From Folioceros fuciformis (lineage: Eukaryota): DNA of 64,000 nucleotides. The notes under the pieces are model-generated. The model was not told the DNA's origin. It did no database searches and saw only the letters and a program-made list of their open reading frames with translations. Positions 1 to 64,000 of the stretch are shown here, piece by piece; within the stretch, counting starts at the first letter, position 1; each line of letters opens with the position of its first letter. Location of the stretch: contig JBNGIO010006285.1 of the NCBI GenBank assembly GCA_049999805.1, positions 90,008 through 154,007 of the forward strand, given 5' to 3'. A program made the translations under genes and the position numbers.

Positions 1-3000
1 AGAGGGCTTGTGTGGACCTCGCGGTACCCCCGGGTACCATATTTTAACACCACACTTCCGCAAGGGAAGAACCTAACTCAGAAGTACAGCAATGCAGGGA
101 CAGAGAGGGGAACCTACAAACCCCGTCAAGAGAACCGGCAACTGTAACTGGTGCGGCCTTCCCGGCCAGTGGGCCATAGAGTGTCGGAAAAGAAGAGCAG
201 GCAAGCCCTCATGGCAGCAAAAGTCAGCCACAAACGTGGCTGTAAGACAGAACAAGTCGGGAGACTCGAAGGCCCCAGTGAAGATACTAACAGTCTGCCT
301 GTTCAGCACCCTTAGTGACGACAGCTGCTGGCACCTCGACTCTGGGGCAGCAACCCATATCTGCAAGAAGAGGGAACCTTTTAGTACCCTCGATTTAACA
401 CAAAAAGGTGGTCAGGTATTTCTTGCAGACGAGCAAAGCAAGACAAGTCTGCTTATGAGGGCAAGGGTACCTGTGTCTTCAGCCTCCATGATGGCATTGA
501 ACTAACCCTGACAGATGTCATCTATGTCCCAGGCATAGCCAAGAACCTCATATCCATGAGCCATCTCATGAGACTGCGGGTCTTGTACAGGCACGCAGAC
601 TCTGAGCACTGCTGCTTCTACAGGCAGTCATCTCCCCACACATGTGCATTTGAGGGACTACCTGAGAGCAACCTGTAGCAGTCATCTCCCCACACATGTG
701 CATTTGAGAGACTACCTGAGAGCAACCTGTACAGGCTTAACATCACCTATTCTAGTTCAGACCCGTACACAGAGGCCGTCCACACAACTACAGGTCCTAA
801 CCTAAGACAGGCACAACAGGCCCTGCTATGGCCTGCCCGCCTAGGGCATGTTAAAAGGTCGAAGCTGATTAACATGTTAGCCCTAGAGTGCCACCAAGAA
901 CCTCTTCCAAAATGCTTCAAGAAGTTACTTGTGTGCGAATCATGCATCCTTGCTAAGCAAAAGGAGTCACCATTTCCTAATTCACCTGCACAGAGGGGCA
1001 CCCGAGTCCTTGAGATAGTCCATGCAGACATCTCAGGCAAAGTTCATCAGCCTTCCCTTGGAGGTGCTCGTTACTTCCTAACAGTCACTGATGACTATAG
1101 CCGCTACACGTGGACCTACCCCATGCAGCTGAAAAGTGACACCTATGCCTGCTTCAAGGAATGGCTTACCATAGCCCAGCGGCCGTCATGACAGCTCCTG
1201 AAGACCCTCAGAACTGACAACGGCACCGAATTTGTCAACTCATCCTTTAACGATCTCTTGCAAGCCTCAGGAATCTTGCACCAGCTCACAGTGCCCTACA
1301 CACCACAACAGAATGATGTGTGAGAACGCAAGAACCAAACTCTGCTCTCAATGACAAGAAGCATGCTGTTATGGGCAAATCTACCACAGGGCTAATAGGC
1401 GGAGGCTATAGTGGTGGCGACCTACATCCTCAACCGTGTCATTACCAATACCGTTCTGACCAAGACTCCCTTCGAGGTATTCTGGAACAAGAAGCCCAGT
1501 GTCTTGCACCTCCGAGTCTTCGGATCCCACGCCTATTCCCACATCCTTGCAGAGAAAAGACACAAGTTGGACAACCGCTCAGAGGCACTTATCCTGGTCG
1601 GCTACAGTGAGCACTCTAAGGCATATAAGCTATACAACCCTGACGCCGACTGCATCGTGCTTGCCAGGAGTGTTACCTTCATAGAGCCCCGGTCCCTCGC
1701 TCTAGGGGAACCCCCTTCGGTGGATCCCATCCAGCCAGTCGACCAACCCTCCGTCTTCCCCACTGATGATGATGAACCTGCACAAGTAGCACCCCCTCCT
1801 ATTACAGCACCACCTGAAGACATCCCTACTGATCCCACTACCTTAGCCCCCACCGCAGCACAACATCAACCCGTATTGGATGCAGAGGGGGAATTGGGGA
1901 CAGCTGACTTGAGGATGGCCGATGATGCAGCTAAGCATGTTGAGCCAACTGACCCCCCTGAGCCTCCTACTCAAGTTGCTGAGTCTGCGCCTAGGCCTGA
2001 CCCCCCGCGGCGCTCCACGCGCCATAGGCCTCCCCCATTTGAATGGAGGGAGCCACCTTTTGCCTCCACTGACTTCAGGACACATGCTGCCCCAAGGCTC
2101 AACCCAGGCCCTCTCCTACCTACAGAACCCACCACACTCACTCAAGCATTCAGTAGCCCTGAGTGCGAGCAGTGGCGGTCAACAGTTGAGGACGAATACA
2201 AATCTTTGGTCAAGAATAATACTTGGACCCTCATCGACCTCCCACCTAGCAGGAAGGCTATATCCTGCAAGTGGACATTCAAACTCAAGCTGAATGCCAA
2301 GGGAGAAGTTGGCATATTCAAAGCACAATTAGTGGCCAGGGGGTTCACTCAGGTGGAGGCGTTGGACTACCAAGAAACGTTCTCACCTGTAGTTCGCAGC
2401 TAGTCCATCCGCCTTATCCTCACCTATGCTACAGAATTCGACTTGGACCTCTAGCAAATGGACGTATGCACAGCCTTCCTCTATGGGGCCCTCGATGAGG
2501 AACTATACATGCTCCAGCCCGAAGCCTACCAAAACCCAACACACCCACACAAGGTGTTGAGGCTATTGAAGTGTATTTACAGGCTGAAACAGAGTGGGAG
2601 AGTATGGTACCTCACTATGCATGAGTACCTGCTGAGCATTAACTTCACTAAGAATACTACAGACACCAACGTGTACAGGCTGGCAGCAGGATTCCCCCTT
2701 GTACTCCTTCCCCTGTACGCGGAGGACCTGATACTTGCCACAAAGAACCACAACCTATTAGCAAAAGTGAAGACACAGCTACACAAGAGGTTCGACATGA
2801 AGGACATCGGAGAATTGAAATATTGCCTCAGCATCCAACTCTTACGCGCACGAGATGCTGGGATCATGTACATCCATCAAAGCAAGTACATCAACGAGAT
2901 CCTACTGAAGTTTCATCTTGATCAGGCCAGACCCGCCACCACTCCATATGCGGTGGGCACCAAGCTGACCCGCCAACAGAGTCCACAGACACCTGATGAG

Positions 3001-3237
3001 CTGAAAGACATGGAAGGCGTACCCTACAGGCATGCCGTCGGCAACCTAATCTTCGTCGCCAATTAGACTAGGCTTGATATATAGTACTCAGTTAGCAGTA
3101 TATCACAGTTCCTGGACTGCCCTGGGAGAGCACACTGGACATCAGTAAAACGGATCTTCCACTACCTCAAGGGCTCAGCACACCACAGCCTAATGTACCA
3201 GAGAAGCGGAAAAGAACAGCTCAACTTATCTGGGTTT
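1..3237 (+). mobile_element. Degenerate Ty1/copia retrotransposon internal region (gag zinc knuckle, protease, integrase, RT); cut by the window on the left and broken at the start of RNase H
   Basis: Copia domain order: CNWCGLPGQWAIEC knuckle, WHLDSGAATHIC protease, CESCILAKQ and EIVHADISG...RYFLTVTDDYSRYTW integrase, EYKSLVKNNTWTL...KAQLVARGFTQ and MDVCTAFLYG RT. Several stops and frameshifts. The frame ends ...EQLNLSGF. Confidence 0.95.
624..731. repeat. 54-bp tandem duplication inside the copia element
   Basis: gcagtcatctccccacacatgtgcatttgag(g/a)gactacctgagagcaacctgta at 624-677 and 678-731, one mismatch. Confidence 0.9.
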
Positions 3238-3264
3238 AGGGTAACCCTAAACCCTAAACCCTAA
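3232..3264. repeat. Short head-to-head interstitial plant telomeric repeat
   Basis: gggtttagggt followed immediately by aaccctaaaccctaaaccctaa. Confidence 0.85.
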
Positions 3265-4779
3265 GTAAACCAATGCTCGGATAAATGAACCTAGCTTAGC
3301 TAGATATTTGCAAACTAGCTTAGAAATAGCTAGATGTGTATAGGTAAGTTGAGTCGGAACACATGTTGGGTGTTTCCCAACTTGTTATTGGTGTAACCCT
3401 GTTGCCCAACGTGGAAAAACAGCAGAACTTAGGGTACACTAGCAAGGCATCATGGAAGGAGTAGCGCTGATGCAAGAGCGTGAAGCCAACTCAGCTGGAC
3501 GCTGGATCGTGAAGATGGCTGGTGCTAGGCAAAAGGGGCAGCCAGGGCAGAAGTTAATAGTTGTTGAAGTTGCGCCGCGTAGCGTTGTAACTTGGGGAAG
3601 GCAACTCAAACCATGTTTTTGTGTTCTTTGGAATTGGGAGCTAGGATAAGGAATGTTTTCAGTGCCTTTCATTCCAGTGTTGCACTTCATGGCGTAACTT
3701 ACTGACTCCCCAAGCTGCGTGTGATACGCAGCTCCTTCCAAACCCAAATTGTTGCAAGCTTTTGCTGCAATCTCTTCACTTCAACAACTTTTTCAATTTG
3801 GGACAGGCATGCAAGATGTGGGAGCAAATGAGTTGGGTGGAGGCGGCCACGCAACTATAGCAAGGCAGCATCACCCACACGCCCTAACCGTGCTAGCAGC
3901 AGTTCAACTACAACAAGCTTTGCCAACCTTCCAGAGTTCATAGCATCCGTTGTAGAAGTCAATTGCTTTCAATTCACATACCTGATTGTTTGCCTCACTG
4001 AGAAAAATTTATTGGTATGATTTTTGTTCATTTTAGAGTGAAATCCAGCAACAGAATGCCTTGGAGGAGTTGGTCACCTAGGGTTTCAGTTGGGGAATGT
4101 TGGCTATTTGCAGCCAACACTCCTCTTGTTGCAGCATACGGGCTAGGGCTCTTGTGGACAATGACATTTCAGGTCTTTCATTACATATAGCTTAGCTCCT
4201 AGCTTATCTTTTAGATCAGCTTCCTACAAGTCCTTTTTTGCAGTTGTGACTTTGGCACTTCACAGTTCTAGACTAGTTTAGTTTTCTAGCTTTAGCAGCA
4301 AGCCTGACTACAGTACTGGCTTCCCTTCTTTTCCTCTTCCAGCCTAGCTAGCTGACTTGTTGTTTGTTGTGCATGTTCATGGAGGAATGCAACCTAAGGA
4401 GCATGGGACCAGTCCTCGTTACAGATTGAGATCCCGTGACATCCCTGGACAAAGCACCACACCTAGCCGTGCATACACACAACGGAGGAGGGCAGCCAAG
4501 AGGCAGGAGCAAGCTCAGGAGTTTGTGGAAGTCAACTTCGACCCCGACACTCCACCTTCAACAGCATGGCCAGCAACCAATTGGTCCCCATTTATAAGTT
4601 TCCTCATCTCTAAGCCTTCAACTTTGGAGGGAGAGCAAGCTCGATTTCAGAGCCAGCTACCTGAGGAGGAGACACAGGGAGAGTTCTTGCTAGAGCAGTC
4701 CTTAGGCCATACACCCTTGGAGCAGCCCCACTTGCCAACTTGGGGTGGGCAGCCCTCAGTTTACTTAGGCCTTAGATTT

Positions 4780-4970
4780 CCTCATCCAGGACTGAAAAAT
4801 TGCGGAGAGCAGTTTGGTGCAACACAACTTGACACAAAATAATGAGAGATTTTTTTTTTTACAAAATTGAATGTGTGTATTGTTTAAATACTAAACCCTA
4901 AAATGGTTCACTTAATGTAACCCTAAGTTTTTTATCCTAATGTTGGCTTTATTTCCAACACTCCCTCTAA
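4780..4970 (-). mobile_element. Probable polypurine tract plus the start of a 3' LTR of a second retroelement (left boundary uncertain)
   Basis: The minus strand reads ttagagggag-TGTTGGaaat at 4970-4951, the typical PPT/LTR junction, followed by AT-rich LTR-like sequence. Confidence 0.4.
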
Positions 4971-5206
4971 AGCAACTTTAGGTATTTAACGTGTATTTCC
5001 ACAACGAGTAGCAACCACCCTCTTGTTCAACACCACCACGGAACGGGATCCCTCCACACAGAATGGCGTAGCCCAAACCCCAGCGTAAAACCCCTACGTG
5101 AACGATGGACTATGTCCTCGCGCAAGTGTTTTCTGCCGCCAACATCTCCCTCGCCTTCCTGGCTGTGATCAAGCTCAATTGCCACGCCCACCATCGCCTT
5201 GTAGAG

Positions 5207-6276
5207 ATGCAGACGCGTAGTGGCAAAGTCTATGTCGCCTTAGAGAAGACGCCAAGGAGAAGGAGGACACAGCCGACACCCAGCACAGCACCGAGAGAGG
5301 AGGAGGCCCAGGGAAACTGCGGAAGATCAGGTGTGGGTCATTGGAGGAGCTTGCACGGTTCATGAAAAGCTGCCCAATCAACCCTGGACCTTTTCTAGAG
5401 ACAGCCCAGGCACCTCAGGAAGAGGGACCCGCACCCCAGCAGCCTGACTTCCGCTTCTCGGAGCTTGCGCTGCCTGCCCTAATCGCGCAACTGCATTTAA
5501 CCATCGACAGGGTCACGGAGCTGGAGCATATCCTTGCTGCTGGAAAAGGGCCTGCGCCAGTTAATGACGAAGAGCAGGATGTGAAGCCATCTTTGTAGAG
5601 GGCACTGTACTTACGGATGCCCAAGACAGAGTGAGATTTGGCCCTACCATACATTGCCATGGGGTACAGGCTCAGCAAACATGCCTCCTTAGCTCTCTTT
5701 AGTCCCTACTTTTTGCTATTTGGGATGGAGCACATACCGCCCAGTGGTATTGCCAAGCAAATGGCAGAAGTTTTGGATCTGGATGATCCTTCTGCTTGGG
5801 CACGTGCTATTGGTGAGAGGGCTGCATTGTTCAGGAAAGTAATGCCCATGGTAATGGTCAATCTCCGCATTGCACAGCATCGGGACACATTGCGGCATGC
5901 ATACACTCGCAGTGGTAGTTTCAGACCCAAACTGAAGAAATTTCAAGTGGGGGATTTCATATACTTGCAACGACAAACAAGGGACACTTTGGACATTGTC
6001 AGCAGCCGTCATGTGCTGCGAGTCAGGGAGGTCCGACCAAATGGGGTCTTGCTAATGCAAGAGTCAAATGGGCGCACCATCACAGACCATATGAAGAATT
6101 GCGCGCCTTGCCACCTTTTTAACTTGGACCCAACCATCGTCACCGCCGATTGGATTCCTCCTCGAGATTACCCATGCCAGGTATGCAGGAGGATTGACGA
6201 TGCTGAGTTGATGCTACTTTGTGACCATTGCAACGGTAGTTACCATTTGTTCTGCCTCAATCCACCTCTCTCATAG
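5207..6276 (+). mobile_element. Ty3/gypsy-type fragment: gag-like N-terminus joined to the integrase C-terminus and a PHD finger
   Basis: MQTRSGKVY gag-like start at 5207. *DLALPYIAMGYRLSKHASLALFSPYFLLFG matches the gypsy integrase WD..LP..Y..H.S...SP..LLFG motif. KFQVGDFIYL SH3-like segment. CQVC...LLCDHCNGSYHLFC PHD finger, stopped before the last Cys pair. Confidence 0.75.
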
Positions 6277-7279
6277 GTTTTAGGGCTCCTCCTTTTTTTA
6301 AAAAGTCAATTGCCGCCATCCCTTCTAGCCTTCCGTTCCCCCAACAAGCCAATGCTTTCCCATGACGGAAATCCATCCTTAATGGACTTAAATAAAATTC
6401 TTCTTTTCTTCCTGGTGGGGGTAGTAAGTACTCTTGTTTGGGCTGGACGGGTTTTCCGCCTTTCTTATTTTCGATAATAACATCTGACGTTCACGAAAGC
6501 TATTAGCCTGGGTTAACGAAGGGAGTAAGGCGTAATGGTCCAACTGCAGAAAGAAAAACAACAGCAGCTAACACCGGAGAAGAGGCCGATCTGCCTTTAC
6601 GATAAGTTTGGCCGAAAAGCAAAACAGACGGCGCTAAGCAAGACACTGTAATGCCGTAATCGAATGTCCTCTCGTCAGGCAACGAACCAGGCTCCCACAC
6701 CAGGGAGCGCAAACGGACCATCTGCTCCTTGCGCTACCGGCACAATCCTCGGCGTGTGTCGATTAAGTCGGGAGACGTGGTTTGAAGCACAGGTCTGGCG
6801 CGAAGTGGTGAGCTTTGACGAGTAGACCACCTCGAGAGAGCAGACGAGCACGAGCCGCATCGCATAACAGCACTGAGCTGCATGGAAGAGTGACGAGGCA
6901 CTCTCGCATGTTCTGTTCCATAAGCTACCGAGGATGGAATGCAGGACGAGAGGATAATTAATATCGGTAATTCAGTTTCCGAGCAGTCTGTGATCACCTC
7001 GTACATGGTCAAGGCAGCTCCAGCACGAAGGCACACACAACAGATATCTCAACAATTTGGTGAGATAGATAAGACCACGGCATGTACGTAGCATGAGTTC
7101 CTGGGAGCTGCCATGTGGTAGGAGGCAGACGGGTAAGGCGGGACCGGCAGCCGGTTTTTGGCAGCCACGTTTTCTCAACACGATCTGGACGATCTACACT
7201 ACACTTGTTATTTAGGTCTTGTGAAAGACATCTACGTAGTCGGAGAAATTGATCCCGAATCTGGTCAGGGCTCGTCGTC

Positions 7280-10200
7280 ATGGCGTCCGAGGAGGTGCGC
7301 AAATCATGTGGTCTTTCTCTGAGTCAGGGTTTTGTGGCCTGAGCCGGGTCGGAGTTGCAGTGTTATAGTATTTAGGCACCAGAAGCGGCAGGTTCTTCAG
7401 GGAGAAGAGATGGAAGGTGTGGCGGAGCTTGACGCCCTGGTTTCCTTTGACGAGAATCTTGCTTCCATTGGCAGGAGAATTCGAAGGGGGCTAGAACCAG
7501 TGCTGGGATGGAGTTGTATGAGCTGGTGTTCTTCAAGGATAACGTCTGGGTCCACCCCACGCAGTATGCCAATGAACGCATCAAAGGCCGCCTGCGGCTT
7601 GTCAAGCAGGGAACATCCCTGTTCCTGGTAAACATCCTTTCACCGACCTCGCGTCGATGCAGATGTGCATGTGCGGGTTGATTTTACCTCATGGCTTGTG
7701 AGCCTGTCCTGCGGCTTGCTGCAGACTTGGATCCCGTACACCAACGGAGGTGCCTCTAAGGATGAGTCGATTGTCATTCCCATGGGTGCGGGGAAGGGTT
7801 CTGAAAAAGGTACCGGGTAAAGGTCTCGTACTGAAGCAGAAAACGTTCGGGTTTTCTCGTGGGATGCCCCGCATTCCCCATAGCTTCCCTAGCCTCTGAT
7901 GTGATGCTCTGACCTTATCAGGTAGGAATCTGTACACAATTCGGGCTGTTTCTCTTTCAGAGATGAGGTCCATTCGCAAACATACACCACCTTTCGGGTG
8001 GCAGTATGTCATCATTGTGTTGACCAATGGTAAGGGTTTTCCGTGCTTGACCACAAAATGTACCTTCTTCAGCGTTCTTCAGTATTGGTCTTCACTCTTC
8101 CGGATTTTTCCCTTTCACTGAGCATGTTGTGCATGTGGTTACGCAGGACTTGCATTTCCGCCGCTATATTTTCACAGTGGTGGTGTTCGAGAGTTCCTCA
8201 GTGTGCTGCGTGAGCATGCTGTTCTGGTGAAGTAAGGCTTGTCACATGGGTTTAAATCTTAAGTACTGATTGTGGGAGGGTTTGAATGATGAACCTGAAC
8301 GAAGTACGCGTTATGTAAACGGCAGGTCCTCCGAGGATCCCAATGTCTATCTTGTCAACGATGTACAGGATCCTCTTCAGGTATATGGAGAGCTTGTTTG
8401 CGTTCAGCTCCTCGAGGATTTCAAGTTCTCCTCGTGCTATCCGAGTTCACTATGCTGCTGATGTCTGCAGAGGAGCTTGACTTCATTGGAGCTCACAGAA
8501 GGGCCAGTGTTGGGCAATGAATCATCAAAAACTAATGGAGACCCTTGGCCGCTGATTCCCACTCCAGCAGGGGTATCCGAGGGGGATGATGATCACCAGA
8601 CCGATAGTTCTGTTCACTCTGCACAAAAACCGGGAGATGCTGTTCGTGACATCTCAATTCAAGTCTTGGAAAAATTCTCCCTGGTTACAAAATTTGCCCG
8701 GGATATTTTTGGCGATGGTCGTCTGCATCCCTCGGACAATGATGTGGGTTTGATTCCAGCCCGAATGCCTGCTGCTCCATCCCAGAAAGTGACCTGGGCA
8801 AAGACGCAGGTAGCAGACCTTGATGAGCGGACCTCAGGCATTACATTGAACGAAGCATGTGAAGAAGTTGGCCAGGTAGCAACACTCCTGACTGTTACGT
8901 TGAGTTCATTACGAGGTTAATGGAGTGATGTCAACAGGAGCCCTTTTTTTCCAGAGTGATCTCAGGAGTCCTTCTGAAGCATGATTGTTTATTGAAAGTT
9001 GAGACTTGATTGTGAAAAAGAGATGGGAAAAACCCATCTACTCCAAGACAAAGGAGATCGAACCACCAAACATCGGGTCCATTGTTTAGAAGTGTGCTTA
9101 GGGTGTCTGTTGGATGAATACCAGGATGCTGGTCGCAAAGGTCAGTCAATGACTGGTGAAATGAATTAGTGAACGTGTTTTAGTGTCAAACACAGGGACA
9201 GGAAGTTCAGGTGAACGGACCAGATGAGGTGGCGTCCACTAATGTAGGGAGTTTTGAGCTTGTGGACGCTTTGCAGGTACTACCCTCCAAAACCAACCTC
9301 TTGCACATGGGAGATGTGGGCATTTCCTTGCCTTCGAGTGTAAGACATACTTATTGATATCTGCTGGTACTGGTTTATAGGAACAATGTTAAAGCTGTCT
9401 AACTTGTTGGAAGCTAAGAGAGATCTGTTGGAGTTTTCTAGGTTGAACCACCAGCACTGGTTTGGGGGCGAGCAAGGCCCCCACCTCTGGGAGCTGAAGA
9501 GGTGTTTGTTGCTGCTACTTGTGTGCCGTTTGTCTACCGTCTCCAATGCTTGTATCGTTTGTCTAATGTCGATGGTCATGGTAATTGGCAGTGGACTACA
9601 TTTTTGGATAATGAAGGTCGAGTTGTTGACGAGAAAGCGCTGAGGAAGAGAATTTTCTATGGCGGCATGGAGCCCAGCTTAAGACCTGAGGTAATGGACC
9701 TTGTGACGTAATGGGCTAGCCAAAGCTGCTCACAATGTTCGTCTTGGTTCATACTCAAGACTTTGGTTCTTTACGTGCAACCCTCGACAGGTCTGGAAGT
9801 TTCTCCTGGGGTATTATTCCTATGCTAGTACTTTCAAAGAAAGAGAGATGTTGGTGGCCAAAAAAAGAGAAGAGTATCAAACATTACAGTCTCAATGGCA
9901 GGTATGATGAAAACTTTCTGTGAAGTTCTATTTGCTGCTGAGGGTAGGTTTCGTAAGTTGTCAGGTCGCTAAGATCCGTTGGATGCAGAGCGTCACCGAA
10001 GAGCAAGCTAAGCGATTTGCTAAGTTCCGTGAGAGGAAGAGTCGTGTTGAGAAGGATGTGGTAAATGACTTCTTGTAGCCTACTTCGGCATAGCATCTTC
10101 TGGTTGTGATCGATCTTCAGGTTCTAAGTACAAGCTGCCATGCAGGTGCGGACAGACCGTACGTTGAGCTTTTTTGAGGGAGATGACAATCCCAACGTCC

Positions 10201-11127
10201 TATTACTCCGCAACATTCTGATAACATACTCTTTCTACAACTTTGATTTGGGATACTGTCAAGTGAGCATGCATATCTGAGACTCCTGCTTGGACACATC
10301 AGTATATAGACTAAGCTGCTTGATCATGAGCAATGTCATTGCCTTTTCTGTAATGCATGACTGACTCCTTGCCTCCTATATTGCATGCCATAACCTCGTT
10401 GCACTTTCTTCATATACAGGGCATGAGTGATCTTCTGTCTCCTATAGTATATGTTATGGAGGACGAGTCAGAGTCATTTTGGTGCTTTGCATCCTTGATG
10501 GAACGTCTGGCCCCTAATTTCCACCGCGATCAGACAGGAATGCACTCACAGCTGTTGGCCCTGTCCAAGGTTGGTCTAGGCTTGTGTTTTTGTCTCCGGT
10601 ACACACGACTAGCTAATTTCGCTGACTTCGATTTGCTTCTTTGCAGCTGGTACAGCTGTTGGACGCACCGCTGCATAGTTACTTCCATCAAGTGGATTGT
10701 CTCAATTACTTTTTTTGTTTTCGATGGATTCTTATTCAATTCAAAAGGTAAGTATGGATCGCTCTGGCTTTGGGGCAGCGGTGCATAATTGGCTCTCGAG
10801 TCGCTGAATGTTTTCTCATGGGGCAGGGAGTTTGAGTATCAGAATGTCCTTCGCCTTTGGGAAGTACTCTGGAGCCGGCACTTGACAGAACATTTTCACA
10901 TTTACATGTGTGTGGCCTTATTGAAACGTCACCGAAGGAAAATCATGGATGAACAGATGCAATTCGACACTTTGTTGAAGTTTATCAACGAATTGAGCGG
11001 GCACATTGATTTGGAATCTACCTTGCGGGACGCAGAGGCTTTGTGCATTCATGCTGGAGAAAAAGGTGCGGCTTGTATAGCCCCCGGCACGCCACCATCG
11101 TTCCCACATGTTGAGAAAGATGTCTGA
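7280..11127 (+). CDS. TBC1D15/17 (Gyp7)-type Rab GTPase-activating protein, multi-exon
   Basis: Spliced exons give ELVFFKDNVWVHPTQYANERIKGRL, VLEKFSLVTKFARD, LRKRIFYGGMEPSLRPE, VEKDVVRTDR, GYCQGMSDLLSP, FCFRWILIQFKREF and LWEVLWS. The start ATG is tentative. Confidence 0.92.
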
Positions 11128-11625
11128 TATTTTCCGTTCTTTTGTACATACGATAATGAACAAAGCCCTGTACAGAGCCTATCTTTTGGCTACTTGATTT
11201 AAATAGTTGAAAAGGCCCGTGGATCGAATGTGGGCTTCTGCACACAGGGAGACCTCTGCCAATGTAAACTATAGAAAGACAACAAGGTGGCAAAGCTCAG
11301 GATAAAGGGCTCGCAAAGTTACAGAGTATCATATTTCCTTCCATCTCAATTAGTGTCACGACTGGAGCAGAAAAGACCATATGCCAGACATATCGTGAAC
11401 CCACGTTCACCATTAGAAACACGTAGCATCCGGGTGCCCAGAAGCTCGGGGGTCAAACCACTTGCATCTACAGCACACGTTGTGCTATCTAGCAGCATAG
11501 CCCAGCTCTTCCTTTACTATGTCTCACACTGTTTTGCGCGTTCACAATGAACTGACCCGCCACCTGAAGACAGCCATTTCGCTGTGCTTTTACAACAACT
11601 TGATAAGACTGCGTTCACTTATTGT

Positions 11626-14624
11626 TCATAGTTCAGCGCCAGCCTGCATGTGGATCCTTCGTACCCTTTGCAAGAGTGGCTCAATCTCAGCGAACTTCTC
11701 TTGACTATCCAGTAACATAATCAGCAATTCCAAAGTCAGACCAATCTCTGGAGTATCATGTCCCAGTTCCTTCTCCTGAATGGCCAAGACCCTTCTCATA
11801 AGAGATTCTGCTTCACTGTTTCTGCCCATAGAGTGAAGTATTGAAGCAAGACAATTGCAAGATTCCCCTGAAATACACCGTTGCATCAGAATGTGCATGT
11901 AACGAGATGGAAGGTATCAGAAAGNNNNNNNNNNNNNNNNNNNNNNNNNNNNNNNNNNNNNNNNNNNNNNNNNNNNNNNNNNNNNNNNNNNNNNNNNNNN
12001 NNNNNNNNNNNNNNNNNNNNNNNNAAAGCACCCTCACGAATTTGCAAAGCCTTCCGCGCAATGGACTCAGCCTCCTTATCCCTTTCGAGATGATGAAGTG
12101 CAGTGGCCAAGAACTCTAGAGGAACTGAACTTTCTGGCGAATTTGACCCAAAACAGTCGCCAACCAGCTTCACTGACCTTTCAAGCAAGGGCACACATTT
12201 TTCGAAGTCGCCAGAATTGGCGTATGAAGTTGCTAAATTTTGAAGGTGTGGTACAACACGTGAATCATCAGGGCCAAAACGTTGTTCACACGCTTCTAGA
12301 TTTTCAGCCCACAGCTTCTGGGCTTCATCATCCCTGCATTTAACAGCATCCCACTGGCATGGTCAATGATTGGTCACACTGAAAACTAGCATCCAAAAAC
12401 ACTCTGGACGCCACAGACATCGCAACAAGAAATCTGGAATACAGAAGCTACCTTCCTAGGTAGTTGAGAAGTTCAGCTAGATCGGTCCTGACTGCCTCCA
12501 CTGATGGATCTTCAAGTGAAGAAGACCCTTTTAACATACCCAATCCCTTTCTAAACAAAGGGATAGCTTCGTCAACTTGTCCTGCATAAGGATCGCCTTC
12601 AGAAACTCAACCACCTGCACGAAAACGATAGTGAAACTGAAAAGAGCAGCCTACCTTTAGCACACTTCGCTTTGGCCAGCGCACAAGTTGCTATTCCAAC
12701 ACGTCCATCCCCTTCCCCGTACAGCTTGGTCACAATGTCTAGGGCTCTGCAAACAATAGACTAGTTAATAAAGATACATCAGCTGTCAGTGAACAGCAGC
12801 AAAACAAGCTATTCGAGGGACCTGCGCATGGAGACCTCAGCTTCGTCCACTTTGCCAGCTTCTAAACAGACGTTACCGAGATGAGTCAAGGGAATCGTCA
12901 GAGATTCGTCTTCTGGGCCACTGTGCTTTTCCAATATGGAGAGGGCTCTCCTATACACTTCTATGCTTCTGTTTCCTGCTTCAATTTCCTGATAAGTGGC
13001 GGCCAATCCCAGAAGTGTTTTCACCAGGAGAGGACTGTCGGAGCCTACAAACGACAGAACAAGTCAGTTCCGGTTTGATGGTTTGTGGCTTACAGCCTTG
13101 ACCCACTCCACACGACAATCTGCTTCAAATTTGTCAGGAACAGTGTCTTCTTCTGACTTACAATAGAAACGAAAGAGCTTCACATTTCAGCTCACCCAAT
13201 AAGTCTTCCTGAATCTCAATGCTTCGTCTGAAAAGTGGCAGTGCATCTTCCGGCCTTCCAATAGCAGTGTACATGCTGGCAAGGTCGTCCAGAATGGTGT
13301 CGACCATAGGATCAGGGCCCGGGCCTGAGTCTACTTTGTCAATCAGCTGCTTGATCTGCTTGTCCATACCAGTCAGAAGTTAAAAAAGTACATGCCATGA
13401 GCAGTTGGCTTGCAGACAAAAACTCTCACATAAAAGCATAACAGGGCTGCACCTGGTCAAGCAGATCTTCGATGCCTTCAAAATCACGAAGGTTCATGCG
13501 CAATTGAGCCAACGTGTCCAGCATAGCTGCCTGTTCCACACCCTCTATACCCATTTCCAACTGCTCTGATACAGCCTCGTAATTAGCCTCGAGCAGAGCA
13601 CGTGCTGTTTCCTCATCACCATCGTCAATCATTTTTAAAACTGTATCTGACAGTTGCTGCAGCTCTGCTTCTAACTCGTTGGTGTTGTCGACCATGTCCT
13701 CAATGTCTCGCAATTCCTCTGTAGAGAAGGAGCTTCTGCGAAGACAACAGATTCCAACGAACATCAACCTTCCCGCAAAACCCGGATTTGCTTAAAAGTT
13801 CTGACGTGGCTCGTCCTCAGTACACGGCACACTGACACAATATGACTCAACATACCTCATGTCCTCCAGAATTTCCTGGGCTGTGGGACCGTCATTCTTC
13901 GCCATGGCCGCTGCAAACCGTCTCAGTTTGTCTTCGACTTCGTCAAACTCGTCATCCGAATCTTGATCGAGCACCTCAACAGGCCTGTATGATCGCCTCT
14001 CAGGCCCCGAGCCAGCATCACTGAAATACAATGCCAACAACTCAGCTTAGGACTACACTCCACTTCGAAAATTTGGCAAGCCATATCTCTTACGAGCAGA
14101 CAATGCCATACATGACTGACGCCACATTCCCAGCCGTCCTTCGGTGATCACGAGCAGACCTTTCCTCATACTTTCCCCACTTCTCACCCTGCTTCCCCAG
14201 TCTGCACCATGAATATGCGGCCCTTCAGGCTCACTACATTAACATCCAGACTGACAGATATACCAAATCACAGACTCCAAGTTCACCTATTCCCAAAGCC
14301 CTCAGGCCGTTGGGCGAATGCTTGGCTGCAGAGCCTGCTGGCCCGACCAGCAAACTGATGCTGGTGTATCCATCCACCTTCTACAAAATTCACTCCCACG
14401 CCTGATAGGAGACAAGCATCTTTCCGGTGGGGCTGGTGTGTCCAAGAGGCCCTCACCGTCCTGCATTTGAATGCAGGGGTGCACACCTGAACCGAGCTTA
14501 AAGACAAGGCTGCTCGGGAGGTCGAGGGGGGCCATCTGCAGTAGGAATCCTGTAACTGCTGGTGCACGGAGGATGATTGGACGTCAAGGACACAAGTCCC
14601 TCGTAACAGCTCCATAGTGGACAT
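11626..14624 (-). CDS. Plastid-targeted TPR (kinesin-light-chain-like repeat) protein, resembling the Arabidopsis At5g53080/WTG1 family
   Basis: Ser/Arg-rich transit-like exon 1, an ALLEANYEAVSEQLEMGIEGVEQAAMLD segment, then KLC-type TPR exons (EDALPLFRRSIEIQE, SIEVYRRALSILE, EAESLMRRVLAIQEKELG). One 100-N gap inside. Orthology is from recall only. Confidence 0.8.
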
Positions 14625-14670
14625 TGCGAGCAACGAGGGAAACCCACGTGAGGACGAACCTCACAGATAG

Positions 14671-14686
14671 CTAAACCCTAAACCCT
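14671..14686. promoter_or_regulatory. Telo-box (AAACCCTA) just upstream of the TPR gene start
   Basis: ctaaaccctaaaccct about 50 nt from the ATG at 14624. Confidence 0.5.
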
Positions 14687-14966
14687 TCACGAACTTTCGC
14701 CCACCCGTGAAGTTGGCGGTTGAGCATGCCTATAGATAGGCTCTCTTCGCTAACTCTCAAAGCTCCCACGTTTGCATGTTTCGTTTGGGAGTGGGCATGG
14801 GCTTCCTTCTTTGTTTGGTCCGTGTTGATCCACCAAATATAATATATTACACTAATGCGGTCGGCTAGTCTAAGTCGTATGACTGTACATTCTCCCGTCC
14901 CGGGGGAGGTCGGGAGGTCGATTCCCGCACAGAGAATCCCTTGAGGGAATTGGGCCACAGGTAAGT

Positions 14967-17900
14967 TCAGTTATTTGGAAAGCGTGAAAGTAAGGGCTGC
15001 CGTGTGGCAAGGGCAATGTTGGCATCCCTTCCAGCAGGAACGACATTCTTGTGTGTACCATTGTCCATGGTGTCTAAAGCTAGGCGTGGGACAAATCCTT
15101 CTATCTTCTCCCTACCATTGTCCATGGTGTCTAAAGCTAGGCGTGGGACAAATCCTTCAGTCTTCTCCCTACCATTGTCCATGGTGTCTAAAGCTAGGCG
15201 TGGGACANNNNNNNNNNTCTTCTCCCTACCATTGTCCATGGTGTCTAAAGCTAGGCGTGGGACACATCCTTCTATCTTCGTCGTAGGAGATGCTTGATTC
15301 AGCCTTGCTCGACTCTGGGGGTGCTTCACCTCCCCAGCCACAAAACTATGCACCAATCCGTCTCCGTCTGTCCACAAGCTCTCGCCTGGATGCTTCCAAG
15401 ACTTGATTCGTTTTCGTTTTGCTTGCAGCTCCTGTGCCTGTTGCGTCATCTGAGAGCCGGCATATGTGTTTGACATCAGCACATAAGCTGCAGCATCTTT
15501 GTCGTCAAGCTTCGAGGCTTCATTGAACGCATGGAGTCCCACCTCCACGTTGCTCCACTTCTGACAAGCAGCCAACAGGGTGTGCCAAATAGCAGCATTA
15601 GGCAGTACAGGCATCGACCTCACCAGAGCTAGAGCATCATCCAGCCGTCCTGCGCGGCCCAGGAGATCTACCATGCACGTGTAGTGGTCCTCTGTGGGAA
15701 TGAGACCGTAGTGTTGGCTCATAGCCTCGAAGTACTGCCACCCCTCCTTCACCAGACCAGCGTGACTGCAGACTGTGAGGACGCTGACAAAGGTGATGTC
15801 ATTTGGCCAAAAGCCGTCCTCTGTCATCTTCTGGACCAAAGCGAAGACCACTTCACTCTTTCCCTGAGAGGAGTAGCCTGCGATAAGGGCACTCCAGGCG
15901 ACGACGCTTCTCTCCGGCATCGCATCGAACACCTGCTGTGCATCCACCATGCTCCCGGATTTCCCATACATGTTCATCAAACTGACAGCTACCGACGGGT
16001 CGGCTTCAAGCCCTTGTTGTGCAATCTGGGCATGTAGCTGCTTCCCCAGATGCAAAGCTCCCACGTTTGCGCATGCCTGAAGGAGGCACAAAAATGTCAC
16101 GGAATCTGGTACAGCCATGCCATCTTCTTGCATTGCGTGGTGTAGATGCAGAGCTTCCTGCCCCATACCATTCTGGGAAAACCCTGCTATCATAGCATTC
16201 CACGTTCCCACATGTTTGTGTTGCCCGAGTCCATCAAACAGTGTCCGAGCGTCTTCCAAGCTGCCACACTTTGCATACATGTTCACCAAACTGCTGGCAA
16301 CAAACTCATCAGCTTCTAGTCCCCGTGCTTTGATCTGTTTATGCAGATGCTTCCCCTTCTCCAACGCCGGATGGCCCAAATCTGCACATGCCTGCAGGAG
16401 GGACACGAATGTCACACAATCATGAACAGCTATGCCTTCTCCTTGCATAGCAGAGTAAAGACCAAGGGCTTTGTGCCCCATACCCTGCTGGGAGTATCCG
16501 GCAATCATGGCAGTCCATGTTACAGCATCTTTTTGGCCAAGTCCATCAAAAATCGTCTGAGCGTCCTCGAAGCTGCCACACTTCATATACATGTTCACCA
16601 AACTGCTGCCTACAAAAGCATCAGCTTCGTATCCTCGTTCTCTAATTTGAGTATGCAGTCGCTTCCCCTTCTCCAAGGCCAGCGTGCCAACACTCGCACA
16701 TGCCTGAAGGAGGGACACAAATGTCACACAATCGGGTACGGTGATGCCTTCTTGCTGCATTGCGCTGTAAAGTAGAAGAGCTTCCTGCCCCATACCCTGT
16801 TGGGAATATCCCGCTATCATGGCAGTCCATGTCACCACATCTTTCTCACGATGTCCATCGAACGCCCTTTGAGCATCTTCCAAGCTGCCACACTTTGCGT
16901 ACATATTCACTAAACTGCTGGCAACAAACACATCAGCTTCATACCCGCGTTCTCTAATGTGGCCAAGAAGTTGCTCCCCCTTCTCCAAAGCTGGAGGGCC
17001 CTCAATCGCACATGCCTGCAGGAGGCACACGAATGTTACACGATCAGGTACAGCCATGCCTGTCTGTTGCATGACATCGTAGAGACTAAGTGCCTCATGG
17101 GCCCTGCCCTGTTGGGAATACCCTACGATTAGGGCGTTCCATGTCACTGCATCTTTCTCATCAAGTCCATCAAACACTTTCTGAGCATCCTCCAAGTTGC
17201 CACACTTTGCATACATGTCCACCAGACCGTTGGCTACAAAGACATCAGCTGCAAGCCCTCGTTCTCTGATTTGCGCATGAAGATGCTTTCCCTTCTCCAA
17301 TGCTGGGGTTCCGACACTTGCACATGCTCGGAGGAGGCACACAAATGTCACGGAATCGGGTACGGTCATGCTTTCTTCTTGCATAGCACTGTACAGCAGA
17401 AGAGCTTCTAGGCCCATGCCCTGCTGTGAGTACCCAGCTATTAGAGCGTTCCATGTCGCCACACCCTTCTTACTGAGTCCGTCAAACACTCTCTGAGCTT
17501 CCTCCAAGCTCCCGCATTTTGCATACATGTTCACCAAACTGTTGGCTACAAACGCATCAGTTTCATGCCCTCGATCTTTGATTTGTGCATCAAGATGCCT
17601 CCCCATCTCCAAAGCCGGACGCCCCAGATTTGCACATGCTTGTAGGAGGCACGAAAATGTTACACCGTTGGGTTCAGCGGTGCCCTCTTCCACCATAGCA
17701 CTATAGAGATGAAGGGCCTCCTGCCCCCTGCCCTGCTGGGAACACCCTGCTATCATGGCATTCCATGTCACCACATCTTTGTGACAAAGTTCATCAAACA
17801 CTTTCCGTGCATCTCTCAAGCTGCCACACTTTGCATACATATTCACCAAACTGTTGGCCACAAACACATGAGCTTGGAGGCCCCGTTCTCGAATCTGCCC

Positions 17901-18878
17901 ATGAAGATGCTTGCCCTTCTCCAACGAAGGGTGGCCCACACGTGCACACGCTTGCAGGAGGCTGACAAATGTGACAGCATTGGGTGCAGCTTCGCCTTCA
18001 TCTTGCATAGCATCGTAGAGACCTAGAGCTTCTGGTCCCATCCCCTGCTGAGCATACCCTGCTATCATGGCATTCCACGTGACCACATCTTTCCGACCAA
18101 GCCCATCAAACACCGTCCGAGCGTCCTCTAACCTCCCACACTTTGCATACATGTCCACCAAGCAGTTACAGACGAACAACTCTGGCTCAACGCCCCTGGC
18201 CAGCACATCAGCATGCACCTGCTTCCCAGTCACCACGTCTCCACCCCTCGCACAGGCCTGAAGGGTTGCCACAAACACATGACCGTCTGCCTTGGCCCCC
18301 GACCTCCGCATCCCATGGTACAGTTCGACCGCCTGCTTGTCTTGTCCCTGCCTCACATGAGCAGCAATGATGGACGACCACATGAAGACATCCGGTACAT
18401 CAACCCCTCGAAACACATCCATCGCATCCTCCAACTTCCCATGAGAAGAATACATTCGCAGGATATGGTTGCCCAGGAAGGTGTCCGACTGGTAACCTTT
18501 CTTCACTGTCACAGCGTGCACCCGGCTTCCTAGCACAAGATCCTTCTCCTTCATACATTCCTTCAAGACACCATAAAGCAAAGATTTGGAAACCCAACCA
18601 CCTCTGTCCACAAGAACCTCCAGACCCTCCACAGCCTCAACCACCCGGCCATCGCGACACAGCTTGCTCACAGTCTCGGCCGTCATGCCCCACCCATCAA
18701 TTCCAGCCCTGCTCCTGCGCACCATATCCAACCCAGCAAGATCCCCATCCACCCAACCTGAACTGCTCAACCAGAGGACCTCCTGCCACAAAACAGAACG
18801 CCCGTGCCCCAGGACTTGGCTCCTCGAATTCAGCCGCGCCGAAGCTCTTCCCAAAATGCTCACAAAACCACCAACCAT
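14967..18878 (-). CDS. Intronless PLS-class PPR protein with E1/E2 and a WW-like PG box, lacking the DYW catalytic core
   Basis: Repeated P (VVTWNAMIAG), L (VTFVSLLQAC) and S (NSLVNMYAKCG) motifs, then P2-L2-S2 (HYTCMVDLLGRAG), E1/E2 and KHPGESLWTDGDGLVHSFVAGEVKHP. No HxE or CxxC before the stop. First ATG is at 18878. Confidence 0.95.
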   Translation of the reverse strand: MVGGFVSILGRASARLNSRSQVLGHGRSVLWQEVLWLSSSGWVDGDLAGLDMVRRSRAGIDGWGMTAETVSKLCRDGRVVEAVEGLEVLVDRGGWVSKSLLYGVLKECMKEKDLVLGSRVHAVTVKKGYQSDTFLGNHILRMYSSHGKLEDAMDVFRGVDVPDVFMWSSIIAAHVRQGQDKQAVELYHGMRRSGAKADGHVFVATLQACARGGDVVTGKQVHADVLARGVEPELFVCNCLVDMYAKCGRLEDARTVFDGLGRKDVVTWNAMIAGYAQQGMGPEALGLYDAMQDEGEAAPNAVTFVSLLQACARVGHPSLEKGKHLHGQIRERGLQAHVFVANSLVNMYAKCGSLRDARKVFDELCHKDVVTWNAMIAGCSQQGRGQEALHLYSAMVEEGTAEPNGVTFSCLLQACANLGRPALEMGRHLDAQIKDRGHETDAFVANSLVNMYAKCGSLEEAQRVFDGLSKKGVATWNALIAGYSQQGMGLEALLLYSAMQEESMTVPDSVTFVCLLRACASVGTPALEKGKHLHAQIRERGLAADVFVANGLVDMYAKCGNLEDAQKVFDGLDEKDAVTWNALIVGYSQQGRAHEALSLYDVMQQTGMAVPDRVTFVCLLQACAIEGPPALEKGEQLLGHIRERGYEADVFVASSLVNMYAKCGSLEDAQRAFDGHREKDVVTWTAMIAGYSQQGMGQEALLLYSAMQQEGITVPDCVTFVSLLQACASVGTLALEKGKRLHTQIRERGYEADAFVGSSLVNMYMKCGSFEDAQTIFDGLGQKDAVTWTAMIAGYSQQGMGHKALGLYSAMQGEGIAVHDCVTFVSLLQACADLGHPALEKGKHLHKQIKARGLEADEFVASSLVNMYAKCGSLEDARTLFDGLGQHKHVGTWNAMIAGFSQNGMGQEALHLHHAMQEDGMAVPDSVTFLCLLQACANVGALHLGKQLHAQIAQQGLEADPSVAVSLMNMYGKSGSMVDAQQVFDAMPERSVVAWSALIAGYSSQGKSEVVFALVQKMTEDGFWPNDITFVSVLTVCSHAGLVKEGWQYFEAMSQHYGLIPTEDHYTCMVDLLGRAGRLDDALALVRSMPVLPNAAIWHTLLAACQKWSNVEVGLHAFNEASKLDDKDAAAYVLMSNTYAGSQMTQQAQELQAKRKRIKSWKHPGESLWTDGDGLVHSFVAGEVKHPQSRARLNQASPTTKIEGCVPRLALDTMDNGREKXXXXVPRLALDTMDNGREKTEGFVPRLALDTMDNGREKIEGFVPRLALDTMDNGTHKNVVPAGRDANIALATRQPLLSRFPNN
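15056..15279. repeat. 57-bp coding tandem repeat, about 4 copies (EGxVPRLALDTMDNGREKx)
   Basis: taccattgtccatggtgtctaaagctaggcgtgggaca recurs every 57 nt. A 10-N gap at 15208-15217 preserves the period. Confidence 0.9.
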
Positions 18879-19262
18879 CCCCAGGCTCACCGCCTTGGGC
18901 AACCAACTCCCTCCGAGTCGGGGAATCTTGCACAGACCATCTTACAGATTAAAGCCAGATGTACATAAAAGTGAGTACGTCCACTCATAACTGAACAGAA
19001 GCTGACAGAGCTGCAGAGTCATCGATTGTCTCGGCAGGCGAGCAGGAGACACCATTTGCACGTCCATTTCCGTTCGGGTGTCGCAGATAACGGTCGCCAC
19101 TTGGTGGGCTGTGTGCTAGGATGAAGGCGTGGGAGGAAACAGGATGACGGTGCGGGAGCAGCTGAAGCCCACAGTGGGATTGGCGACGCAGCACTGTGAG
19201 TAGGAAGTGAGATCAGATCAGGTCGGGTCAGATCAGATCAGATCGGGGATCGCAATTGGAAG

Positions 19263-20186
19263 ATGGGCACAGCGGCAGGGCATGTGCTGCCGGGCCTGCT
19301 GCTGCTGGGCTTGGGGGCATGGCACCTGGTGTGCGGCCTGCGCAACCAGATTCGGTATCCGCGGGAGTACAGCGCGCGGACATGGCACCCGGTAGGAGGC
19401 CTGGCCGGCCGGCTCAGGCACCTGGAGCTCTACCTGCTGCTGGCGCTGCTGCCTCTGGCCGTGGTGTTCGAGCTCACGGTGTCCGCCCACTTCCATCCTC
19501 TGGTGGAGGGCGCCATCCCCAGCAACCGCGTCACCAGCTTCCAGCACGCTGTGCTGTTGCTGCTCTTCTGGGTGTGGGCGGGGGTGACCCTCCTGGCGGA
19601 GACGACCGCGTTGCTGCCGCAGCCGGGCGGCACGGCAGCCTCCTTCCTCTTGGCCGGAGTTGGGTTCTCCCTGGAAGTTCTGGCGCTGGGTAGCCAGATT
19701 GCGCAGATGTCCGGAATGGAGCTCCCGGCGCGGGGACTGGAATCCCGGTGCTACTGGCTGCTGGCCTGCGTGGCCGCCGTGTGCGCTGCCAGCTCTCTGC
19801 TGCTGGCCTGGAGGTCGAAGGCGGCACTGCTGGAGGTGATCCTGTCTGCTGGGCTCATGCTGCAGGGCTCCTGGCTGCTCCACACTGGCCTCTCCCTGTA
19901 CGTGGACGCCTTCATCCCAGCCGGGTGTGCCCGCCTGGACCACCTTCCGTCCGGAGTGGATGCCTCCACCCAGTGCGTGCTTCTCGACTCTGTCCTGCGG
20001 GCCATGGCGCTCATGGATCTGGCCTTCAGCGTCCATGTTATCCTGCTGGTGCTCGTGTGCGTGCTGGCCTACGGGATCCTATCTAAGTTGCAGGGAGAGC
20101 GACGAGGCTACGACGCGATCACATCCGTCCCCGATCACACAGACCAGGTGCAGATGAAGCCTCTTCCCAAACTGGCTCAATTTTGA
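19263..20186 (+). CDS. DUF716 / TMEM45-like multi-pass membrane protein, intronless
   Basis: MGTAAGHVLPG N-terminal signature, about 7 hydrophobic segments, LMLQGSWLLHTG motif. Confidence 0.88.
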   Translation: MGTAAGHVLPGLLLLGLGAWHLVCGLRNQIRYPREYSARTWHPVGGLAGRLRHLELYLLLALLPLAVVFELTVSAHFHPLVEGAIPSNRVTSFQHAVLLLLFWVWAGVTLLAETTALLPQPGGTAASFLLAGVGFSLEVLALGSQIAQMSGMELPARGLESRCYWLLACVAAVCAASSLLLAWRSKAALLEVILSAGLMLQGSWLLHTGLSLYVDAFIPAGCARLDHLPSGVDASTQCVLLDSVLRAMALMDLAFSVHVILLVLVCVLAYGILSKLQGERRGYDAITSVPDHTDQVQMKPLPKLAQF

Positions 20187-20902
20187 CACACATTTCATAA
20201 CCCACTGCGTCCACACAAGTGCAGGGCTTGCGGGAAGGGGACCACATGCTCTAGAGTTGCTGGGATCTCCCTCACTCTTTCCTCCAATCACCACAAACTC
20301 TCCTACTCCCGGCCCTCAGAATCAGAATCACAAGCTACGACGCTCTAGCAATGCCTGATAGACTTTCTATTCCAAGTACCCATTTGTACATAATAAGTGA
20401 GTTGTCTCATTCATCTAGAGCAGGTTTGGTACACCCTGCAACTGCTGTAGCACTTGCTACGCCAAACCCAGATTTCCATCACTGCTCCTCTCCACACAAA
20501 CTGAGATGGGTTGCAGCACCACAAATCCTTGGGGTTGGTGGAGTCCTGTCCAGGGATGCATGCAAGTGTCATGATCTGCCAAGTCCCATCCATGGTTATT
20601 GCTTCGAATTGAGATGAATGACCGTAACACTAGCTAGCAATGCAGATAACATCTGACCATAACATTGTGCCTCCCGAAACCTACTGTTGTGCTTCAGTTT
20701 GAGGATGGCTGCTACTATTTCTTTCCCCTTGACAACCAGGACTGCTCGACACTCATCCCAGAACCAAAATGTTAAGAGGCTGACGGTGCAGGAGCAGTGC
20801 AAGCAAACCAGGTCGGCAGGCGTGACCTGCGCAGATTGCAAGCAGGTATGTATGTAGCTTTTGGACAGGAACTACAATTTTCGTAGTCAGTCAGATTGTC
20901 AG

Positions 20903-21923
20903 TCACCTAGACCGGGAGCCAGTGTGCTTCTTCTTTTGTTCAACTGCTCGCCAATTGGTGTCATCAGGAGCTTGATCCTCCTCATCTTCAGAGGAAACGG
21001 TCAAAAACGCCAGCACGGGGTCCTGACGACTTTCTTTGACAACCAGATCTCCTATATTCAGATCGCTCTCGAAGTAGCTGGAGAGGTATTTCTCCCTCAG
21101 CCTCTGGGCGCTTTCTCGTCTCCTCCTATTGTACTTGCTCACATACTCCGCTGCCTCTTCTCTTGTCGTCGGCACAAACGGTTCTGCTCCCGCCTTCGTC
21201 AATCCATTCCCACCAGGAGCATCCGGTGCAGGAGCAGTTGCTGCCTTGGGGTGTGGCCCATCAGCAGGCTCCGCCGGAGCTGCAGCTTCCGTGGAAACTG
21301 CGGCCATGACCGCTATAGACGAGGCTGCTGTGGGCGACGCCCGTGGCAGACCGAAATTTGCGACATTCGGAGCAGCCAGAGCCGAAACTGCCGATACTGC
21401 AGGCCCGCGAAGTGCAGGAGCTGGAGGAGGAGGAGCTGCAGCGCGAAGTAATGCTGACCCCGGGGATGCGGATTGCACTGCTCGCTCTGGGTTCGCCAAT
21501 TCTGCAGAGGGCAAGTACACATTGTGAGCCGTTTCCTCTCCTCTCACGGTCCGTTTTGCAAAGGAAGGAAGAGAGCTCACAACCTGCAGGCCCGTGAGCT
21601 TCCGGTGCCTCCTCATTCCGTCTTCTCTTAGAACGTTCGCTCTGCTCCTTCCGACTGCGCTCACGGTTTGTACGCTCGTTGCGGACCAGTTGAAGCTCGT
21701 CCGAGGCCTTCTTCCTCCTCGCTGTGGCCTGCCCGACCTTGGCCGACCACTCGGGGTTGTTCTCGCCTTTGGGCTTCTCTCGGAACGTCTTGAGACTGAA
21801 GTGTGTGCACTCCTCCACAATTTCTTGCTGCTGCGAGAACCTCTGCTCCAGCTCCTCATCAGACAAGAGCTTCAGATCCGCACGGAGCGCTCGCGCGCTC
21901 ATCTCCTTCTCCTCACCCGCCAT
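20903..21923 (-). CDS. Hypothetical two-exon protein: coiled-coil N-terminus, Ala/Pro linker, charged C-terminus
   Basis: MAGEEKE... at 21923. A GT-AG intron (21583-21502) joins the two overlapping ORFs in frame (...AHGPA-E-LANPER...). Confidence 0.6.
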
Positions 21924-22289
21924 TCCTTTGCAGCCGCATTGCACACCCAGTATCCTCACTCTGCATCCATCCGACTGCAGGAAAGGCAAGGAGAGGAGAG
22001 GCAGAGCTGGCTCGAAGCCGAATACAGCTTCACTGTATTTGAATATGCACCCGAAACGGCAGAAGCATCAGCCGCAGCCACGTCCAAAACATCCGCCGCT
22101 GCTGTGCACACTCCTAGAAGCAAGCAGTGTTATGCCTGTTTCCCAGTCTCGATCGTCTCCGCATGACGGCCTGCCTGGATCCGTTCAATCGTTCCAGGAT
22201 TCCTGTCGAGCAGCCCCAAAAGTTTGAACAGACTTGGTTGTAGTTGCAGGATTAGGAACGGGTTGGATTAGGGTGGGAAGGATTGGAAG

Positions 22290-24675
22290 ATGGTGCGGGC
22301 CGTAGCAGGGGACCAAGTCCTGGTGGAGCCTTTCGTGGAAGCTGTGTACCAGGCAGGGTGCTCTGTGCAGGTCAGGATCTCCCATGCGTCTTGCGTCTTT
22401 AAAGGCAAGGCACGGTTGGTGGGTCATCTCACTGGGGCTATGTGTGTTGGGCACCAGGTTGGGCTTCTGGTGGGCAAGTTTGGAGCTGAATCTCCCCGGG
22501 ATCTGGTGTTTGCTCTCATCCCGACTCCTCCGAATGACGGGGAGGACCCCGCAACGGTTGCCTCGTCCAGTGGCGATGGCAGAGGAGGAGGGGGGAGGAA
22601 AGGTGCGAAAGGCAAGCCCACTGTGGACTCGTCCTCATTGCAGATCGATGTGGAGTGGGTGGCAGAACATGGTAGGCAGGTGAGGAGGATTTCTGGAGGC
22701 CCGGGATGTACGAGGTCTTTGGATTTCAGGAATTGTGCTCTTACGTTGTTCTGGGGCTTGAATTTTCAGGTGTCTAGGATGCTCATGGGCGGGATGCAGA
22801 TTGTTGGGCTTTACGTATTTGCCACGGAGGGCGCGGTCAAGAATTCTCAGTTGATGCTGTGGCAGGTGAGAGCGAGTGTATCGGCTTTTTTCCGATCCTG
22901 GCACAAGTTCCTTTGGCTATTGGGCTTACGTTTCAGGTGTCTTGAGGAACAGGCTCTGCAAGCTGTAGCCGCAGCAGTGTCATCAGAGTCACAAGCAAGC
23001 CGGATCACGGACATGCTGTTATTGCACATATCTTTGAGCCCAAGAAGGTAGATGGGAGGGTCTCACCTGGTTTGTTTCGTTGGGAAGTCGTGATATCAGC
23101 ATGGGAGGCTGCCTCACTGCCCGATGGTTGTGTAGGTTGTCTTGTCGAAGCTGCTCATTGGGGTCGAGTTTTTCTTCTACCTTGCTAAAGCCTTGTGATT
23201 GGAAGTTGCAAAAGCTTGCTCCAAACCTGCGATCATTTGCTGCTTCCTATCACTTCAATATCAGGTGCTCACCCCATTCTCCACCCTCAGCACACGGTTC
23301 TCCTCGGGTTGTGCGGTGAGTTTCCTGGGATCTAGTGCTAACGGTACTTTGGCAATAGGATCCCTGTGACGCGCGACGGGAAGCAAGCAGGAAAATCTTT
23401 GAAAGACTCAATCTTATCTGGCATTGCACTGGAGGCTGCCCGGTTGGAGGGTGCTAAAGCCGTCCTGAATGGATCATTGGTACTCAATCTTTCCCTTCGA
23501 TGTTATGTCAGAAGTGGTTTATGTCAATCTCTCCAGAGCAAATCATATCTGCCCTATGCCATTGTAGGTCGATTCAGGAACGGATCTGCACCTGGAAAGT
23601 AAGACAGATGAGCCGCACTTAGTAGAGCTTCTGCTTCCTTTCCACCATGCTCTCAACAAAGCTGGTATGCTCCTTATCCAGTTTTTGAATCAGACATTTC
23701 TTTCTCTTCGTCCACGTTTTTTAATCGATTACTTGAATACTGGCTTTCTGTTGTCACTCCAAAATTCAGAAGAGGGCAGAAAGGTAGATGGTATTCTCAC
23801 GTTGGGCGGTTCAGTCAGTGCGCGAGCTGTTGTGCACACTAAGGAACCTTTATGGCGTGTTGTTTCTTACCTCAAGGTATGCCCCCCAAGTCTTATTTGC
23901 AGCATCTGTTTTGTATCCAGCAGCCAATGCTGATCTGATTTTGTCACAGGATGACATCATCTCCAGCTTAAGATCACGTCTAGAACTTCTTTGTGATGAG
24001 GCCGAGCAGAAAACAAACGATGCCCAGCTGGCAAAGGGTGATGTGACTGTTAGGGAACCTTCGGCTGGCAACAAAAGCCCAACGCAACATTCCCTGGAGC
24101 AGTTTCTCACAACTCGAGACAGGTAAGACTATGACCACTTCCTATCCGTTCATTCTCTCCAATTTGGATCAGCCAAACATTGTATTCCATCCCCTAACAT
24201 CAGCACCCTTTCAACAGTCCTCCTGTTTTAGAAAGGAGCTCCTGTGCGTTTCCACCTCGAGTCTTCATCCCCTGGCAAGACGGATATGTGGTCTCTGACT
24301 ACTTACTGCCAAACGAGACCCTGGAGGTAATGAAAGTCCTGTTTGCTCAAGGGTTGCCGCCTCTCCTGTCAAGTCTGTCGGGTTTCAACGAGGTTGCTGA
24401 ACTCTTGTTCTCTCCAGGATGTGCGAAGCCGGTGTCAGGAGTTGCTGGGAATAAACCTCCTTCAGACGTCTCACATTCTGGAGCCAGAGGTGGTGGCCTC
24501 GATGCCACCCACTCCTGTGCAGGAAGAGAAAGGTCACAAGGCTCCTCCATCGTCACAGGCCTCGAGAACCACCTTGGGCTGCAAGCAGCCCATATGGCGA
24601 TTTAACATGATATTTCTAGCGTCTGTTCTTTGTCTGTTCTTGTCCATCGTCCTCGCTTATCTGTGGGCCAGGTAA
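22290..24675 (+). CDS. ODR4: ODR-4-like tail-anchored protein, multi-exon
   Basis: VGLLVGK...DLVFALIPTPPND, IDVEWVAEHGRQVSRMLMGGMQIVGLYVF, DDIISSLRSRLELLCDE, and a C-terminal TM segment IFLASVLCLFLSIVLAYLW. Confidence 0.88.
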
Positions 24676-25124
24676 ACATCATGAGGAGGCTGCTTTCTCT
24701 TCTCTTCAAGGGTCCGGCAACTCAAGGACCCACAGAGGCCAGACACAATGGTTGTATGCACTACCTCATGCCAGGTAACAAAAGAGAAGTTTAGGGTTTT
24801 GCATCTTTGTCACCGGCTTCATCCTCCCATGCCTTGGCCATGAAGCCCAAACCCACCAAGATCGATTATGAAATGTCCCCTTCCCTTCCTCCTCCCAAGA
24901 GAGTGACAAGACGACGTCACGTTTTGACTTCATGATAAAGAAGGTTTCCTCTCCCTTCATGCAGTCAGGAAGTGCAGGACTTGGTAACCTACACATTATC
25001 TTATAGGCTGAAATTTTTTCATTAGTAATTTATTTCGGATTAAAATAAGATAAGTAATTCTGAAGATTTTTATCAATCTAAAACACGAGTTTGGGTCACT
25101 TGAGCTGATCCCTATATATACCTC

Positions 25125-25292
25125 TTGTCTACACTTCGGACATTGCTTTGATATTGTTTGTCTACACTTCAGACATTGCTTTGATATTGTTTGTCTACAT
25201 TTCGGAGATTGCTTTGATATTGTTTGTCTACACTTAGGACATTGCTTTGATATTGTCTAGAAGGGACATTGCTTTGATATTGTCTAGAAGGG
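25125..25292. repeat. 33-bp minisatellite (4 copies plus shorter derivatives)
   Basis: ttgtctacacttcggacattgctttgatattgt repeated without spacers. Confidence 0.85.
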
Positions 25293-25847
25293 AAGCTAAG
25301 TAAGCGAAGCTTCATAAGATGAGAAGTGAGTGGCCTTAATCAAAAAAAGAGCATTCCTAAACAAGTTTAAGTACCTGCTTTAGATGAATATATATAGCAT
25401 AGGTGATGATACCCAATATCATGTGAGCATATTATCAAAGCATCCGGTCCTTCTAGGTCTTCAAACTCTCATAATATCCAATCAGTCTATTCCTCTATTG
25501 TGAAGGACAATACTTAGTATGCACAACTATGGAACAAAGTGAATCTTGTTTTCATACAATCTATGAATATTCTTCTTGATACCATATTGGGCACTACAAT
25601 TTTCTTAATCATAATCTTTCCCACGACATTGATATTGCTACAAGATTTAGAATACATGGAAGATTTCCTTTGGTTAAGCATGTATAAATTTTCTTGGGCA
25701 ATGTCATCTTGTAGTTCGATGATATCCAAAAACATAGATTGATTTTGGGTTCCAATCCTAGTTCTAGTTTGGTATTCTATGGTGTGATTTTGAGTTTTGT
25801 GAAAAGCTGACCTTGGGATCATTACACAATATTGCGCTACCAATAGA

Positions 25848-28076
25848 ATGCAAGGGATATCTGATCATCTAATGAATGGAGAATCTCGTGGGAAACAACC
25901 ACGTCCCATGGAGGATGGGAACTGGGTTTGTGATGATCTTACATGCAACAATGTCAACTATCCAAGAAGAACAGAGGTAGAATGCACGTTTTGTCGATCT
26001 ATGAGGTCTAATTGTCTCGCCCAAAGTACCAATCTTTGAGCCCATGAACATCTTGTATGATCAATGTTTGTGACAGTGTAATAAATGTGGTAAACGAAGA
26101 GGAGCTTTAGGTGATGCGATTGTGAAAGCTTACATTGAGAGCTTAAAGATTGCTAGAGGAGAAATACTCCCTCACTCATCAGTGATGTTACAAGGGGTAA
26201 GATATTTCATATTTCCACGACTACTTTGCACAACACATTAGCCCAAACAAGACCCACATTCATGCTTGAGTTGATTGAAGAATGTAAAGTGGTTATTGGT
26301 TCAGTAAATTTTGAATTTTGGTTTTTCTTTTGAAGGGTTTTGTGTTTTTCTTCTTGGGTTGTTTTTGTCTTAGAAGAAGTTGGTATGGAAACTAGGATTA
26401 AGGAATAATTTGTGAACATTGGAAGAGACATGTCGAGCTTCATCTTCATAGATAATTATGAAGATCATGCTAGAAACCACTACACTTAACACTGCTGGTA
26501 GTCACATTTGTCCTTGCTAGTGTTATCTTGATGTAGATAGAAGAGACTTGGAGTTTGAAATATGGCCCCTATCTTGTTGTGTACTACAAATAGCAGGTTG
26601 GTGGTGACCGTCTTGGTATGACTCGAGGTATAATAACTCATAGTGAATCTCAACAAGCTATAATCTCCTCTACTTCAAGTCTCAACAATGAGCTTGAGCC
26701 TTGGATGGGAGGAGTGTATGAACAAACACCATCATTCGCATCACAATATATCACTGGAGATGGTGGTTTGTCGGGAAGAAGGTCTACCCTCAGGTATGTA
26801 AACACTTGTTCTTAGTTTTGCCATTACAAAACCAAGAGTTTCCCAAATTCAAACAATCTTATGTTAGTGAAACAAACATCTTTCTTTCTTCCTCAAGAGC
26901 TTGCATTCAAATTCATAGGCCAGCATGCACTTGGTTTTATGAAACATGAAGACCAAGTGTTCATTCGTTGTTCTAATTCTAAAGCTTGTCTAGTCAAACT
27001 CTTTCAAGTTCAAGATTTTCAACTACTAGCTTCCACACTAATTCAATGTACTGTGCTGTTTTATTATGTTATGTTATGTTCTATTATGTAATGGTTTTCC
27101 TAGAATTTCTTCCCAGAGTGTGATTGAAGGTTGGTATGTTCAAAGAGAGGTTGTGTTTGAGAGTGTTATTCAGTACTATAGCTGAATGTGACATGTGACT
27201 ATCCTTTACCTATTACTTGTTTCTACTATAGTGCTGCAACAGAAGGGAAACGACTAGCAGAGCAGTTGGTGGCATCGTTTGCGGCATCCACTGATCCTGT
27301 GGGAGATGCTGGAGAATGCCTTGCTTCCGCTGCATTATGGCTTCAGACCATGAAATCTAGGATGCAGACAAGGGATGGAGGAAACATATCCTCTACTACA
27401 TTAGGACTATCGGGAGTTGCACCCACATCCACAGTTAATAATGCAGTGAGCCTCTTGACACCTCCTCTTGGCTCGAATTCTGGGGTTGGAAATCTCCCCA
27501 TGGCATCGACAACTCCATTGTACACCACGGGAGGAATGCTAGGAAATTTCGGTCCAGGTGCACGAGGAACCTCAAATCTAGGTTATTTTTCCACACAAAG
27601 ATCTATACTACCTCAACCCAACTTGCGGTTTGAAGATTACAAAGACCGTCCTAGTGATTTTTTGAGAGTAATGGATCTTCACACTTCGTGCAATCCTTTC
27701 AACTAGATCTTTGTTCATTCATGTAATTTGTTCCCCTTATATATTATAGGAGTTTGGAGACCCTGCTGCTGTAAGTGCAACAGCTATGGGAGGTGGGCAA
27801 AGGCCGGAATCGGGTGTGAACGGAAATTGGGAGTGTGAGGACTGCAAGAATGTGAACTTTCCAAGGAGGTATTTTATGTCTACCCACATGACACATCACT
27901 AAGAATAGTTGCTACTCAAACCTACAGGAAGAATTTCACAATCTAACACTTAATATATTTGGTTTGTTGATAGAACCAACTGCTTCCAATGTAATAAGAA
28001 AAGAGGGCCCAAGGGAGAAGAAATTGTGAGAAAGTATGTCCGCAATCTTATGGAAGATATTGGAGTGGTGAGGTGA
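25848..28076 (+). CDS. Protein with two RanBP2-type zinc fingers, about 6 exons
   Basis: GNWVCDDLTCNNVNYPRRTE|CNKC and GNWECEDCKNVNFPR|RTNCFQC, each completed across a GT-AG intron. Stop TGA at 28074-28076. Confidence 0.8.
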
Positions 28077-28334
28077 TTTTTTTTTATCACAAACCTAATC
28101 TGATTTCAGGAGTCCGGGTGTGAGAGACATTCCCCTCTAGAACGCAGTACAAATTTTGGTCTTGGTAGTAGTCACACAGTTGGTAGCTTATTAAGGTGAA
28201 GCAATTTCTAAAAAAGCTTTTTCTTTCTTTCTTGCTTTCTTTTCTGCTCGACGATTGCTAGCGCCTCTACGCAGGAGCTTCGTCCCGCATTTCTCCGATC
28301 GTCCATGCCGCAACTTCGTGAATCGCGGCTGAGA

Positions 28335-28600
28335 ATGTTGTGCTTACTTTGCTTTGTTTGAACGATGACTTCGAATACTGGAAGCAGGCTACGTCACGTA
28401 GGGACACAGTCGCGTCCGCTTTTTATGTGGACATTGGATTAAGGTCACAGCAACANNNNNNNNNNNNNNNNNNNNNNNNNNNNNNNNNNNNNNNNNNNNN
28501 NNNNNNNNNNNNNNNNNNNNNNNNNNNNNNNNNNNNNNNNNNNNNNNNNNNNNNNATGTTGTGCTTACTTTGCTTTGTTTGAACGATGACTTCGAATACT

Positions 28601-28649
<49 letters not shown>

Positions 28650-28823
28650 GGACATTGGATTAAGGTCACAGCAACACCAGACCAGCTGGCGGAGAACGCT
28701 GCGCTTACGTTGCTTTGTTTGAACGATGAATTCGAGTACTGGAAGCATGTAGGGACACAGTCGCGTCCGCTTTTTGTGTGGACATTCGATTAAGGTCACA
28801 GCGACACCAGACCAGCTGGCGGA
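28335..28823. repeat. ~130-140-bp tandem repeat (at least 3 copies) spanning a 100-N gap
   Basis: tgctttgtttgaacgatga..tcga.tactgg and gtggacatt.gattaaggtcacagc each occur three times. Confidence 0.75.
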
Positions 28824-28825
28824 CA

Positions 28826-30482
28826 ATGGCCGAAATTTTCATTCTGGCAGCCTTCATCGCTGCTTCTCTACTTACGTGTGTCGCTTGTCAACCACAAGGA
28901 AACATGGCAGCAAGTTTCTTTTTGTTCGGGTATGTTGGACTCGTTTGCAAGGCAGAAAATGCTGTGGAGCTTCCGAAGCTGTAGCCTGCTTTCTCCCTTT
29001 CGAAGGCAATCTGAATGTGGCTTCACCAGATGGATAACTAGGCCCCCCCTGCTTGTTACAGACGTGTCCATCTGCCTGCTGGAAATTGGAATGTAGGAGC
29101 CTGTGAACTCGAGATCTTCGTGAAGATTGGTGAGCATGTAAGAAACTTCAAGGTTTTCAGATCTTAAGAGTTTCGCCGTGAGATGTCAGCCAATGCTCGT
29201 CACAATTCTGAGATTTTCTTGAACAGGTCTGGCAGCAGCCGCTGGACAGGGCGCACTACGTTTTCCAGGTGCCGGCTGGTCTCTCTACCGGAATGGTAGG
29301 AATTTTAGGTATCTCTATGAGAAGACATCACCAATTGTGGGAGACTGTGTGGACTCAGCCCTTTGCTGTTGAAGGTATCACATAAATTGCCTGTGCTACT
29401 ACTACATACCTAGTTGGAGCGAGCTTGTTGCTAGTCGCATCTTGCCTTTCCCAAGCTACTGCTATTGACGCCTCAGCTTCTGGCACAGGAACGCAAGGCT
29501 CATTCATGGAGTTGCGAGAACTTGATGCGGATGTCTCGCAGATTGCACCGTTGTTAGAGAAGTGTTCCTCGTGGCGAGGTATCTACCAGAACCTGACCTT
29601 GATCAACCTCGTTCCGGTGACTTATCAGCAAAGCCTTCCAACGTTTTTGGCTGTGTCGTTGCAACAGGCTCCGCAATTATATCCGTCATTGTTGAAAATT
29701 TTCACAATAAGTATGACTCCGCAGTATCCCTACTTGTGTTCAGTTATACTGCACACAAGAATTCGTCTTGCTCTGCGTTCCACTGGCGTGAACATACCTG
29801 TCCCTGTAACAGACGATCTAGTGAGTGTCTCAGGCCTGTTCCTTCCCCCTCGCTTTCCAGTATTTGTCAACTTTGCTTCCTTTTATTGTTGCTCTGTCTC
29901 GCACTTGCAGCTAGTCAAGCTGCAGCTGACGCAGACGTACGGAGCACAGCGTTGGTCCTGTTCTCGGGATCCCCACTTACAGAGGGAGCACATTCGAGCA
30001 GATCAACCTCTCTTCAGCTGCTTGAGCAGGACGATACTTCCATCCACCGGGCAGGCGTACTGCAGGAAAAGGGACCACTGGTCGTGGGGTCCATTTTCAT
30101 TATCCTGGGCATCGTGCTTTGCCGTACGAGGTCGCCATGGATACATGATTGTAAAACGGGCCCAGTTTCCGCACGCCAAACCTTGCGCAAAGGGCCTTGG
30201 CAAGTAAGAACGTGCTGCCCAACCGCAGGAGGAACAGTCCGAGGGCAATCTTCGAGAAACAGGAACGGCAATACATTGCTGTGCTCCGGGGAAGGATGCC
30301 TACGGGATGCTTGGGAGGAAGCGGAGTTACGATTGAGTGAGATTGCCAGCTCTCGTTCCGAAGGATGCTGCTTCTATTACAATTGTTACTCACAAAGCTG
30401 CTCGTCTCATACGAAACACATTCCCCATCCTGGCAAGTGGAACAGAGACAACACAGGCCGCCTCATCAAGACTCCGAGCTAG
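28826..30482 (+). CDS. Possible orphan secreted or single-pass membrane protein; exon structure unresolved
   Basis: Signal-peptide-like MAEIFILAAFIAASLLTCVACQP at 28826, a GT-AG intron at 29821-29910, and a TM-like LVVGSIFIILGIVLC in the 29562-30482 frame. No recognisable domain. Confidence 0.3.
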
Positions 30483-31187
30483 AAGACTGTTCTGACAGCA
30501 GGCTGCAGCAAGGTCCGAAACTAGCACTCTGGGATCATTCTGCTATCTGCAGACGAGTCTACGTTTCCCACGCGGTATCAGCCTATTCCTATCCCTCCGA
30601 CCGGTGCTTGATCGTGGAAAATCAAGAGATCCTCACGGTTACAGGTCAGGTCAGTCAGTTCGGGAGGGGGAATGACACGATAAACTTCGTTCCAGGTGCA
30701 CAGTGGACCTGATGGAAAAAGGATTATCTTTAAGTCGTACAATCTATGTAAAAAATTTAGGAGCTCAAGAAACTGTCATCGGAAGGCAGGCTGGACAGTA
30801 AGTGTTCGCGGTCGGCAGAAACCTAAAATGCGAATGCGGGGGCCTGTGAAGGGCTTGGTGCTGGTGTCGTCAGGGTTTAAGGTTTTACGGAGGTTGTGAG
30901 GGCGTGACTGCACCTTCGGACAAGGATCGGCCGCGGCCGGCAGCTCGCCACTTCTGATAAGCGCTCAGGTAGACGACTTGCTTGCCTTCACCTGTCTCCA
31001 GTCTATGCGTGTTGTCTTCTCGTCTTGTCATATCCTGTCCTGTCCCACTTCACACTGGCGGCGGGTGTGCTGTGGGGACCGACGTTGTGTCCTGCAATGC
31101 AATGGAGGCGATCCAGCGGGGGGAATCGGATTGGCTAACGTAGCGCAGTGGGGAGCAGGTGGGAGGAGGTATGCAAGGAGCGTGGAT

Positions 31188-33230
31188 ATGCAGATTGTGA
31201 ACCAGAAGGTGTGGGCCACCAGCATGAACCGCACGCTGCTGAAATTGCCCTCGCTGCGGGTTGCGGAATGGTGCAGGCCGGGCAGCTGGGGCCGCTTGCT
31301 GTCGGAGAATGTGAACACCGCCCCCGGGAGGCCCACTGCGGCGGGGCCAGTGTGGCGGGGCAGAGCCAGAGCATTCTCGGTGACGGCGGCGGCGGGTCCC
31401 GTGGAGGATCTGGCGGACGGGGGTGGGAAGAAGGTGAAGCGGCTGTCGCGTGAGGAGAGGGCAGCGCTGGTGGAGTCGTTCGTGCTCCAGCACCGGGAAG
31501 CACACGGAGGGGAGTTCCCCACCACCTCTCTCGTGGTGAAGGAGGTGGGCGGCGGGCGCCAGATCGTGAAGGATATTTTGGATGCTCTACAGAAGCAGCT
31601 GGTGGGGCACGAGGCCGAGGTGGAGGCGGAGCAGAGCGAGCCCGGGCCTTTGTCGGCTGCTCCTGGCTTGCGGGTGAATGGGGTGAAGGGAGGCAGGGTG
31701 GAGGAAGGAGAGGGTTTAGGAAAGGTGGGCACTGTGAAGGCCGAGGCTTTGGAACAGGAGGAGGCGGAGGATGAGGAGGAACGGTTTGAGGGTTTAGGGT
31801 TGGAGGAGTTGGTGGGCTCGGAGGATGGTGACCATCAGCAGGAGGATGAGGATGAAGGCGAGGCTGAGGACGGGGACGAGGATGAGGAGGAAGCGTCGGA
31901 GGAGAAGGAGCCGGTTTTGCCTGCAGCTGTGAATGGGAGGAAAGTAGAGGGGACGAGGAGAGGGGAGGTTGAGAGTCAAACTTCCTTGAATTGGGAGCGG
32001 TTGCGTGCTATTGGGTCGAATAGGCGGCAGGAGACCCAGGGTGGGGATGTGAAGCCGAGGCAAGCGGCTCCTGTCAAGATGAGCTTTTTTGATGGGGAGT
32101 ACGACGATGATGAGATTGCTGAGGACCCTGTGTCTAGGTCGGCTGTGAAAAGCGTTGGGAATGGTGGCGCGGTTGGGCACAAGGAGAAGATCGCTGAGAA
32201 TGCCAACGGGTTGTTTATTCGGTATCTGCCCCCGTCGGCTTCGGTGCAGGATATTAGGGATGCGTTCGATATGTTCGGGGAGATAACTAGAGTGAATATG
32301 GTGCCTCCCAGGAGACCGGATTCCAAGTTCACGTTTGGGTTCGTGAATTTCAAGACCGAGAGTGCCTTCACTAATGCGTTGCATGCGGAGAATATCTTCA
32401 TCCGTGGGTCGAGGGTGAAGACAGAGCCGCAACAGAAGGACACTCGGTTTTTGAAGCAGGAGGGGTTTGGGGGAAGTGATGAGGCCGGGCTGGATGCAGG
32501 GTTGAGGCAAGAGCGTGCCTCCTCCAGAAGTCTACACGCAGGGCCGCAAAAATGGAGCGTTGGCTTTGCGGTGGCGGTGGAGAACCTGCCGGTGGATGTG
32601 TCGGTGATCCATGTGAGGGAGTCCATGTCTGCGCACGGGGAAATTCTGGACTCGTTTGCGAGGCGTGGTCCGGCTGGAGTAGTGTGCTTCGTGGAGTATA
32701 AGACGGAGGAGGCGAGGGAGAGTGCCCTGGCTTCGAGGTTCATGGAAGTCCCTGGTGGAGGAGAGCCTTGTAGGATTACGAGAGTGGACGACCCCGTGTC
32801 CCCGGTTGTCCGCCTCTCCAATTTCGCTCCTGACACCACCGAGAGCACGTTGTTATCGTACTGTCGGAGGTTCGGGCAGGTGGACAGAGTAGTCTCTAGA
32901 AGGGAAGGCGTTGCGGATGTCTACTTCAACGACGCCGAGCTGAAGCAGATGAACAGGATTTTGAACCATCTCAACAGCGTCACGATGCATCAGAGGAGAT
33001 GGCGAGCTCGTCTTGCTCCCAGATTATCTGCGCTAGGTGCATCAACCATTTTGAAGACGCCCTCGGGGCAGGATTGGGTCAGGACCCAGCAACTGAGAAC
33101 CCTTGCAAATGTTGAAGAGGCGTTGAAGAAGCTAGCAGTCGACGTCGAAGATGCCCGCGACCTGCTGTCTCTGGTGGAGACGCCACCTTCCAGAATCAGA
33201 GACGTCCATTCGAATCTTCTTAGAAACTAA
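31188..33230 (+). CDS. Intronless organelle-targeted protein: At3g52170-like HTH domain, acidic linker, three RRM-like domains
   Basis: KRLSREERAALVESFV..H...HGGEFPTTSLVVKEVGGG, then RNP motifs LFIRYLP/FGFVNF, VAVENLP/CFVEY and VRLSNFA/ADVYF. The ORF is open from 30978, so the ATG choice is tentative. Confidence 0.85.
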   Translation: MQIVNQKVWATSMNRTLLKLPSLRVAEWCRPGSWGRLLSENVNTAPGRPTAAGPVWRGRARAFSVTAAAGPVEDLADGGGKKVKRLSREERAALVESFVLQHREAHGGEFPTTSLVVKEVGGGRQIVKDILDALQKQLVGHEAEVEAEQSEPGPLSAAPGLRVNGVKGGRVEEGEGLGKVGTVKAEALEQEEAEDEEERFEGLGLEELVGSEDGDHQQEDEDEGEAEDGDEDEEEASEEKEPVLPAAVNGRKVEGTRRGEVESQTSLNWERLRAIGSNRRQETQGGDVKPRQAAPVKMSFFDGEYDDDEIAEDPVSRSAVKSVGNGGAVGHKEKIAENANGLFIRYLPPSASVQDIRDAFDMFGEITRVNMVPPRRPDSKFTFGFVNFKTESAFTNALHAENIFIRGSRVKTEPQQKDTRFLKQEGFGGSDEAGLDAGLRQERASSRSLHAGPQKWSVGFAVAVENLPVDVSVIHVRESMSAHGEILDSFARRGPAGVVCFVEYKTEEARESALASRFMEVPGGGEPCRITRVDDPVSPVVRLSNFAPDTTESTLLSYCRRFGQVDRVVSRREGVADVYFNDAELKQMNRILNHLNSVTMHQRRWRARLAPRLSALGASTILKTPSGQDWVRTQQLRTLANVEEALKKLAVDVEDARDLLSLVETPPSRIRDVHSNLLRN

Positions 33231-33473
33231 AGTGGCTAGACAAGTGTCTCTCGTGTCCTCCACCGAGGCCTCCCCTACGTCCTGTCCTAAGGCGGGAACA
33301 TTTTCTTCCTCTCCGGAATGGATATAGCTCGCACATAGATTTTGAGCTTTCCGCGTTGCGCAATTTCTAAGAACGATTTTTCGTTGTTGGCGTCCCGGTC
33401 CCAGCCCTAACCAGGCAGGAAGTATCAGGTGACTGAGATCCTTGTCGCCTGCCGCCGCGAACTGGCTGACCTC

Positions 33474-33680
33474 ATGCCTCGCTTCAGCAATGGTGCAGTG
33501 GCGTCGAGCCTTGTGGTCTTAGCAGGAGTCTTCTTCTCCCTGCCTTTCTTCATCAGAACGTCGCAAAAGGTCCCCGTCATCGACTCCAGCAAGCCATTGT
33601 CTCCCCAGGCGGTTGGGCGAGGTCCGTACATCAACACTGGTTCTCGTGACATCGGCCCTGATCCAGCACACCGGCGCTGA
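33474..33680 (+). CDS. 68-aa conserved plant microprotein with one TM helix, function unknown
   Basis: TM segment followed by PVIDSSKPLSPQAVGRGPYINTGSRDIGPD, a motif I recognise from small uncharacterised green-lineage proteins. Confidence 0.75.
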   Translation: MPRFSNGAVASSLVVLAGVFFSLPFFIRTSQKVPVIDSSKPLSPQAVGRGPYINTGSRDIGPDPAHRR

Positions 33681-33785
33681 AGTGGAGAAGCTTGCGGTCG
33701 GGCCTGCACTGTGATGTTTCATGGTGCTTGAGGGATGCCCGGAGGGACGCAGCCGCTGCAATAGTGAAGGTGAATTCGCGGTAAA

Positions 33786-34361
33786 ATGCTCGGCAAGAGC
33801 AAGGAGGTGAGTGGCAGGTATGGTGGCCCGAACGACCTTACCAGGGTGCTGGCTAAGGGGCTGGATCTTCTCAACAGCAGCTCTCCGGATAGCGACCATG
33901 AATTGCTGGAGCTTGTGAAGAAAGCAAAGCGCGACGGAGAGAAGGAACCGGTCCATCTTTCCAAAAAACTCCGCCCGGGTTTGGATCCGCAAATTTCTGC
34001 TGACCTCTGCTTCCTTTTGCTCCACAGTGAGGGTTATACATACCAACGTGCTCTCTCTTTTTGTGCAGGACGTGCGACGGCAGAGCTCTCGGAAGGGCAA
34101 CAGCTGGGACATCGGTCTTCATCCACTACCGTTCCCGCTGATCATGTATGTTTTGCACTTTCTTCCTTGACCATCTGTTCCGCTGCTGCATTTGCCCTGC
34201 AGCTGACGTGTTGATATCAGGTGGCAAGTGGGGCTGATGCTGGAGCAACCAGTACCTCCTCAGGCAGCATCGGGCATGCTCAGGCGCGTTTGATGAATGT
34301 TATAAGGACTGGGACAGCTCGTGGGCGGGGTGACAAGGCTAAACGTAAGGCCAATCGATAG
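33786..34361 (+). CDS. 136-aa three-exon protein, candidate PHD-less Integrator subunit 12 (INTS12)-like
   Basis: Exons 33786-33978, 34069-34145 and 34221-34361 splice in frame with GT-AG introns. N-terminal LTRVLAKGLDLLNSSSPDSDHELLELV and C-terminal HAQARLMNV plus basic tail resemble the two INTS12 terminal motifs as I recall them. Confidence 0.55.
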
Positions 34362-34962
34362 GGGGTATGAGCTTCTTGTGTGAACGTAGTAGCCCTGTAT
34401 CAATTAATTGTCTTTTGCAAACGCTGGGTTGACACATAGTCAGCAATTTTCGCACACATGGTGTCATAATTCGATCGTTTTTCACTTTCTTTCCTCACTA
34501 ATACAGTTCCAAACATGTTAGTTGTTATCTGGCGATGGCCGGCCAGTGAGTTAAAAATCTAACTGCAACCGTAACAAGAATATTGCGCAACCAGCCTCAA
34601 ACTCATGAAACAACCATTCGCAGTCCATAAGCTGGGTCGTATAGGCAACCTCGACACATACGACACCGAAAAAGGAAGCACAAAAGACGCCACTCTCGCT
34701 GAAGAAACTACAATAACTTTCCTCTATATTGTGTACAAGTGGAGATCATTAGTCACCTCTCAAACTGTGGACATCTTGCTTTAACCAGTAACTTCATGTC
34801 CACCTGCCACATCCGTCACATGCAAGGGGAGCTAAGAACCACAACCATAAACCTGCAACGTCTTGAAAATCTGAAGGGACTCAAAAGTTGAACTTTACTA
34901 CGCAGACGTACATTGCAATCTAGTCACGGAAGCACCCGCCTCATACGTTCACAACTTCACGC

Positions 34963-37900
34963 TCATCTAGTCGGTGGAACAATGCGATAATGAAGGTATA
35001 GATCGTCTGACTTTTTCCATACGTAAGCCCTTACCGTAGCCAAACTCATCTCTGCAGGTAAAACCTGTAAAACAAAAATTCCAAATTAGAACCAGCCAGG
35101 CCCATCACATCTCGAATAAAAAGATACAAAATTGGCAGGAACAAGTCAATCGAGTAGAATGTCAGAACTGTATTTGGAAAAAAAAAAAACGAACCTGATT
35201 GTTGCACAATATTTCAACAACTGGCTTGACTTGTTGTTGCCAGACCCTTGAGCTTAGGCCCGGCCTGAAGGTAGCGTGTCCATTGGCCTGATGTCCTGAC
35301 TGCCCTGAACTGGACGCCCCTTCAGAACCACCATCATCTAGTGGCTTCTCTACTATCAGCTTTTCAAGAACGTAGTTCACAACCTGCAAGAAAAGAATAA
35401 GCATTCACAGTCACATCACTCCCTTGGCGATCCCAGCGGTAGGAAAAGGACATCGACTCACCTTATGTATTCGCAGGATTCGAGGTGCGCTTAGTTTTCC
35501 TTGAGTGTGAATTTGAAGTGAGGTCCCATCATAAGGATGTAAATAAAAGCTACACCTGCGAAAATGCCACTGCCTGCTCAGAGTAGACTTGCCAAAGACA
35601 TGACTGACCATAGAAACCTAGTCCAATGCATCAGAAAGGGCATTTACACTACAAGTAGAAAGATTGGCCCCCCAATATGAATCTCAAACAGACAAAAAGC
35701 ATGTGAAGGCTACAACGAAAATTATTCGAGGAGTCGGTTGATCAATACTTTGCATACTCTCGTTGAGGAAGGCGATTATGCAAAACGCATTCAATGCACC
35801 ACCACGGAAGGTCTTTGTCGTCGTCTGTACCATCCAGCTCCGTTGCTTTCTTCCGCCATAGGCCACCTTGTGAGCCCTCAGTGATGATGGATGGTGCAAG
35901 CGTTGAGGGAAACTCAAAGGCAGGAAGCACATGTGGGTGGTGATTTTCACTGTCCTCGTGTGCATCATCGGCTGCTACTCTGACAGACCCGTTTTCACCG
36001 TGCCTACCCTCTCGGTGTGAACCATCCCCATTAGGCATGTGAGACAAGCTGGATCTAAGTCTTCTAGCCAACCAATGACTCAGAAGGCCCCTGAGGGTTT
36101 CCTGCCCCAGATTCAACTAAGACATGAAACCATCGCAGGTCAGTGAGCAGCTATTTGTGGAAACAGGCTAGACAAAAGCCTGTGGACAAAAGCCATCAAG
36201 TACCTTTAACTCTTCAGAGGCATTCGGTACTTGCAAGTCAACTGCATACATCTCCGCCGAGAAGCAATTTGGAGTGTCAAGGTGAATAGCGATACTACCA
36301 AGTCTCGTATCCATAGTGAACCAGGCTGGGACACTAACCTGTTGAGACAAGCATCAGAGTGTGCCATACTAATCAGGCACATACTGGCAATGCCTACAGT
36401 CCAACAACCTGGATGAATGCTGGAGAATGGAACAACGTACTCACCATCTCAAACATCTCTTTATCCTTTTCATCGAGTGAAATCTAAACATGGGGAAGAG
36501 GCAAAGGTGAGTTACAGACCATGTCCGTACCGGAGATTTCAAATGAGAACACACGAACGCCATTGCAGCAAACACATATCATCTCTTCAGAAGCACCAAA
36601 AATCACTCCTCCAACTCAGCTCACACCAAACACAGTCACCATACCTTGCCATAGTCTGCAATAACTGCCCCACGTGTGATTTCCCATAGCTTCACCACAC
36701 CGGCTGTGTCCTGTGCAAAACGAGGCCGGCAAACCCTATAATTAGAAAGCTCAGACACAACACACCATACCTTACAATCACAGGCATGTATAACTCAAAC
36801 ATGCAACAGAAAGCTGCAACAACCTGAGTTAGAACATGTCGCCTATCATTCAAAATCGCGTGCCGCACAATACCAGCATTCCCGCTTATCACAGTGTGAG
36901 GCTCTGAATACATAGGAGTCTGGACAACCACAACGAAATTAGCCTACTGCCAGCAGATGATATTATGTGCTCAACTGTCACCACTGAAAGACTGTTTTAT
37001 GGGTTACGGTTACACATACAACCCACAATGCCTTAATAGCCCAGGCCACCAGAATCTAGACCTAGCAATGACTTGCCAAAGCGGAAACAACAACTTATAC
37101 TGGTACATACCGGAGCAGAGCCTTCCAAGCAGGCTCTTGCACGGGCGAAGGGAAGTGATCCAGCCACAAAGGAGCTTGCTCTATGAAGTGACTTCACCTG
37201 GCCCTTCTCCTGAGCAGGCCATTTGTGTAAGGATGAGTCTGTTGTGGCAACCCAAAGCCACTCGCCACCTTGTAATGCCAACTTCTGTACAGGATGTTGC
37301 TCCATGAATAAAAGTGTGCTTTCCCGGGACACCAAATCTGTCAGATACACCTGAAGAGATTGCCACAAAATCAGCCATCATTACCTTCTCATCGTTCACA
37401 ATAGTAAAAGAACCGGTTCAGGCTTCCATCAGCATCAGAGAATTGAAGGAGCTACCGAAAGGTCTCGCCCTCCGCTGTAGACATGGCTAAATGACGGTGT
37501 TGCTGCTAGAGTCCAAACCGAGTCTGTATGAACAGCGTATGAATGTATACAGCGCTGCTGCCCCAGATCCCAGAGACTGCAACAGGCAGAAACTTAAAAT
37601 TAGTTGTTAACAATGGTGAAGCCAAATGGAGGGGACTGTCATGGACATTGCACACAAAGCCTTGAGAACTAGATTACCATAGAGTGAAAAAAACACGCAG
37701 GCTTGGGAAATTTGAAATGAAGGCCACAACATCCGTGAGAAAAAGAGCTCACCGAATCATAGAATCCGAGGATCCTGATAAACAGTACCTGTAAATGCAT
37801 CAGCCATGAACGATCATGGGTCGCACTTAACATGGAAAGAAAATTTCAGACCGGCATGTCCACTAATAATCAACACAGGCTGGATATAAAGCAGTGAGCC

Positions 37901-39738
37901 TGGAACATGCCCATCTCAGAAAAGGTTGATGCCCAAAACCGTCAGTACCCCACAATGAAGGCATTATGCATGTAAAACGGTATCCAGTGCTAATTAAGAC
38001 CACAAAACGTCCACGCTTCGGTTAATAGGAAAAATTGACCAACCATCCTGTAAAAGGCACCTGTAGATGCCCTTCCCAGAGAGGGAACAACAAATGCCAA
38101 CTTACAACGAATGCCAGACGTGATCAGCAGTACTGGCCTAGCACAGCTGTATAAACACTACGAAAGAGCACGCTTTCAGCCTCTGCCCACACAGTGAAAG
38201 AGAAGCAACATTGGGACTAGAGCCTCATGACTGCACAAAGCCATCACCAGAAACAAATTTGGGTTGTCGCACTGACGAGGGACTCATATATGACAGGGTA
38301 TGGACACACAATCAAACCTATACCTTTCTGAAGAGTCCAGAAGTAGTGCTCGAACATTATCTGTATGCCCTTTCAACTTCATTTGCTTGGCTCCTGTTCT
38401 AGGATCCCAAACTCGAATTGCCTGATCGGACAAGGAAGGACTACGTCAGTATGGTTCCCCGAGTGGAGGGGAATGGTGGGAAAAGAAGCACAAAATATTG
38501 CAAGCAAACCAAGCTACCTTTTCAGTGCCTCCAGACACTAGAACAGTGCCAGATTCATTAATGGCGAGAGAATAGACGGACTCCTTGTGACCCTTGGCTG
38601 GTAGCGGAATGTAGCCAGACGAAGGGTTGGCAAGGGGAGGAGCAGCGTTGTTACTGCTGAAATTCGAGCGGTCTAGGCCAGGTCCACCGGAGGTAGGAAC
38701 TGGAGCAGGACCAGTACTTGAAGGATGGGCTCTATCGAATACAGCCTCTTCTGCACCTCCACTGCCTGCCCTTGCAACAGGTTTCATGGCGGCCTCGAGG
38801 TCCCATAGAAACACTTCACGTCCCAAACCGCCGGATGCAACGACATTTGTCTGGCCCAACACAGGGAGCGTGTCGTGGTCAGCACTAGAATACTGCATGC
38901 CCTGCATGCCTTGAGACCTACCCCACGTGACTAGCGCCACACGAAAGTTGCAAAATTCACGAGTGCCTGGTAGCAGCCCGCAGCTGTAGGCACGTATTAC
39001 TCACATGCCTTGCGGCAGCCAAAGAAGTGACATAGTCGGTGTGCTGCCTGAAAGTCCTGGTGCATTCACCATAAGACGAGGCCCGCCAGGTCTGCCAAAG
39101 CCATCATGCAGCACAAGGTCATCCCTTTTTTCCTTCCCCTAACCCAACTCACTCGAAACGAGGTAAGCTGAAACAAGGTCCGTACCTTGATAGTGGTATC
39201 CGACGAGCACGAAACGAGTGTATCGTCCCCAGTCAGCACCACATCATTCACCTGAGGCGAGCCGAGTCAAGGCGAGCCGAGCAAACAGCGTGCAAAAAGA
39301 GAAAAAAAATTACAGCTGAAAAGCAGCCCGAGGACGCGGGATCCGCATGCATACCCAGTCGACATGCGACTCGAAAGTGGCCCGGCATACGGCAACTTCA
39401 TCCCCCAGTTCCCATCTCCGGATGGTGCCATCCCGGCTGCCAGAAAAGAGGTCACCGTCTCGGCCGTCGCGCGCATACGGGTTGGTGGTGATCAGTGTGT
39501 TGATCCCGGAGCAGTGCTGCACAAGGCATGAGAGGGGGCACAAAAGGGGCGCACATGGCAGGGACATAGGGATGTCCGTGAGACGCGAATTGGCAGGCAT
39601 GACGGAAAATTCAGCGGGCTCCGGAATCGTATGCAGCACCTTGGAGTCGTTAGAGTCGCGCAGCACGTATGTGAGGCGGCGTTCCTTGCGAGGGCGGGCG
39701 GCATTGGCGGCATTTCCTGTGCTGCCCACGCGATGCAT
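34963..39738 (-). CDS. WDR48: WD40 + DUF3337 protein, WDR48/UAF1 orthologue (plant LRS1)
   Basis: MHRVGSTGN...[91 protein letters not shown]. Confidence 0.95.
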
Positions 39739-40563
39739 GCTCACAATCTCCGCTCCCGCGCATCCGCTGCTGCACCTCCTGCTGCTGCGTCTGCTGCTGC
39801 TGCTGCTGCGATCACCTCATCCTCCTCCGGCTGCCGCATTCACACGGCTCCTGGGTCCTGGTTCCCGTCTCCTCCCCCGTCTCGTCTCGTCTCGGCTCCG
39901 CTCGTCTCGTCTAGCCCTCGTCTCTACACTCCACGCGATCGCTCGCACTTGGACTTGCCTTCCTCCTGATGCAGCTGGCCGCTCCTTCCTGGCTTTGCCT
40001 GGAAATGAAGTCTCCACTCCGGTCACAGACCTAGCGGGTCCCTCACTTTCCCTTTTTCGCTTACATGGCAAACCAGAGGACATGCCTCTATTCCTTTCGC
40101 CCTCTCTTTCTTTCAGTTTTTAATTCCCAACACATATATACATACCCGCACATATACATATCAATACAGCACAGCCAGCACGTTACATCGGTAAACGCAT
40201 CTTCCGCCAGCCTGCTGACAAAGACGCATCGCCCCTGGTAGACTAGGTACCCAATCTTTAAAAGAATATCTATAAAATTTCACATTTTGTTAATTAGCCA
40301 CTTATATTTTTTAATTTCATATTACCATATTATAAATTATTAAAAATATTATATAGTATTATGATGATATTAGTAAGATTATTCACAGCTGTTGGTAAGC
40401 ATATTGCTCCTAGGGAAAGGCCCATCCCTTCCGGGCCATCCAACACAAGTCCATGACTTGATTCTTTCGTACATCATTTTCTAGAAGTAATAAGTAGCTC
40501 TCATTAGGGAAGGAGGAGTTAAGTAGTTCCATTTCAAACCAACCCTTTTGATCCTAGATGGAG

Positions 40564-40795
40564 CCTATCATTCTACTCCATGATAGAGCTTGCAGGAGAC
40601 ATAGTCCATTTTGTCTTGAAGGAGCATGATAGAGCTTGGAGGAGACATAGTTAATTTTGTCTTGAAGGAGTGAAATGTAGAAGAAACTTGGACATAATTG
40701 AGGACACTATCATTCTACTCCATGATAGAGCTTGGAGGAGACAGTCGATTTTGTCTTGAAGGAGTGAAATGTAGAAGAAACTTGGACATAATTGG
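40564..40795. repeat. Compound direct repeats in an AT-rich intergenic region
   Basis: catgatagagcttg.aggagaca...ttttgtcttgaaggag three times; tgaaatgtagaagaaacttggacataattg twice. Confidence 0.75.
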
Positions 40796-40965
40796 TACAT
40801 TTCTCATCCAGAGAGCACAGCTGATGAAATCAATGAATGATCAAAATCAATGAAGGTGTGCAAGGAACGGCTGTTTCCTGGAATTCAGAGCATGAGGCAA
40901 AGGCTTGCTGTGATCTTTGGATGTTCATCTGTATCCCTGTGACCCATTTGCATGTTCATCCCGTA

Positions 40966-41064
40966 TGACTCCTTTGCATGATCTCCTGTGATTCCTTTGC
41001 ATGATCTCCTGTGACTCCTTTGCATGATCTCCTGTGACTCCTTTGCATGATCTCGGTGACTCCC
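40966..41064. repeat. 23-bp minisatellite, about 4 copies
   Basis: tgactcctttgcatgatctcctg in tandem. Confidence 0.85.
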
Positions 41065-42103
41065 GTGCATGTTCATCCGTCTCCACAGGGACTCCTTCCT
41101 GTCGACATGTCCCCGCGTGCACAGCATGAGGTTTCTCTCCTTCACCAGACTCTGCTCAGTGTATCAGAAGTCTGGAATCAATGCCGCTGCCTAGGGTTTC
41201 GATGCACTGCAAGTAGGCGTGAAAATAATCCATACAGTCCACTTAAGGCTGTAGGGTGACAGGATCACCTAGAGGCTCGGTTCCGGCCATACTCTGGGTG
41301 AGGGTGAGGGCAGAGAGGTGTCCACGCGGCATGTCAGCACCACGATCACCACAACACCGCATATTTCTCCTTCTCACACTCCTCCGAGACGCTCTTGACG
41401 CAGTGGCAGCGACTGGGATGGAACTGGACAGCTGGTTCAGCATGATCTCAATACAATACGTGCTCAGGAGGGGCCTTACTGGATTAGGCATCACGAAGAT
41501 CGGAAGTCCAGAGTCTGGACAACCGAAGGCTAAACAGACACACACGCCCTAAGGGGAGCATGGAAACGCAGGCATCAGACTAACAGCAGACCTAAGCCGT
41601 CACTTCCCGCAAGGGATAAAAATTCTATCAACTGGTCAGAATTCTTATCCCTTACCGGCAGGAAGAGGAAAGGCCGCCATAGCCGAAACATAGCTCCTCA
41701 GAGGTCCGTCAAGCCACCGGGCGTCCTCCAAGAGGCAAGTGCAGCATAGCCAAGTCGAGGGACTGGTCAGTCGTGAAAATTAGTATAGACTTGATGCCAA
41801 AGGCGGAATTACTTCCTCTCTACCTTCAAATCCGAGTCCCCGTGCAATATTAACTAAATCGGTGTTAATAGGCCTAGGCCAAGAATGGAATACAAGATGC
41901 ACATGTAAGGAAATTTATGCGCTAGATTTGTTAGTTTGCTGGGAGCCCTAAAGCAACCTGCGCCTATACATGTATGTATGTATGTATGAGTGGAAGGGTT
42001 TCCATGGTAGAACCCGTCCATTAAGTCCGTGGAGTGCCAATCGTGAATTCTTTCTGAAGTCTTTCTTCGGCCGGCGCGGGTGACCTATCTTCAAGCGCTC
42101 AGG

Positions 42104-43186
42104 ATGGCAGAGCGAGCTGGAGGCGAGAGGTCAGGTGGTGGCGGCGACAGAGGTGGTTTCGGGCGGGGCTTCGGAGGCGGCGGCGGACGAGGGGAAGGAG
42201 GAGGTCGTGGCCGTGGAGATGGAGGCGGCCGTGGAGGCCGGGGTGGTGGCGGAGACCGCCGGGGCGGACGCAGGGGTGCCAAGAGGGATGAGGAAGAGAA
42301 GTGGGTGCCGGTCACCAAGCTGGGCCGACTGGTGAAGGAGGGCAAAATCCGCTCCCTGGAGCAGATTTATTTGTTCTCTCTCCACATCAAGGAACACCAG
42401 ATTGTGGAGTTCTTCCTCGGGGCAGCTCTGAAGGATGAGGTGATGAAGATCATGCCCGTGCAGAAGCAGACCCGGGCCGGCCAGCGCACCCGCTTCAAGG
42501 CGTTCGTTGTGGTCGGGGACAGTAACGGCCATGTCGGTTTGGGCGTGAAGTGCTCTAAGGAGGTGGCTACTGCTATCCGGGGTGCGATCATCGTGGCCAA
42601 GCTGTCCGTCATCCCCGTTCGCAGAGGGTACTGGGGTAACAAGATTGGGAAGCCGCACACTGTGCCCTGCAAGGTTACGGGGAAGTGCGGCTCTGTTACC
42701 GTGAGGTTGGTACCTGCTCCCAGAGGTTCTGGTATCGTGGCCGCCCGCGTGCCGAAGAAGGTTTTGCAGTTCGCAGGAATCGAGGACGTGTTCACCTCCT
42801 CTCGCGGTTCCACCAAGACGCTCGGAAATTTTGTCAAGGTAATGGTTTTTCTGGCCCCGCCGGCCCTTTCGACTGTTAGGGTCGGTTTTAGGGTTTTCTT
42901 ATCTTAGTGTCCTTTTGGTGCTGCAGTCCTCCGATTGCTTTTTGTGAGTCACGCAAGGTTTTCGTTTTTGCCTGTGTGGTCAGCTCGGACTCGTGCTCAT
43001 GTTCGGTCTCGCTTGTGGTTTTGTCAGGCAACCTTCCAGTGCTTGCTGAAGACTTACGGGTTTTTGACGCCGGACTTGTGGAAGGAGACTAGGTTTACAA
43101 AGTCTCCATTCCAGGAGTTTACTGATTTCCTGGCCAAGCCCCACAAGATTAGTGCTATTGAGGATGTAGACAAGACGCCCTATTGA
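42104..43186 (+). CDS. RPS2: 40S ribosomal protein S2 (uS5), two exons
   Basis: RGG-rich N-terminus, [28 protein letters not shown], intron 42839-43028, [16 protein letters not shown]. Confidence 0.98.
42876..42896. promoter_or_regulatory. Telo-box motifs in the RPS2 intron
   Basis: ttagggt...ttttagggttt; telo-boxes are typical of plant ribosomal protein genes. Confidence 0.45.
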
Positions 43187-43624
43187 GAACTTTTTCTGTT
43201 TGGAGTTGCCGTGGCTCCTAATGCCGTAGTAGGCATTCCTGGTAGCCCTTTTTTGTACTGGCTTCATCATGTTGCCTCAAGCGTAAATCTCACAATTTGG
43301 TTTGGCACCAACATCCGAGTCTTTTATGTTTTTGGTTGGCCTCGTAGGCTTGAGGTAGCGGTTTTGGGTTTTCACGAGCATGTTTTATTAATTGGTCTGG
43401 ACGGATACCCTGCCCTGCGCAAGATGCTGGCTATCTCACCTCAAGATGCGCTATTTCACTTCTAGAAGACTCGATTTGTTCTGAAGTGTTCGGAGCAGAC
43501 TGCCCTTGCTCATGCTGGTTACATCTCCATCTGTCCTTTTTCAGGTGAATGTGCAGAAGATATAACGCCACCGAATGGAGACGTTCTTCACTGGACTAGT
43601 TTGCTGCTCGTGTTCGTCACTGAA

Positions 43625-44273
43625 CTAGAAGATATGCAACACGAAGTGTGCGATGGCCTTGTCTCTGTCGTTGTCGTAGAGACGTAATGCTCCAGCAATT
43701 GCTGCTGACGGGAAGCCCATCTCTCGCAACAACAGGTACGAAGGGCAGAACCCCAGGATCTGCAAGAAAGCAGACTTCTGTGTACTAGACTAATTTAAGT
43801 TTTGCGATGAAAATGAATTGCGGCAGAGCACAGTTCCGAGGGCCAAACCTGACCTTATCTTGAACGTCGCCGAATGTTACTAAGGCCATGGCAACGGCCT
43901 CTCTGTCCAAGCCCATTTCGACATACCTGGCTTCTACCGGATCTTCGGCCACGGCCTGACAATTTTTTCGTTAGTTTAGCTCCAGCTTAACAGAAATGCA
44001 TACAAGCCTTAGAGCCAACAAATGGCATGGGGAACTCACAGATGTTACGACAGAACCATCCTGCCGAGCACCCAATTCATAATCTGCAACCACGCGTCGC
44101 TCAAAGTCGAAGTCAGGTTGAAAGACGCTTTGCGACACATCCCTGGCTAGAGGCTGCAATGTGGCAGGCCCTGCCACTTGGTACTCGGCATTCATCACCA
44201 TTTTAATCCCATTGCCATCTCCTTGGCCTCCTTCTCCGAGCACAGGAGGGGGAATCGCATCGGGCTGGGCCAT
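43625..44273 (-). CDS. Small UBAP1-like protein with C-terminal UBA repeats, three exons
   Basis: FQPDFDFERRVV motif, then DPVEARYVEMGLDREAVAMAL and LREMGFPSAAIAGALRLYDNDRDKAIAHF (UBA MGF loop). Confidence 0.82.
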
Positions 44274-44627
44274 ACGGGGCTGGTTCCCACTTAGCCTTGG
44301 CCTTCAATATTTCTGGTTATGGCTTCTTGATTCATTCTTGGTTTTTTTTTTTGTTTTTGGTGGCCTTGTTTGGATTTTTCCTCTCTACCCTACACTGGCA
44401 TGGACTGGATTGGACGGAGTCCTGAATCCCTCTTCCCCCCCACGTCAAGGGACATCAGACGAAGTGTGTAACGTGATTAAAGGCGCACCCTGCCTTAGGA
44501 GGTCTCGGATGCAGGAAGAACGCACCACTGATTTCCTGGCGACCACGTCCCGTGAGAGTTTCTTTTGCGGGCTCGCATCCAGAAATAGTGGTTAAATGTG
44601 AGAGGCGGGCGATAAAATTACCTCATA

Positions 44628-45985
44628 ATGTTCGTTATTTTGATGGTGCTCATTGCTGCTCCGTGCTTGGCACTTCTTGGGGCATCCCAAAACAGAACAG
44701 GGAGAGCAAGGCAGGATCTGGAGTTCACATGTGGCAGAATGGAAACTGGGTGCTTCGCACTCAACTTGACGAGGATGTGCTGCATGCAGCGGAGACTAAC
44801 ATGCCAGGATGGCAGGAAAGTATATGCCCCGGACTGGCAGAGCATCCACAGGCTCCGGACTGTCAGGGAACCTCTTCGCCTGGTGCGGGCTAAAACAGGC
44901 GGTAGGCAGCGGACATACCAGCAGCTTGATGCTACGCACCAAAATGCGGAAGACGAGGTCTACATGCAAATGGCGTTGGAGGAGGCGAGGAAAGCCTTTC
45001 TCGCTGGAGACGTGCCCGTGGGCGCTGTGTTGGTGCATCAGGGGGACGTTGTGGCTAGAGCGTTTAATAGGTATGCCAGAAGAACATCCCTAGGTTGTAG
45101 AGGGCTGAGGAATGTGCCTGGATGGAAGCTTTCCCAAGGAGCTGAGAAATCTGCACGAGCAGCACGCATGCTCTTGTGTGTTGTCTTGTGTTGTGGAGCG
45201 GGTGGAGTGGAAGCTTGCTCACAAGAAGCTGAGGGATGACCTTGTCCAGAAAGAACGGATGTTGTGTGGTGTGGAGGGCATCTCACAGGGAGTTGAGGAA
45301 TGTTGTGCAGAGTGGAAGCCGAGGGTGATCCCACTGCACATGCTGAAATGCTGTGCATCCAGCGTGCTGCTTTAGTTCTTGGGGGTTGGAGATTGCTGGT
45401 AGGCTATGTCGTGATGGTCTCCTGGCACCGTTGGGAGTATCATCTGGACTGTTTCTTACACTTTTGTGTTTACGTCGTGTCTCAGGACTCAACACTCTAC
45501 GTGACGCTGGAACCTTGTCCAATGTGCGCTGGAGCTTTGCTTCAGGCTCGGGTAGGGCAGGTTGTGTGGGGGGCGAAGAATACATTGCTCGGTGCTGATG
45601 GCAGCTGGATCAGGTAGGAAGCGAGCAATTCATGCGAGAAGCCTTTGCAAACAGGGTTTGTTATTTAACATCAATCCGTTCTGGTTGGTTGGTGGTTCGC
45701 AGCCTCTTTCCCAAAAAGAACGAGTCGGTGCATTGTAAAGACCGTGCTGACACCAGCAATGGAGAAGGGCCAATCCATCCGTTCCATCCAGACGTGATCG
45801 TAAGACGTGGGGTGCTTGCTCCCAGATGCTCGCAAATGATGAAGAGCTTCTTCCAGATGAGAAGGAAGTCGGGGCGAAAGTCAGTTCGTCGCTCCGGAAT
45901 CTCTCGTCATCCACTTATTCGGCTGCTCCTGGTTTGGGCGGGACAAGCAATCAAGGCCTTTCACAGGAAATTGTCCAGGAAATAA
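44628..45985 (+). CDS. TADA: tRNA adenosine(34) deaminase, plastid TadA type, four exons
   Basis: YMQMALEEA...VPVGAVLV, DPTAHAEM, LYVTLEPCPMCAGA, LLGADGSW, HPFHP, MKSFFQMRR. Start codon uncertain. Confidence 0.92.
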
Positions 45986-46296
45986 ACTTCTGTTGGATAT
46001 GTACAACTCCCGTTCAGAAGGTCGTCTGGCGTGTTCAGGCAGTTGACGCGCATCCGCATTTTCAGGCAGTGGAGGCGGATTTCAATCTATAGCAGGAGCT
46101 ACAGCACAGGGACAAACATTGAAACAGGCTACGGGAGCACACATGGAAGATTTTGGACCTCACTAGAAGACAAGTACAGTGGCGATTACAATATTCCACA
46201 AGAGGAAGACAAGGATGGTAAGGAGGTATGGCCAGACTCCGTCCGCACCTTCGCGTTTCTCTCTGAGAGACGATGTCTCTGAGAACGGACATCTGC

Positions 46297-49200
46297 CTAT
46301 CCCTGAGAGGCGATGATAGGGTTTGAAACCATTCCGAAGTTAAGAGGATCAGATGTTTCAGCCTGCTCAAGAGACAACAAGTCAGGATCCGAATGCGTGA
46401 AGGTTGTCAAAAGAAGCAGGTCAGGAAATTTCACCGCAGGAGTTGTCAAAAGCAGGTCAGGCAATTTCACCTCAAGTAGTTCATCTTCAAGACTTCTACT
46501 GCTTGCATTAGGATGTCTCGGAGTTCTATCATGCCGTAGAATTCGTAGCTTACCTTCCTACAACAGTCAAGAGGGCAAGAATTCAGCTGTCGCATTTTCT
46601 CCCGTCTTGAGAACAAAAAACACGAAAACAAAACAAAACAAAAATGGGCACAGTGGTATTACGACTGTCATACCTTCGTGCCGTAAACAAGTCCTCCACC
46701 AACTCGTGGGTGGAAACAGGCCACATTCACTTCGTCCTCTGCACTGGGCAATACTCGAATCAATTCCATGTCTGAAACTCGATATACCTGCACCAAAATT
46801 TGCATCCTCTTAAGCTCCGGGCCCATATGATTAATAGCAGAGTTGTTAATCAAGTCGGTGAGCACCTCAAGAATAGTGTAAACTGGGATAGTCGAGTTTC
46901 CATCAACGACAAAACTTCGTAGAAGTGAATTGTGTCGGCGGCCATATGCGAGGAGAATGTGGGCAGAAGTAGGGGAGAACTACAAACAAAATCCAAAAGC
47001 AAGGCAGCTCCAGTTTAATGACTGAACACCATACCAGAGGCTGGCACCATACTACGCAAGCACAGAGTTAACTAAGCACACAGCTAACTTGAGCTAACAC
47101 AGAGCCAACTTGAGCAAACACAGAGCTAACTCGAGCAAACACAGAGCTAACTTGAGTAAACACAAAGCTAACTTCAGCAAACACAAAGCTAACTTCAGCA
47201 AACACAGAGCGAACTTGAACAAACACAGAGCTAACTTGAGCAAACACAGAGCTAACCTCAGCAAACACAAAGCTAACTAACTTGAGCAAACACAGAGCTC
47301 ACTTGAGCAAACACAGCTAACTTGAGCAAACACACAGATAAGTTTGAGCAAACACGAAGCTAGCTTGGGCAAACACACAGCGACCTAGAGCAAACACACA
47401 CCTAACTACGCTTAACTAGCTACCTGAATGGATGTCAAGCAGTGAGCGGCTCGAACTGCTCGTGAAGCCAGTACTTGTCCAAACCTGGTAATGACATCAA
47501 AGACGGACACAATCAGGAAAAACAGGTCTCTCACAACCTAAAGAGGCAATTCACAACCACCTCTCAATAGAACGGGCATGACTCTACAACTCACGTTGCC
47601 TCTTCGAGGGAATAGACACGAAGTTCGTAAATAACTTGTGGCGTAGAGATTGGATGCTGTGTGGGAGACTGAGCAGAGGCTGCTTCAGGTGAACCAACTA
47701 CATTTGCCCTCGATGATTGGCTCTCAGGCTCCATGAGTGGTAAAACACATGCTACGCAAGCAGCCAAAAAACGCCCACATGGCGAAAAATGTGCACCCAT
47801 TTCGCTGCTCAGAAAACAGAACAAAGATCAATGACATGCTGCAAGAACACTTGCAACTCTCACTGCTCCGACGACGCATCTCAACAAACAACATAACTAG
47901 GCATGATAAATCTCCTCCAACCATCCTGGACGAGTTCGCCCTCTACGGTGGAGAGGGACACGGGATGCATGATTACATACACAATACTGTCAATACTGAA
48001 ATATTCACTCACCTGCATAAGACAGCATGGGGGATAGTTAAACGACAAGTTTCTGGATCAAGAAGTGCACTTGGTCTCTTTATGTCATGCGGCCAGATCT
48101 TAAGTTTTACTGTACAGGGGACCTCTGCTGCTGCTGCTGCCGCCAAAGCTGCAGCCTGGGCAGCAGCCGCCTCAGCCACACCCAAGGTGGGAACATTTCC
48201 TCCTCTGTTTCCTTGGGTGACATTGATCCGTATAGACGCACCCGCACTGCTCGGTGCTCCAGCTACGAGCCCACCAGTAGCCAAACCTACTCCAGCAGCA
48301 GCTATGTTCCTTGCTGCAGCCCTTGCAGCAGTCATGGCTGCCATTGCAACCGTCGCTAATTGCTGCTGCTGTGGCTGCGAGACTCTGAGCTCCGTAGGAC
48401 TTGGCACAGCCTGCTGACCTATCCCTGCTTGTGCCTGGCCTTGTACCCACCCTTGCAAGAATGGTAGCTCCCAACCTGAGTAGTCCCCAACTGGTAGAAA
48501 CTGCTGCACTTGAGGACCAAACCCAGTGACCCCCTGAGGAGTGAGATAGGGAAACGCATTGACCGGCCAGATGCCTGGTCCTGGCCCAGATCCTCTAGCA
48601 TCCACCTGCCTGTGGGCAACCGGAATGGCAGGCACCCTTGTACTTGGTCCAACCTCAAACTCATCAGCCTGTGGAGCAGAGGGTGGAAGCAAAAGAGGCC
48701 CAGCTGGATCCCATGGCTCCCCAACAACTGTAGGGCTACTTCTGCCGGGGTCTCCAGCCAAATCCTGTCCTTCTCTTCCGTGTGACGCGTCGGCCTGTGC
48801 TCGTGACAATGCATTATCGCCTGATTCCTCCATGTTGGACGCTTCAGCCATAAGCATGTTACTGTCACCGCCATTCATATCGACCTCATCCGCAATCATT
48901 GCCAGATCATCAAACTCCTCATCAGATACTCGGGGAGAAACGTCCATTGGCACATGAGTCGAATACTGATCAGGTTGCAATTGTTCACTGGCATCTCGAA
49001 TCAAATTGTTCACAGCAACATTAAATAATTCTGCGCCTTGTGCATCCAAGGGTGGCTGCGCAGCTGAGGGCTCAGACGGACCCACAGGTAGACCGCCATC
49101 CCCAAATCCTTGCCAAAGCCAGTTTGAGACAGGACCGGAGGGCTGCGCATTTGTTGTACAGGTTGGACCAGCTTGAAGAGGATCAGACGGCGACGTGAAG

Positions 49201-50861
49201 TCTTTCGTCTTAGCATATTTAGGGTTCATGGAAAAATGTATCGCTGGAGGAGCATAATGCAAATACCCCCGTGTAGTGGCAAGCGTCATAGGACAATCAG
49301 GGGAGTCCAGCTCATTGACCTGCACAAAACAACCAAGTTCTACTGAGGCCTAATTCCATGCAACACGATAATAGGAAGAAGAGAAAATAGGTCAACGAGC
49401 CGATGAGTGTACCTCAGCAGTTAACAGCAGGGGTGCTGCATGGGGATGAAAGTGAACCGCTCGTAGAGACCGTCTGGTGCGAAGCACAATACTAGGATTC
49501 GCAGCAGCCCCATCCTTGGTGTACTGCCATATATACAACTGCAGCCAAGAGTGTTAGGCTACGATGAGAAGAACACCCTCACGTCAAGCTTGCAACCTGA
49601 TCAAGTGAAATGTGCGACAAAAGGTATCCACTCTTCACCTTGTGTCCCGAAGCCACAGCCAAAAGATCTCCTTGCGCATGAAATGCAAGGGAGGCAATTG
49701 GTCGGTCTGTGAGAAGAGAGACACGAGTCACCGGTCAACTTGTATGCTATCACACATTTGCAACTCGATAGGCAACACTAGGGCACATAGGGCTTACAGA
49801 AGTCGTGAGAACTAAAACATTCAACTCTGTTTGCATCCCATAGCCGAACTTCGTTGTCCAAACTCCCACTTGCGATCACATCAGAACTGCTGGGATGAAA
49901 TCGTACCTGCACAGTTACGATGTTTCTAAGAAACACAGTATGCAACCGTAGCGCAAAATCCCCTCTACTACGGGCAAAGAGTCCTAGCTCACTCGATGGA
50001 AGCCATTCAGTACAGGCCAGACTGCTTAAGGGAGGACAGGCAATGAACTGCTTCTCACCACCCAAGGTGTACGCCTGTGACCACTCAGGACTTTCAAACA
50101 ATGCCCCGTTCTGCAACATATGATTTTCACGGTGTGGTCTCCGCTGCACAGTGGGCAAGGCAGAAGATAAAGCGTGAGAAGCGTGTCAGGCAGCTCGTTC
50201 ACGCGAGGCCCAGCCACAGAAAGGGACCGGATGCTTACTGGGTTGATGCTAGGGTATTCCCATCAGGGCTGAAAGCTGCTGCAATTGTCGACCTGGGGGC
50301 TGGTTGCAATGGGCAATACTTGGCAGTGCAGTGCCTCAACGATTCAGCCTCCAACCTGAATGAACAACGTTGCTTAGCGAAGAGCTCTAAACCGCTAGAC
50401 CGTTATTTCCACCTTTGCATATTCCCAAGCAGAGCCTACAGTCATGTGGCAGGCGAATGGGAGAGCTAGAGTGTCCACAACGGCAAAAGAAACAGGCGCA
50501 TACCAAAATATAAGTCCAAGCCTCGCATCAGTCCCTTCTCGCATGGATCCCCTACAATCCACACTCCATGCCGCTGCATCTCCCCACAAGCGCTTGAGGG
50601 GCCGCTTCACTGTCGGAGATACCTCTCTCCATGCCAGAAGCCGCGACACATTCTCTCCCTGCAGCCAAAACGAGTTCAGACATGCTCTACATGGTAGTCT
50701 CGAAAAGACGATTCTAGGTAGACCTGGGAAGCAATAAGACGTGAAAACCGAGGCACGTGTCCAGCCCTCTGCAAATGACGGCGTACCACATGTGACTTGC
50801 TCTTGCCAGATGAGGAGGTGCCTGTGCAAGCAGCTCTTTCCGTGTCACGGGCAAGACCCAT
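46297..50861 (-). CDS. AMBRA1-like WD40 protein, multi-exon
   Basis: NVSRLLAWREVSP, PRSTIAAAFSPDG, GDHTVKII, LSGHRRTPWVVRFHP, ASGSLDNEVRLWD, RLTIPHAVLCSEMGAHFSPCGRFL, LPSAEDEVNVACFHP, GLVYGTKEGKLRIL. Confidence 0.93.
47060..47400. repeat. 21-bp intronic minisatellite, about 16 copies
   Basis: cagagctaacttgagcaaaca in tandem, degenerating toward the ends. Confidence 0.9.
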
Positions 50862-52019
50862 GCTATCAGCTTCTTATCAGGCATTCCATCGACATCCACT
50901 AGCTACGAGATTGTTGGCATCCTCTGCCTCCCTCTCCAGCAGCAGCACCAGCACTACCACAGAGATCCGTTTCGAAAATCCTAACTCCCCTCTACCACCG
51001 CCCACGAAACGACACCCAATCTTGAGCACCTGCAAGAACGCCATGCTAAAAATCAGACGCGCACCAAAGCAGGCGCACAAACTTAGTGCCACCGCCACCA
51101 TCTCCACACCGACTCCACTAACAAACCAAAAACCTAAACCAGCTGCTCCCTCCCAGGACTCTGCCTCCACCACACCGCCCCTCAGAAGCGACTCACAAGC
51201 AGTGCGATTAGGTCAGGACCATCGAGAATGCGCAACATCCCCCGGGTCGGCAGCCCCCGGTCCAGGGCCAGGCATAACCGCAGGCAGCGGCGGAAGCATG
51301 GGCAGCGGGAGGGGCAGCAGCAACAGCTCGCCGTGCCGTGCCGTGCCGAGCCGTGCTGTGCCGCTCACGAGTTGCAGCTGCAGGGTGCCCGTGCCCGCCC
51401 CTACCATTCCTCCCGGACGCAGTTCCAAGCCCGCACCCGGAACGGGGATGCCTGTAACGGACAGCATCAGACAGAGGATTGGAAAACAGAGTCGGAGGTT
51501 GGGGTGGCAAGCACCTGACAACGGGCATGACTCCGGCTCCAACTCCTGCTCCGGCCCCGACTCCGGGTCCCACGCGATTCCCGCGGCCGGCTGTCCACAC
51601 ATCCCCCTGCTTCGCACCGCACCTCACCGCACCGCCCCGCCTTGCCCTCCCAATCCGGGCCCGGGCGCCTGCTGACCGCGCCCCGAATCGAATCCAATCC
51701 AATCCCAACCTCGTGCAACGTGCATTCAAAATCCGGAATCCCGCCCGGGCAGGGCAGCGGATCCCCCTGCCTCCACCGATCCCACGGCAGCCCCGGGAGC
51801 TGCGGCCCCCGTCCCCCCTCTGCCTCCCGGGTGCCCGCTACTTCTCCGGCACCAATCGCGAACAGCGCCAGGCGGTGCTGCTGCCTGGAGATGGCGAAGA
51901 CACTACTGATCTGCTGCTGCTGCTGCCGCCGCCGCCGCCACCGCCGCTGGTGCTGCTCGCCGTGCGTCCTCTGCCCTCCCTTCCTTGCTGAGCCTGCGCT
52001 GTTGCGTTGTGGTGTGTTG

Positions 52020-52419
52020 NNNNNNNNNNNNNNNNNNNNNNNNNNNNNNNNNNNNNNNNNNNNNNNNNNNNNNNNNNNNNNNNNNNNNNNNNNNNNNNNN
52101 NNNNNNNNNNNNNNNNNNNNNNNNNNNNNNNNNNNNNNNNNNNNNNNNNNNNNNNNNNNNNNNNNNNNNNNNNNNNNNNNNNNNNNNNNNNNNNNNNNNN
52201 NNNNNNNNNNNNNNNNNNNNNNNNNNNNNNNNNNNNNNNNNNNNNNNNNNNNNNNNNNNNNNNNNNNNNNNNNNNNNNNNNNNNNNNNNNNNNNNNNNNN
52301 NNNNNNNNNNNNNNNNNNNNNNNNNNNNNNNNNNNNNNNNNNNNNNNNNNNNNNNNNNNNNNNNNNNNNNNNNNNNNNNNNNNNNNNNNNNNNNNNNNNN
52401 NNNNNNNNNNNNNNNNNNN
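52020..52419. other. Assembly gap of 400 N (other gaps at 11925-12024, 15208-15217 and 28456-28555)
   Basis: Runs of N. Confidence 1.
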
Positions 52420-54204
52420 GGGTTGGTTCGGGCGTGGGGCCGACTGGCCGCGCACTGGCGCTGCGTCAGGCTCAGCCTCAGGGTCCGGCTCAGGCTCTCA
52501 GGCTGTGAGGTTCGGGACCGGAGTCTCAGAATCCGCACTTCCAGCACCTCTCCCACCTTTCAAATTATTTCCTCCGGTCCCCACCCACTAGCTCTCATAA
52601 GATCCCCTTTCTTCCACAGCCAGACACGAAACTATCGTCCTTGTCCTTTCAACTTACATCCAAATCCTTAGATTCTGCTGCGCAATGAAGGATGACCCAT
52701 GTAGGCAGGGGTCCATGTTCGCTGCATACGTACATACATATGTGCTAGCTCATGTTAGCTGAACGTACAAATATCTATTATTATTTTTCTGGGTGGAGGA
52801 GGGATTGTGCAATTTTTGAATGAATTTCGATCAACAATTGGTCATAATTTTTTACCTAATTGTTGCGCACCCTAATCATTACTTCATTACTTGTTGTCAT
52901 TCCTAACATGATTTTCAAACACTCCAACATGACTTTATTTGTTAAGCCGTGTAACAAGGAGTACAAACTTCTTGTTAAGCCTTGTAATAGGGAGGGAATT
53001 TTCCCATTGAAGACACGCAGGTCATGAGGAATGGGAAAATTATGGATATCTTTGACGGCTTCTACCTCCCACTCATAATGAATCCTTTTAGAAAAAGGAT
53101 TCAATAGGTATGTGTACCTATATTCATTTTCGTTTATATTTAATGATAGGTTTAAAAAAATAGAATTCAAATAGGCCAAAATATGTAAAAACCATAACAT
53201 AATCAACAAGCTTTTAGTACATACATATCAAACCCTAACCCAATGAGCAAACGAGGTTAATGGCCGAAGGGGCTGGTAGCTACTGACATACCCTGACACA
53301 CACCCAATATAAAAAAAACTCCTACGCAATTGTATGCTGACCCGTGGCATATTTAACAATGTTATTACGGGTCGATGATTTACTAGGCACAGTCCATTTC
53401 AATACTCATTCACATGCAATTCATTTTATTACTTCAGCAGCCTGCGAAACATACTTCTTCGTCAAACCAGCTTCATGCACTTCATTTTGGTTAAGCAAGT
53501 TTCCCGCCCATCTTCCACAAAGCTTTGTTGTGCACTTGGTTTGGCTTAACCTCGAAAGACAAGGATCCCTTTATTCGTCATCCTCGTGAAACAATGTTGT
53601 CCTACGTAAGTGGTGGTTTCAGCAGTCCAGCTAAGTGGCAAGTGAGTGGTTGTCATAAGGCTTACAAGTCAGTAGCTTTTCACCTACGACCAGTTTCTCT
53701 TTGTCAGCTTTAACAATGCCCATCCTTGGGGCGTTTATCATTGGCAACACCTTGCCACTAGTTGGTATTCGGGGTTTAGCAGCAGGCCCTTCCTTGCAGG
53801 TACATCCAACACCTCAAACTGCAACTCATCTCCCCCAAGATGAAGACTGTGTGCAATTCTCTCTAGTGCCCACCAAACGATGATAACAACAGGTCTGAAA
53901 AGTGTGCATGGTTTAAGATTGTTGACCTTTATATGCATAATCGTGCTCACGTTGTGTCCGAAGTGCATGCTTCTTCACACAAGAGGTCAAGTGTGGACAA
54001 TTCTACACTAAGTGGAGCTAGCAATGACGACATCGCTAAAAAGAGAAAGACCTCTCAAGAAAGTTCAAGTGATGCTATCAGCATGTTGAGCTCCATGTCC
54101 AAGAAACTAGAAGCCCTTGAAGAGAAGAAAGTAGCACTACTCGAAACTTTAGTTGCCTCTCTGGCCACAAGTTTCAAGAAACAGTCTTAGTTCATATTTG
54201 AATT

Positions 54205-55100
54205 TACAGTTTAGCTGCAACTTTCAAGGTTAGTAGCGGCTGCTAGAGGCATGTTCTATGAGAACTAAGACCACCATCATGTAGAGATTGTAAAGCTCTA
54301 TATCTGCGTGTATAAATCAGGATTTCTTAGGGTCCAAACTTCACCTGATTTGCATTCAAAGTTTGACTCTCATTTTTTATAAACAAAGTCTTAAACAACT
54401 TTGAGTGTTCCTAGCAACTGCTAAACGCATGTGCCATAAAAACTAAGACCACCATAGTGTTCAGCTTGCAAAGGCCTACATGTGGGTGTATAAATTATGA
54501 TTTCTTAAGGTCTAGATGGGAACTGGTTCGTCGTCTAAGTTTGCCTTTTATTTTCAATACACAAAGTCTTGCTGCAACTTTCAACGTTCGTAGAAACTTC
54601 TACATGTATTTTCTACAAAAACTAAAACCACCATAGTGTTCAGCTTGCAAAGGCCTACACGCGGGTATATAAATTATGATTTCTTAAGGTCTAGATGGGA
54701 ATTGATTTGTCATCCAAGTTTGCCTTTTATTTTCAATATATAAAGTCATGCTCTAACTTTCAATGTTCGTAGTAACTGCTAAATGCATGTTCTGTAAAAA
54801 CTAGGACCATCATTATGTAGAGCTTGCAAAGCCCTACACGTGGGTATATAAAGCATGATTTCTAAGATTCCACACGTCAACTAATTTGCTATCAAATCGT
54901 GACTTTTATTTTGATGGGTAAAGTCTGGATGCATCTTTGAATGTTCATAGTATGACTGCATCTTTGAATGTTCATAGCAACTACTGGAGACATGCTTTGT
55001 AAGATCCAAGTTCATCATCGCATAGAGCATCTAAGGCCTACGCGTGGGTATGTAAATTATGCATCGTAAGAGTCTACATGTGAACTGAAATTCACTTCAA
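54205..55100. repeat. ~179-bp tandem array, 5 diverged copies
   Basis: The aactaagaccaccat anchor occurs at 54263, 54441, 54620 and 54799, with a diverged copy near 55004. Confidence 0.88.
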
Positions 55101-55115
55101 AGAGTTCCCTCGTCA

Positions 55116-56287
55116 TCATGAGACTCTACCTCTATATCCTCCCAAAAAACTAAATTGACATTTTTCTGGTTTTCTGGTTTCGTAGAGGGCTCTGGCTAGG
55201 TTACGGATTTGCTTCACTCCAGCTTGATATCCCGGCAGATCCAATGCTACTGGTTGTTCCCTTCCATCAGCATCTACAAGCTTTTGTCCATTTCCCATGC
55301 TAGGTCGCACTCCATTTAGTTCATACAGGGTTTCTCGAGCTACTCTTGTCGCTTCTTCATCGCCACCATCGACATGAAGAACACTTGAGTACGTTGCCTT
55401 ATCCAACCAATCTTGATGAAAAGTGTCCTTATGGATAATGCATATGTTGTGTAGAATCAAGCACGCCTGAACAACAACAGGGATGTTTTGCAGCTCCATG
55501 TCCAATCTTTTTAGCAAGCATCTCCACTTGGCTTCTAAAATTCCAAATGTTCTTTCCACAGCCATCCTAGTGGAACTTTGAACAAAGTTCCAATGCTCCT
55601 GCACTAGGCGTTAGACCATCCTTTGATTTCTATAAGGCGTCAACATATAGAGCCTGGGCCAATAGCTTGCATCTCCTACGAGACAATAAGGTCCTAGCTT
55701 GCATGCAGCACACTTTTGTCCAAGTTCAGATCTAGTGAATAGATTCCAATCATTCAAACTACCTGCCCATCTGAAGTCATAATCCCACACTAAGTAATTT
55801 GCAGTCACTGTTAATTGAAGAAGTTGAGAATAGAAGCCTTTCTGTTTATAGTAGTCACCCTTGTTTTTGCAAGGCCCAATAATGGGAATATGACTCCCGT
55901 CTACAGCTCCAATCACATACGGAATCCCTTGTAGTTCACGGAACTCAGATGCATATTCAACCATTTTGCTCTTTGTAGGCCACATGATATATGTATCATG
56001 CAACTTACAAACAGATGTGCTATATCCATAATAGTCGGCAAGTGTCTTGAGAGTGTCTCCAATTGCTAGCCTCCTTAGTGCCAATTGCTAGCCTCCTTAG
56101 TGCCATGGCAATTCTTGCATCCATAGGAATGGCTTTCCGGCATGTGGTGTCTTTTTTGTGGCAAAGAGCCAATTTCAGCACACAAACACTGGAAAGTGGC
56201 TTTGCTCATTCGACAACGCTGCTTGAACATTTCATCTGTGTAAGACCCAAGAATGGATTGATATGTGAAACCATGGTTTCGTTTCAC
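55116..56287 (-). pseudogene. Harbinger/HARBI1-type DDE transposase pseudogene
   Basis: RMSKATFQCL, AIPMDARIAMALRRLAIG, GAVDGSHIPI, LVGDASY, RMAVERTFGIL..KWRCL, ACLILHNIC. Disrupted by a 22-bp duplication (56059-56102) and a stop at 55611. Confidence 0.92.
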
Positions 56288-57932
56288 ACACCATGTTGAC
56301 CGTCGTTTTCTTTGTCTCCCACTAGACTCTAGCTATTCCTGATGCAAAGCCACTGCTGGAGTAGATATGAATGTCCGTAGGGAAGATGAACAAATCTCGA
56401 GAGCACACAACACACTTAGAGCTAATAAAATCTTCTCTCTACAGCCATTCTGTAGCGTTGCCAATTCCGTGTCCTCATGGCTATCCAAGTTCATCACTCC
56501 AGGAATTTGGAGAGCCATTTCACTGTCCTCCCCTTCCATGTAGGAGCCTTCTTGACGCCCATTCTGCAGCGTTGCCAATTCCATGTCCTTGGAGCTATCC
56601 ACGTCCATCACCCCAGGAATTTGGAGAGCATCTCACGCTCCTCCCCTTCCATGTAGGAGCTTTCTCGACGTTGTTGCCTCAACCCTAAATTGGTTTACCA
56701 GCGAGAATGATTGGGAAGGTAGCGGGGGAGGAGCTTTCTCGACGTCGTGGCCTCAACCCTAAATTGGTCTACCAACAAGAATGATTGTGAAGGTAGCGGG
56801 GACGAGCACGGTTGAATGGCAAACTGGTTCACAACTCGTAATTACGAGATTATAACAAGTTTCCCATAAAGAGGTGCTGCAAAGACGAGATGTAAATACC
56901 TCACCATGAACCGTGATGCCTGGAACGGGATGTCAGAAAATAGAGTTCGACTGGTCAAGCGTACAACTACATCTCTATAAAATCCTTGTCACCATGTGTC
57001 AGGGTCACAACCGGCCGGTGAGCAGTGCTTCGTGACAGCCCGGTCATAGTGTAAACCCGGTCTTAGGGTGCAACTGCAATAAACAGCAGTATGTACGTAT
57101 GTACTCAGTGTCTGGTCGACGTTTGAAGTATCTGTTTTGAAAAGCGGGTGGGTCGGTTTCACACGAAGCAGACTGAATCAGGACAAATCACACGCTCCGT
57201 GCATTACACTTATTGTGTGCCTTTGAAAGCTCCATAAGCCGCGGTGTGTACTTGCGTCGATGTTATCGTGGGTCCCTGGATGCTTCCCTGAAGCGACTGG
57301 GCATCTTTTTGTGCACGACATCGTGCGAATAGAGCAAAGAACGGGGGATGCTTACCGTAGCTAAACCTTATGGACAAAGTCACGTCCTCCGAGTTGCAAT
57401 CGACCTGCCTGAAGGGGATACACGGGGATATGCCAACTATTGCAAGTCATCTGATGTTTCAAATTGAAAGTGACAGGACGGGTGATCCAGTGCCCTATAC
57501 TTGTAGGCTGTGTGACATCTGCCGGCCGCCACATGCTTGTCATCGGATCCACCTCCGAAGGTTGGTAGCCCTAACAGCATCTTGCGGCTGGAAACTGTGC
57601 GAAGCTTCTCAGCTGTCATGCACTTTTGGTGACGTTGTTTGTGGTGTGTAAACCCAGGAGGGGGCTTGCTGTTGGCCCTTCAACCCAAGCGGTTTCTGCG
57701 ATTCCGTGCTTGCAGTAGCATCGGTCGAGCTGGGAACAGGGTTGGTGCACAAAGGGCTGGAGGGACTGTTGAAAGGGGTCGTGCCCAGAGGGCTGCCTGC
57801 TCCTCTTCTGTGACAAAAGGCAGTGGTATGCATGCAGTTTGCTTTTCATAGCTGTCTGCTGACTCGGATGTCGTGTGCTGCATCACATGGTTAGGTGAGT
57901 GTTTTTTTGTGGGACTGTGACATGCAGCAACT

Positions 57933-58962
57933 ATGGGTTCACCGCTCCCCCCGGTGAAGAAGTTGCGGGCAGTTTTGTTTGATGTGGACGGAACTCTGGT
58001 GGACTCTGATCCCATTCATTTCAAGGCTTTCCAGGACACCTTGCTGGAGGTTACCTCCCCTCTGTTGTTCTTACTCATGAAGCTTGCTTTCACTCCCGCT
58101 TACGTAATATATGCTTGATGGCGTTCGGAACTTTTGTAATCGGTTACGTGAAATGGCAGATAGGGTTCCAAGGCGGAGTTCCCATAGACCACGAGTTTTA
58201 CCTCAAGTATATCACCGGCAAGCACAACAGTGAAATTGGTGCTGCCTTGTTTCCTGACTGGGATGAAGCCAAGAAAGAGAAGTTTCTGGATGATAAGGAG
58301 GTTTACTTCCGCAGGTGTGAGCTCCTTTTCCTGTGTGAGCGTTGCAGCGGGCGAGTAACTGTTTGCTGTCTGTGAACGTGACATCCTAATATTTGGTCGA
58401 CTTCTTTTGCAGGCTTGCAGCTGACAGTTTGAAGCCAGTGGAAGGTCTTGACAGGCTGCGGAAGTGGGTTGAGGGGCATGGGCTATGTCGTGCTGCTGTC
58501 ACAAATGCACCCCGTGAAAACGCTAAGCAGATGATCGCATCAGCGGGTCTCTCTGATTTTTTCCAGCTTGTGGTCATTGGTGATGAGTGCGAACGCGTGA
58601 AGCCTTTCCCTGATCCGTACTTGAAGGCATTGAATCATTTTGGCGTGTCTGCTGACGAGGCTTTTGCATTGGAGGTAAGAGGAGCTTGTGGTTCTCTCTA
58701 TGAGGTGCACATTTGAATGACGTCCGTGCTTTCATGGTTCCGAAACCGGGTAACAGTGCTATGACGTTTCTTCCTGGCCTTTTTCCCCCTGCAGGATTCT
58801 CCCTCAGGACTGAAAGCCGCAGTTTCAGCGGGCCTGGCTGTGGTAGGTCTGACTACAGGCAATTCTGAGTCAGTCCTTTTGGAAGCCGGAGCTTCACTCA
58901 TCATAAAGAACTTCAATGACCAGGCTCTGTGGAAAGCGTTGGAAGAAGTCCGTTCAACCTGA
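57933..58962 (+). CDS. HAD-superfamily sugar phosphatase (Sgpp/CbbY-like), four exons
   Basis: VLFDVDGTLVDSD motif I, AAVTNAPR motif II, KPFPDPY motif III, EDSPSG motif IV. Confidence 0.92.
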
Positions 58963-59150
58963 GCGTTAAACACTGTGGAAGTTGGCATCTGAACCAGTTC
59001 TTGCAAATGCGTGCTTGCGTTTTCTCTGATTCACGTTGCCTACTGCATTTTTCATATGCATCCTTGACAAGCTATTCATGAATTTTTTTTCATCTTTTTT
59101 CTATCGATGACTAGTATTTTACACAGACGCTGCCTTGTGGCATCCCTACC

Positions 59151-62100
59151 TTAAAACTTCGCATGTGATTCGAGTTTCCGTGCCACGTTCGATATGAAAA
59201 TCTTGCGAGCCTGTGCTGCAGACTTGCAACTGTCATGATTCCGATCGGATATGCAGGGAATGTGATGAACTTGGTCAGGACAAAGACGAACAGACTATAC
59301 CTGTTTGAGGGACAGTCCAATTTTTTCGAGATCCGCAAGCTGCAAGCAAATCGGCATGGGGCAAAAGATTCAGGGAACTAACTCTCTTGGATAAAATGTC
59401 GAGGTCGATGAAGCCAAAAAGTGCACTTTGCTTACCTCATGTATGGGTTCCGGTTGTTCTGCACGGAGTTCTAGGAGACGATCTGCCCGTTTCTCCCCAA
59501 TGCCCTGGAAGAACACAGATTTTACCTGCTCAACTTGTCTTGGCTGTTTCAAGAAGGAACCATCACATTCTCAAGTCCGTTTGCGGCTTTTACCTTCAAC
59601 GCCATCAACTCATTCCTGTAGACACAGGCAGAGCAGAAATGAGCAGCCGACAGGAAAACTGCTGAGATAAGTCTATCACGTGGACATCTGGAAAAGGAAA
59701 GTCAAGGAAACTTGCCTCGTAGCAGTGTTGAGCACATGAAGATACTTCTCCAGCAGTGTCCTCTACGATTCCACGTTTCAATCAAGGAGGATAGAGAACA
59801 CGTGAGCACAAGAAGCACTAGAGAAAGGATAACATTGATTCGCTGCCTACCTCACAGCCACGGCTGCTCATGTCCCACTCTTCAAGTGGTGTACCAGCAA
59901 ACAATGGATTCTGTTTGATCGTGGGTGTGCTTGCTGGGTCTGAGCTGCACTCCACAGAGGTTCCCAAGGAGGGGGGACCCACACTGATGGTGGAGACAGC
60001 CTTTTCGAGCTTCAGAGGAGCCAAATGTCTGGGGGACAGATTCATTAGCTGATTCTTGATCTCACGCACCCTTTCGCTGAGAGGTGGAGAGGTTTGAGTC
60101 CTTGGCGGTCTATTGGGCGTCGTCCACGCTGGCAGTTCCTGAACAATGTTCTCCTTTTCAGCTTCTTGCTCTGCGCAACAGATTTCCTGTGAGACGTGCA
60201 CGAATGGTACATGGATTATCAACATCGTACTCCACCACGATCCTGCAGAGGAGGATCCCGGGACAGTGTAGACGTACCATTGAACGGCAGCTTGGGTGGC
60301 AGCTCAATTGCCCCTTGACTAGAATCTTGCTCGGACTCTTGATCCCTTTCATCGTGGAAGGCGGCAATCTCATTCCCTGACTTGGTGCATAGTTGATCGG
60401 CAGGCGGGTCAGCAGCAGGTTGTGCTGCCTCATCTTTCCTCTCCTCTGGTGTACCCTAAACGAACACCAAAGCATTGTCAGAAAGAAAACTGCTTTACCT
60501 TCTATTTCCTGACATGCTTGACTGAAACTTACTTGTATTGGATCACGCTGTCCTGGAAAGAATAAGGATCTGCACACAACACATTGTCAATTGTAACTTC
60601 GCTCATAGGTGTGACAAGAACATGAAAGTTGCCCAAAGTGGCGGCCAGCCGCACAGATGTAATCCGGGAACCTCAGGGGGTGAGATTGACAACTCTCACC
60701 TTTTCTTTGGAGTAGCAATTGTGCGAACAGGGCGACCTCTATCAGGAGAGGGGCAATGACCTTTTGGCTGCACAGGGCTAGATACTGGTATGCACTTGAC
60801 CGGGGTCTTCCCCTTAGCTTCTCTCCAAGCTAACAGCTTTGCTTCCATGTTCACCTTTCTTCCTGCCTCCAGGACCTCATTCTCTGCGTCAAGAATATTG
60901 TGGTTGACAATTTGCCTTGACCTGGCGGCAAGGCTCAAAGTCTGAGATGCTTCCTGGTATGAACCTGGGTTCTGCAGTGAAGATAGCCATCCTGTCACAA
61001 ATAAGAAGGGAAAAGGTCCAGAATCACGCCCAAGCAGCAGATGTTGTCAATACCAGGCATGCGATCATGATAGCTCGACTTGTACCCCCCAAAGAGTCTT
61101 GCAATATGCGAGTCAGCTTGCTATCCCTGTACGGAACTCGGGCCTCATTCGCATTGAGTGCATTGATCACATTGGATAGAGCAAACAAGGAAGCATTGAT
61201 CTTGCTGCTTTCAAGAAGGCGGAGACCTTCATTTCCTGACCTACGATTGTCTTCATTTCCTGCAAACATCATCTGAAATAATTACAGCCCGCTAACCACG
61301 CATTCTTCCAGCCAAGTTGATAGGCCGACACTACAGATCCTCACCTGCCAGATCAATCATATTAAGCTTGCCAACTGTCTGCGAACCATCAGTCCCACTG
61401 GAAACAGTAACCATCAAAATTCCATGGCTTCGGCTTGAAGCATCATTGAGTCCTGTTTGTCCAACTTTTCGCCTTGCACAACCATCTGCAAATGTAGCCT
61501 GGAACTCCTCCACTGTCTTCACTTCAACCTGCTCAGCATGAAATAGATGCTTTCAAAACGGAATTCAAAAGCCACCAACGATGCAGTGCTTCAGACTGTC
61601 TTCGGGCTGACACCTGCCTGAGCAAGACCACGCAACTGAATGCGGCCGCTTGGATCTTCCAAGACAGATACTTCTGTCTTCGGTTGCAATAAATCATAAC
61701 ACCGGTCCATGTACACCTCATAGTATGCAATCTTGACGCTGCACTCCACTCTTCCAGCTGCCTCCAGGATTTGAGCCACAGCCAACTGCATGAGCCCTGG
61801 TCGGGCTGGAGTTCCCTGAACCCACTCCGAGGCAAAGACAGTTTCTGAGAGACCTACCAATAGCAACAACCACTCAAAGAACCAGGAAGAAGGAAGAGAG
61901 CTCAATTCACCTGGATGGTGTACGTCTTGCCACTGCCTGTGGCACCATAGGCAAACACCGTTGAATTGCACCCACGAAACAGAATTGGTAGCATGGGCTC
62001 TAACTCGGTCCGGAAAATCTCATCGGTCCTTGACTGGTCACCGTAGCACTTGTCCAGTTTGTAGGTTTCACCGCGGCTGCACGCACCCATCCCCCGTCGT

Positions 62101-62392
62101 CAGCTGGCAAGCAAGCCATGAAATCTTCAGCCTTCCCTTCTTCCACATGTCCACTTCACCTGGTTTTGGAGTCCGCAATCTGTAGAGCCACCTCGCCATC
62201 ATCGGCACTTCTCACCACTGTAACACACGATTGAAGAGCCCCTTGCGCCCCTTCGATCTCCGATGCCAAGAAAGGCCGCACTCTGGCCACAACCCGCACC
62301 TTGGAGCCCTGTCCTGTTCTTGTGGGAGTGGGTGGTGCAAATCTGGAGCGGCCTGGAGTGTGCCTGGGCGACATGAGCCTCGGGGACATCAT
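59151..62392 (-). CDS. Kinesin-10 family (KIF22/KID-like) with a C-terminal helix-hairpin-helix
   Basis: [55 protein letters not shown]-terminal LKGIGEKRA HhH. Confidence 0.93.
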
Positions 62393-62733
62393 CCTTCTCG
62401 TCTTCAATTCTTGATCCAAATGCGGGCAAGGAAGAGAAATTCCCCTCGCACACACCCAGACTGCCCAGAAATTGGAAGAAATTGCACGATGGCAATGCAC
62501 CACACAAGTTGCCTCCGATTGCTCCTCCAGTGGACTGGAATGCTGAACTGGGGACTGGCGAGAGCGAACAAGTTCAAACACAGCCGAATGTGGCCGTTGG
62601 AACGTAGACCCGCTCCCTTGTTAACGTAACTGTGTATATCTCGCAGCATAACTGGGACTGCTTCCAGTTACAGCGTATTTGTTACGACTCCAAATTGCAG
62701 GCAACCGGCAACGGGGAAGGGGGGTGGCGACCT

Positions 62734-62973
62734 ATGGCGGATCCTGGAGCAGCCAGTCGCACCGCAGAATTCTTCAAGGCGATTAATCAGTATCGTCATC
62801 ATCCGCTGCTGAGCAACAACCTGAAACATGCGACTCCGGGGCACGGAACCGCGGTCGGCGCCTTTGCTGCCTACCGTTTCCTGGACGGGATGGCGTCCAA
62901 GCTGAGCAAAACGGCCGCGATTCAGATCAGTGACCTCCGCGCTGTGGCTTGTGGACCTCACCTTCCTTGTTGA
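62734..62973 (+). CDS. Divergent complex I B12 (NDUFB3)-like ORF, possibly degenerate or fused to the next gene
   Basis: TAEFFK...YRHHPLLSNNLKHATPGxGxAVGAF matches the plant B12 pattern EFF...WRKHPML.N...HA.PG.G..V.AF, but His and Arg lie in the TM segment. Confidence 0.6.
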   Translation: MADPGAASRTAEFFKAINQYRHHPLLSNNLKHATPGHGTAVGAFAAYRFLDGMASKLSKTAAIQISDLRAVACGPHLPC

Positions 62974-62994
62974 CTCATCTCAGATCAGGCTGGC

Positions 62995-64000
62995 ATGGCG
63001 GATTCCGAGGGTTTGGCAGACAATAGTGTGTGGAAGTCCACCGCATTGCTGGTGGTGGACATGCAGGTGGAATCTCTGTTGCACATATCGCAACCGTGAG
63101 CTCCAGCTCCTGCTTCGTTGTGGATATGGCTCTGAGCTTCTGATGCGGCGGGTTTGCAGGTTGACTTCATCTATCCTGGTCCTATTTGTGTGAATGGAGG
63201 TCTGGACATTGTGCCTGCGGTGGCGAAGGCAGTTTCGAAAGCACGTCAGCGGGGTGCCGTGGTTGTCTGGGTGAGCAGATTTGTCCCTTCTGTACGTGGT
63301 TTTGCAGAGTTGTTCTTACCCTGGTTGGATGACGAATGAAATTCGCCACTTCTTCGTGTGCAGGTCAAGCGAGAGCACGACCTTAGTGGCAGGGATGTTG
63401 AGGTCTTTCGCGTGTGCTTGTACGGTGGCGAGACACCAGGGCCTGTGGTGAAGGGAACAATGGGTGCCGCTTTTGTGGAGGGCCTGGATCCTCTGCCGCA
63501 GGAGCCAGTCGTCGTCAAGTATAGGTTTAGTGCGTTTTTTGAGACCAATTTGGACCGCGTTCTCCGCCGTCTTGGAGTGAAGAGGATTGTTGTTGCAGGT
63601 GTGTATTTTGGCAGGCACTTGTCACCAGTACGAATTTCCCTCGTGGTTTATAGGACACTGTTTCCAGTGCCTGTGCTTGACCTTGCTAGCTGTGATGACT
63701 TTACTCTTGGTGGACTGTGTAGGAGTTCAAACTCCGAACTGCATCCGTGCCACAGCATTTGATGCTGTTGCTCTGGACTATGAGTACGTCTCTGTTCTGG
63801 CAGATGCTACTGCTGCGAGTAGCCCGGAAATTCATGCCGGTAACAACCGTTCAGATACCTTGCATCTCTCTGTGTTCCGACTCCCCTTGCCTCACATAGC
63901 ATTGTGTCGCATAGTGATTCATCTCATGGGTCTCTGAGTAATTCCACCCTTCCGCTTGCGCAGCCAATCTTCTGGACATGCGCAACATTGGTATCAAGAC
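62995..64000 (+). CDS. Isochorismatase/nicotinamidase-family cysteine hydrolase, running off the window end
   Basis: TALLVVDMQVDF, VVKYRFSAFF, VAGVQTPNCIRATAFDA; Asp-Lys-Cys triad present. Confidence 0.92.

Follow-up and report, generated by a model that had tools for sequence, protein, structure and literature searches.

Animal INTS12 (PHF22) is, according to the accessible part of a recent preprint, largely disordered except for a small N-terminal region and a PHD finger (Blears et al., 2026 preprint). The same part describes that deletion of the N-terminal 50 residues of INTS12 abolishes its association with Integrator, and that the PHD finger, which is not needed for this association, instead contacts NELF-A through the C-terminal domain of the latter (Blears et al., 2026 preprint). 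Further, the available sections of the source state that the flexible N-terminus of INTS1 is bound by INTS12, which the cryo-EM structures do not resolve (Fianu et al., 2024; PMC9006982). In plants, the DSP1-DSP4/CPSF73-I complex of Arabidopsis, which processes the 3' ends of snRNA, is the only Integrator-like machinery that we found described (Liu et al., 2016, PMC5079582, available text). Its members are homologues of INT7, INT3, INT4 and INT9 together with CPSF73-I, and INT11 and the scaffold INT1 are stated to be missing in the plants surveyed (Liu et al., 2016, PMC5079582, same text). The available text describes no INT1-like or INT12-like member of this complex (Liu et al., 2016, PMC5079582), in agreement with the preliminary description of the locus reported here, which had noted that the DSP1 complex is not described as having INTS12. 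The accessible part of a 2023 review in The Plant Cell again pictured the plant Integrator as a "smaller version". Among the literature on INTS12, Integrator and plants, judged by titles and the starts of abstracts, we found no paper on a plant INTS12; likewise, nothing was found on the Integrator complex in Marchantia or on the distribution of Integrator subunits in bryophytes.

We analyzed a stretch of 64,000 nucleotides from Folioceros fuciformis (the window), which has a G+C content of approximately 49.5% and contains four runs of N, none of them close to the gene described below. The preliminary description had proposed that a small gene in this window encodes, in three exons, a protein of 136 amino acids resembling a minimal INTS12. 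When the gene was modeled again, the same coordinates, reading frames and GT..AG introns were recovered, and the N-terminal and C-terminal strings that had been quoted were located in the listed reading frames. The parts of the gene are as follows.

33786..33978, plus strand: exon 1, 193 nt, starting with the ATG at 33786 and ending in phase 1; it encodes residues 1-64 and the first base of the Gly65 codon, including the conserved block predicted to form an N-terminal helix-loop-helix.
33979..34068, plus strand: intron 1, 90 nt, GT..AG, phase 1; skipped in the X1 and X2 contigs.
34069..34145, plus strand: exon 2, 77 nt, coding for the conserved block GR.TAELSEGQQLGHR...PADH in the center of the protein.
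34146..34220, plus strand: intron 2, 75 nt, GT..AG, phase 0; the X1 contig joins 34145 to 34221.
34221..34361, plus strand: coding part of exon 3, 141 nt including the TAG stop, which ends at 34361; it encodes, in this order, a linker rich in Ser, Gly, Ala and Thr, the conserved helix GHAQARLMNVIR and the basic tail GRGDKAKRKANR.

The joined exons comprise 411 nt and encode 136 amino acids. Both introns are of the GT..AG type, with the donor contexts CCGG/gtttgg and ATCAT/gtatgt and the acceptor contexts ttgtgcag/G and gatatcag/G. The basic tail GRGDKAKRKANR of exon 3 resembles a nuclear localisation signal.

We compared the window with contigs from two public runs (X1 and X2), which we presumed, as a guess, to derive from RNA. 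A contig of 5172 nt from X1 matched the window nearly letter for letter, and five of the six X1 records were at least 99% alike. This contig skips 33978-34068 (joining 33977/8 to 34068/9) and 34146-34220; the skipped segments have GT..AG ends and correspond to the predicted introns. In X2, which differs in approximately 9% of letters and, as judged from this divergence, is a related but diverged species, intron 1 was skipped at the identical place, again with GT..AG ends. Between 34126 and 34216, the X2 contig carries 14 other letters, so that intron 2 is absent there as well. Thus, both exon joints are present in the spliced X1 contig and the first joint in that of X2. Because these contigs lack GT..AG introns, they represent spliced RNA and support the gene model in two species. 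The three-exon gene is genuine and expressed.

The genes and reading frames on either side of the small gene are as follows.

30816-33230, plus strand: upstream gene with three RRM_1 stretches (E 3.7e-21) and an acidic linker; its stop codon is at 33230.
33474-33680, plus strand: upstream ORF of 69 codons with an ATG, starting M-P-R-F-S-N-G... and containing a hydrophobic stretch of about 20 residues.
34801-37790 and 38446-39000, minus strand: convergent multi-exon gene with many CT..AC joints (GT..AG on the minus strand) in X1 and X2, followed further on by a WD40-repeat ORF.

The RRM gene has one intron (30966-31155), which was confirmed by the X1 and X2 contigs. In both species, one gapless contig spans the RRM gene and the small gene, which may overlap or be co-transcribed. 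A distance of 105 nt separates the end of the 69-codon ORF from the ATG of the small gene, and this ORF is part of the same X1 and X2 contigs. The 3' ends of the convergent gene and the small gene meet, and the X1 contig fuses both.

In X2, the segment 33239-33434 is replaced by 209 other letters, and the sequences become alignable again from 33434, just before the 69-codon ORF, which hints that the region of this ORF is constrained. This ORF may either be an upstream ORF that is conserved or belong, as the first cistron, to a transcript with two ORFs. It had no match in Pfam or PDB and no counterpart in the moss-like loci described below.

The arrangement of these reading frames bears on whether the small ORF is translated independently. 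It might be a 3'-UTR or downstream ORF of the RRM transcript, or its translation might be blocked by the upstream ORF of 69 amino acids, so that no protein would be made. The gapless contigs that hold the RRM gene and the small ORF in X1 and X2, and the 69-codon ORF (33474-33680) 105 nt ahead of the ATG, are what such an arrangement would produce. However, the X1 contig runs unbroken from the RRM gene (31156-33977) through the small gene and on into the convergent minus-strand gene, whose CT..AC joints begin at 34801; continuity of this contig is therefore uninformative on transcript boundaries and does not prove a single transcript. Further, conservation of the protein sequence and of the intron phases extends over bryophytes and a lycophyte, which requires translation, and the moss-like loci have neither the RRM neighbor nor the upstream ORF. 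We therefore regard an untranslated ORF as extremely improbable.

To describe the relatives of the small protein, we searched databases of proteins with its exon 1 peptide (64 residues). A phmmer search against 1.84 billion representatives detected 13 proteins at E<=0.001, five of them at E<=1e-10, and all were 60-152 amino acids long. The full-length relatives among them (140-151 amino acids) kept both the N-terminal and the C-terminal motif. When a profile of five relatives was used, 22 proteins were detected at E<=0.01 among 7133 candidates, and none of these 22 carried a precomputed Pfam domain. The named relatives belong to liverworts and mosses (Marchantia paleacea, Riccia fluitans, Riccia sorocarpa, Calypogeia fissa, Physcomitrium patens, Ceratodon purpureus and Sphagnum) and to one lycophyte, the clubmoss Diphasiastrum complanatum. 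Every named member is labelled hypothetical or uncharacterised; one further member came from a EukProt transcriptome, and the family also takes in several unnamed transcriptome or assembly records. Examples are Mapa_015746 of M. paleacea, R1sor_009340 of R. sorocarpa, KC19_2G080700 of C. purpureus, a protein of P. patens, and O6H91_09G052700 of D. complanatum.

The window protein aligned end to end with all 15 full-length members, at 42.9-60.3% identity. These alignments, together with the retention of the terminal motifs, are well beyond chance. The preliminary description had looked to homologues that retain both motifs, and conserved relatives do keep them, in the same order. The protein contains no Cys and is basic (pI 10.18). 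The peptides of exons 1 and 3 had no Pfam match at E<=10, and four of five full-length relatives had none at E<=1; the fifth had only a sub-threshold match to DUF816 (E 0.1). We found no relatives outside streptophytes and none in seed plants, in searches that were word-indexed or run at stringent E-values. For this reason, the absence from seed plants is provisional and the range may be wider. The protein is thus a member of an unnamed, uncharacterised family with a range provisionally limited to non-seed streptophytes.

Alignment of the family revealed 13 invariant and 17 nearly invariant columns, which cluster in three blocks, one per exon. The consensus of block 1 in the family is D..R.FN[KR]ALELL.S..P[DE]S[DE].ELLELVKKAKR[DE].[ED]KEP, and the pattern of the exon 1 block that includes the window protein is D..R.[FL]..[AG]L[ED]LL.S..P[DE]S[DE].ELLELVKKAKR[DE]. 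Block 2 has the consensus GR..E..[DE].QALGHR ... DH, and block 3 has the consensus [HQ]AQ.RL..V.R.G.GRGR.[ED]K.KRK..R, in which Q, K, R, K and R are invariant and R, G, G and K are nearly invariant. The window protein retains all three blocks in these alignments. The middle of the protein had been described as a low-complexity segment of Ser, Ala and Gly; this holds in part, but exon 2 contains the conserved block GR..E..[DE].Q.LGHR ... DH.

The window copy differs from the family in nothing essential. It shares the same three blocks and, with the loci that could be modeled, three exons with a middle exon of 77 nt. The linker in exon 3 is slightly shorter, and in the first helix the window protein has L-A-K-G-L-D where most members have F-N-[KR]-A-L-E. 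Its length falls into the common class of 136-157 amino acids, whereas the models of R. fluitans (211 amino acids) and EukProt (178 amino acids) are longer. We tried exon models at eight moss-like loci from metagenomes. In three of these (L003-L005), the best homology-guided model gave exon lengths of 199, 77 and 165 nt, compared with 193, 77 and 141 nt in the window, and the intron phases were identical. Under the constraints set, no intact three-exon model was obtained for the other five of the eight; these are the loci of a divergent paralogue group (L006-L008, L011 and L012), to which the protein P0035 is related. Neither the RRM gene nor the downstream gene adjoins the family gene in 13 moss-like loci. 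With sequence, exon length and phase so deeply conserved, the idea of a chance ORF is untenable.

The firm result is thus a deeply conserved, uncharacterised family of bryophytes and a lycophyte, defined through its three motifs and its constant arrangement of exons. This definition is useful for annotation, and the gene is a tractable target for knockout in Marchantia or Physcomitrium.

The structure was predicted with AlphaFold2 for the closest full-length relative (P0002) rather than for the window protein itself, using an alignment of 15 sequences. The model contains an N-terminal helix-loop-helix with helices at residues 10-29 and 36-52, in which pLDDT is 84-91 over residues 21-50. The middle is disordered, with pLDDT under 50, and a C-terminal helix at residues 111-125 has a moderate pLDDT of 62-66. 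Overall, the mean pLDDT was 60.6 and the pTM 0.30. Prediction of a homodimer of the N-terminal 60 residues gave a score of 0.02 and a mark of 0.32, which speaks neither for nor against binding. When the P0002 model was compared with PDB using Foldseek, all 38 matches at E<=10 were generic helical hairpins and none reached E<=0.001, and the fold therefore offers no functional handle for the reading that follows.

We propose, with a probability of roughly 0.6, that this basic, Cys-free and largely disordered protein of 136 amino acids is a small nuclear-type adaptor. In such a protein, the N-terminal helix-loop-helix (approximately residues 10-52) would be a docking module for a larger partner, and a further short conserved motif (QALGHR...DH) would lie in the flexible middle. 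The amphipathic helix at the C-terminus and the GRGR/KxKRK tail might serve nuclear import, contact with nucleic acid or a partner, or both. We infer the nuclear location, the docking role and the identity of the partner; the nuclear part is suggested by the basic KRK tail and the overall composition. The adaptor reading leaves one coincidence unexplained, namely that the order and the ends of the two terminal motifs are INTS12-like.

The preliminary description had drawn from this coincidence that the gene encodes a minimal INTS12. In a more specific form, the protein would be an INTS12 orthologue that lost, or never had, the PHD finger and that occupies a peripheral position in a fuller, Integrator-like complex of non-seed plants; we consider this doubtful, as we do a true INTS12 relationship of the family in general. 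It is equally doubtful that the N-terminal hairpin docks, as this reading has it, on the N-terminal region of an INTS1-like scaffold protein of plants. The resemblance is a lead rather than a sign of membership, and the results described below neither confirmed nor excluded the identity.

Several features are shared with INTS12. The two terminal motifs stand in the position and order that the preliminary description gave for the human protein, and in both proteins the linker is rich in Ser and the C-terminus is basic. The P0002 model predicts disorder after a small ordered element at the N-terminus, as in animal INTS12/PHF22, in which an ordered element of about 50 residues precedes long disorder according to the accessible part of the preprint (Blears et al., 2026 preprint); this is compatible with INTS12 but generic, and not diagnostic. 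The contact that INTS12 makes with the flexible N-terminal part of INTS1 (Fianu et al., 2024, available sections) also counts in favor of this reading.

The claim that the protein is PHD-less held: without any Cys it cannot form a C4HC3 PHD finger, and it has no Pfam match. The window protein is less than one third the size of INTS12. Its lack of a PHD finger and of Cys sets it apart from INTS12. Plants are not known to have NELF. A PHD-less INTS12 would suit an organism without NELF, so that loss of the finger would be sensible in plants. The conserved central QALGHR..DH block is a feature of the plant family.

No sequence or profile link with INTS12 was detected in the searches that we ran, and none of the sequence, profile or atlas searches returned INTS12. 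The 13 phmmer matches of exon 1 among 1.84 billion representatives were without exception small proteins of plant type and included neither INTS12 nor any PHD-bearing or long protein. Longer relatives were sought with a single sequence, which yielded none among 81 candidates, and with an N-terminal profile built from 17 sequences, which retained 24 of 7999 candidates at E<=10; these were 136-211 amino acids long, and none was named INTS12 or had a Pfam domain. These negatives are weak because E-values were scaled to billions of sequences and a motif of about 30 residues is too short; searches of large databases need approximately 30 bits or more and are blind to such a motif. In the protein atlas, P0002 had no usable match, and P0007 matched only FAR1/SWIM clusters at 0.85, which is the chance level. 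Searches of PDB with exon 1 and with a five-sequence family profile did not return INTS12 either, which is no test of this relationship because INTS12 is unresolved in Integrator structures.

Designed TIM barrels were among the top matches in PDB, together with COQ7 (E 1.6) and a cytochrome c (E 4.5). De novo designed TIM barrels matched exon 1 at E 1.6e-5 to 1.5e-3, with 16 identities over 49 positions in one stretch. Thus, a segment of this type matches unrelated helix-loop-helix proteins. Designed barrels cannot be homologues, yet their resemblance to the N-terminus is as good as that of the human motif given in the preliminary description, and this calls for caution. When that human motif was compared by eye with the window protein, about 10 of 27 positions agreed after sliding it by one place, whereas most of the invariant N-terminal columns of the plant family had no counterpart in it.

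The distribution of the family can be read in two directions. A family limited to non-seed plants, taken together with the statement in the available text that INT1 is missing in plants (Liu et al., 2016), would allow the joint loss of INTS1 and INTS12 in seed plants. We consider it unlikely that non-seed land plants keep a minimal PHD-less INTS12, consisting of an INTS1-docking microdomain and a disordered tail, within an INTS1-containing Integrator and that both subunits were lost together in seed plants. The same statement counts against an INTS12, since the proposed partner INT1 is itself reported missing in plants, although the available text does not specifically address bryophytes (Liu et al., 2016). 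Further, the relatives found so far are confined to streptophytes. If the protein were INTS12, the DSP complex would be its natural host; this complex is described in Arabidopsis (Liu et al., 2016, available text), whereas the small-protein family was found, provisionally, in no seed plant.

Were the INTS12 reading true, the plant Integrator would comprise more than the five members of the Arabidopsis DSP complex, and the family would amount to a natural experiment in which the docking of INTS12 on INTS1 is separated from its PHD/NELF function. In its minimal form, this reading would imply a more complete, INTS1-containing Integrator in early-diverging land plants.

The same distribution could reflect a trait kept by non-seed plants that is unrelated to transcription, and the protein would then be a basic nuclear protein of, for example, motile-sperm chromatin or the basal apparatus. 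Presence in bryophytes and a lycophyte and in no seed plant is the pattern of many genes of flagellate sperm, and the protein is basic, with the pI given above. However, nothing ties the family to sperm, its conserved helical hairpin is unlike simple protamine-like proteins, and the gene was found in assembled contigs of two unrelated runs. Since the absence from seed plants may also be a detection limit, we consider a role in sperm highly improbable and prefer to regard the protein as a small nuclear-type adaptor.

Public models of the family deserve separate mention. In many of the models P0001, P0003, P0005, P0006, P0009-P0011, P0013 and P0025-P0034, homology is lost right after exon 1 and unrelated residues follow. 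At least ten database models run on into intron 1. The loss of homology at this position has the signature of read-through into intron 1. Automatic annotation thus frequently truncates the protein, and mis-annotation of the family is systematic.

Intronless copies of the family gene were present in two moss-like metagenome contigs (L010, 3592-4029; L013, 1473-1911). The window protein aligned with the L010 copy in one piece at 40% identity, but the frame is broken after approximately 81-90 codons. The copies look like processed pseudogenes or retrocopies.
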